A stretch of DNA of 64,000 nt from Oopsacas minuta (taxonomy: Eukaryota > Animalia > Porifera). The stretch covers positions 124,001 to 188,000 of the forward strand of contig JAKMXF010000044.1 of assembly GCA_024704765.1 (NCBI GenBank). The letters run 5' to 3'. A program made the translations under genes and the position numbers. Below are positions 1 through 64,000 of this stretch, piece after piece. The notes under the pieces are model-generated. The model was not told where the DNA came from. It made no database searches and was given only the letters and a program-made list of their open reading frames with translations. Each line of letters opens with the position of its first letter. Positions within the stretch are counted from its first letter, which is position 1.

Positions 1-790
1 TGAGATATCACACTTAATTCAAGGGTATAACTAATTATGATAATAGATTCAGTATGATGAACATCAATAGGTCCGATAGAAAACAATCTCTTTTGAGCAA
101 TATAGGAAGGTTCCATAAGTCTAAAATAAGAAATAGGAGTGAACAAAATTATATATTAAGGAAGTACCTCTGGAATAGTGCATGTTTGCCAGAAAACGTA
201 AAGGATATGTTAGAATAATGGAATGAAAGGAAATCAAGCAAACTAGTCATTCCAGTGATCATGTGACAAAGTCAGCCGGGTCAGTCCAATCCAGGCTATG
301 ACTCCTTCGATTATGCGAAGCGCAAATAAGCATATCAAACGTGACTTCTGAAAATTACTACCAGAATAAGAGGGACTTAGATAAGTGCTCTAATATCATG
401 GGCACAAAGAAAGGTCTATTAATTAGCCAGTACAGATGAAACAGTCAACAAGATTAAAAAATAAATAGACCCACGAAACCTTCAGAATTGTATCATCTAT
501 TAAATAAATAAGTTTATAGAAACAAATTCCAAGTAACGAGAGGTCCTAGCAACAAAAGTCCCGGGAGTTTTGTTCTAGGCATCGAAAAATCAGCGAGGAA
601 AATTTTGATAGGAATAAGAAGCATATAACTAAATGATTCCTAATCTTATGGTTATCTATAAATGCGTTATCAAATTATGACAATATTTAAGAAAAGGCGG
701 TGGTTAGAATACCGGCAACGGCACTATAATGATTATTTCTTAGAGTGGAGGCAACTGTACCCAACTTTTTCTTCTTGTAGTGCAGGCAAT

Positions 791-1315
791 AGCATTGTAA
801 GCTAGCTATGTACATATTCTTTTCGTTATGGGTGATGATGATCAACAAGTATACCATGAAATAAATATTTTAACTACTTCAACGTGTTCATATATGTCAA
901 ATTGCAAAATGATTGGTAGTATATAATAAAGGTGCATATTTCATTAACCTGAAAGAAATCATGCAAGCAATGTGTTGACAATACTAATTGTCCTAAATAC
1001 CTTCCTGCTACAATAACCTGCAATGTGATACATTCCATAAGCCACGCAAGTTACTACACAATAAATATCTTCCATTGCATAGCCACCACCAACCTTGTAC
1101 GTACATGCAGGCATGTTATTCATGCCTCCACTTGTAAGCAAATAGATTAGTTTTAAATTTTCAATTCCATTGGGATATAATCATTATCATGCACTTGTAT
1201 TGTTAATTCGATGTACAATGATGGTAAAGGATTATTTACTCATGATATACTCGTAGATCATCATCATAGCCATAACGAAAAGAATATGCACATAGTATAA
1301 GCATTCTGTAATGCC
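791..1315. repeat. Long imperfect inverted repeat (foldback-like element)
   Basis: The arm at ~791-865 (CTATGTACATATTCTTTTCGTTATGG..GATGATGATC..CAAGTATACCATGA) is the reverse complement of the arm at ~1231-1315 (TCATGATATACTCGTAGATCATCATCATAGCCATAACGAAAAGAATATGCACATAG). Weaker similarity extends outward. Confidence 0.8.
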
Positions 1316-2040
1316 AAAATTATTATTGTATGGCTTCCTCCAATAAATGAAAATTAGTGTAACTTTCTCAATTCTTGACCGATTGTTGCGTTCTTTTTAC
1401 CTATCTTCATTATTTTCTAAGTAGTACCACAATATAATAACCACATTTTCATCATGGTGTGCATTACTCTAGTTGTACCCCGAATTATTGAGGTTTTTTC
1501 TATACAAAAGTGTTACGTGACCAGAAATAATGTCGGTTTAGGGAATTCCAGATTACACAGGTGTCGGATTTCGGAAGTTTCACTGTATTTCATAATTTAA
1601 CTTTGAAATCATAGCTCATCATTTCGTTTTGCAGAGTTAGCATTTTTCCAACATATCTGCCTGTTAGGCGATCACATGACATATTTTGACCAGAAAATAT
1701 GTTCTAGATTAGAAATCTTTGAGTCATTATCACATTTGTGAGACTTGATGATAGCTTCATAATATTTGAGAATAGCATGTGTTGACTTCGAATCAACTAC
1801 AAAGCACTTCTTATTTATCCCTGGGCCAGAAAATAGTTGTAGTTTCCAGTCCTATTATTATATAGTTCACTGGATGACCCTGTTACTACTCAAATAATTT
1901 CAAACATATTGGAAATGTTTCGCATATACTATATATAATTGTAACACATACTATATACATTTGTTCAACATTTGATGTTCTTCAATTATGTAATACATTT
2001 ATTCAATCAAAAATGGCTTATTTCTACCATATAGAGACAA

Positions 2041-3113
2041 TGTATATAGATGCTTACAACAAATACCAAACCTTATCCTAAATATTAAGTTACTATTTAG
2101 GTCCCTATGCTTAAGGATAAAAGGCTTTCCTTGGTAGATTATCAAATATGGCTGGATAAGCACCAGGAAACCTGTCAGGCCAAAGAGTATGGTGAATTCA
2201 ACTCAGTTGCGTTGGAGTCCTAATTGGCAATACGGTCTTCAATAAGTCAGTCGACCAAAAAGTTATTATATTCCACAGTTGTTGCGAATGGCGATGAAGT
2301 CTATTGTAGTCTATCAGAGTTAAGTAATTTATTGCTCGCTATTGTATATCATTTTTCATCTACTGACAAGAATTCCTCCGAAATGCATCAGTACTCTCCT
2401 GGTGGGGAAGACTCTTGGTGTAATTCCCAAAAGTTAAGGCCCTGGGAAACCGGATGTCCTCCCACCCAAGAGCTCTCTCTCAAGGTTGCAGGGATCGGGT
2501 CCTTGCTATCCTATCCCCGTACATGACAGTTGATTTCTTAGATAAAGTAAAGAAGGGTAGGACATCAAACTTGAATGAAAAGTTTGCATAATTTAATTTG
2601 GAACATGTTTAGCAAGACCAATGCAATCGACCCAGAACTGATGCATTTCGGAGCAAGCCTTGCTGTAATTAGATACAACGATGGATATTCTGGCATTTTC
2701 GAGTTAGTTCGGGAACTTGGTTTTGAACCTTATAGAATTTTCTTACTTTATGTAGTTCGTTAGATTGTACACGTGTTAATATAAGTAATTATAAGATTAG
2801 TAGTAATTTAATAAGGAGAAGATACAGTATAAAGCAAACTAAACGTAGTAGGAAACTGTGTGGTGAGGGTTATAAGAGTGGTGCGTATTTGAAAGTTGTC
2901 AGTAGTGTGGAGAGTCGTGTTTTATGTTGTGGTACAGATGAATTTGGTGTTATAGGCGGTAGAGGTATTAATAATATTAGCGTTTTTGAATGGGTAAATT
3001 GTGATATTTGTAGTGCTTGGTTTCATGTGTATTGTTTATATAATAATCCTGTGGTTTTTGATAAGATTGAAGTGGAAGAAATATGGATATGTCTAGCATG
3101 TACTCGTGCTTAG
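2041..3113 (+). pseudogene. Degraded Mutator-like (possibly Kolobok-type) DNA transposase followed by a PHD finger
   Basis: Fragments across frames: YQIWLDKHQETCQ..LES.LAIRS..LLYSTVVANGD; LLLAIVYHFSSTD..MHQYSPGGEDSWCN (HxxCPxGxxSWC-type); ESLHNLIWNMFSK..LAVIRYNDG. Then PHD finger CCGTD..WVNCDICSAWFHVYCL..WICLAC (2889-3113). Stops, frameshifts and an internal deletion are present. Confidence 0.7.
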
Positions 3114-4545
3114 ATAGGTCCTTGTTCTATGTTTACTGTAAATTTCATCATAATACCTCTCAACTTATATGTTTGTATTATGTTTTCATATTCATTATCA
3201 TAGTTGTAGTTCTTAATCTATTTCTTATTATTAATTAATGTGTGATCAATGTTTGATCTATTTTCTGCCTTTGGGGACTGTTATCTCAGAAGTAGATTAT
3301 TTATTGACCAATATAGGGTAATTTTGTCAATATATAAGGGATCTTCAAAAGCTCAACTGTTTAGGGGAGATCTCACACTCTGGAGAAAGTTCAGTTGAAT
3401 GGATATACAATATATGTTGAAATTTACAGAATTTTTAGCTGGATATCAATTGATAGACAAAGTATACTGATCTATATAATTGCTCCTTGCTATAAATCGA
3501 AATTCTAATCAACCTACTTTTCTTTCTAGGCAATTTCAAACAAATGTCTATGTCCATTACAGAAGTATCCATGCTCAACTTTTCATGATATATATTGAAA
3601 GTTTACCAGTTTAAAATTTCAAAATTTTCCAATATCTAGTTATTTAAATGTTATTGCATTTTTGGATGCTAGATGATGATCCAGAATCCTACTAAGTTTG
3701 CAGCGAGATTGATCAACTAGAACTCATCGCAGGTCTCTAGATCATACTCACTCCTTAATAGGCTATGCACCAGCGAATATATCTGAAATCGCATAGTTGT
3801 CAACTATTGTTAAGTCTATCCTTGAAATCATCTAACCTCGTTCAATGTGTACACATACATATCTTATCCAAATATCCAAAGAACCCATGATCCTGTAGCT
3901 CAAAAATTTACCGTTAAGGCAGTTTAAAGTTTTCAAAAATCAGATTTTTCATTGTCAACCTCCTTTAACTCCGCATACTCGGTCTGTCTTTTTACTACTA
4001 ATTAGATATTAATGTCATTCTCCTTCTCATTCATTAATTTATATTAGTTATACGTTACTGAATGTGTGATTTCTCCATTTCGAGTATGTTTCTAATTACG
4101 ACTAGTTAGTCTCTTCAATCCGATCACTAATATCTAGTGAAGATGTCGGAACGAGTATCCCCCGTGGGGCTGGAATCATTATCATTCCATGGGAAGTGTA
4201 ATATGGGAAACCTATGGGAAATCCTGGAATATCCTATACAGAATCTTGGGTAATCTTGAGGAAAGAGGGGGAATTGGAATCATAATTCCTTTCACATGCA
4301 ATCATGCAAATACCTCATATCAATACGCCACAACCCACACAACTTTTTTTCCAAGAGGCCTCAAATAGTTACACTAATTTTTTGTATATTTTGTAATATT
4401 TATAATTTCTAGCCCACCCCATATGTCCTGCATAAATCCTGTAAAATGTTCACGCTAGCTGGTACTATAATGGACATAATTCTCAGTACAATGATACATT
4501 GAACTGGAACTTTACCAATAACCTTTTATATCAATTTGTTATAAA

Positions 4546-4893
4546 TTGTATCTTAGTTCAAACAAGTTCTGGTATATCCAAAATCTAATGGATGAATTAT
4601 ACCCTGGGATCCAGTTTATTTGTGAAAACTTTATTTCAAGCCAGAAAATTTCTGATTGTGATGCTTATCAGCGCTTCTACGATATTATTGTTCGTGAAAT
4701 TTCCAAAATTTATCCCAATAGTTTCATCACTGAAGAATTCTTTTTTTTGGAGGTTTCTAAGGCAGGATATTTTCGGAAGGTTTGTTCTTCATTAGAGCAA
4801 GTTTTAGCTAACAATGATTGTCAGGACTCTTCACTTGTTTACGCTACACTGTCTGCCAACTTTTCACTTAGTGGCACTCTGGCATTCATATGA
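4546..4893 (+). CDS. Unassigned 115-codon ORF, possible exon or TE fragment
   Basis: Open frame with natural-looking composition. A possible acceptor (TATCTTAG) lies near its 5' end. No recognised domain. Confidence 0.3.
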   Translation: MYLSSNKFWYIQNLMDELYPGIQFICENFISSQKISDCDAYQRFYDIIVREISKIYPNSFITEEFFFLEVSKAGYFRKVCSSLEQVLANNDCQDSSLVYATLSANFSLSGTLAFI

Positions 4894-6716
4894 GTTATTA
4901 GTCATAGCATTACTTTGAAAGTCTGTGGAGCCATGAGTTTTGGTGCCTATAGCCCCTTTCTTTTGTCAGAGGGGGCTCAGCTCCCAAACTTTCGGCATCT
5001 TCTTATGAATCATGCTTAGTGTGACCTGATGTGATTTAGCGAAAACTAGACACATTAAAATTTTGGTTCATTTCTTGTTCCCAATTCTCTTTTCAAGTTC
5101 GTATTACAGAAATACTTTAATTTTGGTAGAAATTCTATACAAATTACTTTTGGTAGTCTCACTGCTCCGGGCCACGAAACACCGGGGTAAATCAACTTCC
5201 AGTTTTCAGGAATTCTCTTCTTCCCGTTCCGTGAAATGAATGATGCCCTCTATTCATAATATTTTATCCTACAGTAGTAACAACAATACTTCTATTTGAT
5301 TAAGCGAATACTGCCTGGAAAAATAGTCAATTTATGACGTCAAAAGGTGCTAAAATCTCGATTTGGATGCGGGTATTAGTTAAAACGAAGTGGTAGAACT
5401 TTGGAGTTGCTTTTCGTACGAGCTTAACACTTCGGCCGTAACCGGTTAACAACGAAAAGCTTTACTTTATTCCATTCCAGAGTATAATTTTATAGATAGA
5501 TCTTGCAAAGAAACCAGAATGTATTGGCTAAAAATAGCATTTCCCATACCGCGAAACACTATGAGAACCTTAGGTTGTTAAGTTCAAACTAATAATATAG
5601 GACATTTTTATGTTGAAAAAATGCGAAGTCACCCGGTTGTCCAAATTTTGGAATAGCAGATGCCTATATTAGGGCCCATTATTCCGTACCTCAAATGCCA
5701 TTGAAAAAGTAGCAAAAAAGACATTTTTGCGTATGGATAGAGTGTTTGTGAACTTATGATAATATAATTTGGAAAACATCATCACCTCTGCACCTAACAT
5801 GTATTGTTGGTATAGTAGAAGTTATTTTACTCAAAATATCATCCAGTGTTACAAACATTTTGAATGGCTCAAGTAAAAATACATTTATTCGGGTGGAAAT
5901 GAACCAATTTCATATTTTGGCGATTAACGAATTTCCCATCAAATAGCTCCACTTCTTTATATCCCTGGTCAAAATCTGGCCTTATGGTATTAGCTTATGA
6001 TCTAGGTTGATATTTCATTGAAAAGCAGTGTTAACTCTCATTTTCACCATGTTTTGAGTCAAAAATTTACATTACGGTTTATTACTATCAATTCTATATT
6101 TTCACCCTGTAAATACCATATTCCTATAAAATCTAAAATCAATAAACAGCTTCAAAATAGCTCTTTGACGTGATTTTTTACACTTTAAATCGACCCTATA
6201 CGGCAAAATTACTATAGAAATATCGTTTCATATGTTTATGATGGTAGCAACATGCCTAATTCCGCTGAATAGTAACTTATGACTACGGAGTAATTTAGAA
6301 GTTCTATAATTTTACCCAAATTATCCCTCTCTCCTTTCTTAATATAGTTTATATTTTAAATAAATTTCAACTAGTCTAGCAAATATTTATTCCAATCAGA
6401 AACCTATACAATACACTTTAAATAAACCTATTTTCAATAAAAAGAATCAATTGTAAAGTGCAAAAACGGTAGATCATTTTATAATTTGTATCTAAGTCTA
6501 TTTCATAGCAACATTCATGGCATATTTCGATAGAACTGCTGGTCAATTTGTCATAACCCTATCGAGTAACCTACGCCGCAAGACTAGCTGGGTCAATTTA
6601 TACGTAATTTACTCTCTAACATGTTATTCGACAGGATTTTGTTAAATACTCATCTTTCAATGTACTTCGTATGTATTTGTGTGTCCTACTGATATTGGAT
6701 ACATTTTTCTTTACTA

Positions 6717-6855
6717 CAGTGGAACCTGCATAAGCTGACACTCGTTTAGACTTGAAAATTTTGTGGGTTTAGCAAATTGTCCGATTATGTAGGAAACACT
6801 TGGATTAAAGAGGTCTTCCGGACTATACAGGTGTCGGTTCATGCAGGTTCCACTT
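6717..6855. mobile_element. pogo/Tigger-type MITE (~140 bp)
   Basis: TA|CAGTGGAACCTGCATAAGCTGACAC at 6717-6741; inverted copy GTGTCGGTTCATGCAGGTTCCACTT at 6831-6855 (21/25 match). Confidence 0.75.
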
Positions 6856-7442
6856 TGAGTAATGAAAATATAATATTAACTAGACAATTAGAGTACCATG
6901 AATGTCAAGTCTCAACATTGAACTTTCTCCCATAGGTTGGACTTAGCGGCCCCTCAAATCAGTCCCCTACCATTTCCCACTTTGATAACCTTTATATAGC
7001 GGCCACCTATTGAACGCGGCCAATGGCCACCATTTTTAGGCACTTCTGACAATAAACCTGTCTATTAGGGTCACAAACACTATATATGACCGCTATCATT
7101 TCTAACGTCCATCCTACATAATTATCACCTCACTAAACTCCACCTTTGACAATTCCTTGGGCGATGGCCATTAACAATTAGAGCGTTAGAGAACACTTGC
7201 ACGACGGGAAATTTTACACTGATCAGGAATATCCGACTAAAAATCGGATTCAATTTTAATTGTGGCCGTTAGCTCGATTTTAAAACCTACAAAATGTGTC
7301 GCTTAAGTGGTCAATTGTGGCCGATACAATGGAAATTCAAGTTGGTATTATATCCAAAAGTGAATTATTAGTGATGCGGGACGACCTTAGGGAATGTGAA
7401 ATTCTATGTAAAAAGACTGATTACAGTCATAACGGACTGTAC

Positions 7443-7595
7443 GGGGCGTTGCATTAGTTCGAATTAATATGTTGGCAATAGTTCGAAGGAATTGAGTTTT
7501 TGGCATTAGTTCAAATAATTTTGATGTTGGCATTAGTATCAATTAACTCTGATGCAGGCATAGATCGAATGAATTTCTATATTGGCATTAGCAAA
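7443..7595 (+). repeat. Solo MULE-family terminus with a ~25-27 bp tandem subrepeat array
   Basis: GGGGCGTTGCATTAGTTCGAATT matches the TIR ends of the MULE at 13780-15868. It is followed by about 6 degenerate TTGGCATTAGTTCGAAT units. Confidence 0.65.
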
Positions 7596-9479
7596 GGAAA
7601 TTTTGTTACAAAAATCCAAGAAATCTAGGACCATTCAAACTCGTAACAGTTACTAACTCGACACAAATTTTAATTAACAACTCAAATTAAATGTCTCCCA
7701 CCGCTGTGTTGTACCAGAGTATTTACACGTTATCCAAGTTGTTGTTGAGCGTATTTAGATTAGCTAGCGGATAAAGGTCTTAAAGGTTAACTCATTGAAA
7801 TTAAACGAACTATTCAAGTTGTCGTGCAGCGTATTTAATATACTTGTTTATATATTTTATAGTAGAATAATTTTGAATATTGACGTGTCATGAAGTAGTC
7901 ATTTTGGGCATTTTTGCCCGCATTTTGCGGCGTTGCCTCCAAAGATAGGCTCCAGCCATGCCGAGGTCTTTTCAAAATTAATAGTGCATTGCTCTCTCAC
8001 TTTTTGTGGAAAATTCCTTCCCAAATCAAATACTAAATTACTTCCTAATTATAGCTAATTTATTCGAAAGAATCCTGGTTGAATACACAATCTTGAACAG
8101 TCCATTGAAATTCACCCATAAGCAATTTGAAACTGAAATGAATTGCAATCTTTTGATTTTGATGTACAAATCCTAGTTGGGTCCCAAAGTTTGATGAGTT
8201 CAATTTCAATTCAATACAGGCAATCCTAGTGTCAAAAACTGGGAAAAATACCAGCAATATATTTCAAATAAAATTCTAACAGTATTTAAATTTAATTTTG
8301 ACAGATTTCCATCCAAAATCCACCAAACGTCACAATTACCCCGTTTATTGGGATAATCTTTGGAAAAACATAGTAAATACTGCGTCTCTGCTTTCTCAAA
8401 AACCGAATACTGCGGGAAAATGTGTTATTTATGACTTCCAAAAGGCGCTGAAATCTAGATTTGTGTGCTGGATTTTGTTAAATAGAGGCAGGATTTCTTT
8501 CAGGATTTTATGTAAGGTGGGTCAAATGAAGGTTTGTAGAACTAGGGGAAGGGGCAAACCAAATAGAAATGGCAGGCAAATGTCCCCCAAAAAAGAACCA
8601 TGATGGGATAAAATTTCGTGCTAGTTTCGTTATTAACGTGACACTTCGGCCTTAATCGGGTGATTGCATATTGGGTACTATCCTAATTTGCAACAAAATA
8701 TACTAAATTTGACCTGTGGACGGTATATTATGGCATGCTATATAACTTTATGATCTGTCTTCCGGACAATAATTAGCTGGAGGACGGAATAGTTAAAGGC
8801 TTGTATTTTCTGTATTATCAGGTATATACTTTAACGAGCTCACAGGTTTACTCATCTTTAGATAGCACAAAAATACTCTAATAATCGCACAGACTATATA
8901 TATATTACGGGAGCGTTTAGGGAGTTATTAGGGCGAACTTTTGAGGCTCCTAAAGAATTATATTCAGGACTAGGAAAGGATTTACCTTCCACAAATCAAT
9001 ATGCTTCTTCCGAATATCATGAATTGCTCCCGATGAGAAATTGATGTACTTGGTCTAACATCACCGAATATTTTGGAAACCTGAGTGACATTATTCGAGG
9101 TAGTCATAATAATCGTGACTCTTTCCTAAGGTCATGTCCAATCAACGTTCTGCCTTCACGAAATCGAAGAATTCATTTCTTAATTGTTGATTTCAAACTT
9201 GATTCAGTAAATGAATTAGTGTTAAATGATAATAAAATATCTTTGAGTAATAACCTGTTTAGATATAGGCTCTATGTTTCAGTAGATATTTTTGTGAAAT
9301 TTGGAATCCATAAATGCCAATGGCAAATAGCTGAAAGCTAAATATTAATTAATAGATTTTAATAAACTAAAGTCTGAACAAGAGTTCAAATATAGCTCTA
9401 ATTATTGAAATTTACAAAATAGTTACTGAAATGCCAAAAAATATTTTACAGTGCAGAGTTACGAACATGATCACAAGGA

Positions 9480-9969
9480 TATGAGAAGTTTGGGGTATAC
9501 TTTAAAATGGTTATCATGTTTAGACCAAATTTCCATGATTTACGAATTATAAGTGGATATTGGCAAATTTTGTGACATCGATGGTCTGTATGATAACTCA
9601 GAATAATGCCAACTTTGTCATGGCAAATTTTTTATATTTTGAACAGAAACGGTTTTTGATTATTTGGAGTTTCAACATTTTGAACATAGATGAATAATTA
9701 ACATTAAATATGATTTCAAAGATGGAACATTATTTAATTCATATTTGCCAATTAGGCAATTAGATGACGTCACTTCGATCTGTAAATCTTCACAAATGTG
9801 GCTTTTATAAATTCTTTCATATCAATAATACATATATTCGGTGAAAATGTATCAGTTGCTTATTATTTGCGATTATAGATTCTCCCATCTAAATATATCC
9901 GCTTCCTCTATTCCCTGGTCAACTGAAAATTGACTTAGTGATCAGGCCTTATCTTTAGTAGGCTAAGGG
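9480..9969 (+). repeat. Dispersed repeat family A: one arm of a long-TIR element
   Basis: Colinear similarity with 54075-54570 and with the reverse complement of 50495-50990. It ends CCCTGGTCAACTGAAAATTGACTTAGTGATCAGGCCTTATCTTTAGTAGGCTAAGGG|TTAG. Confidence 0.8.
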
Positions 9970-10699
9970 TTAGTGTATTGGAATTTATTAATTTGCATCG
10001 TCAAGTAACCACACATTATGGTTAGTAGATACCAAATCTTACTCACTCTTTCAAGTGTGGATCATCCCATATCTATTACCTGGAAACTCTCTGCTTTGTA
10101 ACAGAGAGGCACATTTGCAACAAATTAACGCAATGCACATAGTTTCAAAGGAATAGATATTGAATATTCGCCACTCGAACGGGTATATTTTGGTATCTAC
10201 TAACAATAATGTGTGGTTACTAGACCATCCAAGCGAAAAATTCAGACTATATTACCGTGTATAACTTAGCCAGATACAGTAGTTAGTGTTTAAATGATAG
10301 GTTTTGCATTTGCAGTTACAATTTCTCACATAAACAGAAGATAAAAATTAGTAGCTGTAAGAACCAAAATATCAAGAATATTGGTGCCGCGGATAATATC
10401 ATGAAATCGTGTTAAATCGTCGTTTAGATGGTCGATATGTGTATACCTAGACTCAGCTAGCCTGGCGGCGTCGAACAAAGGTTTACACGATAGGGTAGGA
10501 TAAATTTTGAGAATGGAATGTTGCCTAGTTCCTGTAACAATCCTGTGTTTCTTGTGAAGAAATATTGCCAAACATATGCAAGTTGCGACTAAAAGACGCG
10601 AAATCTTTCCCTAATTGCTAATTATTTACAGTTGTTTACAGTTATTTACATTTGTCCAAATCTGCCATTTTTAAGTGACACTATAAAGTGGCGCTTAAT

Positions 10700-11010
10700 A
10701 ATTTAAAAATTCTCATTACAATGTCCCAACTTTTTCTGAGTTATCGCACGCCATGGATTGACTTTTGTTAATATCCTCTTATCACTCGATAACCATGCAC
10801 AATTTGGTGAAATCATGATAGCCATTTTATTGTATACACCCAACTTTCCATACTCATATAGTATATTTTGTTGTAATATCCATAAAGATTATTACGCAAT
10901 CTCTAAAATGCCCATATATTTGAATTTTCATATACTAGTCATAGCATTCTAATACACTAAGGCAATGGTACTGACTAAAATTCTTGGACCATGGATTTGT
11001 TAAACAAGTT
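10700..11010 (-). repeat. Family A repeat fragment (inner/central part)
   Basis: The reverse complement matches 53990-54200 (GAAAGTTGGGTGTATAC..TTATCGAGTGATAAGAGGATATTAACAAAAG) and 15890-15960. Confidence 0.7.
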
Positions 11011-11067
11011 GGTACAATATTCAAGACAAGCTTAAATATCAAGTTATAGCACATTCAGTTAGTCAAG

Positions 11068-11117
11068 TTACAATGAAACAAATATCTAAATGTTTAGACA
11101 TATTTGTTTCATTGTAA
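11068..11117. repeat. Perfect 18-bp inverted repeat hairpin
   Basis: TTACAATGAAACAAATAT (11068-11085) pairs with ATATTTGTTTCATTGTAA (11100-11117); inner CTAAA/TTTAG can also pair. Confidence 0.85.
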
Positions 11118-11439
11118 TTTTTCTTTTCCCATCTTATATTTATCCCTTATAGTAGTTAATGAAGAATTATACCATATTGTATAATATTGAGAATAAACAA
11201 CTATAGTACAAATTATATATTAACTTCTCCATCATTAATCAACAGTGACAAGTAGTAAATCTCAAATATTTGGATTAGTAGGAATCTGTGACTCTATGGT
11301 ATGTAGTCCATGCTTGTACACGAAACATTCAAAGACCCTCATTCATCTATATTGAAAACTATCTTCTTTAATGAACTAGCAACATCTAATCTAATCAATC
11401 ATATGTAGACATATATCTAGGAAAAAACTAGTTGCTATA

Positions 11440-12200
11440 TTTTTTAAGCTGCAAATTGTCAGACTTCACGACCATAGTATTATACTTCTTAACTTTCTTT
11501 GAGAGAATACAATTAGTTGTAAAAATCTTTTTATATATCCCACCGCCAGACCTTGCAATCATACCATTCTCTCCATGCCCCATCAAACTTATCTTGAATA
11601 ATCATCATACTGAAATGTATAAATATAGAACGACACGGTCCCGAATGGAAATGTTTATTTAAATTCAGGACCATCTATTTTCATATAAGTTTCTAAAACA
11701 ATATTAACAAAGTCGATAGCTGCAATAGATGGATATTTAAGCGAACCCCTGTCTAATAAATCAATGTGGATAAATTGGGAATCTATGTTATTAATAACGT
11801 CCATCTGTTTATCTAGTGTTAAAAAATCATGACAATCAGGACATTCATTAGATTTGTTTAGGAATGAAATCACTGCATACCCAGCAACTTATGTAAGACA
11901 TTCAACCTGAGATGGAAGTATTTGAGGATATTGAATAAATTGAAGTGTCTTAACATAAAATCGAATATCTTTATCAGTTTCAATTTGACGGATATCATGT
12001 ATCTTCCTTACTGACAATTGGATTTCATGTTTTCCCATGAGTCCTTGAGTATTTAAATCTAAATCAATAGTGAGGGTTCGTTCAACGGATGGTACGTATC
12101 GAATATTACTGTTATCTGGAAGTAAAACAATTCGGTCCTCAGATTGTATGTAACCCTGTATTGAATTTGTGAAAGTTAACCAAATACTAGTAAATAGTAG
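11440..12200 (-). pseudogene. P-element/THAP9-like transposase, C-terminal remnant
   Basis: VECLT*VAGYAV (YIAGYV-type motif), then CPDC..LIDRGSLKYPS-like sequence (LLDRGSLKYPS; RGGLxxPS-type) and IFTTNCILSKKVKKYN. Stops and frameshifts are present. Confidence 0.7.
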
Positions 12201-12295
12201 TGTGTCAATACAGTAAAAGCTATGAGATCCGGTTTGACTGTAATGTGTTTATATGTTGGATATTGAATATAACAATTATGAGTCATTCATAGATA

Positions 12296-13621
12296 CGAGG
12301 GTCGTCCAAAAAGTTTTTAGAATGAATGCTGTAACCTCATTTCTTGCACGCCACACGTCTTATATCTATAGTACACTATTTATAACAACTTTAGTTTAAA
12401 TATCTAAGCTTTTCTCTTTTATTACTTATTTTGACAGCTACTTATATAGTCAGCATTTGGCTCTAATTTTAAATTCGTACCTAATTATTTCTCATAGATT
12501 TACATTTGGAAAGGAGGGACTTTCGCGCAATGACTTTTTATGACTTTATGAGAAAACTCAGTCCTAAAGAATCACATATTCAACTTCAGGACACATTTGG
12601 AGAGTAATCACCATCTTTGGCTACAGTGTACAACTGGTACGGTGAATTTAACTGTGGACGAAAGACTCTAAGTGATGAGATGGGATCAGGACGTCCTGCA
12701 GATGCGGTTAACCCAGAAATATCCAGAAAGTTAAGGGAATAATCAAAAATGAGCATCGAATCATAATAGACGAAATGATGAGTCATTTAGACATCAGCAG
12801 AGGAAGCCTCCATACCATACTTCATGAGCATCTCTTGGTGAGGAAAGTGGCTGCACGTTAGATTCCACCAAAACCTTTGAAGAACAAATGACAACTCGAG
12901 TGGATTGGTGCAAATTTATGATCAGAAAATTCGATCATAGTCGTTCAAAGCTATTGAATACATTAATTACCGGAGATGCGACTTGGATTTACCTATATGG
13001 CCCAGAGACGATGCAACAGTCCTCAGTTTGGCTTTTTCCAGATGATAATGCCCCCTCAAAAATTGAATAGTGCACAAAGTGGCAACAAGCAAATGGTCGC
13101 CAGTTTCATCTCTAAAAGGGACATGTTGTTACTATTCCCCTTGTAGAGCAAAATACCGTAACTGCGAGTTGGTATGTCAACATTTGCATGCCTCAGGTGA
13201 TAGAAAAGTGGAGCATTTTACATCCTAAAGCCTACCTCACCTCACTTCAATGGAACCATCACAATGCAAGTGCACACAAGGCAGCTTTGACAATGGATTT
13301 CTTTGCAGAAAATGGTATAAAATTGATACCCCATCCAGCATATTCCCCAGATTTGGCGCCATGCGACTTCTTTCTTTTCCCTAAACTAAAATGAAGATCA
13401 AAGGGGTTCATTTCAATAGTACAGAAGAGGCAAGACTGGCTTATAGTGAGGCCCTCCAAGACCTAACCAAAGAAGACTGGGAAAATTGTTTTGAAAGTTG
13501 GTTTAGAAGGATGGATTTATGCATACAATCATCTGGTATATACTTCGAGAAACTATAAAAAAATAATCCATTTCCTATTATTCCTTAATATAGATTCTAA
13601 AAACTTTTTGGACTACCCTCG
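12296..13621 (+). mobile_element. mariner (DD34D family) element, full length 1,326 bp, transposase pseudogenised
   Basis: TA|CGAGGGTCGTCCAAAAAGTTT ... AAACTTTTTGGACTACCCTCG|TA. Fragments LERRDFRAM, ITGDATWIYLYGPE, HHNASAH and HPAYSPDLAPCDFFLFPKLK; many stops. Confidence 0.95.
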
Positions 13622-13779
13622 TATAATTTTTGATAAACTTAATCACTATGGGTCAGTAATAATTTCATCTCCGAACACATCCCTGGTGATAATTTAATAA
13701 GTTATAAGATTGTTTTGCGTCTCTGAGACTATTTTTCTATCAATACCAACCAATGAATAACTAGAATGCAATATAGGGT

Positions 13780-15868
13780 GGGGGTGCTGCATTAGCTCGA
13801 ATTGTTATGTTATCGATAGCTCGAATTTAGTATGTTGTCGATAGTTCGACTCAGTCTTTAGTATGTCATCGATACCTTCCCCATGTGTCATGCATAATTT
13901 TTTATTCTTCTACTGTTTGTTTATTGAATAAGTATATTGTATTAGTGAGTATGGAAATATTTAATTATTATGATATCAAAAGATTATGTTAGTGAATGGA
14001 AAGTGGATAAATAAGTGTATAACTACTAAGTATAAAAATATGGAATCGACTGATAATTGGAGCACGGCACACCTGACACGTCTGATTTAATTCCTCTATT
14101 CTCTCGCTGCATGTTGCACTACAATTAGCGTGCTTACAAGGTAGGAATAGCCAAGTTATTGTTCGCGGTATCAGACATATAACACAAATATTCTCTACTT
14201 CTGGATTTTCGCTTTCACTGTTTGAAGTGTCTGACTCATCAGTATCAGAGAATTCAATTTCAGTAGAGGTACCACCAATAGTGTTGCTCATTGCATTTAC
14301 ATACTGCCAAGGAGTCAACTCGCCAATTCTGAACTTTTCCTTAATAACCTCGTGTCGTTGATCCTTTAGAACATGCTTTGATTTCCTCGACCTAGAAATG
14401 CTATGGCCTAGTCTCAATCTCCCCATTTCATTATCTATATCTTCTATCATATTCTTAAGAATTTTCAGAAACTTCCATACTCTTGGATGAGGAGTTTTAA
14501 TGATGGATTTTAGCCTTGCGTGATAGCTTTCCGCAGCATTATTGGCAGTAATTTCAGCTTCATAGATAGAAAGCTCCTCTGGATTTATTTGAGTGATCCA
14601 CTTTTTCTTGAAGTATTTACGAAGTTGCTCCAATTTGCCTGATTCTAGATTTGTTAAATGCGGTACTTGGAGGAATGTATAGGTTTGACGAATTAAATTT
14701 ATTGGGAGAAATGGTATTACCATGAGATTTCTTATGAAATTGTCAGTTTCAGGATTACCATGAGAACTCTGATCTAGCCCGAGCTTCTGAGTTTTGGCTC
14801 AGATAGGTTGGGTAAGTGGAACCAGCATCCCTGATTTTTAATGGTGGGGTAAATTTCTTTAAAACACTTTCGCGGTGCTGGTTCCCAGTCAGAAATAGGG
14901 ATTTTCCGTTTGAAATCTGGAATGAGAGAATGGATCTTGGCTATTATTACAGTATAGAGTTTGTGATCTTTTGACGTCATTAACAATGTATGCCTGGGAG
15001 TGCATGTCGATCAATTACCACAAATACTGTCCATAATCGGGAGAATTGGGTTGGCACTGTATAAAATGTCCCATCTGACTGAATTTTGGAAATTTTTGAT
15101 ATGTAATTTTTCATGTGTTGAGAATAAAAGACAACAGCAGTATGGTTATTAGTCTTGACAGTTAATTTGTGGTGAGTCGCAAAAGTAAATTCGGGTAACA
15201 TAACTGAGAATTCTATAGCTGTATGGGGATCTTAGGTTGCAATCTTCTCCTAGAACGGTGCATAAAAGACTCACTCATCTTGAAAGAAATTTCACTTGCA
15301 AACAGACTCGTTCTTATTTCGTTATCGAAAATCTTCCTTAAATTGTCTTGAAGTTTAAGCCTTTTCTTGCTATGGTGTTCAATTCATAAACTCCTGATTT
15401 GTACTCATCATTACCATGGTTATGAATTGAACTGGGATATATCAAATTATTTTCTAACTTTAATTTAGCTGTCCCTTTACACCCGTTTTTGGTAAAACAC
15501 ATCTGAGGTATGTTGTACTTTCTTTTACTTTATATTCAGAATACTTAGACCTATCGGTTGTCGTAAGAATTTTCCATTACTACGCCTATAGCTGTCTGAT
15601 GTGTATTCCATTTTCGAAGATCTAAATAATACAATAATATCAAGAGACCAAAAAGCTTCTTATACCAGTGAAGCAAGCTGTTTGTAATTGCTATGATATG
15701 TGATTTTTCAAAACAAATCTATTCAGCAATTATTTATCATTGACAACAGCTATACAACTGAATGAGTCGAACTATCGACAACATAATCAAAAACTGAATC
15801 GAGCTATCGACAACATACTAAATTCGAGCTATCAACAGCATGACAGTCCGAGCTAATGCATGCGCCCC
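13780..15868 (-). mobile_element. MULE (Mutator) element, 2,089 bp, with ~100-bp subrepeat-containing TIRs and an 8-bp TSD
   Basis: TSD TATAGGGT at 13772-13779 and 15869-15876. The TIRs end GGGG..TGCATTAGCTCG and are built of GAGCTATCGACAACATACTAAATTC units. Confidence 0.92.
13989..15580 (-). pseudogene. FLYWCH-like + MULE transposase + C-terminal C3HC4 RING finger, frameshifted
   Basis: CFTKNGCKGTAKL..HNH; SDGTFYTVPTQF; ISDWEPA..GCWFH (MULE CxxH); ANNAAESYHARLK; acidic linker; RING CVIC..PCKHANCSATC..CQVC (14067-14186). Confidence 0.88.
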
Positions 15869-15889
15869 TATAGGGTAGATATAGATTTG

Positions 15890-15960
15890 ACTTGTTTAAC
15901 CAATCCAGGGTCCAAGAATTTTAATCAGTGCCAGTGCCTTAGTGTATTAGAATGCTATGG
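15890..15960 (+). repeat. Family A repeat fragment
   Basis: GACTTGTTTAACCAATCCAGGGTCCAAGAATTTT..GCCTTAGTGTATTAGAATGCTATG is the reverse complement of ~10940-11010. Confidence 0.7.
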
Positions 15961-16209
15961 CGTAGTATTGGTAGGTATCATTTTTGTCTTTTACGGTGTT
16001 AACAATTGATAATCTGTTTGACTATAGTATACTATAATAGCGATTTTTTCAAATACTGGAATAGTATATGCCCTAAAATGGTGTATATTAGCTCTCAAAA
16101 ATAATGTTATCAGTATTAAGCATAATTTCTTGGTTTTTCTGGGTATTTTGTCGTTTTGTTAGTGCAATCAAATGGAAAATATACTCAGAAGGCAACTGTA
16201 ATTACAATT

Positions 16210-16400
16210 TTTAAATCATCATACCCTCCAAACAATTTAAGTTGTATCGGTGTACGGATCTCCTAATTGCCAGTCCACATTGGCCAATATTCTTGTACAC
16301 TCCCAAAATGTTCCCTGGCAAGCTGCGTTCGCTCGTCTAGAGAATCATCGTCAATGATATTTTCAATAAACAAATTGAATATGTGCAAGGGGGGATTTCT
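16210..16400 (-). pseudogene. Possible piggyBac transposase N-terminal fragment
   Basis: PPLHIFNLFIENIIDD..W..WTGN*EIRTPIQLKLFGGY loosely resembles the PLxxFxLF..W..TxxEIxxFIGLLxxMG pattern. The match is weak. Confidence 0.3.
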
Positions 16401-18016
16401 TCACCCTAAACTGATTTGTGACTTGACAATTCGTGCTATTTACAATAAATATGGTTCCTCAGTAATGTAAGGAATGTTCTTGAAACAAGTAGAACCTGTG
16501 ATAGCACATTATTAACAGGGTATCCTTGTATGCTGGAATCAGAACTCACAATATATAAATTCAATATAATACATGTTATAATAAGTATTATTTGATTCAT
16601 AATCTGTAAGATTGTCTCACCATATCCCTATACAATTCTACTAAATTCCGATACTCATGTACGCAACCCAATGGGCAAAGTTCCTGTAATGTACAGGGAA
16701 TCCATGTAAAATTGGCAGGTATGAATCAGTGGTAATAATACTGATTGTTCCATAAAAGTGAAAATATATGATTTGTGATTCGTGAACAATTCACTTGTAA
16801 ATTCTACAAGAGTAACTTTACTAATTTATCAGGCTAAAAATATATAATTCATGAGTTTGTACATCATTCTCTAGTCTAATACAATCCTTCTATTTCTATC
16901 TAGCTGAATAGACATCTTATGTTAGAACCGTATTCGCTCAAATTGAGCCGCAGTTTTCTAGTAATTGCGTTCCAGAGGCGACCTTATTTTGAACCAATAA
17001 AATATGATTGGTCCCAAATTGTGTTTAACAATAAGAACCCTCTCAGGTAAATTTATGGCAGAACAACAGAAGTTGATATAATGCATGCTGTCGTCCACCG
17101 TTAATTCTAACGAAATTTTTCTCCCTTGAAGTCTAGTATTAATCAATGCACATATCCCGTGCAATTTGCATTTTGCCTGAAATATACGATTCTATATATT
17201 CCCGTTCGGTAATTCGAACTTGTACAGATTTTTAAAGATGATGCTATTCTTTGAAAATGAATACAGAATTCCATATGATCCATCCGAGACAATTCTAGCA
17301 TCAATGTAACTTTCATTATATGTATATTTCATCTACGTTTCAGTTACAAGGTACAGTCTTTATAGGATACAAAGTACCTGCAAATATACAATATATCATA
17401 GTATTTATCTTAACAAGGTTATTCAAGCAATTCATATACAATTCCCATTATATCATTTCCAGTGGATGCCCCTTAATCCGGACAGCTCAGAGTCAATGTT
17501 TTATCCCGATTAACCGATTATGATTTATTTGAGTATCCAAAACTAGTTCTTCATGGTTTCATTACCAGAAATCTCTTATTCACTACTACTTTATCCTGAT
17601 TTATTTAGGGTCCAGTGGAAATATTCGTTCTAGTAAGGGTATGTCCCGCTTCAAGAGGTCATAAAAACGCGTTACGATGTATCTAAGTAGAAAATAAGTA
17701 ATTAAAGTTTAAGCAATACTGCACGTGCTTATTACTGCAACCTCAATTATCCATACTCCATAGGACCATGTAAAACGTTTTGATAAGCCTCAGCCTGGAT
17801 TATTGATGTAATTTATACATGGTGAATAAGGCAATGGGGCTTGAGGCGAGTGAGCAAAGTTGAAAATAATGACATTTTCATTTTCGGCTAATCGGGACAA
17901 GAAATCCCGATTAACCAATGCGATATCCCAATTATCCGACGATTTTGTATGTAAAATATCTGTTCCTAAAACATTGTCCACTTTAAGCGAATACCCGATT
18001 ATGCAAGTCCCGATGC

Positions 18017-18656
18017 ATCTGTATATTTTGAAAGAATCTTTTTTTACAACTTTGATCAAAATTTCTTATTTCGAACTTTGATCGAATGATGAAAAAGGCA
18101 AATTTTGATCAAAGTTCTACTAAAATGTCTTCAGTGGAACTTTGATCGAAACATTTTCGTGCTCCACGACACCACAATCTTCAGGGCGGCACCCCCTGAT
18201 CCCCCATGTAATGCCACAATGCATCAAACTCGACTGATTTCAATCTAGGACCTTCTAGCACTTTATATTTTATTAATTAGAAAGAGTACCATTGGTAGGG
18301 TGTTAGGGTTTATTTCGCTACCTTATGGCTCTGGGAGTGTTTATTTGTGTTCATTATTAGTTACTAAAGGACAAAAGTGTGGAATTTACGCTAATTTTAT
18401 GATTGGATGGAGTTTTGTTGGATTGATTATTGTAATATCTTTGTAAAATGGCGGATCGTTGGATTTTTTGTTTTATTTTCTCCATTTTCTATCAATCTTC
18501 CCATTTTTCGATCAAAATTCTCATTTTGATCAAGATTCTGCAGTTTTTCTATCAGTCTTCGACTGGGGACACTTTTTTACTACTTTAATCACAATTTGCC
18601 TTTCTCTTCATTCGATCAAAGTTCTACATATCAAAATTTGGCCAAAATATACAGAT
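18017..18656. repeat. Foldback inverted repeat with a GC-rich core, flanked by pogo-like CCCGATTA motifs
   Basis: GAACTTTGATCGAATGATGAAAAAGGCAAATTTTGATCAAAGT (18073-18115) pairs with ACTTTAATCACAATTTGCCTTTCTCTTCATTCGATCAAAGTTC (18582-18624). Outer ATCTGTATATTTTG pairs with CAAAATATACAGAT. Confidence 0.8.
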
Positions 18657-18884
18657 TCGTCCCGATTATGCGACTTTACTGTATACCCAATGATCCATGA
18701 TTCTAGTTCTGACTTTCTACATGAAGATTCACAGGTTGCTTTGATTATACCTAAATTTCTAATTAATGTGAATTAGTTTCTTTGAGAAATTAGTGAAATT
18801 TGGTTTAGATTTGTTATAACATGAGGTAGCTGGGGCTGAAACTGATGGTACAATTCAAACCAGAACTATCACGTAGAACTAGAG

Positions 18885-20794
18885 TAGCGGTTGGAAAATT
18901 GCGGCTCGCAGTGTAACCTTTAGCCGCGCGCACAAGCTCAGTTTTTACTCACATTCTCTAGTAATACTTGCTGTAGCTACTAACTCTATTACCTTGTTTG
19001 CCACCAAAATATACTTCTCTAAACACTTTTCTAGACTTTCAAAATTTAATTATTTTATTATAGTTGCTATTCTTGCGTATTAGTATTCACTATTTATATA
19101 TGGCTTTTCATGACAAGGGTAATCAAAATCCAAGAAAACTGCTATTCCAAGATGAACATCTTCATTTCAATGAAAGTTGAACATATACTTATTTTATTAT
19201 TGAAAACAATCCTTAGTTACTTTGTCTGATTTCTAGTGAAACAGTTTCTGTCATGAAGATTATAGTTAAAGCGACAACATGCTCCTAAATATTATATTTT
19301 CAGGGTCAATGTATAAGAGCATAAGACCCCTTGATCAAGGCCCTGACTTCTCAACAGTTGCAGTGTTATTCATCTAGTCAGGAGAATCAAAAACTGACTG
19401 GGGTTAATTACATAGTCAGCGAAATGATGTCAAAAAGGCTAAGACCGCATACATATGGCAAGTTTACCAAAGACTGCTTCAGAGCCTTCACAGATATTGT
19501 TTCTCCAGAGAGTAAAACCCTGTAATCAAACTATATCTTTCAGCTAGAACTATAAGCAGAAGACTTAATGACATTGCTAATGGTGTGACATTTTCTCTTA
19601 GTGAAAAGCAACTAATTTTAAGTATCATTCTGTCGCTGTTGATGAAAGTACAGTTATTATTGATACAGCTCAGCTTGCAGTATTCATTCATGGCGGACGA
19701 AGATTTGAACATCATAGAAGACTTGCTTCCTAAGTAGGATTGAAATGATCTATTACTGGAGTTAATATATTTGAAGGAATTAAGAATGTATTTGACAAGT
19801 TTAACCTGAAATTTGAGCAATGCCTCTCAGAGATTGCTACTGATGGCGCACCTGCTATGACTGGTAGACATAAAGAGTTAATTGCTTTCGTGTTAAACTT
19901 TGTGCTATCCATGTTGACATTGTTTTATGCCACTGCATAATACACTAAGAATAATTAGGTCTGAATAAGGTAATGAAAGTAGTTGTATCCACTGTTAATT
20001 ATATTCGATCTAGAGGACTGAACCATAGTCAAGTTCAAGAGTTATTGATTGAACTAGATTAAGAGTATGGGATCTATAATATTTCAGCCAAGTTTGATGG
20101 TTGAGCAAGGCAGCTACTCTTAAACGTGTTTGGAAATTGAAGGAAGAAATAACTAATTTCATAGAATGAAAGGTACCAAATTTGAACTATTTTTTGATCA
20201 AGATTTTTTTTGAAAGATTTTACGTTTCTCGTTGATATAACACAGGATTTACCAGTCCTCAATAATCAAAATTCTAAATCAAAATGCTTCAGAGATTAAT
20301 GGCAAAAAATAGGCTCAAGATATTTATATCTAACTCAACACATTCGATTGTGTTTCAGATATTCGAAACTCCATTTGACGTTGATGTTGAGACAGTACAA
20401 AGCTCATTTTCAGTTAGAATTGATGTTTCCAATTATCAATTCGAACTGAAATTGAGTAATTTTTCTGAACTTTTATGAACATTCCATCCGAATGTCATCT
20501 TTGTTCAGGAATACTTATGTTTTGTGAAACTATATTTTCGAAAATGAAGTGTGCAAAATCGAAATATATATGTCGTCTTACTGATACGAATCTTGTGAAT
20601 ACGCCACGCATTTCCATTTCCTGTATTCATCAAAAATTAGACATTGTTATTAGTGAGAACATTTCTATATACGTAGCACTTTTGCATTTAATGCTGATTA
20701 CTAAAAATAGCTTATTCTTTTCAAATTTGCGGTCCGCAGAAAATATTAGAATGATGAATGCTACCCTCAACTCCCAAAGGTTTGCCGACCCCTA
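18885..20794 (+). mobile_element. hAT element (GTF2IRD2/EPM2AIP1-like transposase), degraded
   Basis: Ends TAGCGGTTGGAAAATTGCGGCTCGC and AAAGGTTTGCCGACCCCTA. Motifs NYIVSEMMSKRLRPHTYGKFTKDC, DTAQLAVFI, IATDGAPAMTG, HCIIH, WLSKAATLKRVW and CETIFSKMK. Degenerate TSD (AACTAGAG / CACTAGGA). Confidence 0.85.
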
Positions 20795-23195
20795 CACTAG
20801 GAGATACTTTTTGGGGTTTAATTACTTGTACCTTTCCTTGTAAGCAGTTCTTGTTATAGGAAAATATAGGCTCCCAAAAGTTCAACGCAAATCCTTTAGT
20901 AACCCTGTAAAGGCGAAAATTGAAGATCGAGGATATCAATAACTTACAATCGAGTTAGACTTCTACAATATATTGTCCGTGTATTGTTAATCCATCCCGA
21001 GAAACTTCTGATAGCTTAAATTATTCATATGGCTTCACTTTTTCTCTTCATGTCGTCATTACCATAACCTACACTTGAATATCTGGTTATTCCTATATCA
21101 TAGAGCGAGACAAACACACTTTATTATTAGTGTGTAGCAAATCGATCTTAAAGAACCTATTTATTAACATATATTATTCATATAGCTCTAGATTTGTCAT
21201 CTTGACGTCATCGCCAGGAATCACACTTGGATATCTCGTCAGTATAGGTAGGTTAGAATACAATGCTAAACGCTTGCTAGGCCGCTATTATAATTATATT
21301 ATTATTATTATTTAACTTCTATATTTCATGATGTTTTGGTCGCTACGCGATTGGATATACTCAACACTACATGCCTCGAGCTCAATTATTTTTATTTTCC
21401 ATGCTCTATCCAGATTCCGTTTAATGGCTACTCTGAAAATCGTTAAGCCACTGCGTACCTTTTGTCTCGCAATCTGTTTACTTCGTGTATCTTGTATTAT
21501 GAAATTCTCAAAATATTTATATTTGGGCATACCTTATTTTGTAGTGTCATGATAACGTAATAATGCCATGATGATTTAGCCTTTGGCCAGAGTCATGTCG
21601 TCAGGACTTTTGGTGTATTGAGTGATACTTTTTGTTCAATTCCAAAAAAGAGACATTTATTTTTTAATTTTATAATCTTTGTGAAATTTTCACCCAAGAT
21701 TCGAACTTGTCGGAGCCAGGTTGTAGAATCCCTGTATGCCTCATCACCCTTATGGGTCTTCCAGCTTCTTCAATCAATTCTGGACATACAAACATGTATA
21801 TACTTACATTCATACACATAGATTTATCGCGTTATGTGAGTGTAGTTTCAGCTAATGAGAATTTATACTTTGAAAATGAAAGAATCTACCTACGCTTTCT
21901 AATCAGCAATCATCGTTAGTCCAAAAAGAAAGAAAAGTGAAATTCGAATTGTCCCAAAGCAACAATATAAATTTTTCAGAATGCTGTATAAGTATTGTGA
22001 AATTCTTGTTCATAAATGTACCGAAAATTTGCACCCTATGTTACTCATAACCCTGCTTCTACGATCCGAGGTAGCATTTGAGTACAATCCACTATTTACT
22101 CATTTAAACATTTTGCAAACTACTTCGAAGTTGAACTTGATATTCAAGTGTGATTTCGAGCTATGACGTTATGATGACAATATGTGTGGCTGTATGGATT
22201 ATATACGTTCTTATACCCCAGTATAGTCTTTAAAATTATGATTCTACCTACATTTATGTAATACAATTACTTCTACCAAGTCCTGAATACGATGGGCTGA
22301 TTGTAAGCAGGCGACAATACTATTTTCTCCTTGACATCTATATCAAACTATCTTAGAGAGAAACTTGAAATTTCTTGATTGACTTTGTTGTAATGATTAG
22401 GTTCGTTAGTGTCGATTTACTATACACTGGTAATACATTTGATAAGTATATCTCGTATCTAAATATTGGTTTAACGAGATTTTCGAATGTGATTTATGTC
22501 GATGACGTTATACTGATAACATGTGAAGCTATATGAATGATATAAGTTATTGAATACGTTCCTTCAGTCATTAGCCCCCAATATCTTGTTTTCGCTATCA
22601 TCTCGTGGGATTTATCTCATAATAATTTTTGATAAGGTACGCATGAATGAATTTCGAAATACCTGAGAGCAGTCCAGTCCATTGGTAGTAGCTTTCGTGT
22701 TATCACCCCCAAAGGCCGACTGTCCGAACAGTTGAGACTTTTGGACAAATCAGTTTAGTAGTACCAAAATGCTGCTAAGTTTCAATACTGATTTTCCAAA
22801 CATCATGCGTTCACCATGCTCACAGCAGAATACTTCACAGTTAAATTATAATTGTGTGCATACTACATACTGACTTCCGGAAAATTGCCACCCTTTCCTC
22901 GCTTGGTAATTTATAGAGTTATTCCAACACCCCGCGTTAATTAGAATCCATATTTTAATCGGAGCCATGAGTGGGTAAAACCTGACAGATTTAATAGTGG
23001 CGAAGCTGTCCTCATATGCCCCTATCGAGCTATCCTCGCTCCAGCATTTTCTGTATACTTTATTTGCAAGAAACTTATACTAAGGAGATCGACAAGTAGA
23101 TGTGTGTTCTTATTATACCTACAATTTTTTCCAGTTCCTGTGGAGTTCTTTGAACAAAATTTACTGATGTGTTATATGGTTTTGTTTGTTTTTAG

Positions 23196-23975
23196 GTTTA
23201 TCGTTTTGACGAATTACCTGATGGAAAATGTTTGTCTTCATTGGAATTTCTTTCTGCTAACACTATTGAAATTTTTGATCTTCAACTCGAAAAACATTTT
23301 TCAACAATGATTAAAGCATTTCATATTTCTAGAGTTTTCAAGAGCTTCTCCGACACTTTGACTCTTGTGGATCAGCCAACTGTTGCTGCTCCTTCTACAA
23401 CTATTATTGAGAGTGTTAACGATGTTTCTACTCACGCTGAAATTAACACCTGTGAGAATATTTTAATTTCGTCTGTTTCTACCGCTGCTCCTATATCTGG
23501 TCCATACTCTTCTGTATCAGTTGATTCAAACTTGCATTACGCCTCTTTAAGTGTTGAATCTAATGAATCTGTTGCAAATCCTCATGTTAAAACTCCTCAG
23601 AGTGAATCTTCAATACCAATGTTGTGCTCTTTCGAGGGTAATTTACCTGAGCACAATTCTGCATTTCAAGATTCTTCACATTTAAATATTTCCCAAAGCA
23701 ATTGTTTTACATCCCCTACTCTTGGTGATGAATGTAGAACTTCTCACATCTCTAACAACGAACCAATTGATACAGCCCTATTTTCCTCCCCCAATTTGAT
23801 CATCCCCTCTCCTGACAGGATTCTTGGGAATCAAATTCAAATTCTTATGCAAAATTGGATGGAAATTTCTGTCTGTAATGTTTCAGAACTTTTATATTCG
23901 ATATACAAAGGTTATTTGTTACAGAATGTTGAAAATTGCTCATCTCAAGTTGAGACTCCTTCTGACGTGAGTTGA
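23196..23975 (+). CDS. Ser/Asn/Pro-rich ORF (~260 codons) of unknown function, possibly an exon
   Basis: 247-aa ORF in the track. The frame is open back to a TTTTGTTTGTTTTTAG acceptor-like site (VYRFDELPDGKCL..). Low-complexity, disordered-looking; no recognised domain. Confidence 0.4.
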   Translation, partial: VYRFDELPDGKCLSSLEFLSANTIEIFDLQLEKHFSTMIKAFHISRVFKSFSDTLTLVDQPTVAAPSTTIIESVNDVSTHAEINTCENILISSVSTAAPISGPYSSVSVDSNLHYASLSVESNESVANPHVKTPQSESSIPMLCSFEGNLPEHNSAFQDSSHLNISQSNCFTSPTLGDECRTSHISNNEPIDTALFSSPNLIIPSPDRILGNQIQILMQNWMEISVCNVSELLYSIYKGYLLQNVENCSSQVETPSDVS

Positions 23976-25297
23976 TTCTTTTATCTCTCTTTTCCTCGCA
24001 CTATATCAATTTTCGTACTTCTTTACTTACGGAAGTTGAGCAGAGACTTTCTTGTTAATCCATGTATATTTGTGGATTTCTATATTACAGAAATGCATTC
24101 TTGTCCTAGTGGATGTTTGAATAATTTTGGAGCATTACATTTTCTGAATTTGGTATTTTCCAATTATTGCCTGCAATTTATAGGAATATTTTAAGTTTTG
24201 GGGAATTTCAAATAAACATACTCTAAAGGTTGATACAAGGTTTGGATTCTTATTCTTCTTCTCTAGATTTCTAATGATAAGATATATTTCAAAATTTGGT
24301 TTGATGATGAATAATGTATCCATAATCATTGCGTACTTACCATCGTGCAAGTATTAGACGAGTAGAATTCAAGTATTGTTTCTCTTGGGAATACAATTTT
24401 GTAGTTCCTAACCAATTGTAACCATTATTCGAGTACGAATAATGCGAATCCTTAATTTGGATTGAATGAGAGAAATTTCAGTTGTTAGAGACAACTACGT
24501 CTCTTCCGGGAGTACGTCTTGAACTGATTGAGTGCTAACTGAGTTCCGCTTATACACAATTCTTTCCAACAAATGTGAATATTTTTTGTTAGCTTATTTT
24601 CACTTTCCCGCTTTCCAATTTGGGCAATGAACAACTAATATTTTGAATATTTTTTTCTAAATTTTCTAAATTGTCCAAATCAGTCTGTCCAATTTATTGT
24701 CTATACCCAACTTCCCATACACTCATATTCATTTTGATATCAGAACTCTTACTGATAGTTCCTAATCGTAAATTTGACCATATTTTGATAATAACACTTG
24801 TCTTTAGATGTTTATCATGTACCGCAAGTTGAATTTGAATATATTTCGGTAGCACTAATTTGCTCTTAAATTTTTTCTACTATACTGTTCTACTAGAATA
24901 TTCACATTAGTTTACCATTTATATAGTGGCGTACCAAGAGCATTGCTATCCCTGGCACGTTTAATTTTGACACCTTTATTCATAACCAATTTTCTTGATT
25001 AGATATTGTGTAAATTTGACCTCTTTTATTGTAACTTATTCATCTATATGTCTTTTTTCAAGCAAGGTATTTGTCATATATGATGTGCTATTTTGAATTC
25101 AAATTTTCAAATTCGAGCAATGGTATCGTTTTTATCCAGAAGGCAAGTAGAATTCGAATTTGCAACCGAATCGTTCAATAATCAGTTTTACCAAATATAT
25201 ATGCTATTCATACAATATCGTTTGCTCGCGGTTCGCGGCTTGAGAATATTGTTCGAGTAAAGCCCGGCCCAGTGTGCCTGGTAATTCTATTTTTTGC

Positions 25298-25342
25298 AAC
25301 AATACCCAATACATTTTCCCAAACAATACCCAATACATTTTT
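25298..25342. repeat. 24-bp tandem duplication
   Basis: AACAATACCCAATACATTTT occurs twice, 24 bp apart. Confidence 0.85.
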
Positions 25343-26251
25343 GACAATGCCATATTTATTGAACAATTCGTACTTGAGTACTCTTTTATACTTTGAATCA
25401 AGTTTCTCGCATCATTTAGAAATTTGTTAACTTTATTCACTAAACAACGATAAATTTTATACCGAAATATTTTTCGGTATCAGAATACTCATTTACCTTA
25501 TATTTCTACTTTACCTAATTACTTGCTGGAACAGAATGAAATATCATGCAGTGAATTCATACGTGGATATTATCTTCATATTGCTCCCCAATATCAGTAT
25601 TCGATTGACTAAATATCTAGAAAACTGGGCTAGAAATGGTGTGTTGAGGCATTTTTGTATCATAGAGAATATTTGTTTTAAGGGTAATTCTAACCTCCTG
25701 AGTACGAAAATCGCTGTTCCCAAGCTGATATATCACGTATTGACCTTAGAAGATTCTTATTACCAACTGCCAACTGTCGACGAATTTGTAATAAATCTCC
25801 ATGCGTTGACCTTTTCAAATCTCCTCAAATATCAAATTCACTAACTACGTATTCTGATAAATCAGTTTCTATAATTCTATGAGATGCTCACTAATAAGTT
25901 TAATTTTCAAATCCTATGTCACTCAGTGAATCCTATCACCATATGTATAATTGGTACAAATAGTATATAGTGGCATTATGTGTCTTGAGTTGAAAATATC
26001 CAGATTAACCTTTCGAATCTGAATAGGAAGTCCGTATACTGGGGTTTCTATTACACAGAATCCAAATTATGATCATTCCTGTGAGATCTTCACCAAACTT
26101 CTTAGAGTTTAAACTTTAACTTGGGATATATTTAGATTTGCATCTAATTTGGAAATACTGTTAGGACCTTCAATTAATGTATTCATTCTAGGTTCTAATA
26201 GTATTGTCCTAATTATTATCATGTTTTGATGTATGTCTGCACACTTGCCAC

Positions 26252-26560
26252 TTGTGGCTCAAGTTTTTAATAAAGTATAACTGTCGTGTTTTTGTCGGAG
26301 GGTTTGTTTTCAGGTACTTGCGTATCCTTGGGATTTGTGTATGTCAACGTACGTTTTGTGGATGTTTTGTTTGTTTATGTTCTTTTATATGTTCAATTTG
26401 TTGTTTTTTTTTGTTTCTTTGTTTGTTTCTATTTGCTCTGTTTGTTCTAGGTGTTCTATATGTTTGTTTGTTGTTTTGTATGTTCTATTTGTTTATTTTT
26501 TCTGTTAGTGTTGTGACAGTTCGACAGGTTTCTCGTTTCTTTCTTTGGTAGAATTTATGT
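26252..26560. repeat. T/G-rich low-complexity tract (A/C-rich on the minus strand)
   Basis: Degenerate TGTT/TTTG units. The minus strand reads as broken QIEH/QIET-like repeats. The Cys/Phe-rich plus-strand ORF is probably spurious. Confidence 0.7.
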
Positions 26561-27392
26561 TGTGTTATTTCATGTACTCTCTACTTCTGGTTCATTTTCT
26601 GTAGTCTTTTTCGCCATTCGCTTCCTTTCGATCTTGGCTTTTCGAGGCTGTGCAAAACACCTACCGAAGTAAGGCATTTAGAGCCTTTAAGATCGCAACA
26701 GGTCCCTCTGACAGATTGGGTCATCTGCTTTGTAGATACCTACCTACACTCATTCGACAGGGACATAATGCCAAAGAGTTCACAGCTAATACATTCGATC
26801 CATCAACAACATAGCCAAAATCGAATTCGATATATCCGCAACATTCAAATTGACCTAATGAATACTCCCTTCTAAATATTGAGTCATTTTTCACTTTTAG
26901 AGAATATACTTGTTAGTTTATGCACTCCAATTGACTTGAAATTAACACTAGAAAATTCTCAAATTCCTTCCAAATTATGCTGACACAACATCTTTACATT
27001 TTCATTTTTAATTCAAATATTAGGTACCAACTGAATAGTCCATCAGATGTTAGAATAAGTTAGCAATGTCTCCATACAATGTTTTTGGTTGATTCATCAT
27101 TTCTGATCCTTTCTTTGTAAGTATCAGGCCGGTACCCGTTTGCCGCCTTGAAGAAATCTTTTGTGGCCACTTTTGGACACATTTGAAGATTTTATAATGC
27201 ATATAATTCCTTTGGTTTAAATCGAAACAATCTCTTTTATATTATTCGTAAAGATTGGAAACTTCTTTAGTCATCTTCCCTACCAACGCAGTAAAATGTG
27301 ACAACATTCCATACATATTTTGTCCGATCATATTCCCTTTGTTGACTCCGCTAGGCTAGATGACTTAGTTTTGCATATATCGACACTCTGAA

Positions 27393-29000
27393 TATGGGGT
27401 TCCTAACCTTTTCACTGTCGCGCACCCTTTCGAAACATTTAGCCAATCGCCTACCCACGGGAATTTTTAGCGCTGTATATATAATGTTACGTGTACATGT
27501 ATAATATATGGAAATTATCTGATGGGTACTTAATTAATTCAATAATGAAAAAAATGTACGTGAATATTATTTCACATTAATCAATGAGAAGTTTGAACTT
27601 GTTTCAACATTGTAAGTTTTTACTGTCAGGTTCAGTTTTAGAAATTCGAATCTCATGTCGTCTTCTACACAACAGGTTTTGTGTTTTCTTTGATCAGAAC
27701 AAGTGTAAAAAACCAGGTCCACAAGTATGTAGAAGGAAAAGGGGGTAGAATCCTGATGGTCATTTAGATACATCGAAGTTTGTATAGCTTCACCATCCTG
27801 CCCCAGAAACTAAAGACATATTTCAGCGAACCAATTTTTAGCATTACTTTCATTTATTAATTCAATGAACTCTTTCTGTTCAGCGGGTGGGATGGAATCA
27901 AAATTTAAGTTGAAAGGATTTCTTGTGAGCTTCAAGTTTTTAACACTCTAATCCTCAAAATAGGAAATAATTTCTTTTTTCGTACTCTCAAGTGCTCCAG
28001 AACGGCTTCTTTTGTGTCTGAATCCAATGCTTTTTCTTTTTATAGTGTGCGCATCCAAATGCTGAAATTGATTGTATATTCATTTCCTAATTTGACTAGT
28101 CCACAAATCCAATTTCATTAAGAATGCATTATTTACCTAATCAAGCACTGTCCTTTCTTTCCCTTCCCATCGATAAGTTTAGTGAATTCAGTCGAGAAAA
28201 GATGCCGACTAATTCGAAGCTCCTAATTCACAGCTCCTCTCTTCAATATTGATTGAGATAGTATGTGTGGATTTTCGACAATAACAACAACAACAAAAGG
28301 AGTTTACATTTTTGAAAAGGTAAATACATTACCTTTCAAAAATGTCAATTCCTTTTGTTGTTGTTGGCAAAAGTAGATAAAACAGAAAATTTTCTTTGAA
28401 ATCACCAACATAAATATACCTGACAAAGCATACTAACTGAGCACATGAAGAAACATCAGTAGACTCATCCAACTGAATACTAAATATTTCCAATGATACT
28501 GCTTTCACCTTGGCTATAACCTGTAACTTGACATCTTCTGACATATCTATAATACGACTATGAAAAGTGTTATTTCAAACTGGTAACGGTGCTATTTACT
28601 TGCGTTGTCTTCAACCAGCATTAATCTCACAGTTTCTTTGATGCAAGGAAGAATCAAACTTTCCTCGATTGTATAAGGTTTCTTCTGCTGTACAATTTTC
28701 AAAGAAAGAACATAAAAAGCTTCAATAGCTGATAATGTTTGTTACTTATATGTTCCTAGTTCTATCTAACCTGACTTGTTTTATGTCATGTTCTTTCCCT
28801 TGAAATTACAGAACATATTTGTCTTTAAGATCGGGGTGGAATCCATTAAGATGCCTTTATGAAAGTTTGGTTTCATACTATTGGCAGACAGTATCTGAAA
28901 ACAGAGAACACTGTGGGCGTTCAAAACCACCAACACAATCTATGTGAAACCAATTATGAAGTATTCATTGGGATAATTTCTCTTCTTTCTCCCTGATGCC
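27393..29000 (-). mobile_element. hAT element remnant (ZBED5/SCAND3/FAM200-like transposase)
   Basis: RPQCSLCFQILSANSMKP..RHL..FH; FSIQLDESTDVSSCAQLVCFVRY; PFPSTYL..VEDDMR. TIR-like GGGGTTCCTAACCTTTT at ~27393. The 5' end was not located. Confidence 0.88.
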
Positions 29001-29846
29001 AGTGCAAGAAGTTCAAAAAGCATTAATTGAGTAGAAATAATATACATACTATAAAATGAATTATAGATTGTGTTATGGTGCACGTGTACTTGGATAATTT
29101 ATATTAGGAATCATTTTTGTTGTTTTTTTTAAGGAAGCAGCCCCAAACTTGTAGAAATATTTTTGCTTCCTACGAATTACGTAAGAAAGCAGTAGTTGGG
29201 CCAATCAGATATTTTCTTGATTTCATATAGTTAAAATTTGTTTTCGTGACATCAAGTTGACCAATCGTAATTGGTCAAGCGTAGTTAAATCATTCTCAAT
29301 CATTGTGGCATATTTCGCAAGAGAAACCTAAACGAATACATTTCCACAATTCATCGGTATATTCTGTGAAATAATGGCTCGTTCGTGTTGCTACCTGGAA
29401 TTGCCGCTCATAGACGAATACCCTTGGGTTGGTAATCCCTGCTCGAAATGTCCTTTAACAATTATTTGCGAAGTCTACCTCCACGCGCCCTTATTTTCTT
29501 GCCATCAACAACATCATAGTTTTCCACATCTTAACAATGACTGCTTTTAGTAACAAAATGCACTAAAAATGACATTTAGTATCAAAATACACTGAAAATA
29601 ACATATAGTACAAATCGAATACAATGAAACGCTATAATGGGACAACTACATCTCCCTGTGTAACACCACGTATGGTTGGATAACCACATTTTATCTGTCG
29701 CACAATTATATTCTGAACAGGAGAATTATGTCATCTTCACCTATGATTCAACTGCACTGCAAAAGGTTCAAATCTGCAAGGTCTGTCAGAGTGCTTTTAT
29801 TCATGCACTAACCTGATCATAACTCCATATACTTGCTCAATAATTT

Positions 29847-30779
29847 CAGGGCGTCGCCAGACGTTTGAAAAGGAGGTGCTAATTAGGTACCACCCAGAAT
29901 ATTCCTTTGATTAAATGAGTTTGCTATCGGACAAATAATTAATTTTATTGTATTTAGTATCCAATTCTAGTAGTAGCATTAAGTTGAATATTTACAATAT
30001 TAGTAATATATAAAAACAATATTAAAATAGTAGGCTTGGTTGTTCAATTTAGCTTGGATGTTTTGAAATGAAAAGCCTACAAATTTCATCTAGATTTAGC
30101 TGGGTTTCATAATTCATAGTAATCAAAGCAAGGCACTGAATCGTTCTTCAGTCTGCGTACATCGTAAGTAAGTGTTTAGTTGTCTGAGGGCAGATGCAGA
30201 CCTCTCACACGAACATGAACTAGTGGTAGTGTAACAAAAAGCTTCAAAAGTGAATATATATTTGGAAGACTTGTAGAACAACACTGCTTCATGGAATCAG
30301 ACAGGGTCTCTGGGCGATCATGTTTAGGCATTGACAGCCATTTTGTTTTCCAACGAGAAAATTCTTCATCATTGATGCTAGAATTTGGGAGATCATCAGA
30401 GTAAAAGCTAATGGCGTCTTCTATGTCACTCACACATGAGTCTGGAACTATGTTAATAGGTAAAATACCTTCAAGTGCAGCGGTACTGTGATATGCATAT
30501 ATTAAAAAGTAACCAACGCGTAGTTCAGCATTGGGTACTTTTTATTATCTCGTAATATGTACGTATTATGTGATTTTCTTAGTCTACAACGTATATACAA
30601 TCTAAGATTATCAATTAACATATACTAATGCCTAATGGGGTTGTCATAGAAATAATTACTTCTGATTCACACAAGAAATTTGCAAGCTTTCGGGTTAAAA
30701 AAGGTGAATACCCACCATAAAGTCATTGGCTCAAAGGAGGTGCTCGGGCACCCCCCTTCACCCCCTGGCTAAGCCCCTG
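29847..30779 (-). mobile_element. Non-autonomous hAT deletion derivative (933 bp) retaining only the C-terminal dimerisation domain (THAP12/ZMYM1-like)
   Basis: TIRs CAGGGCGTCGCCAG and CTGGCTAAGCCCCTG. Minus strand reads EFSRWKTKW..PNIYSLLKLFVTLP..SCERSASALRQLNTYLRCTQTEERFSAL. No clear TSD. Confidence 0.85.
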
Positions 30780-30989
30780 ATAAATGACTCATTCAATTTT
30801 AGTAAAGGCTTCAAACTTGGAGAAGAGATTATCTTTTGGTTCGCCATCAGACTCTTCTACAAACCATAACGCTGAGGATTTATGCCTTCACTTTCGAGCC
30901 ATAACGTGCTGTTATTCAACTAGTTGCTTAATCTATCAAATTTATTTCCTCAGCATTATGTTGTCCGAGTACAATGAAGACAATGAAGA

Positions 30990-31547
30990 GATGCCAACTA
31001 TCAGCGACAATGCTATGTCTTTACCAGCACCAAAAAATACGAAACAGTATCGCAACCAGTGAGGGCATGTTTGGCCAGCAATTATTTTGCGATACAAATA
31101 TTATGTATGTAATGAGAATTTCTGAATGTGGAACTACATCTGGTGAGTCAATATCTGGCAATTGTGAATTTGAAGGAAGTTGAGACTTTGCAAAAAAGTT
31201 GCTCAAAGTTGACTGATCTTTTGTCAAACAATTTTCTTACGTTGCATAAGGAAACACTAATTATAAAAGGGTAAACAAATAGTTAGAAATATGGTGAAAT
31301 ATATATTCTTTAATTTCTATCAGAATTATATTCCTATGGCTCCTTAAGAACTACAGTAGGCAATAATGAATAATATTGAAGGAATATTTCCCGAATTACA
31401 AGTATATAGTCAAGAAAATACATTCATTAGGGTTGTGGTATAGCAAGGTATGTACTTTATTCACTCTCTGAGTAGACGAAATAAATAATTTAACAAAGTT
31501 GGTGGGAGGTATGCATACACCCCATACTCCCCATAGATCCGCCACTG
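30990..31547 (-). mobile_element. 5' end of another hAT-like element
   Basis: The minus strand starts CAGTGGCGGATCTATGGGGAG at 31547. Downstream, an ORF fragment reads TLSNFFAK, a low-complexity hAT-like N-terminus. Confidence 0.5.
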
Positions 31548-31764
31548 GTAATCGCTCGAACTCTAGTCCTGAAACTTGGGTCTATTAGGATATATTTTAT
31601 ATTTTATATTTCAAAAAAGAGTTGTTTTAGTCCAATTAAATGTATCACATATTTGTAGAAATATACTTCATCAATCCCAAATGCAACTTTTTGTCAGAAC
31701 TATATGAAATTTTCTGCTTATTTATCATTTTTGTGCGTTAATGTATCTTGTATACGCCTTAGAA

Positions 31765-32295
31765 CGATAAATGCTACAGTCAAGATTTCAGAATTCATAC
31801 TTGACGATCCAATGGTACTTTTATATACGATATTAGAATTTGACATGATGAAATTTTCCAAATTCCTGTGGTACCATGGATGGAATATTTAGTAAAAATT
31901 CATTGTAACCCAAAGGATTTAAATGTTTTTGGCAAATAGGTCAGTCCAATACCTAACATATACCCGACTTCTCCATACATTTTATCTGATATCTTTACTT
32001 ACAATGACGTAATTTATGATATACTTATTTATGGTCATATTCAAATTCCATCATAGTGAGTACAGATATCCTATCAAAGAGTTCTTTTATTGTATGGCAT
32101 TTTCTAGGTATTGGATTGATGTATTTGGCGAAAACATTTAGATATCGAATGTAATCATGATTTTATATTTATTATGCAATCCAAGGTACATCAGGAATTT
32201 GCTAACTTTCTCATGTCAAATTCTAATATTTTGTGTAAAAATATCACTAGATCGTGTATTATGATTTCTCAAATCTTATCTATGCTATTTATCGC
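31765..32295. repeat. Foldback palindrome, two ~250-bp diverged arms centred near 32030
   Basis: ATATTAGAATTTGACATGA..CAAATTCCTG..GTACC.TGGAT and AAATGTTTTTGGCAAATAGGTCAGTCCAATACCTA each have reverse-complement counterparts in 32090-32295. Confidence 0.8.
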
Positions 32296-33095
32296 TACTG
32301 TGTATGAAAGATGGACACATTTACACACATAATCCCACAAAATTTCACACACTTGACAAAGATTTTGCATTTGTGATTGATGAAATATATTTCTATGAAT
32401 GTGTAATACCTTTATTCAGATCAAAACTTGGCACTTTATATATAGGGCTTCAAATATATTTTAATAGAACTCTAGTTTCAGGACCTGAGATCAAGGGCCT
32501 ACAGTCCCTATTTAATGGAGCTTATGGTGTAATTACAGATCACTGATGTTGAATCCTCATTTACAGATATTGCTATTAGCTCAAGGTGATGGATTATGAT
32601 GACATCTGATTCTTCATGCGTTGTTTTCATATCTTGTCTCGTGATGATCCAATTATTCCAAGGGAATGTAGGGTCCTATCCAGGAATCACCAACTTTGCC
32701 TGGTTGTCCGGGATATGACATATCAAGTATAGAGATTAATTCAATCATTTGACACTTGTTGTTTGAGACATTGAGGATTACCCTTCGGGAGGGGTAGTAG
32801 AATGGCGATTATGGGAGTAATAGATACTTACACAGAAGATATATGTTAGAATGTTGTCGAATATAGTTACTCGACTCTGTAGATTTCAAAGATGGAACCA
32901 GATTTTCAGTTGCATTTCTGGAAATGTGACTATGATGTAAAATGTGGTACTTTAATGTGATTCATCATAATGGTTCAATAATGAGTTATAGATTTTGAAC
33001 TGATGTACGTATATCAGCGCTATTTAGTGATGAAACGTGAATAATACACTGAATTCTAAACTGAATTCAATTCTGTATAGGATACTTCTTAGATA

Positions 33096-35670
33096 CAGGG
33101 TGTCTAATAAGTTCTGTCATACATTTTCGCGTCTTTTGACAGTAGCTATTAATATCCAGGGTTAGGCATAAGATCTGCAACAAGTATAAACTAGTATATT
33201 TCTTATTTTACCATAATAGTAGTTGAAATTCGTAATGAATTAGTGAGTATACATACTAAGGATACGAAATTAATCTGGCTCTTCGAATTTATTGCCCTTT
33301 GCTGCGATACATAGGCTCAATCGCTTATAGAATTTATCGACAGCAGCACGCAACACGTCCTCACTGATTAAATCCCACTCTCTTCTCAAGGAAGACTTCA
33401 AACTTTCGACATTCTTGTGAGGCTTTGCACATACCCTGGACTCTAAGATGGACCATATACAGAAATCCATAGGGTTTAGATCTGGAGAATAGGCCGGCCA
33501 TTCTACAGTTGATATAAATTCCGGTACATTGAGTTTCAACCACTCAGATGTCATTTTGGCTTTGTGGGAGGGAGCGGAATCTTGCTGGAACACCCAATGC
33601 GTGCCATTGAAGTGCTCACCAGCCAAAGGCTTCAATGCGTTCTCTAAAATGCTCTCTACATACACCTCTTTGTTAATTTTCACCCCTTTGTCAATGAACA
33701 CCAGAGGTCTCCGACCATCAGAGGTAATAGCTCCCCAAACCATGACCGATGCAGGTTTTTGAGTTCTTTTGATTGTGCGTATTGATGACGATATAGACTT
33801 TTGATCTGAAGCAAGAATTCGACTGTTTTGGCGATTATATGCCATTTCTACGGTAAAAATCTTCCCATCGGAGAATACAATACTCTGGTGCGTGTCACCG
33901 ATGTACGTTTTCTCAGAATCAGACATTTTTCATACCTACGCCTCTTATTCACCTCAGAAAGTAACTGTACCTCTCGAAATTTGTAGCATTTTAAGCCTAA
34001 ATCCTCTTTTACTATCCTCCCCATACTTCTGGTGAAATATTGACTCTTTCGCCATGCCTTGGACCCTTCTGACAGGGTTCTTCCTGACAGCAAGAGTACG
34101 AACAGAACGAGGTCTACCTTTTTCGAAACTGTCCTGGTTACTGCCAGTCTCCTTGTAACATTTGATTGTACGGTAGACTATCCATCCTTTTAGGGACAGT
34201 ATTTTTGATATTTCTGAAGCTGACTTGCCTTCATTATGATACAAATTCTCAATGGCCGTTTTGCTTCTTGTCCATAAATCAAAAAAATTTCCTGGTAGGA
34301 CTCAATACTCTAAATATTGTTTAAAATGATATTGAAGATAATATATGATAAATAAATATTTACCTAAAACCATTCGCAGAACCTCAAGCTTAATTTAAAT
34401 ATTGTTGCAGAACTTATGCCTAACCCCGTACTTATGAGTAATCTTCTAGATTTTCTTGTAGTATTTTTTGGCGCTCTTTCGAATTATACCAGCATTCATC
34501 ATTCAAGTTGATGATTTCCCAGAAAATCATGTTAGAAGAAATTCGTTCAAAAATTGTCACTTTTCACGAATCTGGGTTTAGCAACAGTGAAATTCTATAA
34601 ATGCTAAGAATTGATAAAGTCAATCCCATGTTGATCTATTGCACAATACAACGATATATAGGGACTGGGAGCGTGTCTGATAGGAAACGAGTTGGTCGTC
34701 CAAGATCCGCTCGCACACCAGCCCTGAAGAATAGTGTTAGATGTTGAATCCTGAGAAATCCCCGGCGTTCAATGCGAAAAATGTCTCGTGAATTCTATGT
34801 CAATCACGAAACGATGCGGAAATTGGTTGGAGGACCTAGGAATGAAGTCCTATAAGAGGATAAAGTACACCATCTTAACGACTCCATACGTCGTAAGCGA
34901 CTCGAAAGATGCATACAACTAAAGGCCCGATTCGCTTCTGGACTGAAGATCAGATTCTCTTCTCAGATGAGAAGCTGTTTATGGTTGAGGAGGCAAGCAA
35001 TCGTCAAAACGATCGTATACTTGCTTCTCAAAGTCAGGATATCCCAGATAGCATCAAGTACATTGATAGAGTCCAGAAACCTCTTTCTCTGAAGGTATGG
35101 GCAGGAATGTCGGTAGACTCACGGACAAACCTGATTTTTGTCACCCAAGGGGCGAAAATAAACTCCCAGACGTACAGAGAGCTAGTCTTGGAGCCTGAAA
35201 TTGCGTCTGATGGTGAGAAGCTCTTTCAAAACCATCCTTGGACTTAGCAACAAGACTCTGCGCCTGCACATGCTTCAAAAGTATCCCAGGGTTTGTTCCG
35301 AGAGCAAAATATCGATTTCATAAGTAAGGATGAATGGCCACCATCAAGCCCAGATTTAAACCCACTCGACTTTGGGCAAACTTGGAGTGCAGGGCCTGTG
35401 CGAAATCTCACAAGAGTTTGGAGTTCCTCAAAGTTAGTTTGTTGAGTGAATGGCAGAAAGTCCCACAGGAAGAGCTGCGAAAAGCTGTCTATCAGTTTCG
35501 GGATAGACTAACTTGCGTAATTCATAAAAAGGGAGGCTATATTGAATGATATTTGTATGTGCAATTAGAAACATAAGTCCTAAAAAAATAGAAGGTTTCA
35601 TGGCTTTGCAATGGATACATTTGAAATAATTGGGGAATTGATATATAACAGAACTTATTTAAACACCCTG
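33096..35670 (+). mobile_element. Outer maT (DD37D) Tc1/mariner element, ~1.3 kb without the nested copy; transposase pseudogene 34529-35549
   Basis: TA|CAGGGTGTCTAATAAGTTCTGT ... ACAGAACTTATTTAAACACCCTG|TA. Motifs FSDEKLF, QQDSAPAH and EWPPSSPDLNPLD; stops and frameshifts. Confidence 0.92.
33157..34428 (-). mobile_element. Inner maT (DD37D) element, 1,272 bp; frameshifted transposase 33270-34275
   Basis: TIRs CAGGGTTAGGCATAAGATCTGCAACA and TGTTGCAGAACTTATGCCTAACCCCG|TA. Motifs FSDGKIF and FQQDSAPSH-x-WPAYSPDLNPMD, with 37 residues between the last two Asp. Confidence 0.95.
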
Positions 35671-36141
35671 TATATATTAATGAATCAGGAATAATTAAGT
35701 TTCTTGTAACGAAATTAAATTTTGCTAAAATATATTTCATTCGAATCATTTTACCCCATACATTCAATGTCGAGATAAATTTACGTGTTTGTGCGCATTT
35801 GGGTGGGTATAGAAATACTATTCAAAATTTTAAACTCACAATTATGTGCATTGTAAGTTTCGGGGACTGTAGGTCAAGGACAGTGGCGTATCCAGGGTTT
35901 GATGAAAGATTTACGCTGACCTGGAGCTGAAGAATTTTATGTGGCTCCTGTGGCGCCACGTTTGCATGTACAGTATGATAGTGAGAAAGAGTTAATGTGT
36001 GGCCCGCATCACCAGATTATCCAATAGGCACAGTAAGCACTGTGCCTAGGAAATTTTTATTACCTAAGTGAAGTTGAACATGAAGAATATAAAATTATTC
36101 TAATTGTTTTAGAATTTCCATATCAGTATATACCCTTACAG

Positions 36142-38975
36142 CACGGGTCTCTCAGAAAATCATATTGATCGAAAAAACGAGGTCCTTGAGATTTTTCATG
36201 ATTCTTGTGTAGAATTTTGCGTAGAATCCGATTCTGTTGCCAAAAAAATATTTCTCACACAAATTTTTGAGTTATTTTATATTTTTTTGTAAAAAAAAAA
36301 TTTTTTTAGTTCCCATTTTTGTATGTTGTCGGGTTGCTAATTTATCATATTAGAATCATCGTTATCACTCATACATTGAATATAATACATCCATCAGTCA
36401 CATATAGAATAAATTAAGTACTTATAAAATTAACTAAATTAATTTCCTTGACAGCATTTAGTAGGTTTTCGCCGTAATTTTCTAGAGACTCGCTACATTG
36501 ATAATTTCTCCAAACTTTGATGAATCGAGAATGAGCTGATTCAGCTGCCTGCTCTGAAACGGCGCCCAATCCCATACCAACTGGAAGGAATTTGGTGATA
36601 AATGGGATAACATGTCTGCACACTATATGGACTTTTGTTGAACAATTCAGCCCAGTTAATTTGAATGCTTCTTCAAATTGAAATATCGCCAGTTTGTAAT
36701 CACCTTGTATCTTTTGCCCAAAACATGTCCTCACTACCTCTGAAAATCGCTTTAAAGCAATGCTGGATGAGTTGCTAATTGGAAAACCAATCTGCTCAAC
36801 CATCAATGTAATTTTCCGCATTGCATTACCTTCAAATGCGCCTCCATGGTAAGAACTTCGAGATATGTTATTGTGCTTCAGTAATAATTCATGTGTAACT
36901 AACTCTTCTTCAGACATTGTAGCCACGATCGCATTGTACAACTTCTGACCAACCCCTAACAAAAGATGTAACTCGGGAATATTGAACATCTGCATGTAGT
37001 CAACCATCCATACACCAAGAGCCTCCATATCTTCTACACCATCACAGTCAATCGCTTGATTCTTTGAGTCGGAGTTATATTCTTCACACAATTTTTGGTA
37101 CATCTCTGCATGATGTGCTGATGATCTTGATTTGAATTCGACATGATCCAATCCACTTTTAGCATCCCATTCACACGAAATGCATGGGTAACGTCCAAGC
37201 ATAATACCCAGACAGAGAGCAGCGGCTTTGAGATCAAAGGTAAAAGATACGTTGTACTCATGAATAAACTTTTGAATTTCCGGGGCATTCAGTATTATAG
37301 AAAAATTGTAATTATTTTCAGGAGCACTTGATACCCATAAGAAGATTAGATTTCGCACAGAATTTTCCAGTTGTAGACACATGACAAGCTTAGTGAACCC
37401 ACAACCATAATCAAGGCCAAGCTTAAAATTGAACCTGTAAACTGAAGATTCTCCGCTAATGTTGTAGACTTTTTCTATCAGTTTGTCGATGTTGCAACAG
37501 CGTACGACCCAAGTCTTTCTGATATCAGAGGAATACTTCTCTTTGCTCCATTCCAGATCTAATTGGACGCATTCGAATATATCATCACAATATTGTTTCC
37601 GTTCGTCGTAATAGTCCTTCATTGATGGACAGGCCAGGCCAGCATCCCTTATTACTTTGGTTACAGCTTTTAGTTGCTTGTTACTCATTGCTCCGCCAGT
37701 GCATTTTATCTGTGCGATGTCAGAGAAATCCATTTTGGGCATTTTGTGTTGAGGTAACTGGTCCAAATTACCAGGAAGCATATGAATTGGATGGCCTCCC
37801 GATGGTCTAGGTAACGTTATACGCGAGTCCTCACTTGCACTGCGGAATTTTCGTAAGATTTCGGAACATACGACAGGTTCAATAGAACGTTTTCGTGCTA
37901 ACAAAAATTGGCTATTATTTACCAAAGAAGTTTTTGAGCAAGTATGCGGAAATCCGGGACTTATTGTGTTTAAACACTTACTACAAAGGTTAAGAACCTT
38001 TTTGGGAGAGTTGATCGCAGGACGTCCAGGTTTTTCGTGGAGAATTTGCAAAGAAGCACGATTTCTAGGTCCAAATCTCGAACTTTCCATGCACATTACA
38101 CAGGTATTGACTGAACTACACGTATTCAAGCGAGTATTTCGTATAATTGGCCAATTGAATCGAACAGGAATTTCCCTTGAAGTATCATCATGCATTGATC
38201 GATTAACCAAATAGAGCTTGCACGTATTGCACAAAACATTTGGCCGATTATCGTCCATCGGATCGATTGGCTCGAAAAACTTCGAATATTGCTCACCCAA
38301 ATGAGTAGAAATAAGGCTATTGTTTTTAATAGTTATCTTCCCAACTTTAATACAACACCAACGACAAATTTTGTCTTTTGCAGACTCGTGCTTACTCATA
38401 AATACCAACAGTAGAAACAGATATCAGAACAATTATGTATCAGAAAAATTATATAGAAAATGAGTACAAGCATTCTTTAAATAGTTTTTCTATGCAAACA
38501 GATATTCGTTAAACACCTTTAATTACTAATTATCACTGAATGGAAACTACTTAAAAGTATTCAAAGGACACGATTAGGTGATTAATGACGTGCAATCAAA
38601 CTATTGTTACTATTGTTAAACTATTCGAACCTGATACCATACAGAAAAATGAATGACATAATAGAATAGAATAAAACCGCAATACTATTGAAAATTCTAA
38701 GTGCATGCAGATGTAAACAACAATGTCTAAGCATATCATAATAATATCTGATTGCCAATGGTGATGCATCTGCCATCGCTGTCATGATGAGAATCTAAAA
38801 TATTCGAATTGTAAAAAATTATTTTTTTACAAAAAAATAAATTTATCGAAAAATTTGTGTGGGAAATATTTTTTTGACAACAGAATCGGATTCTACGCAA
38901 AATTCTACACAAGAATCATGAAAAATCTCAAGGACCTCGTTTTTTCGATCAATATGATTTTCTGAGAGACCCGTG
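36142..38975 (-). mobile_element. Intact Chapaev-like DNA transposon, 2,834 bp
   Basis: TIRs begin CACGGGTCTCTCAG, are identical over the first 98 bp and have 2 mismatches over ~127 bp. Perfect 4-bp TSD ACAG (36138-36141 and 38976-38979). Single long internal ORF. Confidence 0.9.
36414..38399 (-). CDS. Chapaev-type transposase with a RAG1-like N-terminal Cys-rich region, ~661 aa from the first ATG
   Basis: Uninterrupted ORF. N-terminal CRWC..PNVLCNTC..W..C..CVMC..GRP; CSKC..PHTC; predicted catalytic LDYGCGF / FDLK / SEQAAES; CISC and HIVCRH zinc ligands; PELHLLLG; YHGGAFEGN. Confidence 0.88.
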   Translation of the reverse strand: MSKHESAKDKICRWCCIKVGKITIKNNSLISTHLGEQYSKFFEPIDPMDDNRPNVLCNTCKLYLVNRSMHDDTSREIPVRFNWPIIRNTRLNTCSSVNTCVMCMESSRFGPRNRASLQILHEKPGRPAINSPKKVLNLCSKCLNTISPGFPHTCSKTSLVNNSQFLLARKRSIEPVVCSEILRKFRSASEDSRITLPRPSGGHPIHMLPGNLDQLPQHKMPKMDFSDIAQIKCTGGAMSNKQLKAVTKVIRDAGLACPSMKDYYDERKQYCDDIFECVQLDLEWSKEKYSSDIRKTWVVRCCNIDKLIEKVYNISGESSVYRFNFKLGLDYGCGFTKLVMCLQLENSVRNLIFLWVSSAPENNYNFSIILNAPEIQKFIHEYNVSFTFDLKAAALCLGIMLGRYPCISCEWDAKSGLDHVEFKSRSSAHHAEMYQKLCEEYNSDSKNQAIDCDGVEDMEALGVWMVDYMQMFNIPELHLLLGVGQKLYNAIVATMSEEELVTHELLLKHNNISRSSYHGGAFEGNAMRKITLMVEQIGFPISNSSSIALKRFSEVVRTCFGQKIQGDYKLAIFQFEEAFKLTGLNCSTKVHIVCRHVIPFITKFLPVGMGLGAVSEQAAESAHSRFIKVWRNYQCSESLENYGENLLNAVKEINLVNFIST

Positions 38976-40259
38976 ACAGAGATAATTATATATCACGCAT
39001 AATTATTCCAGTCTGTTTGTTTGTCGATTGTCAAGGAAAGACTTTTTGTAATGCTATTTAGAAACTGAATTTGCAGCTGCAAGAACCGCATGACTATGTA
39101 TTTATCGTACATACCTTTGTGAAGGTTCACTTTTGCTAAATAGATCGTTTATGGTGAAAAGAACTTTCACTCTCTTGCAACAATATACGAATTTTTGATG
39201 ATTTAATTCAGAATATACCATAAACAAATAACCTACTCTTGAAATAATCCTAGTAACATGCTCTCATCAATCCTTTTGGAGAAACAATTACCATGAATCC
39301 TAATATCGAATTTTGAAGTTTCTCATTTGTAAATTTGCAGTTGTTATATTAATATACTCAGGGTCGCTCTTTACTAACGCCCAATTATGAACATTCTATT
39401 AGTATGGTTCCAATCTGTCGTCCCATTTAATTCATTTTCATTTAATGTGCATTTATACATAACTTCGCTAAATTTATAGTTAATGTATTTTGAACGGGAT
39501 CACAGAAATACAAAACTGAATGTATTTAATTCACTTACTTCTCAAAAATCTCATAAAATTGGTTTCCACAGTAATACTAGGATAATAGAATACATTGATC
39601 CAAGAATTTCGTACTTACAATTTGTTTATATGTAACATATTGTTGTTTCTTTTTAAAATATATTGGGAAATACAAAGCGCCGAGCTCAACAAATCATAAT
39701 TTGTTCTATAAGCCAAACTATGACAGCAAGCAAATCGTGCGCAAATTTATCACTAATTGACCAAAAATTGCTACTCCATGGTATCTTAACTAAGGCCTGC
39801 CTTGGGCTTCTCAACACCTATATTCTGCCCTGATGGGGCATTATTGGCTGCGGGTGGAGCTAGGCCGCCACCTCTAATGAAGTCACTGGTCAAGCAGCTG
39901 AAACATGGATATACATAGTCAGCTAAAAATGCTTGAGAATGAAAAAATATAGATTTATTTTGTTCTGCAAACGAATTACCATAATCACATAATTCTTATG
40001 AATACTGATAAATGCCTTTAATTACTGAAGAGCTAGAATATTTGTTAGTATTTTCAGGTTTTTCCATTTTTTGCCGAAGTTTGAGACTTTCGTCAGACTT
40101 ATTATAATTTCATTAAGTAACTATTAATGCATATTTCTAGGTTAGAAATAGTGCAGAATCGTATGCATCCATTGACTTTGTTTAATAGCTGAGTTCAGCT
40201 TTCACCCCTTATGGCAGAATTCACACTGTGCTTTTGTAAGTGTAATGGTGAATGTAAAC

Positions 40260-40545
40260 TCATTTCATGCCTACGACTTGGATCTGAACTATGACGTCTC
40301 ATTCTTCATGTTTCTGTTTTGCTGTTTTCAATCTATCTTTCTAATATCGAGTATACATCACACCACTCAAGGTGCTACTTGATTGTGCTCATGAAGTTTC
40401 TCACTTATTCCTCAACTGTTCCACTTGTAGACCAATGAGCAGTCCATGCACATCTATCAATAATGACTACATCAGTTCACCTAGGATTCGTGAGATAGTT
40501 CACTTAGGAGTTTTGTTTACATCACACTTCACTGAAGTACGTATT
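40260..40545 (+). pseudogene. Possible CR1/L2 non-LTR reverse transcriptase C-terminal remnant
   Basis: LFLNCSTCRPM..INNDYIS..EIVHLGVLFTSHF resembles LxLNxxKC..INxxxI..KDLGVxFDSxL. No core RT motifs were seen. Confidence 0.4.
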
Positions 40546-42191
40546 ACACCATTCTCATCAAATAATGATGATGACACTGTGCTTAGCTCAAATTGAGAGG
40601 AAATCTCTAATATTTATATTCCTGTACAGCTGTAGGCACATGACTTTGATATCTATTAGTTCAGTATCATGAATAAGTCCTCAATCCAGATTGATATTGT
40701 TCTTATTTGACAGAATTATGGCGACCTTCTTACATAGGATCTTATTCAAACTGCTAGGCCATCAACTTTAATTCAGTAATTTGTCATCTTCCAATCTCAA
40801 AAGTTCCAACAACATTGATTTTGTTGTTTTTAGGAATTCAATAACGGTGTTGATGAGACCACCTCGGTAGGCAATGAAATTTGGAGACGGTTTCGGATAT
40901 TTTAACGATCTGATGAATCCGCTGCAATCCTGCCTGAGGTCTCTTCCTTATGACCTGTGACGACCTTGCTATTTTGCTCACCTTCATTGTCTCAAATCGC
41001 TAACTATCTGGCTTCAGATATGCATGCTTAGGCCCCACCCCGTCTTTTCAAGTTGATGTCTCCAGATTATTTCCTGTAAGTCCCTCCGATTCATCGCTAT
41101 AGCGCATTAATGTGGGTTCTATCTACATATCGGACAATATTTCATTCCATGTACCATTGTTGTGGCCCATAATGTGTTTACTATATAGAGAAATGCTTTC
41201 AGAAGACCATAGGCATCCGCTCCATGGACATGACATCATGCTTATATATATGATTGTTGTAAGTTATTATATGCATTAAGGCTGCGTAATTGTTCGTGCA
41301 GCTCCTATAGGGAGATGCCCTAATTGCATGAACTATTTGAGACGATGGTACGTCCTTACTTCCGTCCGTCTGGCTACGGTGCGAAATCTATTCCCCTTAT
41401 TCACATGAAAATTAGAACACATCTATATTTTGGGTCATAGATTTCCACCCTCGGTATGAACTAGTGATTCTTTCGCGTATATGGTTATTAATCATATTTT
41501 CATACCAGTCAATGTAAAAATCAAATACTGTTCGAGATTAGGTTTCAACATGTTGTAAGAAGTTATGGGCGCTTAGAGTCTGATTCTTTTTCAAATTAAC
41601 AAATATATCATATGGTTCATCATTTTCACACTTTTCAGTAACATTTGAAATGGTCCTAGAGAGTTCACTTTTATTTCGAATCAGAGGGAATCGAGTAGTT
41701 AGATTTCAAATTAACATTTTCAAATCTATATGTACAATCTGCATTATTTATCATATGATTAATCATACTTCATATCATTTCGCACATTATTCAAAATCAT
41801 TCCAGAAATTTCGCTTTAACTGCTAGTTAGTGGTAATTTTGGCGAGTCTGCCACATTTGATGGAATTTCACGTAATGTCATGTATGACGTGAGAAGTACC
41901 TTACTTCCTGAATAAGCGCCCAGGGCTAGAAACCGGCTCCAAGAATTATGGATAATATTTCTCTCCACCCTCCAGAACTTTTAAACTAAATTTACGCCTC
42001 ATTTGAATATACAACAATTTGGATAATTTGTTTCCCAAATCATTTGTATTTTAAATTATTGTAAATGAAATTGAAAAGATGCCCATCAAAAAATAGCACC
42101 TTCTCACTTCATCAGAGAAAGACAGTAAACAATTTGATCTATTTCCTTACTTTCAAGTGAGACGTAGAATTCGATTCTTATAGCCTAAGTA

Positions 42192-43556
42192 CAGGGTGGT
42201 CCAAAAAAAAGTGTACCCGTGCATGTTTTGCACCCTCACGTTGCAACTTTTCATCCAACTTTATACCGTTTAGCAAATGTCAAATACAACTCCTACGCCC
42301 TAGCAGTACTCTCATTGGAATGTAGAACTGAAAGCATTCGCTGTTGAGTGGTACATGGAGACGAAGAGTTTCCATGTAGCGATACGTGATGTTGTTACCA
42401 AGTTCAACCCCATTAAATCACCCTACAAATCACTCATTGTCAAGTGGGTAGCCAAGTTTAGGAAAGAAGGGACAGCCAGGAACCTTAACTAAAAAATCCC
42501 AGGTCAAAATAGTCACTCAGGTTGAAAGAGGAAGCGGGATGAGGTGTTTATCGACCGCCTGCGAGAATCCGTACAAGAGTCACCACACAAATCGACGAGA
42601 AGGAGGTGTCAAGAGCTAGCTTCCTCACGTTCTACGATGTTAAGAGCGATTAATGAAGACCTAACATTGTTTCCCTATCTCATTACCATCACCAGAAGCT
42701 CACAGAAGCTGCAAACATGAACAGGCTGGTCATGGCGAAACCTTTCGCTGACAAAATCGAAAAAACGAAAAATTTTCTCCAGCTTCTGTGGACAAGCGAT
42801 GAGGCTCATTGCTATTTTGAGGGGGCGGTAAACTCTAAAAATAGCATCTATTGGGGTTCTCAGAGACCAAACGAGGTGATAACCAAGCCTCTTCACTCAA
42901 AGAAGGTCACAGTTTGGTGTGCTCTCTCTGAGAAGGGCATTATTCGCCCATATTTCTTCGAGGAAAATGGAGTGACAACATGCATCAACAGTGAACACTA
43001 CATTGTGATGCTAGAGAAGTTCTTGGAGGACTTGAAACGTCTCTTTCCCAGTAATTGGCAGAAGATGTGGTTTCGCAAGACGGTGCTTCTCCCCATGCAA
43101 CTCAAAAGTCCCTGGATTGGCTTAGAGTTCACTTCAAGTCCAGGTTTATCAGTCGCAAGTGTGAGATCGAGTGGCCCTGTTATTTGCCTGATTTGAGTCC
43201 CCCAGATTTTTTCTGTGGGGCTATATTAAAGACAGGATATACCAAAAACAACCCCAAGACACTGGTGGAACTAAAAACTAACATAAGAACCGTTATCAGA
43301 AGGAAAACAAGACCAGTATTGAAGTCCGTCATGCAAAACTTTACTATGCGCCTCGGAAAAGTAATCAATATGAAAGATAGACACATGGAATATCTACTCT
43401 GAATGATTGACCCAAAGCAGCAACAAGAATGTCGAATTATTTATTTCATGTAGTTTATCTATATATTGTAATAAACTTCTTTGATTGCTTCATTATCTAA
43501 CATATATCTCAAAAATTGAAAAGTTTTGTCAGGTACACTTTTTTTGGACCATCCGG
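42192..43556 (+). mobile_element. rosa (DD41D) Tc1/mariner element, 1,365 bp, transposase pseudogenised
   Basis: TA|CAGGGTGGTCCAAAAAAAAGTGTACC ... GGTACACTTTTTTTGGACCATCCGG|TA. Motifs WTSDEAH, KVTVWCALS and QDGASPH-x-WPCYLPDLSPPD, with 41 residues between the last two Asp. Confidence 0.95.
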
Positions 43557-45199
43557 TACTTGATCAATTGACCTCTTTAATGCCTTATTTGCAACCACAT
43601 TATTGATAATTTCTCTAATACTCATCATTTGATGTTAACATTTACTCAGGTACAACATGCAACAAGCCTTCCGACCTCAGACTTTATAATTTGTGACTAT
43701 AATCACTTTGTCAATATCACATTCATATTGTTACTTAATCTTTTTGAATTTCAATCATCATATAGTGTGGTATAGAAGTTGCAACTAACTAGATTACTAC
43801 CTCGTTAAATATGATACCATATGCATAGTATATGGCACTATGTTCATAGTAATTTTCATGAAATTGATAAACAAGATTATTGACTAGTATCACCATTTGA
43901 AATTCATTGTACAAATCCTAGTTTGATTTTCTTCTAGTAATGATTTCGAATTCCTCATAACATACTTGTCAGTTTATATATTAACATATAGTATAAAACA
44001 TTTCATTCACCTAATGTCACCGTAGTTATTAGTGTATTTTGTAGAGGAAATGTTATTTGAATATCTTATTGATAAGCTGGCAAGAGAAGGCATCTAAATT
44101 TATTGATACTTAAAAGTCGATGTCTATTTATAGAAGTTCGAAAGTGATGCATGTTCATGATTTTACTAGTACATTCAGATGTTCAAAGCAATGTCATTTC
44201 AGATTGCTTATTATTAAGCAGGAAATTGCTATCGAATGATTTATATATTACATCGGTGCAGGAAATTGAATCTATATATTATCTACTTTTGGAATGTCTG
44301 TTGGACTCGAGGTTTCATCCAGGTTCTGAGGGTCATAAGCCTAGAAATGGATTCTAAATCATTGGCTACGCCTGGACTATATACATTTCACATTATAGGT
44401 GTTTCTACCCCTACAGAGGAATATTCATACGCCTAGAGTTACATTTGCCCAAATTTATGCGCCTGTTGCCGAGCCGCATACACCTGGTTAACACCCTGGT
44501 TGGATTGATTTTGAATTTAAGAGATGTATAATCAAATTAGGAGATTCATTATGTAACCCAATGTTTTCTGAGTTTTACAAATTTGCTGAACTCTAATATT
44601 CATAATAAGATATTCAATGAAATTTTATCCTATTTCCACATATCGTCCTTCTGTTTATAGAGTGGCCCACAAAATATTTCCACTTTAGCCCCCAACTACG
44701 TTAAATCCTGCCTTGTAAATTTATTGCCTATATTATACTTTGCTTCACCGGGTTTACGCGGACCATATTTGCATCGTTACAAGCAAAGCATGCTAGTAGA
44801 GTGTGAATCAGGCACTTCTATAGTCCTAATCTCGCATCCGTAACCCATGGAATGTTCCCAGATTCGCATCTAATATTCTCATCCAATCTTTGATCGAATA
44901 ATATTTGAGTTTATTTTCTCCACTTTTGCAGATATTTAAACACATAACGTTAAATTCTGTGAAGAAGAAAGTTGCAATCGGAAAATTGGTCAATTCTGTT
45001 GTTGATAATAAAGTCTATCAAAAATATCTAACAACGGAAAGTCTTTCAGAGAAAGGTTATATGACAATCTCCAGCAGAATGCATGGTTTGTTACTATATA
45101 TTTATCTTCATTCATGACAATTATGTCCTTATTTTTCTGATCAACTTGTAAATTGATATGGTGTATACATTTTTCTTGCATATTTTCATTATTCTAGTG

Positions 45200-45330
45200 T
45201 AGAGGTCAACAACCTGCGGCTCTTTAGACTATCTCCACTAGCTCTCTTGGTCTTTGACAATATTATTCATATAGAATAGAATAACATAGTATTAACATTA
45301 TTGATTTAGAATAGAATAACATAGTGTTTA
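45200..45330 (+). mobile_element. hAT-type left terminus fragment with a short direct repeat
   Basis: TAGAGGTCAACAACCTGCGGCTC resembles CAGGGGTCGGCAACCTGCGGCTC-type hAT ends. TAGAATAGAATAACATAGT occurs twice just downstream. Confidence 0.45.
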
Positions 45331-48300
45331 ACATTTACAATGTATTTAATAATATTTGCTAATTTATCGCTTCTATTGTAGTTTTCCATTATTATCCTAA
45401 TCAGATAGATTCGTATTCCAAAAAAAATATGGAATTAATAGTGCCTTGACGCCTTCATTACCGTTTTTGTCAGTTTGGCGCAAAAAATGGCTCATCGTCT
45501 CTCCTCACGGATTTCTCTACCCATAATACATAAAATATACCATTGAGTTTAATGTATATTTAGTATTTGATAATACATATATCAAGAAATGCGGCTTTTG
45601 GTTTGCGGACATATCATTTTGCAATAATTTAACTTTTCCAATGCAATTTTAAGCTAATTCTTATACGGCCATCCCTACTATCGGGAAGGGCACTTTCCTA
45701 AAAATTGAGCTAACCTCAAATCCGGGAAATGCTGGGGCATATTTAATGAAAATAGTGGAGTTACGTTCCAAGATTTCAAGAAAGCACTGAAGCTATACTA
45801 CTAAATTCAATGAGAATATAGGCTATAATGTCCTATAGTTATGAGTGTAACTACTACCTGGTTTTTCTGGTGCTTGGCACATATTCCTTCCATGTAATTT
45901 GATGATTGTCACAAAGTGCCGACCCTGAGACACAATCTGTATTATAATTATATGCTAGCATCCGAAGTAGCGACATCACTAAAAAATCCTTCCAAGTAAA
46001 TTCTCGGCCGAGAAATTCTTGAGTATATTACATTTTCCTTCACCAATTAGTAAAATTGGGAGTTATAAGACATGATTGGTATGCCATGATTTGCTATCCA
46101 TATTAAGGAAATGATAATATATTAACTTTAGATATTAGCTGCATTTACAATTCTATATCCTAGATATCGACCGATATTTAATTTGGTCAATTGGGTAAAG
46201 TTTGTTCAAGTTGGTCAATTTGGTCATGTTTGGTCTTGAAGCTTCAATTTGACAAATAATATCATATTAATTTTGCTCAAAATACCACAAGTTGAGAAAC
46301 CCTGCTCTAATATACAGGACTGTATTTCTTTCTGATAACTTTAGAATTCTTTTAAGCAAATAGCTTTATATCTTCCTTTTTCTTGTTTTTCTCTTTTACG
46401 CCTAATCAGCTGCCACTTTGTTCTCTAATTCTTTTGTTATTTCCTATTTTATTGATGTTTTAATCAAGACGTTTGTTCTTACTTGCTCTCTTTCTTACTT
46501 TTTGATTTCTCTCTCTAACTCTCTCCCTGTACCACGTTACATACCAAATAGTAGTCGCCCGTACCTCTGCCGCCTACCTATAGGCGTGCTCGAGCAGGCG
46601 TCCGGAAGCGGAGAGCATTAACAACCCAGATTACTGACCCTATGACGTACAAGTTATCAAACCGATCATGGACTCTTACTCTTACTTTTCACTAAATCTT
46701 AAGTTTATTCATGCTCTCAATAGGAAAATATTGATTTCTCCTCATTTTCTGACAAATTAGTTCTAAATTCAAATTATATGCTTTTAATTGTAGAATCCTG
46801 AGGAAATTTTGAAATATTTCGAGATAAATATCCAGGAAATAGTCAGAGTATTAAGGAGTGAGCTCCTTTCATGTTTCATCAACTGAAGGGCGATCGCTTC
46901 TGCATTTTATTAGGACATTATACCATTTTTAGACTGACTTGAGAACAAAAACTCCGATACAACAGAAAACTCGGTGTAAAAATATTCCGAATTTTATTGT
47001 ATCTTGTGTTTACTAAATAATTCACCAATTCTAGCATATCAACTTGATAAACATGTTCATCTTAAAGATTAGATTCCAGATCAACGATGATTTGCAAAAT
47101 TCAAGATCTGGAGACTTTCTTGTAGTATCAGGCTGGCATGCTGCAAGTCCTCGACAAATTAGGTGGTTTGGTAGCGTTAACCACCAAAGTATTTCTACTA
47201 GTCAACAAAATATTTAGATTGTACATAGAGAGCGTATAATGGCCTCGCAAATGAGTAAAATGGTGCTTAATTGTGATTTATCGAGAATTTTTGTGAAATT
47301 TGTACAAGGTAATGTTTCAATATTTGATCTACGAATATGATTTCTCTCAACTTTGGCAAACATTTCAGAAGCTAATATGTGCTGCCTTGTTCTAAATACT
47401 TGTACACAAGTAATTATCTATGGTCGCCGGACGCTCATCTAAGCGGATGATTTGTGATGAAATTATATGATGATGCGTGAAGATTGGAGATTTTGTTACA
47501 TCGTAATACTAATACACTAATATATTGTTTGAATAAACTGGAGGAGCCCCAGGAATGATTTTGGGTCTGGCTCAGATAGGTTCGAGTCTTGACGATAATT
47601 CATAGCTATGATGAAAATATGACGTCATTGTCACCTTTTTGAAAATCGCATTATTAACCACTTTTCAGCCAATATACATGATGCAAGTTTGAAATTTGAT
47701 TTACAGGTATCCCTCAATGTGACAGACGTCCTTACGTCATGATTCTGACCAAAAAGCTAACTCATCAAGGAATTATTAGGTCATCATGGCGATACCAAAA
47801 CATATTTTTCCATATTCCAAAATTTCAGAATTTCTTAATACTCGAGGCACCAAGTGGTGAGTGACTAACCATAAGCGAACATCTTCAGTGTCACCATCGT
47901 AAGATATTCAGGTATTTTGGATGGACCATGGCTGATTATATATTCAAATTTTTTCTATATAATGAACCAGAGGCACGAAATTCTGAGTTCATCCCGTCGC
48001 GTAGCGACCAAAAGCACTAAGAAAAATATCTGTTCAATACTTAATCCTACCTGGGGCACTAAGCTGTCGCGCTTAGTGCCATTATATATGCAGTATAAAT
48101 TTATTCTTCCTGGTTAGTATCAACTTCTTTAATGTTAGTACTATTATATGACAGATTTACTACCACAACAGTTTTACTACCTCTATTACCGGTACCATGG
48201 ATACTCTATATCCTTGACAGAGTTACTACCTTACATGACAGAATTATTACCCTTTTATCAAGACATCAGATCGTATAACTCAACTCTAAGTTCTTATCAC

Positions 48301-49109
48301 ACTGATAATAATGCATTTTCACTGGTTTCTTTGTTTCTTTTCTCAAGTTATATTACATAAGTACAGTTTTAGTGATACGATGACCATTGAGTAGTGGATG
48401 ACCTACTGTACTTTCAGAATTTGTGTTTCTTAGTAATGTGTCCAATGGTAAATTCATTGTCTAACATATTTGTTGTAATTCATCAAATTCATATATTATT
48501 TTAGAATGTATATTGCTATCATATTTATTAAAAAGTAACAATTTCGAAATATATGAAGTGAGTAGACATATTAATGTTGACCGAATACAGCCGGGAGATA
48601 TTCATGGGATTTTGAAGTAGCACTTTCTATTACCAATTGTACGTAAAAGGATCCAATAACCTGTTAGCTTTATCGCTAAACCTTCCTAAACCACCTGTAC
48701 TTTAGTTTTATTGATATTGATTAAGTGATAATTAGTTAATTGATTATACCATTTCAACATTTTTCAAGTTATCATTGCAGCTACACGAGTATACCTAGAA
48801 TTAGTTCTTTACACTAGCCGATAAACCAAGGATATATCTATCATACGTGGAAGGATGAATTTCAAATCGTCATTAAAGCAAGTAATATGTATCAAATTAT
48901 AATAGTTCTGATTTTTATTGGCTGCGCCAAAATGGGTAATGAATTGTTTACACTTGCAATTATACAACAATTATATAAGTAATTACCCCGGACTGAATGG
49001 TTTCAACTATATAGATCCCCAAATTACTTAGTTATAATTGAGTCGCAAAGTAAATACAATAATGCATTAGATCGTCTATTGTGTATATAATGATTTATAT
49101 TGTTTCCAT

Positions 49110-49440
49110 TAGACCAATCAGTATACTTGAAACATGATTCAAATGGTAAAGATTTATGGTAGAAGCGTTGTCCGCCAGTATATCAAATCCAAGCCTACTA
49201 AGTACGGTGTAAGCTTTGGGCATTGTGCTGCAGATGTTGTGGATATTCGCTCACTCAAAATTTATACTTGGGTAGTTCAGCTAGAAGTGTGAGTGGACGT
49301 ATGTTGTGATTCGACTTACAGAACCATATTTTGATAAGGGTCATGTTATCTATTGCGATAGATTTTTCTCTCATTTAGGTGTGGCATCGTACTTGGGGTT
49401 GAGAAAAGCTTGGAATGGTGGGTACATCCTCCATCACATC
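49110..49440 (+). pseudogene. piggyBac transposase remnant
   Basis: MVKIYGRSVVRQYIKSKPTKYGV-(frameshift)-LWALCCRCCGYSLTQNLYLG..VIRLTEPYFDKGHVIYCDRFFS. Confidence 0.88.
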
Positions 49441-49730
49441 TTTACCACCTGATCTCCAATATCTTGTTGATCACATGCATCCATTGACATGGGTATTTAA
49501 ATGGTATAACTGTGAGGCGAACCTCAGATAAAAACCAACGGCATCTGTCTTCAATGAAAGGTCATTTTTTCGGATTAATGGAAGTCACCTTTCCGAATGA
49601 GGGTATGTGGTTTCTATTATAGCTTAGCTACATATAAGGAATCTGATTTAGTATTTTTTTGCAGATCAATAAAGTAATTGAGAAATCTGTTATTTAGTAT
49701 CACTAGTAGATATTTTCCTTTAATTTCGGA

Positions 49731-49786
49731 ACTCCTCTTAATCGGGACAATGGTCCTATAACCAATGTGTCCCAATAATGTGGAGT
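49731..49786. repeat. Miniature pogo-like hairpin remnant
   Basis: ACTCCTCTTAATCGGGACA pairs with TGTCCCAATAATGTGGAGT (15/19 match). Confidence 0.55.
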
Positions 49787-50432
49787 TGACCTACTTCTAC
49801 TGCACAAAAATTCTAATTATGCCCAAATTGGATTTCAAGATTCTGGACGATATAGAATAATAATTTATAAATACCATACTATATTTTTGCTAATTCACCT
49901 CCTTAGCCCAATGTGAAGACATGCCCGCGACTAATATCGGGAGAGCTAGATAGGTAGTCAATTATGCAATTGAAAAGTATAGTTTTGATATATATCACAA
50001 GATTTGTCCCCACTTGAGCGAAATCCATTATGCCAATTATTTGACGGTTTAATAATCAATTATTTTAATAATATTGATTCAAAACAAGTACATAATTCAA
50101 AATATATGAGTTTTGTTCATAGAAAATATTTGTTGGTTGTGCAATATTCTGAGCAATTCCGGTTAAATATTCATTAGCACTCTTCTGTCCTTAGTTATAA
50201 CATAAGGTAATATTTCTAATATTTTCGTTGATTTGCCTGTATTTCTATTCTTGGAATAAACCTTCAATTTCCGATACTTATTTGAGCTAATAGCGTTTCT
50301 GTACATCCTTGCTCACAAGGTTCCCATTTATACGAAATTGGTCTATGATACCTACATCTGTATTCTTTTAACACCCCAAAGTACCCTTTTATTCGAGTCT
50401 CATTTTGATAACTTTACACAATGTGATACGGA

Positions 50433-50490
50433 TTCGCTCAAATGGGCTTTGCTCAAGTGGGTTTCGCTCAACTGAGTTCGATCAATTGGA
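50433..50490 (+). repeat. ~15-bp minisatellite, 4 copies
   Basis: Degenerate TTCGCTCAAATGGGC units. Confidence 0.7.
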
Positions 50491-50494
50491 GAAA

Positions 50495-53400
50495 CCCTAT
50501 CATAAGACTACTGAAGATATGCCTGATCATTGATTCAACTTCACTAACCAGGAAACAATAGTATGTGAGTATATTTAGTGGGAATTACTATAATCGTCGA
50601 TAATATGAAACTGGTACATTTTCACTTGAATAAATGTATTATTGATATATAAGAATTCACAAAACAAATTTCATGATTTTCAGATCGAAGGGACGTCATC
50701 TGTTACCGTAATTGGCAAGTATGTAATAAAACATGCTCAACCTTTGGAACCATATAGAACGTTAATTATTAATCTATTTTCAAAATTTGGCATTCCAAAT
50801 GATCCAGAATGTGTCTGTACAAAATACTTGAAATTTGTCATGATAAAGTTGGGATTATTTTGAGTTATCACACAGACCATGGATGTCATATCCTTTGTCA
50901 ATATCCTCTTATAACTCGATAATGGTTACAATTATGACCAATTCAGCATAGCCAATATTTAGTATACCCCTGATTTCCCATATCCCTTACAATTCATCTT
51001 GATATGATAACCAGGGGCTTAACTAGCATTACGCACAGTACGCACGCGCGTACTAAAAGTTATCAAGTTAGGGACGCGGAATGAGAATTAAGACAAAAAT
51101 ATATTTCTCCTGTCCTTAATAGATGCATCAACCCACATACAATATCGTTGTTAAATGAGAGTGCGACCGATGAATGTATTTTGTGATCATTCGTTTATAT
51201 GCGGTTTCGTAAATTTGATTTTTGGCTTTTATAATTATTTAATGGATACCTCGAAGAGCGGTGGAAACAAGCGAACGATGTCTAGGTACCATTACAAGAT
51301 GTCCAAAGCCAGACGTGTACGTGTAGAAAAAAGAAGACATGTCACAGCGGATGCTATCATTTATTATGTAAGTAAATATCAATTTCATTCATTTTGTGTT
51401 TTTATTACAAATTTATTTTGAAATGAACCTTCTACGATACAAGAAGCAAATGATGCTACAATGTGCTCAGTCTCACCATTAGGGGATTAATGTTCTGTAA
51501 TGATTGGGCGTAGTCTATCTCTAGCTGTATTGGACATTACTCAAAGCTCTCGCTGGATAGAGAATGAAATACAGAGTGTTGAAACTGCTCTAAGCTGTGT
51601 CATTACTTCTCATCCGCCTAGTGATAAAACCTCTATACATGTAAGCTCTACTAATTGTGTTATTGCGTCTTCATCAACAACGACGAAATTGACTGGAGGT
51701 GGTGAGGTTTTAGCAACATCAGATAGTGGGGAATTGCAAGGCAAGAAGCTAAGCGATGTTGAAAAGTTAGACATTGAAAGAGCAAAAATCCCCATCCGGC
51801 CAAAGCTCCCTTATAGAAATATTTGTAAGAAGAAAAGGAAATTCAATCCCGATTTTGTCTTCGTACAAATGGTTACGTGACGCAAAAATACTTGATGAAT
51901 GTTTTTTGCGCTGTTTGTTTCTATTCAGTGCCCTCAAAGAGAGTGTTTTGACAACTTCTCCATTTAGTGATTGGTCTAACGTTGGCGCTGTGTTGAGAAA
52001 GCATCAAGTATCCAGGGATCATGCTGATGCTTCTCGATGTTGTGTGTCCTTTAGTGATATTGCATCTGGCAAGCAGCATTTTGTGTACTAGAGTGTTTCG
52101 AATGTTTACCAAGAAACTATTAGAAGAAATCGTCATTTTATTGGCGAATTGGTGCGAGTAATTCTCCTGTGTTGAAGACAGAATATTGCATTAAGTGGTC
52201 ACATATCAGAGACAAGCAACTTCCACTCGATATTGAATCTTCTTCGTAAACGCGATCCGGTTTTGGACAACTTTCTGACTAGGTCACCTCGGCATGCACA
52301 ATACATCAGTCCTCAAATTCAGAATGAATTAATCCAGGTGATTGGACAACAGATTCAGCGAAATATTTTAGTAGATTTTCGTGAGGCTAAATGGTTTGGT
52401 TTTATAGCAGATGAAACTCCAGATGTTTCCCATATTGAACAATTGTCACTCCGCTGTTCAGTATATTACAACAAATGCTGAGGTGAAGGAAATGTTTCTG
52501 GAATTTGTTCAAACTGAAGACGCATGAGGGATATCTTTGGCCAAGTTGTTTCTTCAGAAAATATTTACTTGGAATTTGGAGAAGGAAATATGAGAGCGCA
52601 AGCCTATGACAAGGGTTCCAATATGAGTGGGAAATTTAATTGAGTTAACGCAGTGATTCAGAGGGAATTACCAGATTCAATCTATTGCGCATGTCAAGCA
52701 CATGGGTTGAATACCGCAATTGTTCATTCTTGTAGAATAACCAGTGTTTCAAACCTGCTAACCAAGGAGAATGAGGCTATTAAAATGACGGAATCATCTG
52801 TTAAACGACACAACATTTACAAACAAGAACTAAGGGAACTCCATAACTTCATTGATGAGGATGATATCGATGCCTCTATAGAAATTCCACTGGCATATGA
52901 TACTCGTTGGATTAGCCATTCTGAATGTCTCAAGGGCGTGAAAAAGAAGTTTGTTGTAGTTGTTTCCTCACTGGGACAAATTTTTGAATTTGACGCAAAA
53001 GCCACTAGTGTACTTAATTCTATATTTCAATTTGACTTCATTACCTCACTGTTTATTGTTGAAAATATTCTCGGATACATTGTTAGTTTGCACAAATCTC
53101 TTCAGAAAGTCAATGTAGACTTGGTGATGGCTGTTGGTGGTGCAAAAGTCATTGTCCGGTGCTTGAAAAATATTCGGAATGAAGAGTATTTGAGCTCACT
53201 TTTTGATAACGCAGATATATTGGCAACAAATGTTGATGTAGAAGAAAATACCCCTCGCATAACCAAAAGGCAATGAAATAGAGCAAACGCTGAATCGTTA
53301 GATACCAGGCAACACAATTTTCGGAACTTGTTTTTACCTTTCCTAGATCCTATGATTGTGGAACTGAATGAACAACTCATACAGTCGAGACCACGCCTTG

Positions 53401-54570
53401 TTGCACGGTATCTTATTCCAAGCCGTTTTTCGCAGCTTTCTCACTTTGCAGGGAAAGATATATTTAATTTCTATAGATCGGATTGTGAGTATGATGAAAA
53501 GAAATTGAAAATTTGGAGAAGTAATTGGTGCTCAATTATAGAGAAAGATAAACCAACAACTGCTTGTGAAACTCTAGTTTGTATGTCGAAGGACACATTC
53601 CCAAACATCTACAGTGCACTTGCTATTGTGGCAACAATGCTTGTATCCACTGCAACTGCAGAACGTTCATTTAGCACACTGAAAAGACTGAAAACATGTT
53701 TGCGGAACACGATGTGTCAAAGCCGTTTGACAGGACTAGCGCTGATGCATCTACATAAGAATATTGATGTTGACGTCGAACTGGTCCTACTTGACTTTGA
53801 TCCGCTGAACGATAGGCGCATCCTCCTCGCATTTGATTAATCGATTATAATTGAATAATTTATTAGTACATTCAGAGAAATAAGTATCTACATTTTATAT
53901 TCTGATGGTGAAAGTGGGGTGCCAATTTTATGTAGTGCGTAGTAATTTAAAATATGTAGCTACGCCCCTAATGATAACCAATACCAATATAACGTAATCA
54001 TGAATATGCCGATATAAGGTCATTATGAGATTGCCCAATAGTCTTCATGGATATCATATCAAGATATATTACAGTAGTATAAGAAGTTGGGTATACACTA
54101 TGTGATGGCCATCCTGATTTGACAATAATTCCGCGATTATCGAGTTATAAGAGGAAATTAACAAAATACATGCAATCTATGGTCTGGGCGATATCTCAGA
54201 AACGTTGACACTTTATCATGACGATATTTTTGCATTTTGTAAAGAAACGGTTTTGGATCATTTGGTGTTTCAACCTTTTGAAAGTAGATTAATAATTAAC
54301 GTTCTACATGATTCTAAAGGTTGAGCTTTCTTTATTACATACTTTCCAATTACCCTAGCAGACGTATTCATTCCGTAATTTCGTTCAGAAGTTTCTCAGA
54401 AATTTGACTTTTGTGAATTCTTATATATTCCTAATGCATTTATCCGACTGAATATTTACCAGTTTCATTTAATCTACGATCATAGAATTTGCCATCAAAA
54501 TATAAACATTTTTCCCTGGTCCAGTGAAAATTGACTAAGTGATCAGGCCTTATCTTTAGTAGACTAGGTA
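50495..54570. mobile_element. Family A foldback element (two ~500-bp inverted arms, ~1.1 kb) interrupted near its centre by a hAT
   Basis: 50495-51010 is the diverged reverse complement of 54050-54570. The right end is followed by TTAA (54571-54574). Termini resemble CCCTTAGCCTACTAAAG. Confidence 0.85.
51012..53970 (+). mobile_element. hAT element, 2,959 bp, ZMYM1-like transposase (TTF zinc finger, DUF4371-like region, hATC), pseudogenised
   Basis: Perfect 8-bp TSD ATGATAAC (51004-51011 and 53971-53978). TIRs CAGGGGCTTAACTAG and GTAGCTACGCCCCTA. Motifs YISPQIQNELI, FIADETPDVSHIEQLS, CQAHGLN, TRWISH and STATAERSFSTLKRLKT. Confidence 0.95.
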
Positions 54571-55085
54571 TTAACAAAATATAATTTCTTAGATATGAAG
54601 GATATGGTAAAGCGAAGTTGTGAAGTATCTGAGTAGCAGTAATTATTCACCTTATCTGTTTTTTTCATGGTATTATTACAATTGAGGCTAATTATTTGGC
54701 TAGATATTTTGGAATGGTCAATCTCCCCGAAAAATACGAATATTTACATCATCTATTTTCAAAACTTGATTTAACTTCTGCATGCAATTTTGAGGGAATT
54801 TCTAACTGGAAACTTGAATGTTGGTAGTACATTTCAAACTTGCCCTAAATTCGCAAAACTATATTCAATTCTATTCGAAATTAAACTTTGACTGCTTCAA
54901 TCTGTTTTGTAATGATCTACTATAAGTATATAATTTGCATGAGGGTTGCTACATTTTACATGTTTAATACCACCGCTGAATATCTATTTACAACCACTTG
55001 GTTAGTAATTACAATTATAATTAATGATGTTCTTGATGGATTTCATCCTATGTTTGTTAGATCTTTCCTTTCTCTTGTTTCTTAG

Positions 55086-55462
55086 GGATGGTCCTTGATG
55101 TCTCTGGTGGGAAAAAAGAAAATGGAACAAAGGTTCATGCATGGCCTTCTAATAAAACTGATGCTCAAAGATGGTATTTTACAAGTGATTGCAGGCTAGA
55201 ATCAGCTCTCAAAGATGGTATGTTTCTTGACATTCGTGAGAATAAGAATTCTAAGGGAACAACATGCTGCATATCTGAAATGAATAGTTCTAACTCCCAA
55301 CACTGGCAATTTACTAATGATGGTAATATATTTTCCTTAATGAATAGTAATGTATTAGATATACGTGGCTCGAATAAAAATAAGGGGACCGAGATAATAC
55401 TCTGGCCGAATTGGGGAGGTGAAAATCAAAGATGGGATATCGAAGATTCAGAAAGACTGTAG
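55086..55462 (+). CDS. Ricin-B / beta-trefoil lectin domain, probably the terminal exon of a host gene
   Basis: Three repeats (VLDV..QRW, FLDI..QHW, VLDI..QRW), no disruptions. Preceded by a polypyrimidine tract and AG (TTCCTTTCTCTTGTTTCTTAG at 55085). The first strands of repeat 1 are missing, which implies an upstream exon. Confidence 0.85.
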
Positions 55463-56727
55463 AACATATTGTTTTAGATGTTATATTTTCTACCTTTGAA
55501 GAACTTTATTTACGTATCTTCCTAAATATGTGAAACACCATACTTGCAGTTGACACTATGTAGTATGTATCATATTTACAATTTCTGTATACTTTTTGTA
55601 GGTATATTTATTCTAATTATTAATCATTGTTAGGGAAATCTTGCAAAGAAATTCACAATTGACCGAAAGATTGTGCAATATTGTCTGTCAATCTTTCTTG
55701 AGTCAAACCGTGTTGGTGTGATTCCTTGTTGGTGATAGTTTGAAGAATTTTTTCCCTCAAGGTCCGAGATGTTTTGATAATCTCAGCCAAACCCGGATAA
55801 ACTATGAACCACAGGAACCACGTGTATTGAAACGATGAATGGGCAATTATATAATCATATGCTCTTATAATTTCAGTTCCAGTATGGGTATTTGCTAAAA
55901 TTTCCTTCAGCTTGGGTCAGTTATGTATCCATAGACTCCAAACTCAGATACATAAATGCTGGCCACATTTCTGCCTCTCCCAATTGGCCAGTTTTATGAC
56001 ATAGTGTGTAATGGAATAGAATAATTTATATATATACTTGTTAAACAGAAAAAGTATCAAATCAATCGAAATAATTCCTCAAAATCGATAATATTTTTAC
56101 TTACCAAGTGGAATTTATATTCTATACCTGCCTTTGACTTGAAAAGGTCAAATAACGTAAATGTTAATGGGTATGTTAGAGATGGAAATATTGATAAAAC
56201 GAGCGAGCAGAGTGAGATAATTAAAATTCATAGACCTATATGCTATCTAAAATATTTGGTGAGAGATAGTCTCTTGTTGTGTTTGTGATAACTTGGCTTA
56301 AAAATTCTGGATTTCTCTAAATGCTGGGTTTATAGGCACTTGGCTGATCCGCTGTTTGGGTAAACCAATAATTTGCCAGTCACTTGAGATGCATTTAGCG
56401 AGGTTACTTATTATATAAGCGAGTATAAGCTGAACGTTATTGGTTTGGTTCCAGGTTGGTTCCGGCTTGGAAATTTCAACCCTTTCCTACCTTAATCTGT
56501 TTTGTTGAATGATAATTCGTATTTTTTTTCTAAATAATATTACATATTTTTCAAGTAAATAGATTGAAATACTTAATATATGCCAATATTTAGGTTGATT
56601 ATTTCTACATTTTATGTTTTCTGGATTATCGAAAATTCATCTAATAAATCTCTGTACCTCCATTACATATGTTTGATAACCGATTATTGCATTACTGAAG
56701 TGCCTAAATCAACCACATTTCAGAATA

Positions 56728-57125
56728 TAGTGGAGCCTCCCAAAGTGGGGACTTTGTCCAAGTGGCATTTGGGGTGAGCCGCAGGAAATTTGGAATGAAT
56801 TATATACAAATATTCAATTCCAAATTCTCGTAGTATGGTGAGATGAAATAGAACCGCCCTTATTGGACATCATTAAAGTTGTCAGGAGTCCACTTTTGAC
56901 CCGAACAGTCCAGAATTGGATCCATTTGTTCGGACTACGAGTTGGAACTATTTTGTCCTGTTTTGAATGAAATTAGTCCTTGTAGCTACATATCTGTCAA
57001 CCTTTGTCACTTAAAAACTGGTGGAGCGCAGTGTACCATGGACACCAGAAAATATGACTTGCTCCACACGCTCGCTCGTTCAAAACTTATTTTGCCATTA
57101 AAACACATCTATTCGCGCCATTAGT
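56728..57125 (+). mobile_element. Possible 5' fragment of a pogo/Tigger element
   Basis: TA|TAGTGGAGCCTCCCAAAGTGG terminus and a WTPENM psq-HTH-like snippet. No matching right TIR was found. Confidence 0.35.
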
Positions 57126-59000
57126 CTTCATTTTGGAGTACACAATGACTTAATTGCCAACATTCATCTTCATATCGGGGTCTATGGAGACACCATATCT
57201 TTGCTGTAGCCTTCATATAGTGTCCAAAGAGACCCTTACAGTAATATTCCTCTTAGTGTTTACAGTAACCCTTTAGCCTAGCTACTCGTTTTTTGTGTCC
57301 TATGTACCCCATCGCAAAATTCGATAATACTGCTCAAATTCATTGTGCAGACCCCATAGCCAATTGCACTTTATCATTATGCCTAGGGCCCGGTTAGATT
57401 TATTTTTATATTTATACACACTAACCAATCGTAAATATTCGAAAATCATTAGATTTCCTAATTTTGATACCAGGCAATTGGAGCGTGTATTTGTGTATGT
57501 ATTAAATAGTATGCTTGATGAACCTATTGATCATTTAGTTGACATCATTCTGACTAAATTACAATAATTTACAAAACATCTGTTTTCTAACCATACCTAA
57601 CCAATTAAAATGATATTGACCTCATTAATTATCAAATAGTTTCCAGTCAATGGGAATGTACCAATTCTGATACCATCTTTGAGCTATTCGGGTCTCACTT
57701 ACCCTAGGATTAATATTTCGAATGATTAGGAGGAAAAGTGGTTGAGTTATTGGCATATTAATTATTGTGGCATATGTGGCACATGGATAGATCATTGTGA
57801 CCCAGGGACTGTAACTGCCCTCCGCGTCACCGCCATCGCGGGGGGGCCCCCAGCACCAGAAACTTTTTTGCCTGTAGCTGACAGTCATTTGATCATCTGT
57901 AAATTATTGCACTTTTTCTCATCTACAAGTTACATATAAAAGTTAAGTAACCTGATGTGACCCGAATTGTTATTTCTGATCATTTATCATTGAAACTTAG
58001 AAATATTTACAGGTATGGTATCAGATTAATCTAGTTTATATTAAATTTGGTGAATAATTCATCATATTCTATGTTTTACTATACCAACTAGCATATACAA
58101 TATGAGTACTATGTTCAGATTTCTAGTCAAAATTATAATCTAGCAGATAGATTGTTTTATTAACACTCTATTTAAGAGAGTATATAACCAAACCATAAAT
58201 TTGAAAATATGCCCACCAGGTGATAACTCACTTGATAACTGCGAACACAGAGCTCTAAATCCACATTCTGCACAAATCGTGCCACTATGCTTGAATACCC
58301 ATGTGTCGTCATTAAGAGCAAGTCTCTACGATTATTTCATGATTTAAATTATTTTCACTTTATATTTATAATACAATAAATTTACATATTAAAAACTTGA
58401 AATTAGCAAGTTCTGATCCAGCGTACTTTTTTTACCTCAGGATACACATTGAAAACACGTCTCTCCCAATATTTTCGGTTTTGGTGAATTTGTGGACATG
58501 ATAGATTTCTCAAAATCAACACATATATTACATTTGATTGATACAAAGGGTAAAAATTGGATACAGCATGTTCTATTTTCAATATTTCTGCTTACAAAGG
58601 ACAGGATACAATTTTAAAATTTCGCGGCATGTTGAAGGTCTTGAAAGGGTGAATGCAGTCAAATATGTAAGCGCAACTTTATGGAAAATTATAAATGTTG
58701 CAATATTTACTATATTCCCAGCAATGCAAAAATTATAACTCCTTTCGATTTGCCTCAAATAATTATCAAATTTTATCCTGTTATGGTCATAACAGTGCTG
58801 TAACTTCTTTCTGTGGCCCCCCTCCTAATCAGGTTGGAGGCCACTCTTAAGCAAATCATGAAATTGGTAAGCAAATAGTGACCTAATGCAAAATTAGTTA
58901 TCAAAAACAAGTAATCAAATATGCATGCGAAAAGTACAATTGTATTTATCAGAAGAATTTTGAATGAATATTCGGCGCAATTTAAGATTTCGGCCCAATA

Positions 59001-60306
59001 CGAGGGTCAGTCCAAAAGTTTCGTTGTAGACAAAAAATATAATAACAAATTTAATCAAACTTTCACAGTTTCTCAAAGTACGACCACAACAATCTATGCA
59101 ATGTTGCATACGATGAAACCAACTGTCGAAACAACTATGCCATTTTTCCTCTGGCAGGCTCCAAAGGGACTCTTCAAAATCCAGACGAGCCTCTTCAGGA
59201 CTCTCAAACCTTATTCCACGGATCTTTTCCTTGATTGTTGGGGACAAGAAAAACTCGCATGGAGCTAAATCTGGACTGTAAGGTGGATGCAATACCAACT
59301 GGCCGAATTTTCAGCCAGGAAGTCCAATGTTTTGGCTGCTGTGTGTGCAGATGCATTATCGTGGTGAAGGAGAAGTCCTCTGATATCGGTCTTAGGGCGA
59401 CGAGAACTCCAAGGTTCGAAAGCCTTGGGCAGGCAATTGTTAATGTACCAATCAGCATTGACGGTACGACGATCCTCGAGAGGAATTATTGTTAGTGGGC
59501 CAGTCTTACAGAAAAAAGCAGCCACCATCTTCTTCCCAACGCTGCGAGCCCGGCGAAATTTAACAGGGAGATCTTCGGCAGGAAACACCCAGAGTAAAGA
59601 TTGCTGCTTTGTTTCCGGATCGTACCGATAGATCCATGTCTCATCACATGTTAGTATGTCGTAAACTCGTTTAGACTCACCTCCTTTAAATTTCTTGAGC
59701 ATAAACTTGCACCATTCTACCCTTGCCTCTAATTGCATTTCAGAGAGATAATGTGGGATCCATCGGACCGCAAGCCTTCTGACACCAAGATAATCATGTA
59801 GAATAGTATTGATGGCGGCTTTCCCGATCATTAGGGTCTCAGCAAACTGCTCATAGTTAATGCGGCTATCCTCTTTGATTAATGTCTCGGCAGCAGCAAT
59901 AGTCTCTGGAGTGACGGCGGTTGAAGGTCGCCCAGACCTAGCCTCATCTTGTAATGACGTTCTCTCCCTCCTGAAATCTAGATACCAACGTTCCACTGTA
60001 CGCTTAGATGGAGCTTGATCTTGGAAAGCTTCCACCAAGTTATCATGACTCTGCTCCATTGATATTTTACGCATAAAGTCATAAACCATCATGGCTCTAA
60101 AATCCCTTCTTTCCAGTTCCATTCAGTAATAATAAAATCTGTATATAGGCTTATGGATAAAATAGCGCTACTCAGGAAATAAGTGTTGAATATAACTCAA
60201 ATTAATAGTAGAGTCATTGTATATATATCTAAGTATATAGTGTTGTATTTATTTGATTGAAGACAAAATAGAACCTTTGTACGACAAACTTTTGGACTGA
60301 CCCTCG
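59001..60306 (-). mobile_element. mariner element, 1,306 bp, 21-bp perfect TIR core, TA TSD
   Basis: TA|CGAGGGTCAGTCCAAAAGTTT ... AAACTTTTGGACTGACCCTCG|TA. Related to the copy at 12296-13621. Confidence 0.97.
59063..60122 (-). pseudogene. mariner transposase, near-intact (two 1-nt deletions; third catalytic position is E)
   Basis: 285-aa ORF with TCDETW and HHDNASAH. A frameshift at ~59303 leads into HPPYSPDLAPCEFF. A second frameshift at ~59080 precedes YFEKL*. Confidence 0.93.
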
Positions 60307-60349
60307 TATTTCTTATTGAATGGCATCAGGGCCGGTAAAGAATAGGTAA

Positions 60350-60806
60350 GTTACTGATGAAGGCAGAACTTTTAAACAAGAGTGGACATTACAGTACTTT
60401 TCATAGAAGAGAAAGGAAAACCGATCTGTCTTATCTGTAATCAGAGTGTAAATGTAATGAAAGTCAGTAATTTATCCAGACACTACGACATAATGCATAA
60501 AGATGCATTTGAAAATTTGATCTGAGTGTTGAAACTTGAATTATATGTATTTATCTACAATTCTACATACTATATTATGCTGAGATCTAATCCAAATGGT
60601 GTCAGAATACATTTGTGTGGCATCACTAACACACTCATTCCATTCATCCATTCTTCATTATGGCCTCCCGGTTGCGTAGGGGCCATTATAAGTGTTTCTG
60701 AAACAATTATGGATTATAAATGAAAGAGCCTGAAAAGTAGAATAATTTCTGAAAGAGTTTAGGGCCGGACAAAATCACCTCGCGGGCCGGAGTTTGCCAA
60801 CCCCTG
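60350..60806 (+). mobile_element. GTF2IRD2-like hAT deletion derivative (N-terminal zinc-finger fragment plus right TIR)
   Basis: FKQEWTLQYFFIEEKGKPICLICNQ..NLSRHYDIMH. Right end GTTTGCCAACCCCTG|GTCTAGAC. The left end was not identified. Confidence 0.8.
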
Positions 60807-62265
60807 GTCTAGACGTATGAAAAGAACTAAAATGGAATTTAGGTGTATGGCCTTGAGAACCTGGATGAAACCCTGGTTTTTATACAATTAAACGCCCAAA
60901 AGACACCTAACTTCAAGGTTGAACATCATGCTTATAACAATTCACACAATGTCATTGCTTTCGGCTCAATTACTGACAGAATAGATGGCTCAACCAATTA
61001 CATATATTATCATCAAGCCTATTTATACATCATTTCCCACATGATCTTTGTGTATGGGTGTAGAAAAACAGTCGAATTCTACCACAATTGATGCAAACTT
61101 GATTAACTTGTTCTCCCGATACTATACTTAGATTAGCATTAAGTATGAGTATCAACACTATTTTGTTGTATTGAGGGGATATTCTCCTAATATTATTATC
61201 TAATGATATGATTCATTAATTATTCCAACAATTTTATTCAGAGAGATCGATAATGCAAATTAAAAGCATAAATCTCGTGATAATAAGAGTAGTTGGACTT
61301 TGACTTGATCAGAGGCACGAGTTATTTAATTTCTGAATTGAGGGATATTTATGAAATACTGGGTATGAAGTCGGACTCCCAAATTTCCATGATAGTCTAG
61401 GGTTGATCTAAGAGAAATTACAGTATTTTCGCTAAATATTCGATCGTGTATTCTCCTTCACAAAATATATAAGTACATGGGCACTAATTAAGAATAATAC
61501 TGTATGCCGAGAGGAAATTTGTCAAACAATTTGGTAGCCTCGAATTGTAGTTTCAGGTATTTTCTGATTCTTAACTTGACGAGTCAGATCTTGCTGGAAT
61601 TGGGTATCTACCCTTACCTTTCGAATTGTGAAATTTAATGAGCAGGCTATACCTCTGAGAGAAGTCGCCGCGGGGGGCATTCCCCCTGATAAACTCGTGC
61701 TCCGTGGCTTGACCTCTCTGGTAATAACGTGCTCCTAGGCATGGCTCCATGGCTCAATTGAAAACTCTAAAACTTCGGCTCACATATAACCCTCATATAG
61801 CATTATCTCACTCAAAAATCAGCAGGGATATCTTGTATTGATCTATATACCTAAGTATTATTTTCTGAGTATTATCCTCAGCTAAAATATCCATCGTATT
61901 CAAATACTCAATGGAAAAAGTCGATTGGAAAATACACCGAACAAAATGTGTATTTCGCAGTTATGAGAAATTGTTTCAATGTTCAAACCTACTTGACAGT
62001 AGAAAGGTAATTAATGTGTGACAATTATAGCTTGTTGTAAAGGGGCAACTCTCCGACTCCACTGGAATAATTGCAGCGTTCCAGACACTCGTCATAATGG
62101 CGTCGTACTATATGTGACTGGGGGCCCTTGGCCCTCCAAATATTTCCGAATTCCCATACCTTCACTCGAGAGACTATACAATGTCAACTTTCTGCCGTAT
62201 GATAGAATTCAGATTCGGACTCAGCCAGGTCGATTGTACATAGCCAATATATAGTGTCCATGAAG

Positions 62266-63840
62266 GAGGGTTGTTTGATTTAAATCATGATTTATATCAA
62301 TGATTTTTATTAGTAAAAATCATGATTTTAATCAAAAATCTGAGGTATCAAAATATCTTATTTAAGTTCAATATTTTTGATGTTTTTATTATCTTATCAA
62401 GCTGATTATGTCCATCCTGATATTAAATATTTATACCTATCGAAAATTTATTCATTTGACGGAAGGGTTGTTCGATTTAAATAAAAATAAATGATTTGTA
62501 CAGTCAGGGTCGCTTATTGTGAACCCCTTCATAATGACTTGGCTGAATACAAATCTTATGTAAGCCGAAGAATTGTGACCTGAGGGGTTGTTCATAATGA
62601 ACGAATGTTCATATTAAGTCGGTTATTAATACGCAACCCTGAGTCTATATATATATTTAAACAACCACTTACAAAAGATTTATGACTATTAGATTACTAC
62701 TATCCGTAGCATTTAACAACGCTTGATATGGCAGGAAGCAAGATGATATATGGGTCTACTTCGAACGGTATACGGCAGAAGGAGTGGCTGGCTGGAAAGA
62801 AAGGTGCAAACTTTGCAATAAGGAGATGCAGGAGGTGGTCAACCGCCTTAAGCAACATTATTCTTCATGCAGCGTGCAAGACCATCCCATAATAGCTGAA
62901 AATGAATCAATTGATTTAGTAGCCAGATCAACTGCATTATCTGGAGAAGTGCCTGATGCAAGTCTTTTTGCTAAAAACCTAGGATTACTCATATCGGTGA
63001 ATAAATATGTCATGAAGACTTCGAAGTCAGAGGCAGAATTACTGGATCTCCAAATTGCTCGTTATATTTACGCAACTAACATGCCTTTTATAGCTGTTGA
63101 ACACCCCAAGTTTATCAAACTAATAAAGATGGTATGGCCAGGTTATATATCGATCTCTCTTGGATACATGCAGAAAAACCCTGATGCATAAGGCAGTCTC
63201 CTTATCACTGGATGGATGGAGTAACGTACATAATGAACCTCTCGTGTGTGTGAGTGTTACAACTGACAAAAGAGAGACTTTCCTTACTGAGACAATTGAT
63301 ACCTCTGGACAGTCACATCAGATTATCTGGCAGAACTTGCTGCAGATGCTATTACATCCTGTAAGGTAAATCTTAGATGTCATGTACGTAACGTTGTAAC
63401 TGACAACACAGCCAATATAGCAAAATGAGAAGAGATTTAGAATAAAAGATGCCGAATGAAATATTGACATACAGATGCTCTGCTCATTTGTTGAGCCTAT
63501 TAGCACAAGATGTACAGATTACTGGGGTAAAAGAACAAGTTGTCCAGATTATCAAATATTTTAGGAATACATATCTACCTGCAGGTAGATACAAGTAAGC
63601 TGGTGGAAATTCTCTTGTTATCCCACATGAAATTAGATGGAATACTTTGACGGACTGTTTGAATAGTATATTTCTATCTGGCATATCCTTGTACAGGTCT
63701 GTGAGGAATATCATGATGAGATAAATTCGAACATTGGTAATAAAGTTAAGAATTATTCTATCAAACGTAACGCTGAAGATCTCTTGATTAGTTGATTCAA
63801 ACCAATTTCAGTTGTTCTAGATAGAAATCAAAGGGAAATA
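62266..63840 (+). mobile_element. hAT element with a BED finger + DUF659-type transposase, pseudogenised (coding ~62728-63840)
   Basis: Two tandem terminus-like motifs AGGGTTGTT(T/C)GATTTAAAT (~62266 and ~62463). Motifs IWVYF..CKLC..LKQHYSSC; IARYIYATNMPF; SLDGWSN; VTDNTAN; CSAHLL; IRWNT. Confidence 0.88.
62501..62645. mobile_element. pogo-type MITE (145 bp) inserted in the hAT 5' region
   Basis: TA|CAGTCAGGGTCGCTTATT ... AATACGCAACCCTGAGTC|TA. Confidence 0.7.
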
Positions 63841-64000
63841 CTACTAGGGCGTTCAATAAGTCTTGCAGGTGATATCATAGAATATGATACAAACACTATA
63901 CACACTAATTCACTATATTATTTATTCAAAGTAATTCCCTTCTGCAGATACACAAAATTTTAACCTTTCCACCCACTTGTAAAACACATTTCTGTATTCT

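Follow-up and report, generated by a model that had tools for sequence, protein, structure and literature searches.

The element and its boundaries

The window analysed here, a 64,000-nt stretch of the Oopsacas minuta genome (contig JAKMXF010000044.1), contains at positions 36142–38975 a transposon of 2,834 bp with a single transposase open reading frame (ORF) of 661 aa. Its left terminus begins at 36142 and reads CACGGGTCTC..., and its right terminus reads ...GAGACCCGTG and finishes at 38975. [quoted passage not shown] Inverted-repeat detection and end alignment delimit terminal inverted repeats (TIRs) of 163 nt that are 91% complementary, the left one lying on the plus strand at 36142–36304 and beginning CACGGGT, the right one on the minus strand at 38813–38975 and finishing ...ACCCGTG. 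Nucleotides 1–98 are identical at the two ends, the earliest mismatch falling at position 99. Because the ends are identical, they show no 12/23 asymmetry. We also considered ends resembling recombination signal sequences (RSSs; heptamer, 23-bp spacer, nonamer) and dropped the idea, as the nonamer agreed at only 5 of 9 positions in a by-eye alignment to the RSS consensus.

The single-exon transposase gene occupies 36414–38399 on the minus strand, its 661 codons running from the first ATG at 38399 down to 36417 and its stop codon lying at 36414–36416; counted from an upstream TTG, the frame comprises 664 uninterrupted codons. Only one ORF of at least 60 aa in the element is not nested in the transposase gene, and none of the ORFs of that size is RAG2-like. 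An original prediction, made from the letters of the window, had described a perfect ACAG duplication, 98-bp identical TIR ends starting with CAC and an unbroken frame of ∼661 aa, each of which is confirmed by these alignments. The observation lies far beyond chance, since a 2.8-kb unit with the same ends recurs at 15 different genomic loci. Named protein matches, sought by word-index searches and cluster look-up, comprised only one hypothetical protein of Oopsacas minuta and a mis-modelled fly “doublesex” protein.

Copy number and recent mobility

The original prediction had called for a count of near-identical genomic copies, and the 61.5-Mb glass-sponge genome yields 15 full-length ones, all at distinct loci, with a mean pairwise divergence of 0.65%; some lie only 1–5 substitutions from the majority sequence across 2.8 kb. 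The family is thus very young and was amplified very recently. Nearly all termini, at 28 loci, read CACGGGT...ACCCGTG, with a single base change in the terminal GTG of one copy. The intact 661-aa frame is kept in eight of the 15 full-length copies, and stops or frameshifts are found in the other seven. Private changes among the intact copies number 22 nonsynonymous and 5 synonymous, a ratio that indicates neutral decay following insertion.

Of 19 elements checked, full-length copies and shorter derivatives alike, 12 are flanked by a perfect 4-bp TSD, and these duplications (ACAG, GATA, ACTT, CCGA, TCCT, ATGG, GGTG, ATCG, TAAG, CTTT, CCGT, and TGCC) share no common sequence or target consensus. 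For the other seven, three of the four TSD bases match in three elements, one has a 5-bp TSD, and three show no match. One derivative, 1.67 kb long, has two left ends and is present at two loci with its own TSD at each (CCGT and TGCC); another, of 2.31 kb, has the TSD CTTT. Both derivatives are rearranged, non-autonomous forms mobilised by the family; since they occupy separate loci and have duplications of their own, the family has moved recently.

Polymorphic empty sites, also proposed originally as a check, did not appear: no joint across 36141/38976 was present in any sequencing run, the source sample's included, the runs being contigs and as such blind to rare alleles, expression level, and strand. 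A paralogous empty site is likewise absent from the genome, where the left flank occurs once and the right one just touches a short repeat. Internal pieces of the element, 90–100% identical and without the locus flanks, were found in sequencing runs whose labels name three other organisms; judged from sequence matches, these could reflect recent horizontal spread.

The copy in the window differs from the majority of intact copies at six amino acids, among them W408S. At residue 408, where this copy has serine, 62 of 66 relatives have W, Y or F, and the motif that contains the residue reads CISC in the window copy and CIWC in most of its intact sisters. Because W408S is private to this copy, the window copy may not be the most active one.

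N-terminal zinc-finger region

Residues 1–108 (38076–38399, minus strand) carry the pattern of a Chapa/RAG1-NZD-like double zinc finger, an assignment drawn from conserved ligands, the shape of the predicted model and the published Chapa alignment. The ligand pattern is H-x7-CxxC ... CxxC ... C-x5-CxxC, in which C12, C15, C57, and C60 are the probable ligands of the first finger (ZFa), and H4 together with C94, C100, and C103 those of the second (ZFb; type I pattern); all are invariant or nearly so in sets of 66 and 56 relatives. The N-terminal model matches in shape an ESM Atlas cluster that carries PF12560 (RAG1_imp_bd) with a TM score of 0.63 over 96 aa. ZAD domains also resemble this region and stand among the top rows of the PDB structure search, in which nothing was significant (best E 1.4). 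A PF12560 search of the whole genome returned nothing, and nothing came from its controls either.

Downstream lies a small family-conserved zinc knuckle, CxxC-x9-HxC, at residues 139–154 (37938–37985, minus strand), whose C139, C142, H152, and C154 are each at least 90% conserved in the family. No RING model matched any of the 66 relatives, and the knuckle is the only such motif after residue 108. With one ORF, no RING, and no RAG2-like gene, the element is, as had been anticipated, a compact, single-gene, RING-less, and RAG2-less relative.

The RAG1/Transib-type core

Residues 220–661 (36417–37742, minus strand) are predicted, from structural alignment and Foldseek, to fold like the catalytic core of Transib and of RAG1, the enzyme responsible for cutting antibody genes. 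In VIA-align comparisons of the predicted model (pLDDT 86), residues 221–661 align to residues 460–1002 of mouse RAG1 with Z 23.6 and an rmsd of 3.8 Å over 412 aa, a RAG1 segment that we take to run from the DDBD to the CTD. Model residues 220–661 align to residues 21–473 of HzTransib with Z 22.8, and other structures score Z 21.1 (BbRAGL), 13.9 (P element), and 9.1 (Hermes). The best 49 Foldseek matches are all RAG1, RAGL/BbRAGL or HzTransib, with E down to 1.2e-12. The comparison to RAG1 and Transib structures that the original prediction had suggested therefore came out in its favour.

At the sequence level, a 66-sequence profile of the family reaches BbRAG1L (E 8.7e-5) and zebrafish RAG1 (E 0.005) among PDB sequences and does not reach HzTransib at E ≤ 10. 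Searched singly, the window protein gave only noise against PDB with phmmer and no Pfam match at E ≤ 10, RAG1 core models included. Pfam DUF1280 (PF06918) matches 15 of the 66 relatives over residues ∼209–345, at the start of the core, one of them above the curated cut-off. Homodimer predictions for residues 215–661 scored 0.13, 0.87, and 0.12, where the threshold was 0.32, a spread from which no verdict follows.

The catalytic and zinc-ligand roles given below are putative, being assigned from conservation, alignment and predicted fold; all features lie on the minus strand. The candidate first catalytic Asp is D330 of LDYG (37410–37412), invariant in the 66 relatives and placed on strand 324–332, the first of the RNase H fold; its equivalence to RAG1 D600 follows from that invariance and position, not from residue-level alignment. 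The second is D389 of FDLK (37233–37235), invariant and aligned by the profile to the DEK of RAG1/RAG1L. The C(2)C pair of zinc ligands (ZnC2), C406-x2-C409 (37173–37184), aligns to RAG1 CTLC; the “LH” motif, L477-H478 (36966–36971), is invariant, aligns to RAG1 LHCDIG and is given as a Chapaev motif in PMC4079192. The H(4)H pair (ZnH2), H591-x4-H596 (36612–36629), aligns to RAG1 LHKTLAH. The probable catalytic Glu is E620, the second E of SEQAAES (36540–36542), which is invariant, lies in helix 617–630 and pairs with the E in “NES” of RAG1. Across the 66 relatives D330, D389, E616, E620, C409, L477, and H478 are invariant, and C406, H591, and H596 are each kept in 65.

Profile and RAG1 run in register through DLK/DEK, PCxxC/CTLC, LH, GN, HxxxxH, and E620/E962, pairing D389 with D708, C406/C409 with C727/C730, H591/H596 with H937/H942, and E620 with E962. 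RAG1 is numbered here with D600/D708/E962 as its catalytic residues and C727/C730/H937/H942 as its zinc ligands, E962 being counted from W956. The proposal that LDYG, FDLK, and SEQAAES hold the DDE residues is supported, for LDYG by invariance and position and for FDLK and SEQAAES by these alignments. That of a zinc site formed by CISC and HIVCRH holds for the aligned ligands; the CISC spelling itself is private to the window copy.

Class assignment and alternative readings

Published work assigns the Chapaev group either to the Transib superfamily or to “CMC”. PMC4079192 gives its hallmarks as CAC/GTG termini, a target duplication of 3–4 bp and, citing Yuan & Wessler 2011, a DDE domain bearing C(2)C, LH, and H(4)H. 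The sponge element shows all of them, with CAC...GTG ends, a 4-bp TSD, an N-terminal Chapa domain and the three motifs, C406-x2-C409, L477-H478, and H591-x4-H596, all falling between D389 and E620. The ends of distant relatives are likewise CAC-initial (CACAGTG at L041, CACAGTT at L042/L043). The family consensus HxENRxKVCLxCxxK...CxCxxC...C[FL]SxI matches Chapaev-1_HM, -2_HM, -5_HM, and -1_AA (PMC4411706, Additional file 5). Membership in the RING-less subgroup is suggested by this motif-level agreement with the published alignment, judged by eye over the N-terminal part. The Chapaev3 subgroup was also considered and set aside: its 3-bp TWA duplication between A and T does not fit TSDs that are 4 bp and varied. 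The original naming of a Chapaev-like transposon with a RAG1-like transposase thus stands, given the ends, the TSD, the Chapa domain and the order D..D..C(2)C..LH..H(4)H..E.

That the element is instead a canonical Transib or a RAG-like transposon is very improbable. Its core does match HzTransib and RAG1 about equally (Z 22.8 and 23.6), and its ends start with CAC, as Transib ends and RSS heptamers do; yet 12 elements have a 4-bp TSD and just one shows the 5 bp of canonical Transib, the Pfam RAG1-core models give no match, a RAG2-like ORF is absent, and the N-terminal motifs agree with named Chapaev families. The N-terminal Chapa/NZD-like domain, moreover, occurs in Chapaev but not in Transib according to 10.64898/2026.01.24.700457. 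It is hardly credible that the ORF is a domesticated, transposase-derived host gene lying between repeats by chance: the ORF does form a long open frame that belongs to a widespread family, with 5,563 clusters at E ≤ 0.001 and a taxonomic range, Cnidaria and Porifera, taken from ESM Atlas labels, but 15 copies occupy unrelated loci with the same TIRs and, for most, their own TSD, and deletion derivatives and a neutral substitution pattern accompany them.

The alternative that deserves most weight concerns activity. The family may have gone extinct recently, its copies looking intact merely through youth, the enzyme of the window copy crippled, and nothing mobile now; we give this a substantial chance, though less than even. 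It would account for the neutral private changes (22 to 5), the stops or frameshifts already present in seven of 15 full-length copies, the loss of the aromatic residue by W408S in the C(2)C motif of the window copy, and the lack of an empty site in the source-sample contigs. Against it, eight ORFs are uninterrupted, some copies have diverged so little from the majority, the element ends are conserved among copies, rare empty sites would be invisible in contigs, and single copies of active families also decay neutrally as a rule.

Weighing all of this jointly, with a probability of about 0.88, we read the element as a recently amplified autonomous cut-and-paste transposon of the Chapaev group, RING-less subgroup, that combines a Chapa domain, a zinc knuckle with a helical linker, and a RAG1/Transib-type core. 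By analogy with RAG1 and HzTransib, a transposase dimer would bind the two identical CAC-initial ends and nick the DNA at the CAC border; the element would then be released from flanks that end in hairpins, and its 3'-OH ends would be inserted with a 4-bp stagger and little target-sequence preference.

Significance

Chapaev was described as a relative of RAG1 and Transib with a Chapa domain, RING-less families included, in 2015 (PMC4411706). Because both the architecture and the link to RAG1 had been described, the picture of RAG origins is unchanged; the original prediction had the architecture right, and the value it saw for RAG origins is incremental. What the element adds is a hexactinellid sponge among the hosts of well-documented Chapaev elements. 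The eight open 661-aa ORFs of its family, the matched ends and the mobilised derivatives offer a practical basis from which to begin transposition assays and structural studies.

We propose only tentatively that the family has stayed active in its sponge host, which would make it a tractable 661-aa, intronless and partner-free Chapaev, perhaps also with recent horizontal spread. A preprint of 2026 that deals with the NZD of RAG1 (10.64898/2026.01.24.700457) states that what the Chapa domain does in Chapaev systems still awaits experimental validation. An active family would permit a direct test of the NZD/Chapa role, with both RAG1-like modules in one enzyme, and could reveal what makes a RAG1-type core use a target stagger of 4 bp instead of 5 bp.

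Comparison with known systems

RAG1 and BbRAG1L (PDB 6xnx, 4wwx, and 6b40) share the predicted DDBD-to-CTD core of the sponge transposase (Z 21–23.6 over ∼410 residues), with the second Asp, the Glu, CxxC, HxxxxH, LH, and GN aligned, and an NZD-like N-terminal zinc finger as well. Identity to RAG1 is only ∼13%, however, and Pfam RAG1 models miss the sponge protein; the spacing from first to second Asp is 59 residues as compared to 108 in RAG1, RING/ZFA and a RAG2-like partner are lacking, and the sponge element is multi-copy mobile DNA with a 4-bp TSD. DUF1280 covers part of the core only and carries no functional annotation, and the window protein itself has no DUF1280 match.

HzTransib (PDB 6pqx) resembles the sponge element in core fold, in its single-protein transposase and in its CAC-initial ends, whereas canonical Transib has a 5-bp TSD and no Chapa/NZD and the sponge element a 4-bp TSD and a Chapa-like domain. 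RAG-like elements (TransibSU/ProtoRAG) have a RAG2-like second gene and, in RAG1 and RAG1L, a RING after Chapa; the sponge element has neither. Chapaev3 (Garfield and Merrow; PMC4079192) is alike in C(2)C, LH, H(4)H, CAC ends, and a Chapa-type N-terminus, but it uses a TWA target with a 3-bp TSD and its Chapa starts with Cys, while the sponge TSD is 4 bp without consensus and the sponge Chapa has His as its first ligand.

The closest correspondence is to the RING-less subgroup of Kapitonov & Koonin 2015, represented by Chapaev-1_HM, -2_HM, and -5_HM from Hydra and Chapaev-1_AA from Aedes (PMC4411706, Additional file 5). The sponge element differs from these in its hexactinellid host and in the third C-terminal ZFb ligand, which is displaced in the sponge clade (C94 occupies the CxC cysteine site of the others), and the nearest non-sponge relatives found are only ∼25–28% identical to its transposase. 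By eye, its N-terminus carries the signature of the Repbase RING-less families, H-x7-CxxC ... P..[IF]CxxC ... CxCxxC, then ...C[FL]SxI, and, like them, it has no RING, one transposase gene, CAC ends, and a short TSD.

Structure, copies and mobility of the element

The Chapaev-like element spans window positions 36142-38975 (2,834 bp), beginning CACGGGTCTCTC and terminating GAGAGACCCGTG, with copies of the target-site duplication (TSD) ACAG directly flanking both ends (36138-36141 and 38976-38979). Its inverted ends extend over 163 nt at 91% complementarity, nt 1-98 being identical, and its sole long ORF, on the minus strand with the first ATG at 38399 and the stop at 36414-36416, encodes a transposase of 661 aa. 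The ACAG TSD, identical 98-nt ends and unbroken ORF of the original prediction are thus all present in the sequence. In each inverted end the motif GTAGAAT occurs as a direct repeat, its two copies 12 bp apart (36209-36227 on the left; positions 68 and 80 of the terminal inverted repeat), and may serve for transposase binding. Immediately to the right of the element, 39011-39356 holds a repeat of ~350 bp that looks like a MITE, both of its ends recurring at dozens of genomic places; the bin 38970-39097, which takes in the right end of the element and the first part of the repeat, is very deep in sequencing runs of two other organisms. The window also holds a 244-aa ORF at 13989-14723 (inside region 13780-15868).

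A count of near-identical copies, suggested as a check alongside the original prediction, yielded 15 full-length copies in the genome (61.46 Mb, 365 contigs), with 98-100% identity, flanks that all differ, and a mean pairwise divergence of 0.65%. The full 661-aa frame is kept in eight and interrupted by stops or frameshifts in seven; private changes among the intact copies comprise 22 nonsynonymous and 5 synonymous ones, as expected under neutrality once an element has inserted. We scored TSDs over 19 elements, full-length copies and derivatives together: a perfect 4-bp TSD flanks 12 of them, no sequence being common to these; three match at three of four bases, one has a 5-bp duplication, and three have no TSD. 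A 1.67-kb derivative joining element nt 1-1109 to inverted nt 1-574, and so carrying two “left” ends, occurs at two loci, L018 (G000:C326:244692-246364) and L019 (G000:C99:462279-463952), each insertion having a perfect 4-bp TSD of its own (CCGT and TGCC); at locus L017 (contig C122), a derivative of 2.31 kb joins nt 1-1534 to inverted nt 1-831 and has the TSD CTTT. Since the derivatives lie at separate loci with their own TSDs, they were mobilised in trans. The family is mobile, multi-copy and very young.

No empty site was found in the source sample's contigs, which span both junctions of the window insertion. Six residues set the window copy apart from most intact copies. One is W408S, at the centre of the C(2)C motif, a position at which 62 of 66 aligned relatives have W, Y or F. 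The element is well preserved and probably recently active.

Catalytic core of the transposase

The 661-aa protein was recognised neither by Pfam nor by a single-sequence PDB search. Its family is very large all the same, with 5,563 clusters at E≤0.001, most of them 650-700 aa in length. In an alignment of 66 relatives, D330, G332, E361, D389, K391, C409, L477, H478, G524, E616, E620, and H623 are invariant, and C406, H591, and H596 are found in 65 of 66. The profile built from this alignment matches RAG1L of amphioxus (6b40, E 8.7e-5) and RAG1 of zebrafish (3jbw, E 0.005). Its register sets DLK of the family on DEK of RAG1, PCxxC on CTLC, LHLLLG on LHCDIG, GN.CR on GNYAR, K.H....H on LHKTLAH, and the second Glu of SEQAAES on the Glu of NES. 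In RAG1 numbering the counterparts are D708, C727/C730, H937/H942, and E962, and the register makes E620, not E616, the equivalent of E962. In 15 of the 66 relatives, the first part of the RAG1-like core is matched by Pfam DUF1280, a family of uncharacterised proteins (residues ~209-345 in proteins P0016, P0019, and P0025, P0016 exceeding the curated cut-off); DUF1280 is therefore probably a family of Chapaev-transposase fragments.

With an AlphaFold2 model of the transposase (pLDDT 86, pTM 0.69), the first 49 Foldseek matches are only RAG1, BbRAGL, and HzTransib. VIA-align ranks mouse RAG1 highest (Z 23.6; rmsd 3.8 Å over 412 residues, model 221-661 to RAG1 460-1002), followed by HzTransib (Z 22.8; model 220-661 to residues 21-473), BbRAGL (Z 21.1), P element transposase (Z 13.9), and Hermes (Z 9.1). 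In the model, the first strand of the RNase H fold carries D330, D389 sits just past the fourth strand, and E620 is on the long helix that follows, a predicted arrangement with canonical DDE topology. Conservation, profile register, and this topology together support the earlier assignment of LDYG, FDLK, and SEQAAES as the DDE residues and of CISC with HIVCRH as the zinc site, the Glu being refined here to E620.

To the ends, TSD length, and multi-copy mobility documented here, and to the predicted fold, conserved triad, and zinc ligands, a mechanism can be added by analogy with RAG1 and HzTransib: a transposase dimer would pair both ends and nick at the CAC border, hairpins would be left on the flanking DNA, and the element would integrate with a 4-bp stagger.

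N-terminal zinc-finger domain

Conserved across the family are H4, C12, C15, C57, C60, C94, C100, and C103, together with an additional CxxC-x9-HxC knuckle at residues 139-154. The Chapa domain, like the RAG1 NZD, consists of two interdigitated fingers, of which ZFa is ZAD-like, and in “type I” Chapa ZFb takes one N-terminal and three C-terminal ligands (10.64898/2026.01.24.700457). The ligand pattern here fits type I, with C12/C15/C57/C60 as predicted ligands of ZFa and H4 plus C94/C100/C103 as those of ZFb. Among the 66 relatives, Pfam finds zf-AD in 12 and RAG1_imp_bd, weakly, in one. A model of residues 1-215 retrieved ZAD structures among the top PDB rows, none significant, and in the ESM Atlas matched a cluster named for PF12560 RAG1_imp_bd (query 1-108; TM 0.63 by target, 96 residues, rmsd 3.2 Å). 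The zf-AD, ZAD, and PF12560 matches hint at the same Chapa reading.

Related elements

The same genome holds older, decayed related families and a sister family (~60% amino-acid and ~67% DNA identity) with at least two open 673-codon frames (G000:C11:302531-304513 and G000:C56:15852-17834); the hypothetical protein LOD99_9244 [Oopsacas minuta] at NCBI is a member of the latter, at 96-98% identity. Sequencing runs labelled as three other organisms (X5, X6, and X18) contain internal element pieces at 90-100% identity, including pieces of 236 and 189 nt without any difference in X5; the unique flanks of the window insertion are absent from these runs. The pieces could reflect close-relative organisms or horizontal transfer. 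A related element at L041:2084-5412, on a contig of ENA ERZ25071281, encodes protein P0003, 59% identical. Its inverted ends are long and composite (~350 bp, the left end carrying an insertion), and no clear TSD was seen. Its termini are CACAGTG, the canonical RSS heptamer, and CACTGTG.

Classification and comparison with known groups

Chapaev hallmarks are a 3-4 bp TSD, CAC/GTG termini, and C(2)C, LH, and H(4)H motifs (Zhang et al. 2014, PMC4079192), and every one is found in the element. Chapaev and Chapaev3 have been placed within the Transib superfamily, with the Chapa domain common to Chapaev and RAG1 and a RING in only some Chapaev subgroups (Kapitonov & Koonin 2015, PMC4411706). Chapaev3 was rejected for want of a TWA target, canonical Transib on account of the 4-bp TSD and the Chapa domain, and a RAG-like two-gene element for lack of a second ORF. 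The family consensus, HxENRxKVCLxCxxK ... CxCxxC ... KxCxxC[FL]SxI, resembles Chapaev-1_HM, which reads HEENRKVCFLCLK ... PCNCL-IC ... KRSDCFSVI without a RING, and the similar Chapaev-2_HM, -5_HM, and -1_AA, in which the RING is likewise absent (Additional file 5, PMC4411706). At the level of motifs, these hallmarks and this likeness assign the element to the RING-less Chapaev subgroup. The original reading of a single-gene, RING-less, and RAG2-less Chapaev relative of RAG1 is supported, with the hallmarks found, the core RAG1-like, and a second ORF absent. The RAG1-like features are real, yet have been described before for the Chapaev group; what is new here is a well-preserved specimen of RING-less Chapaev, a group that is itself known.
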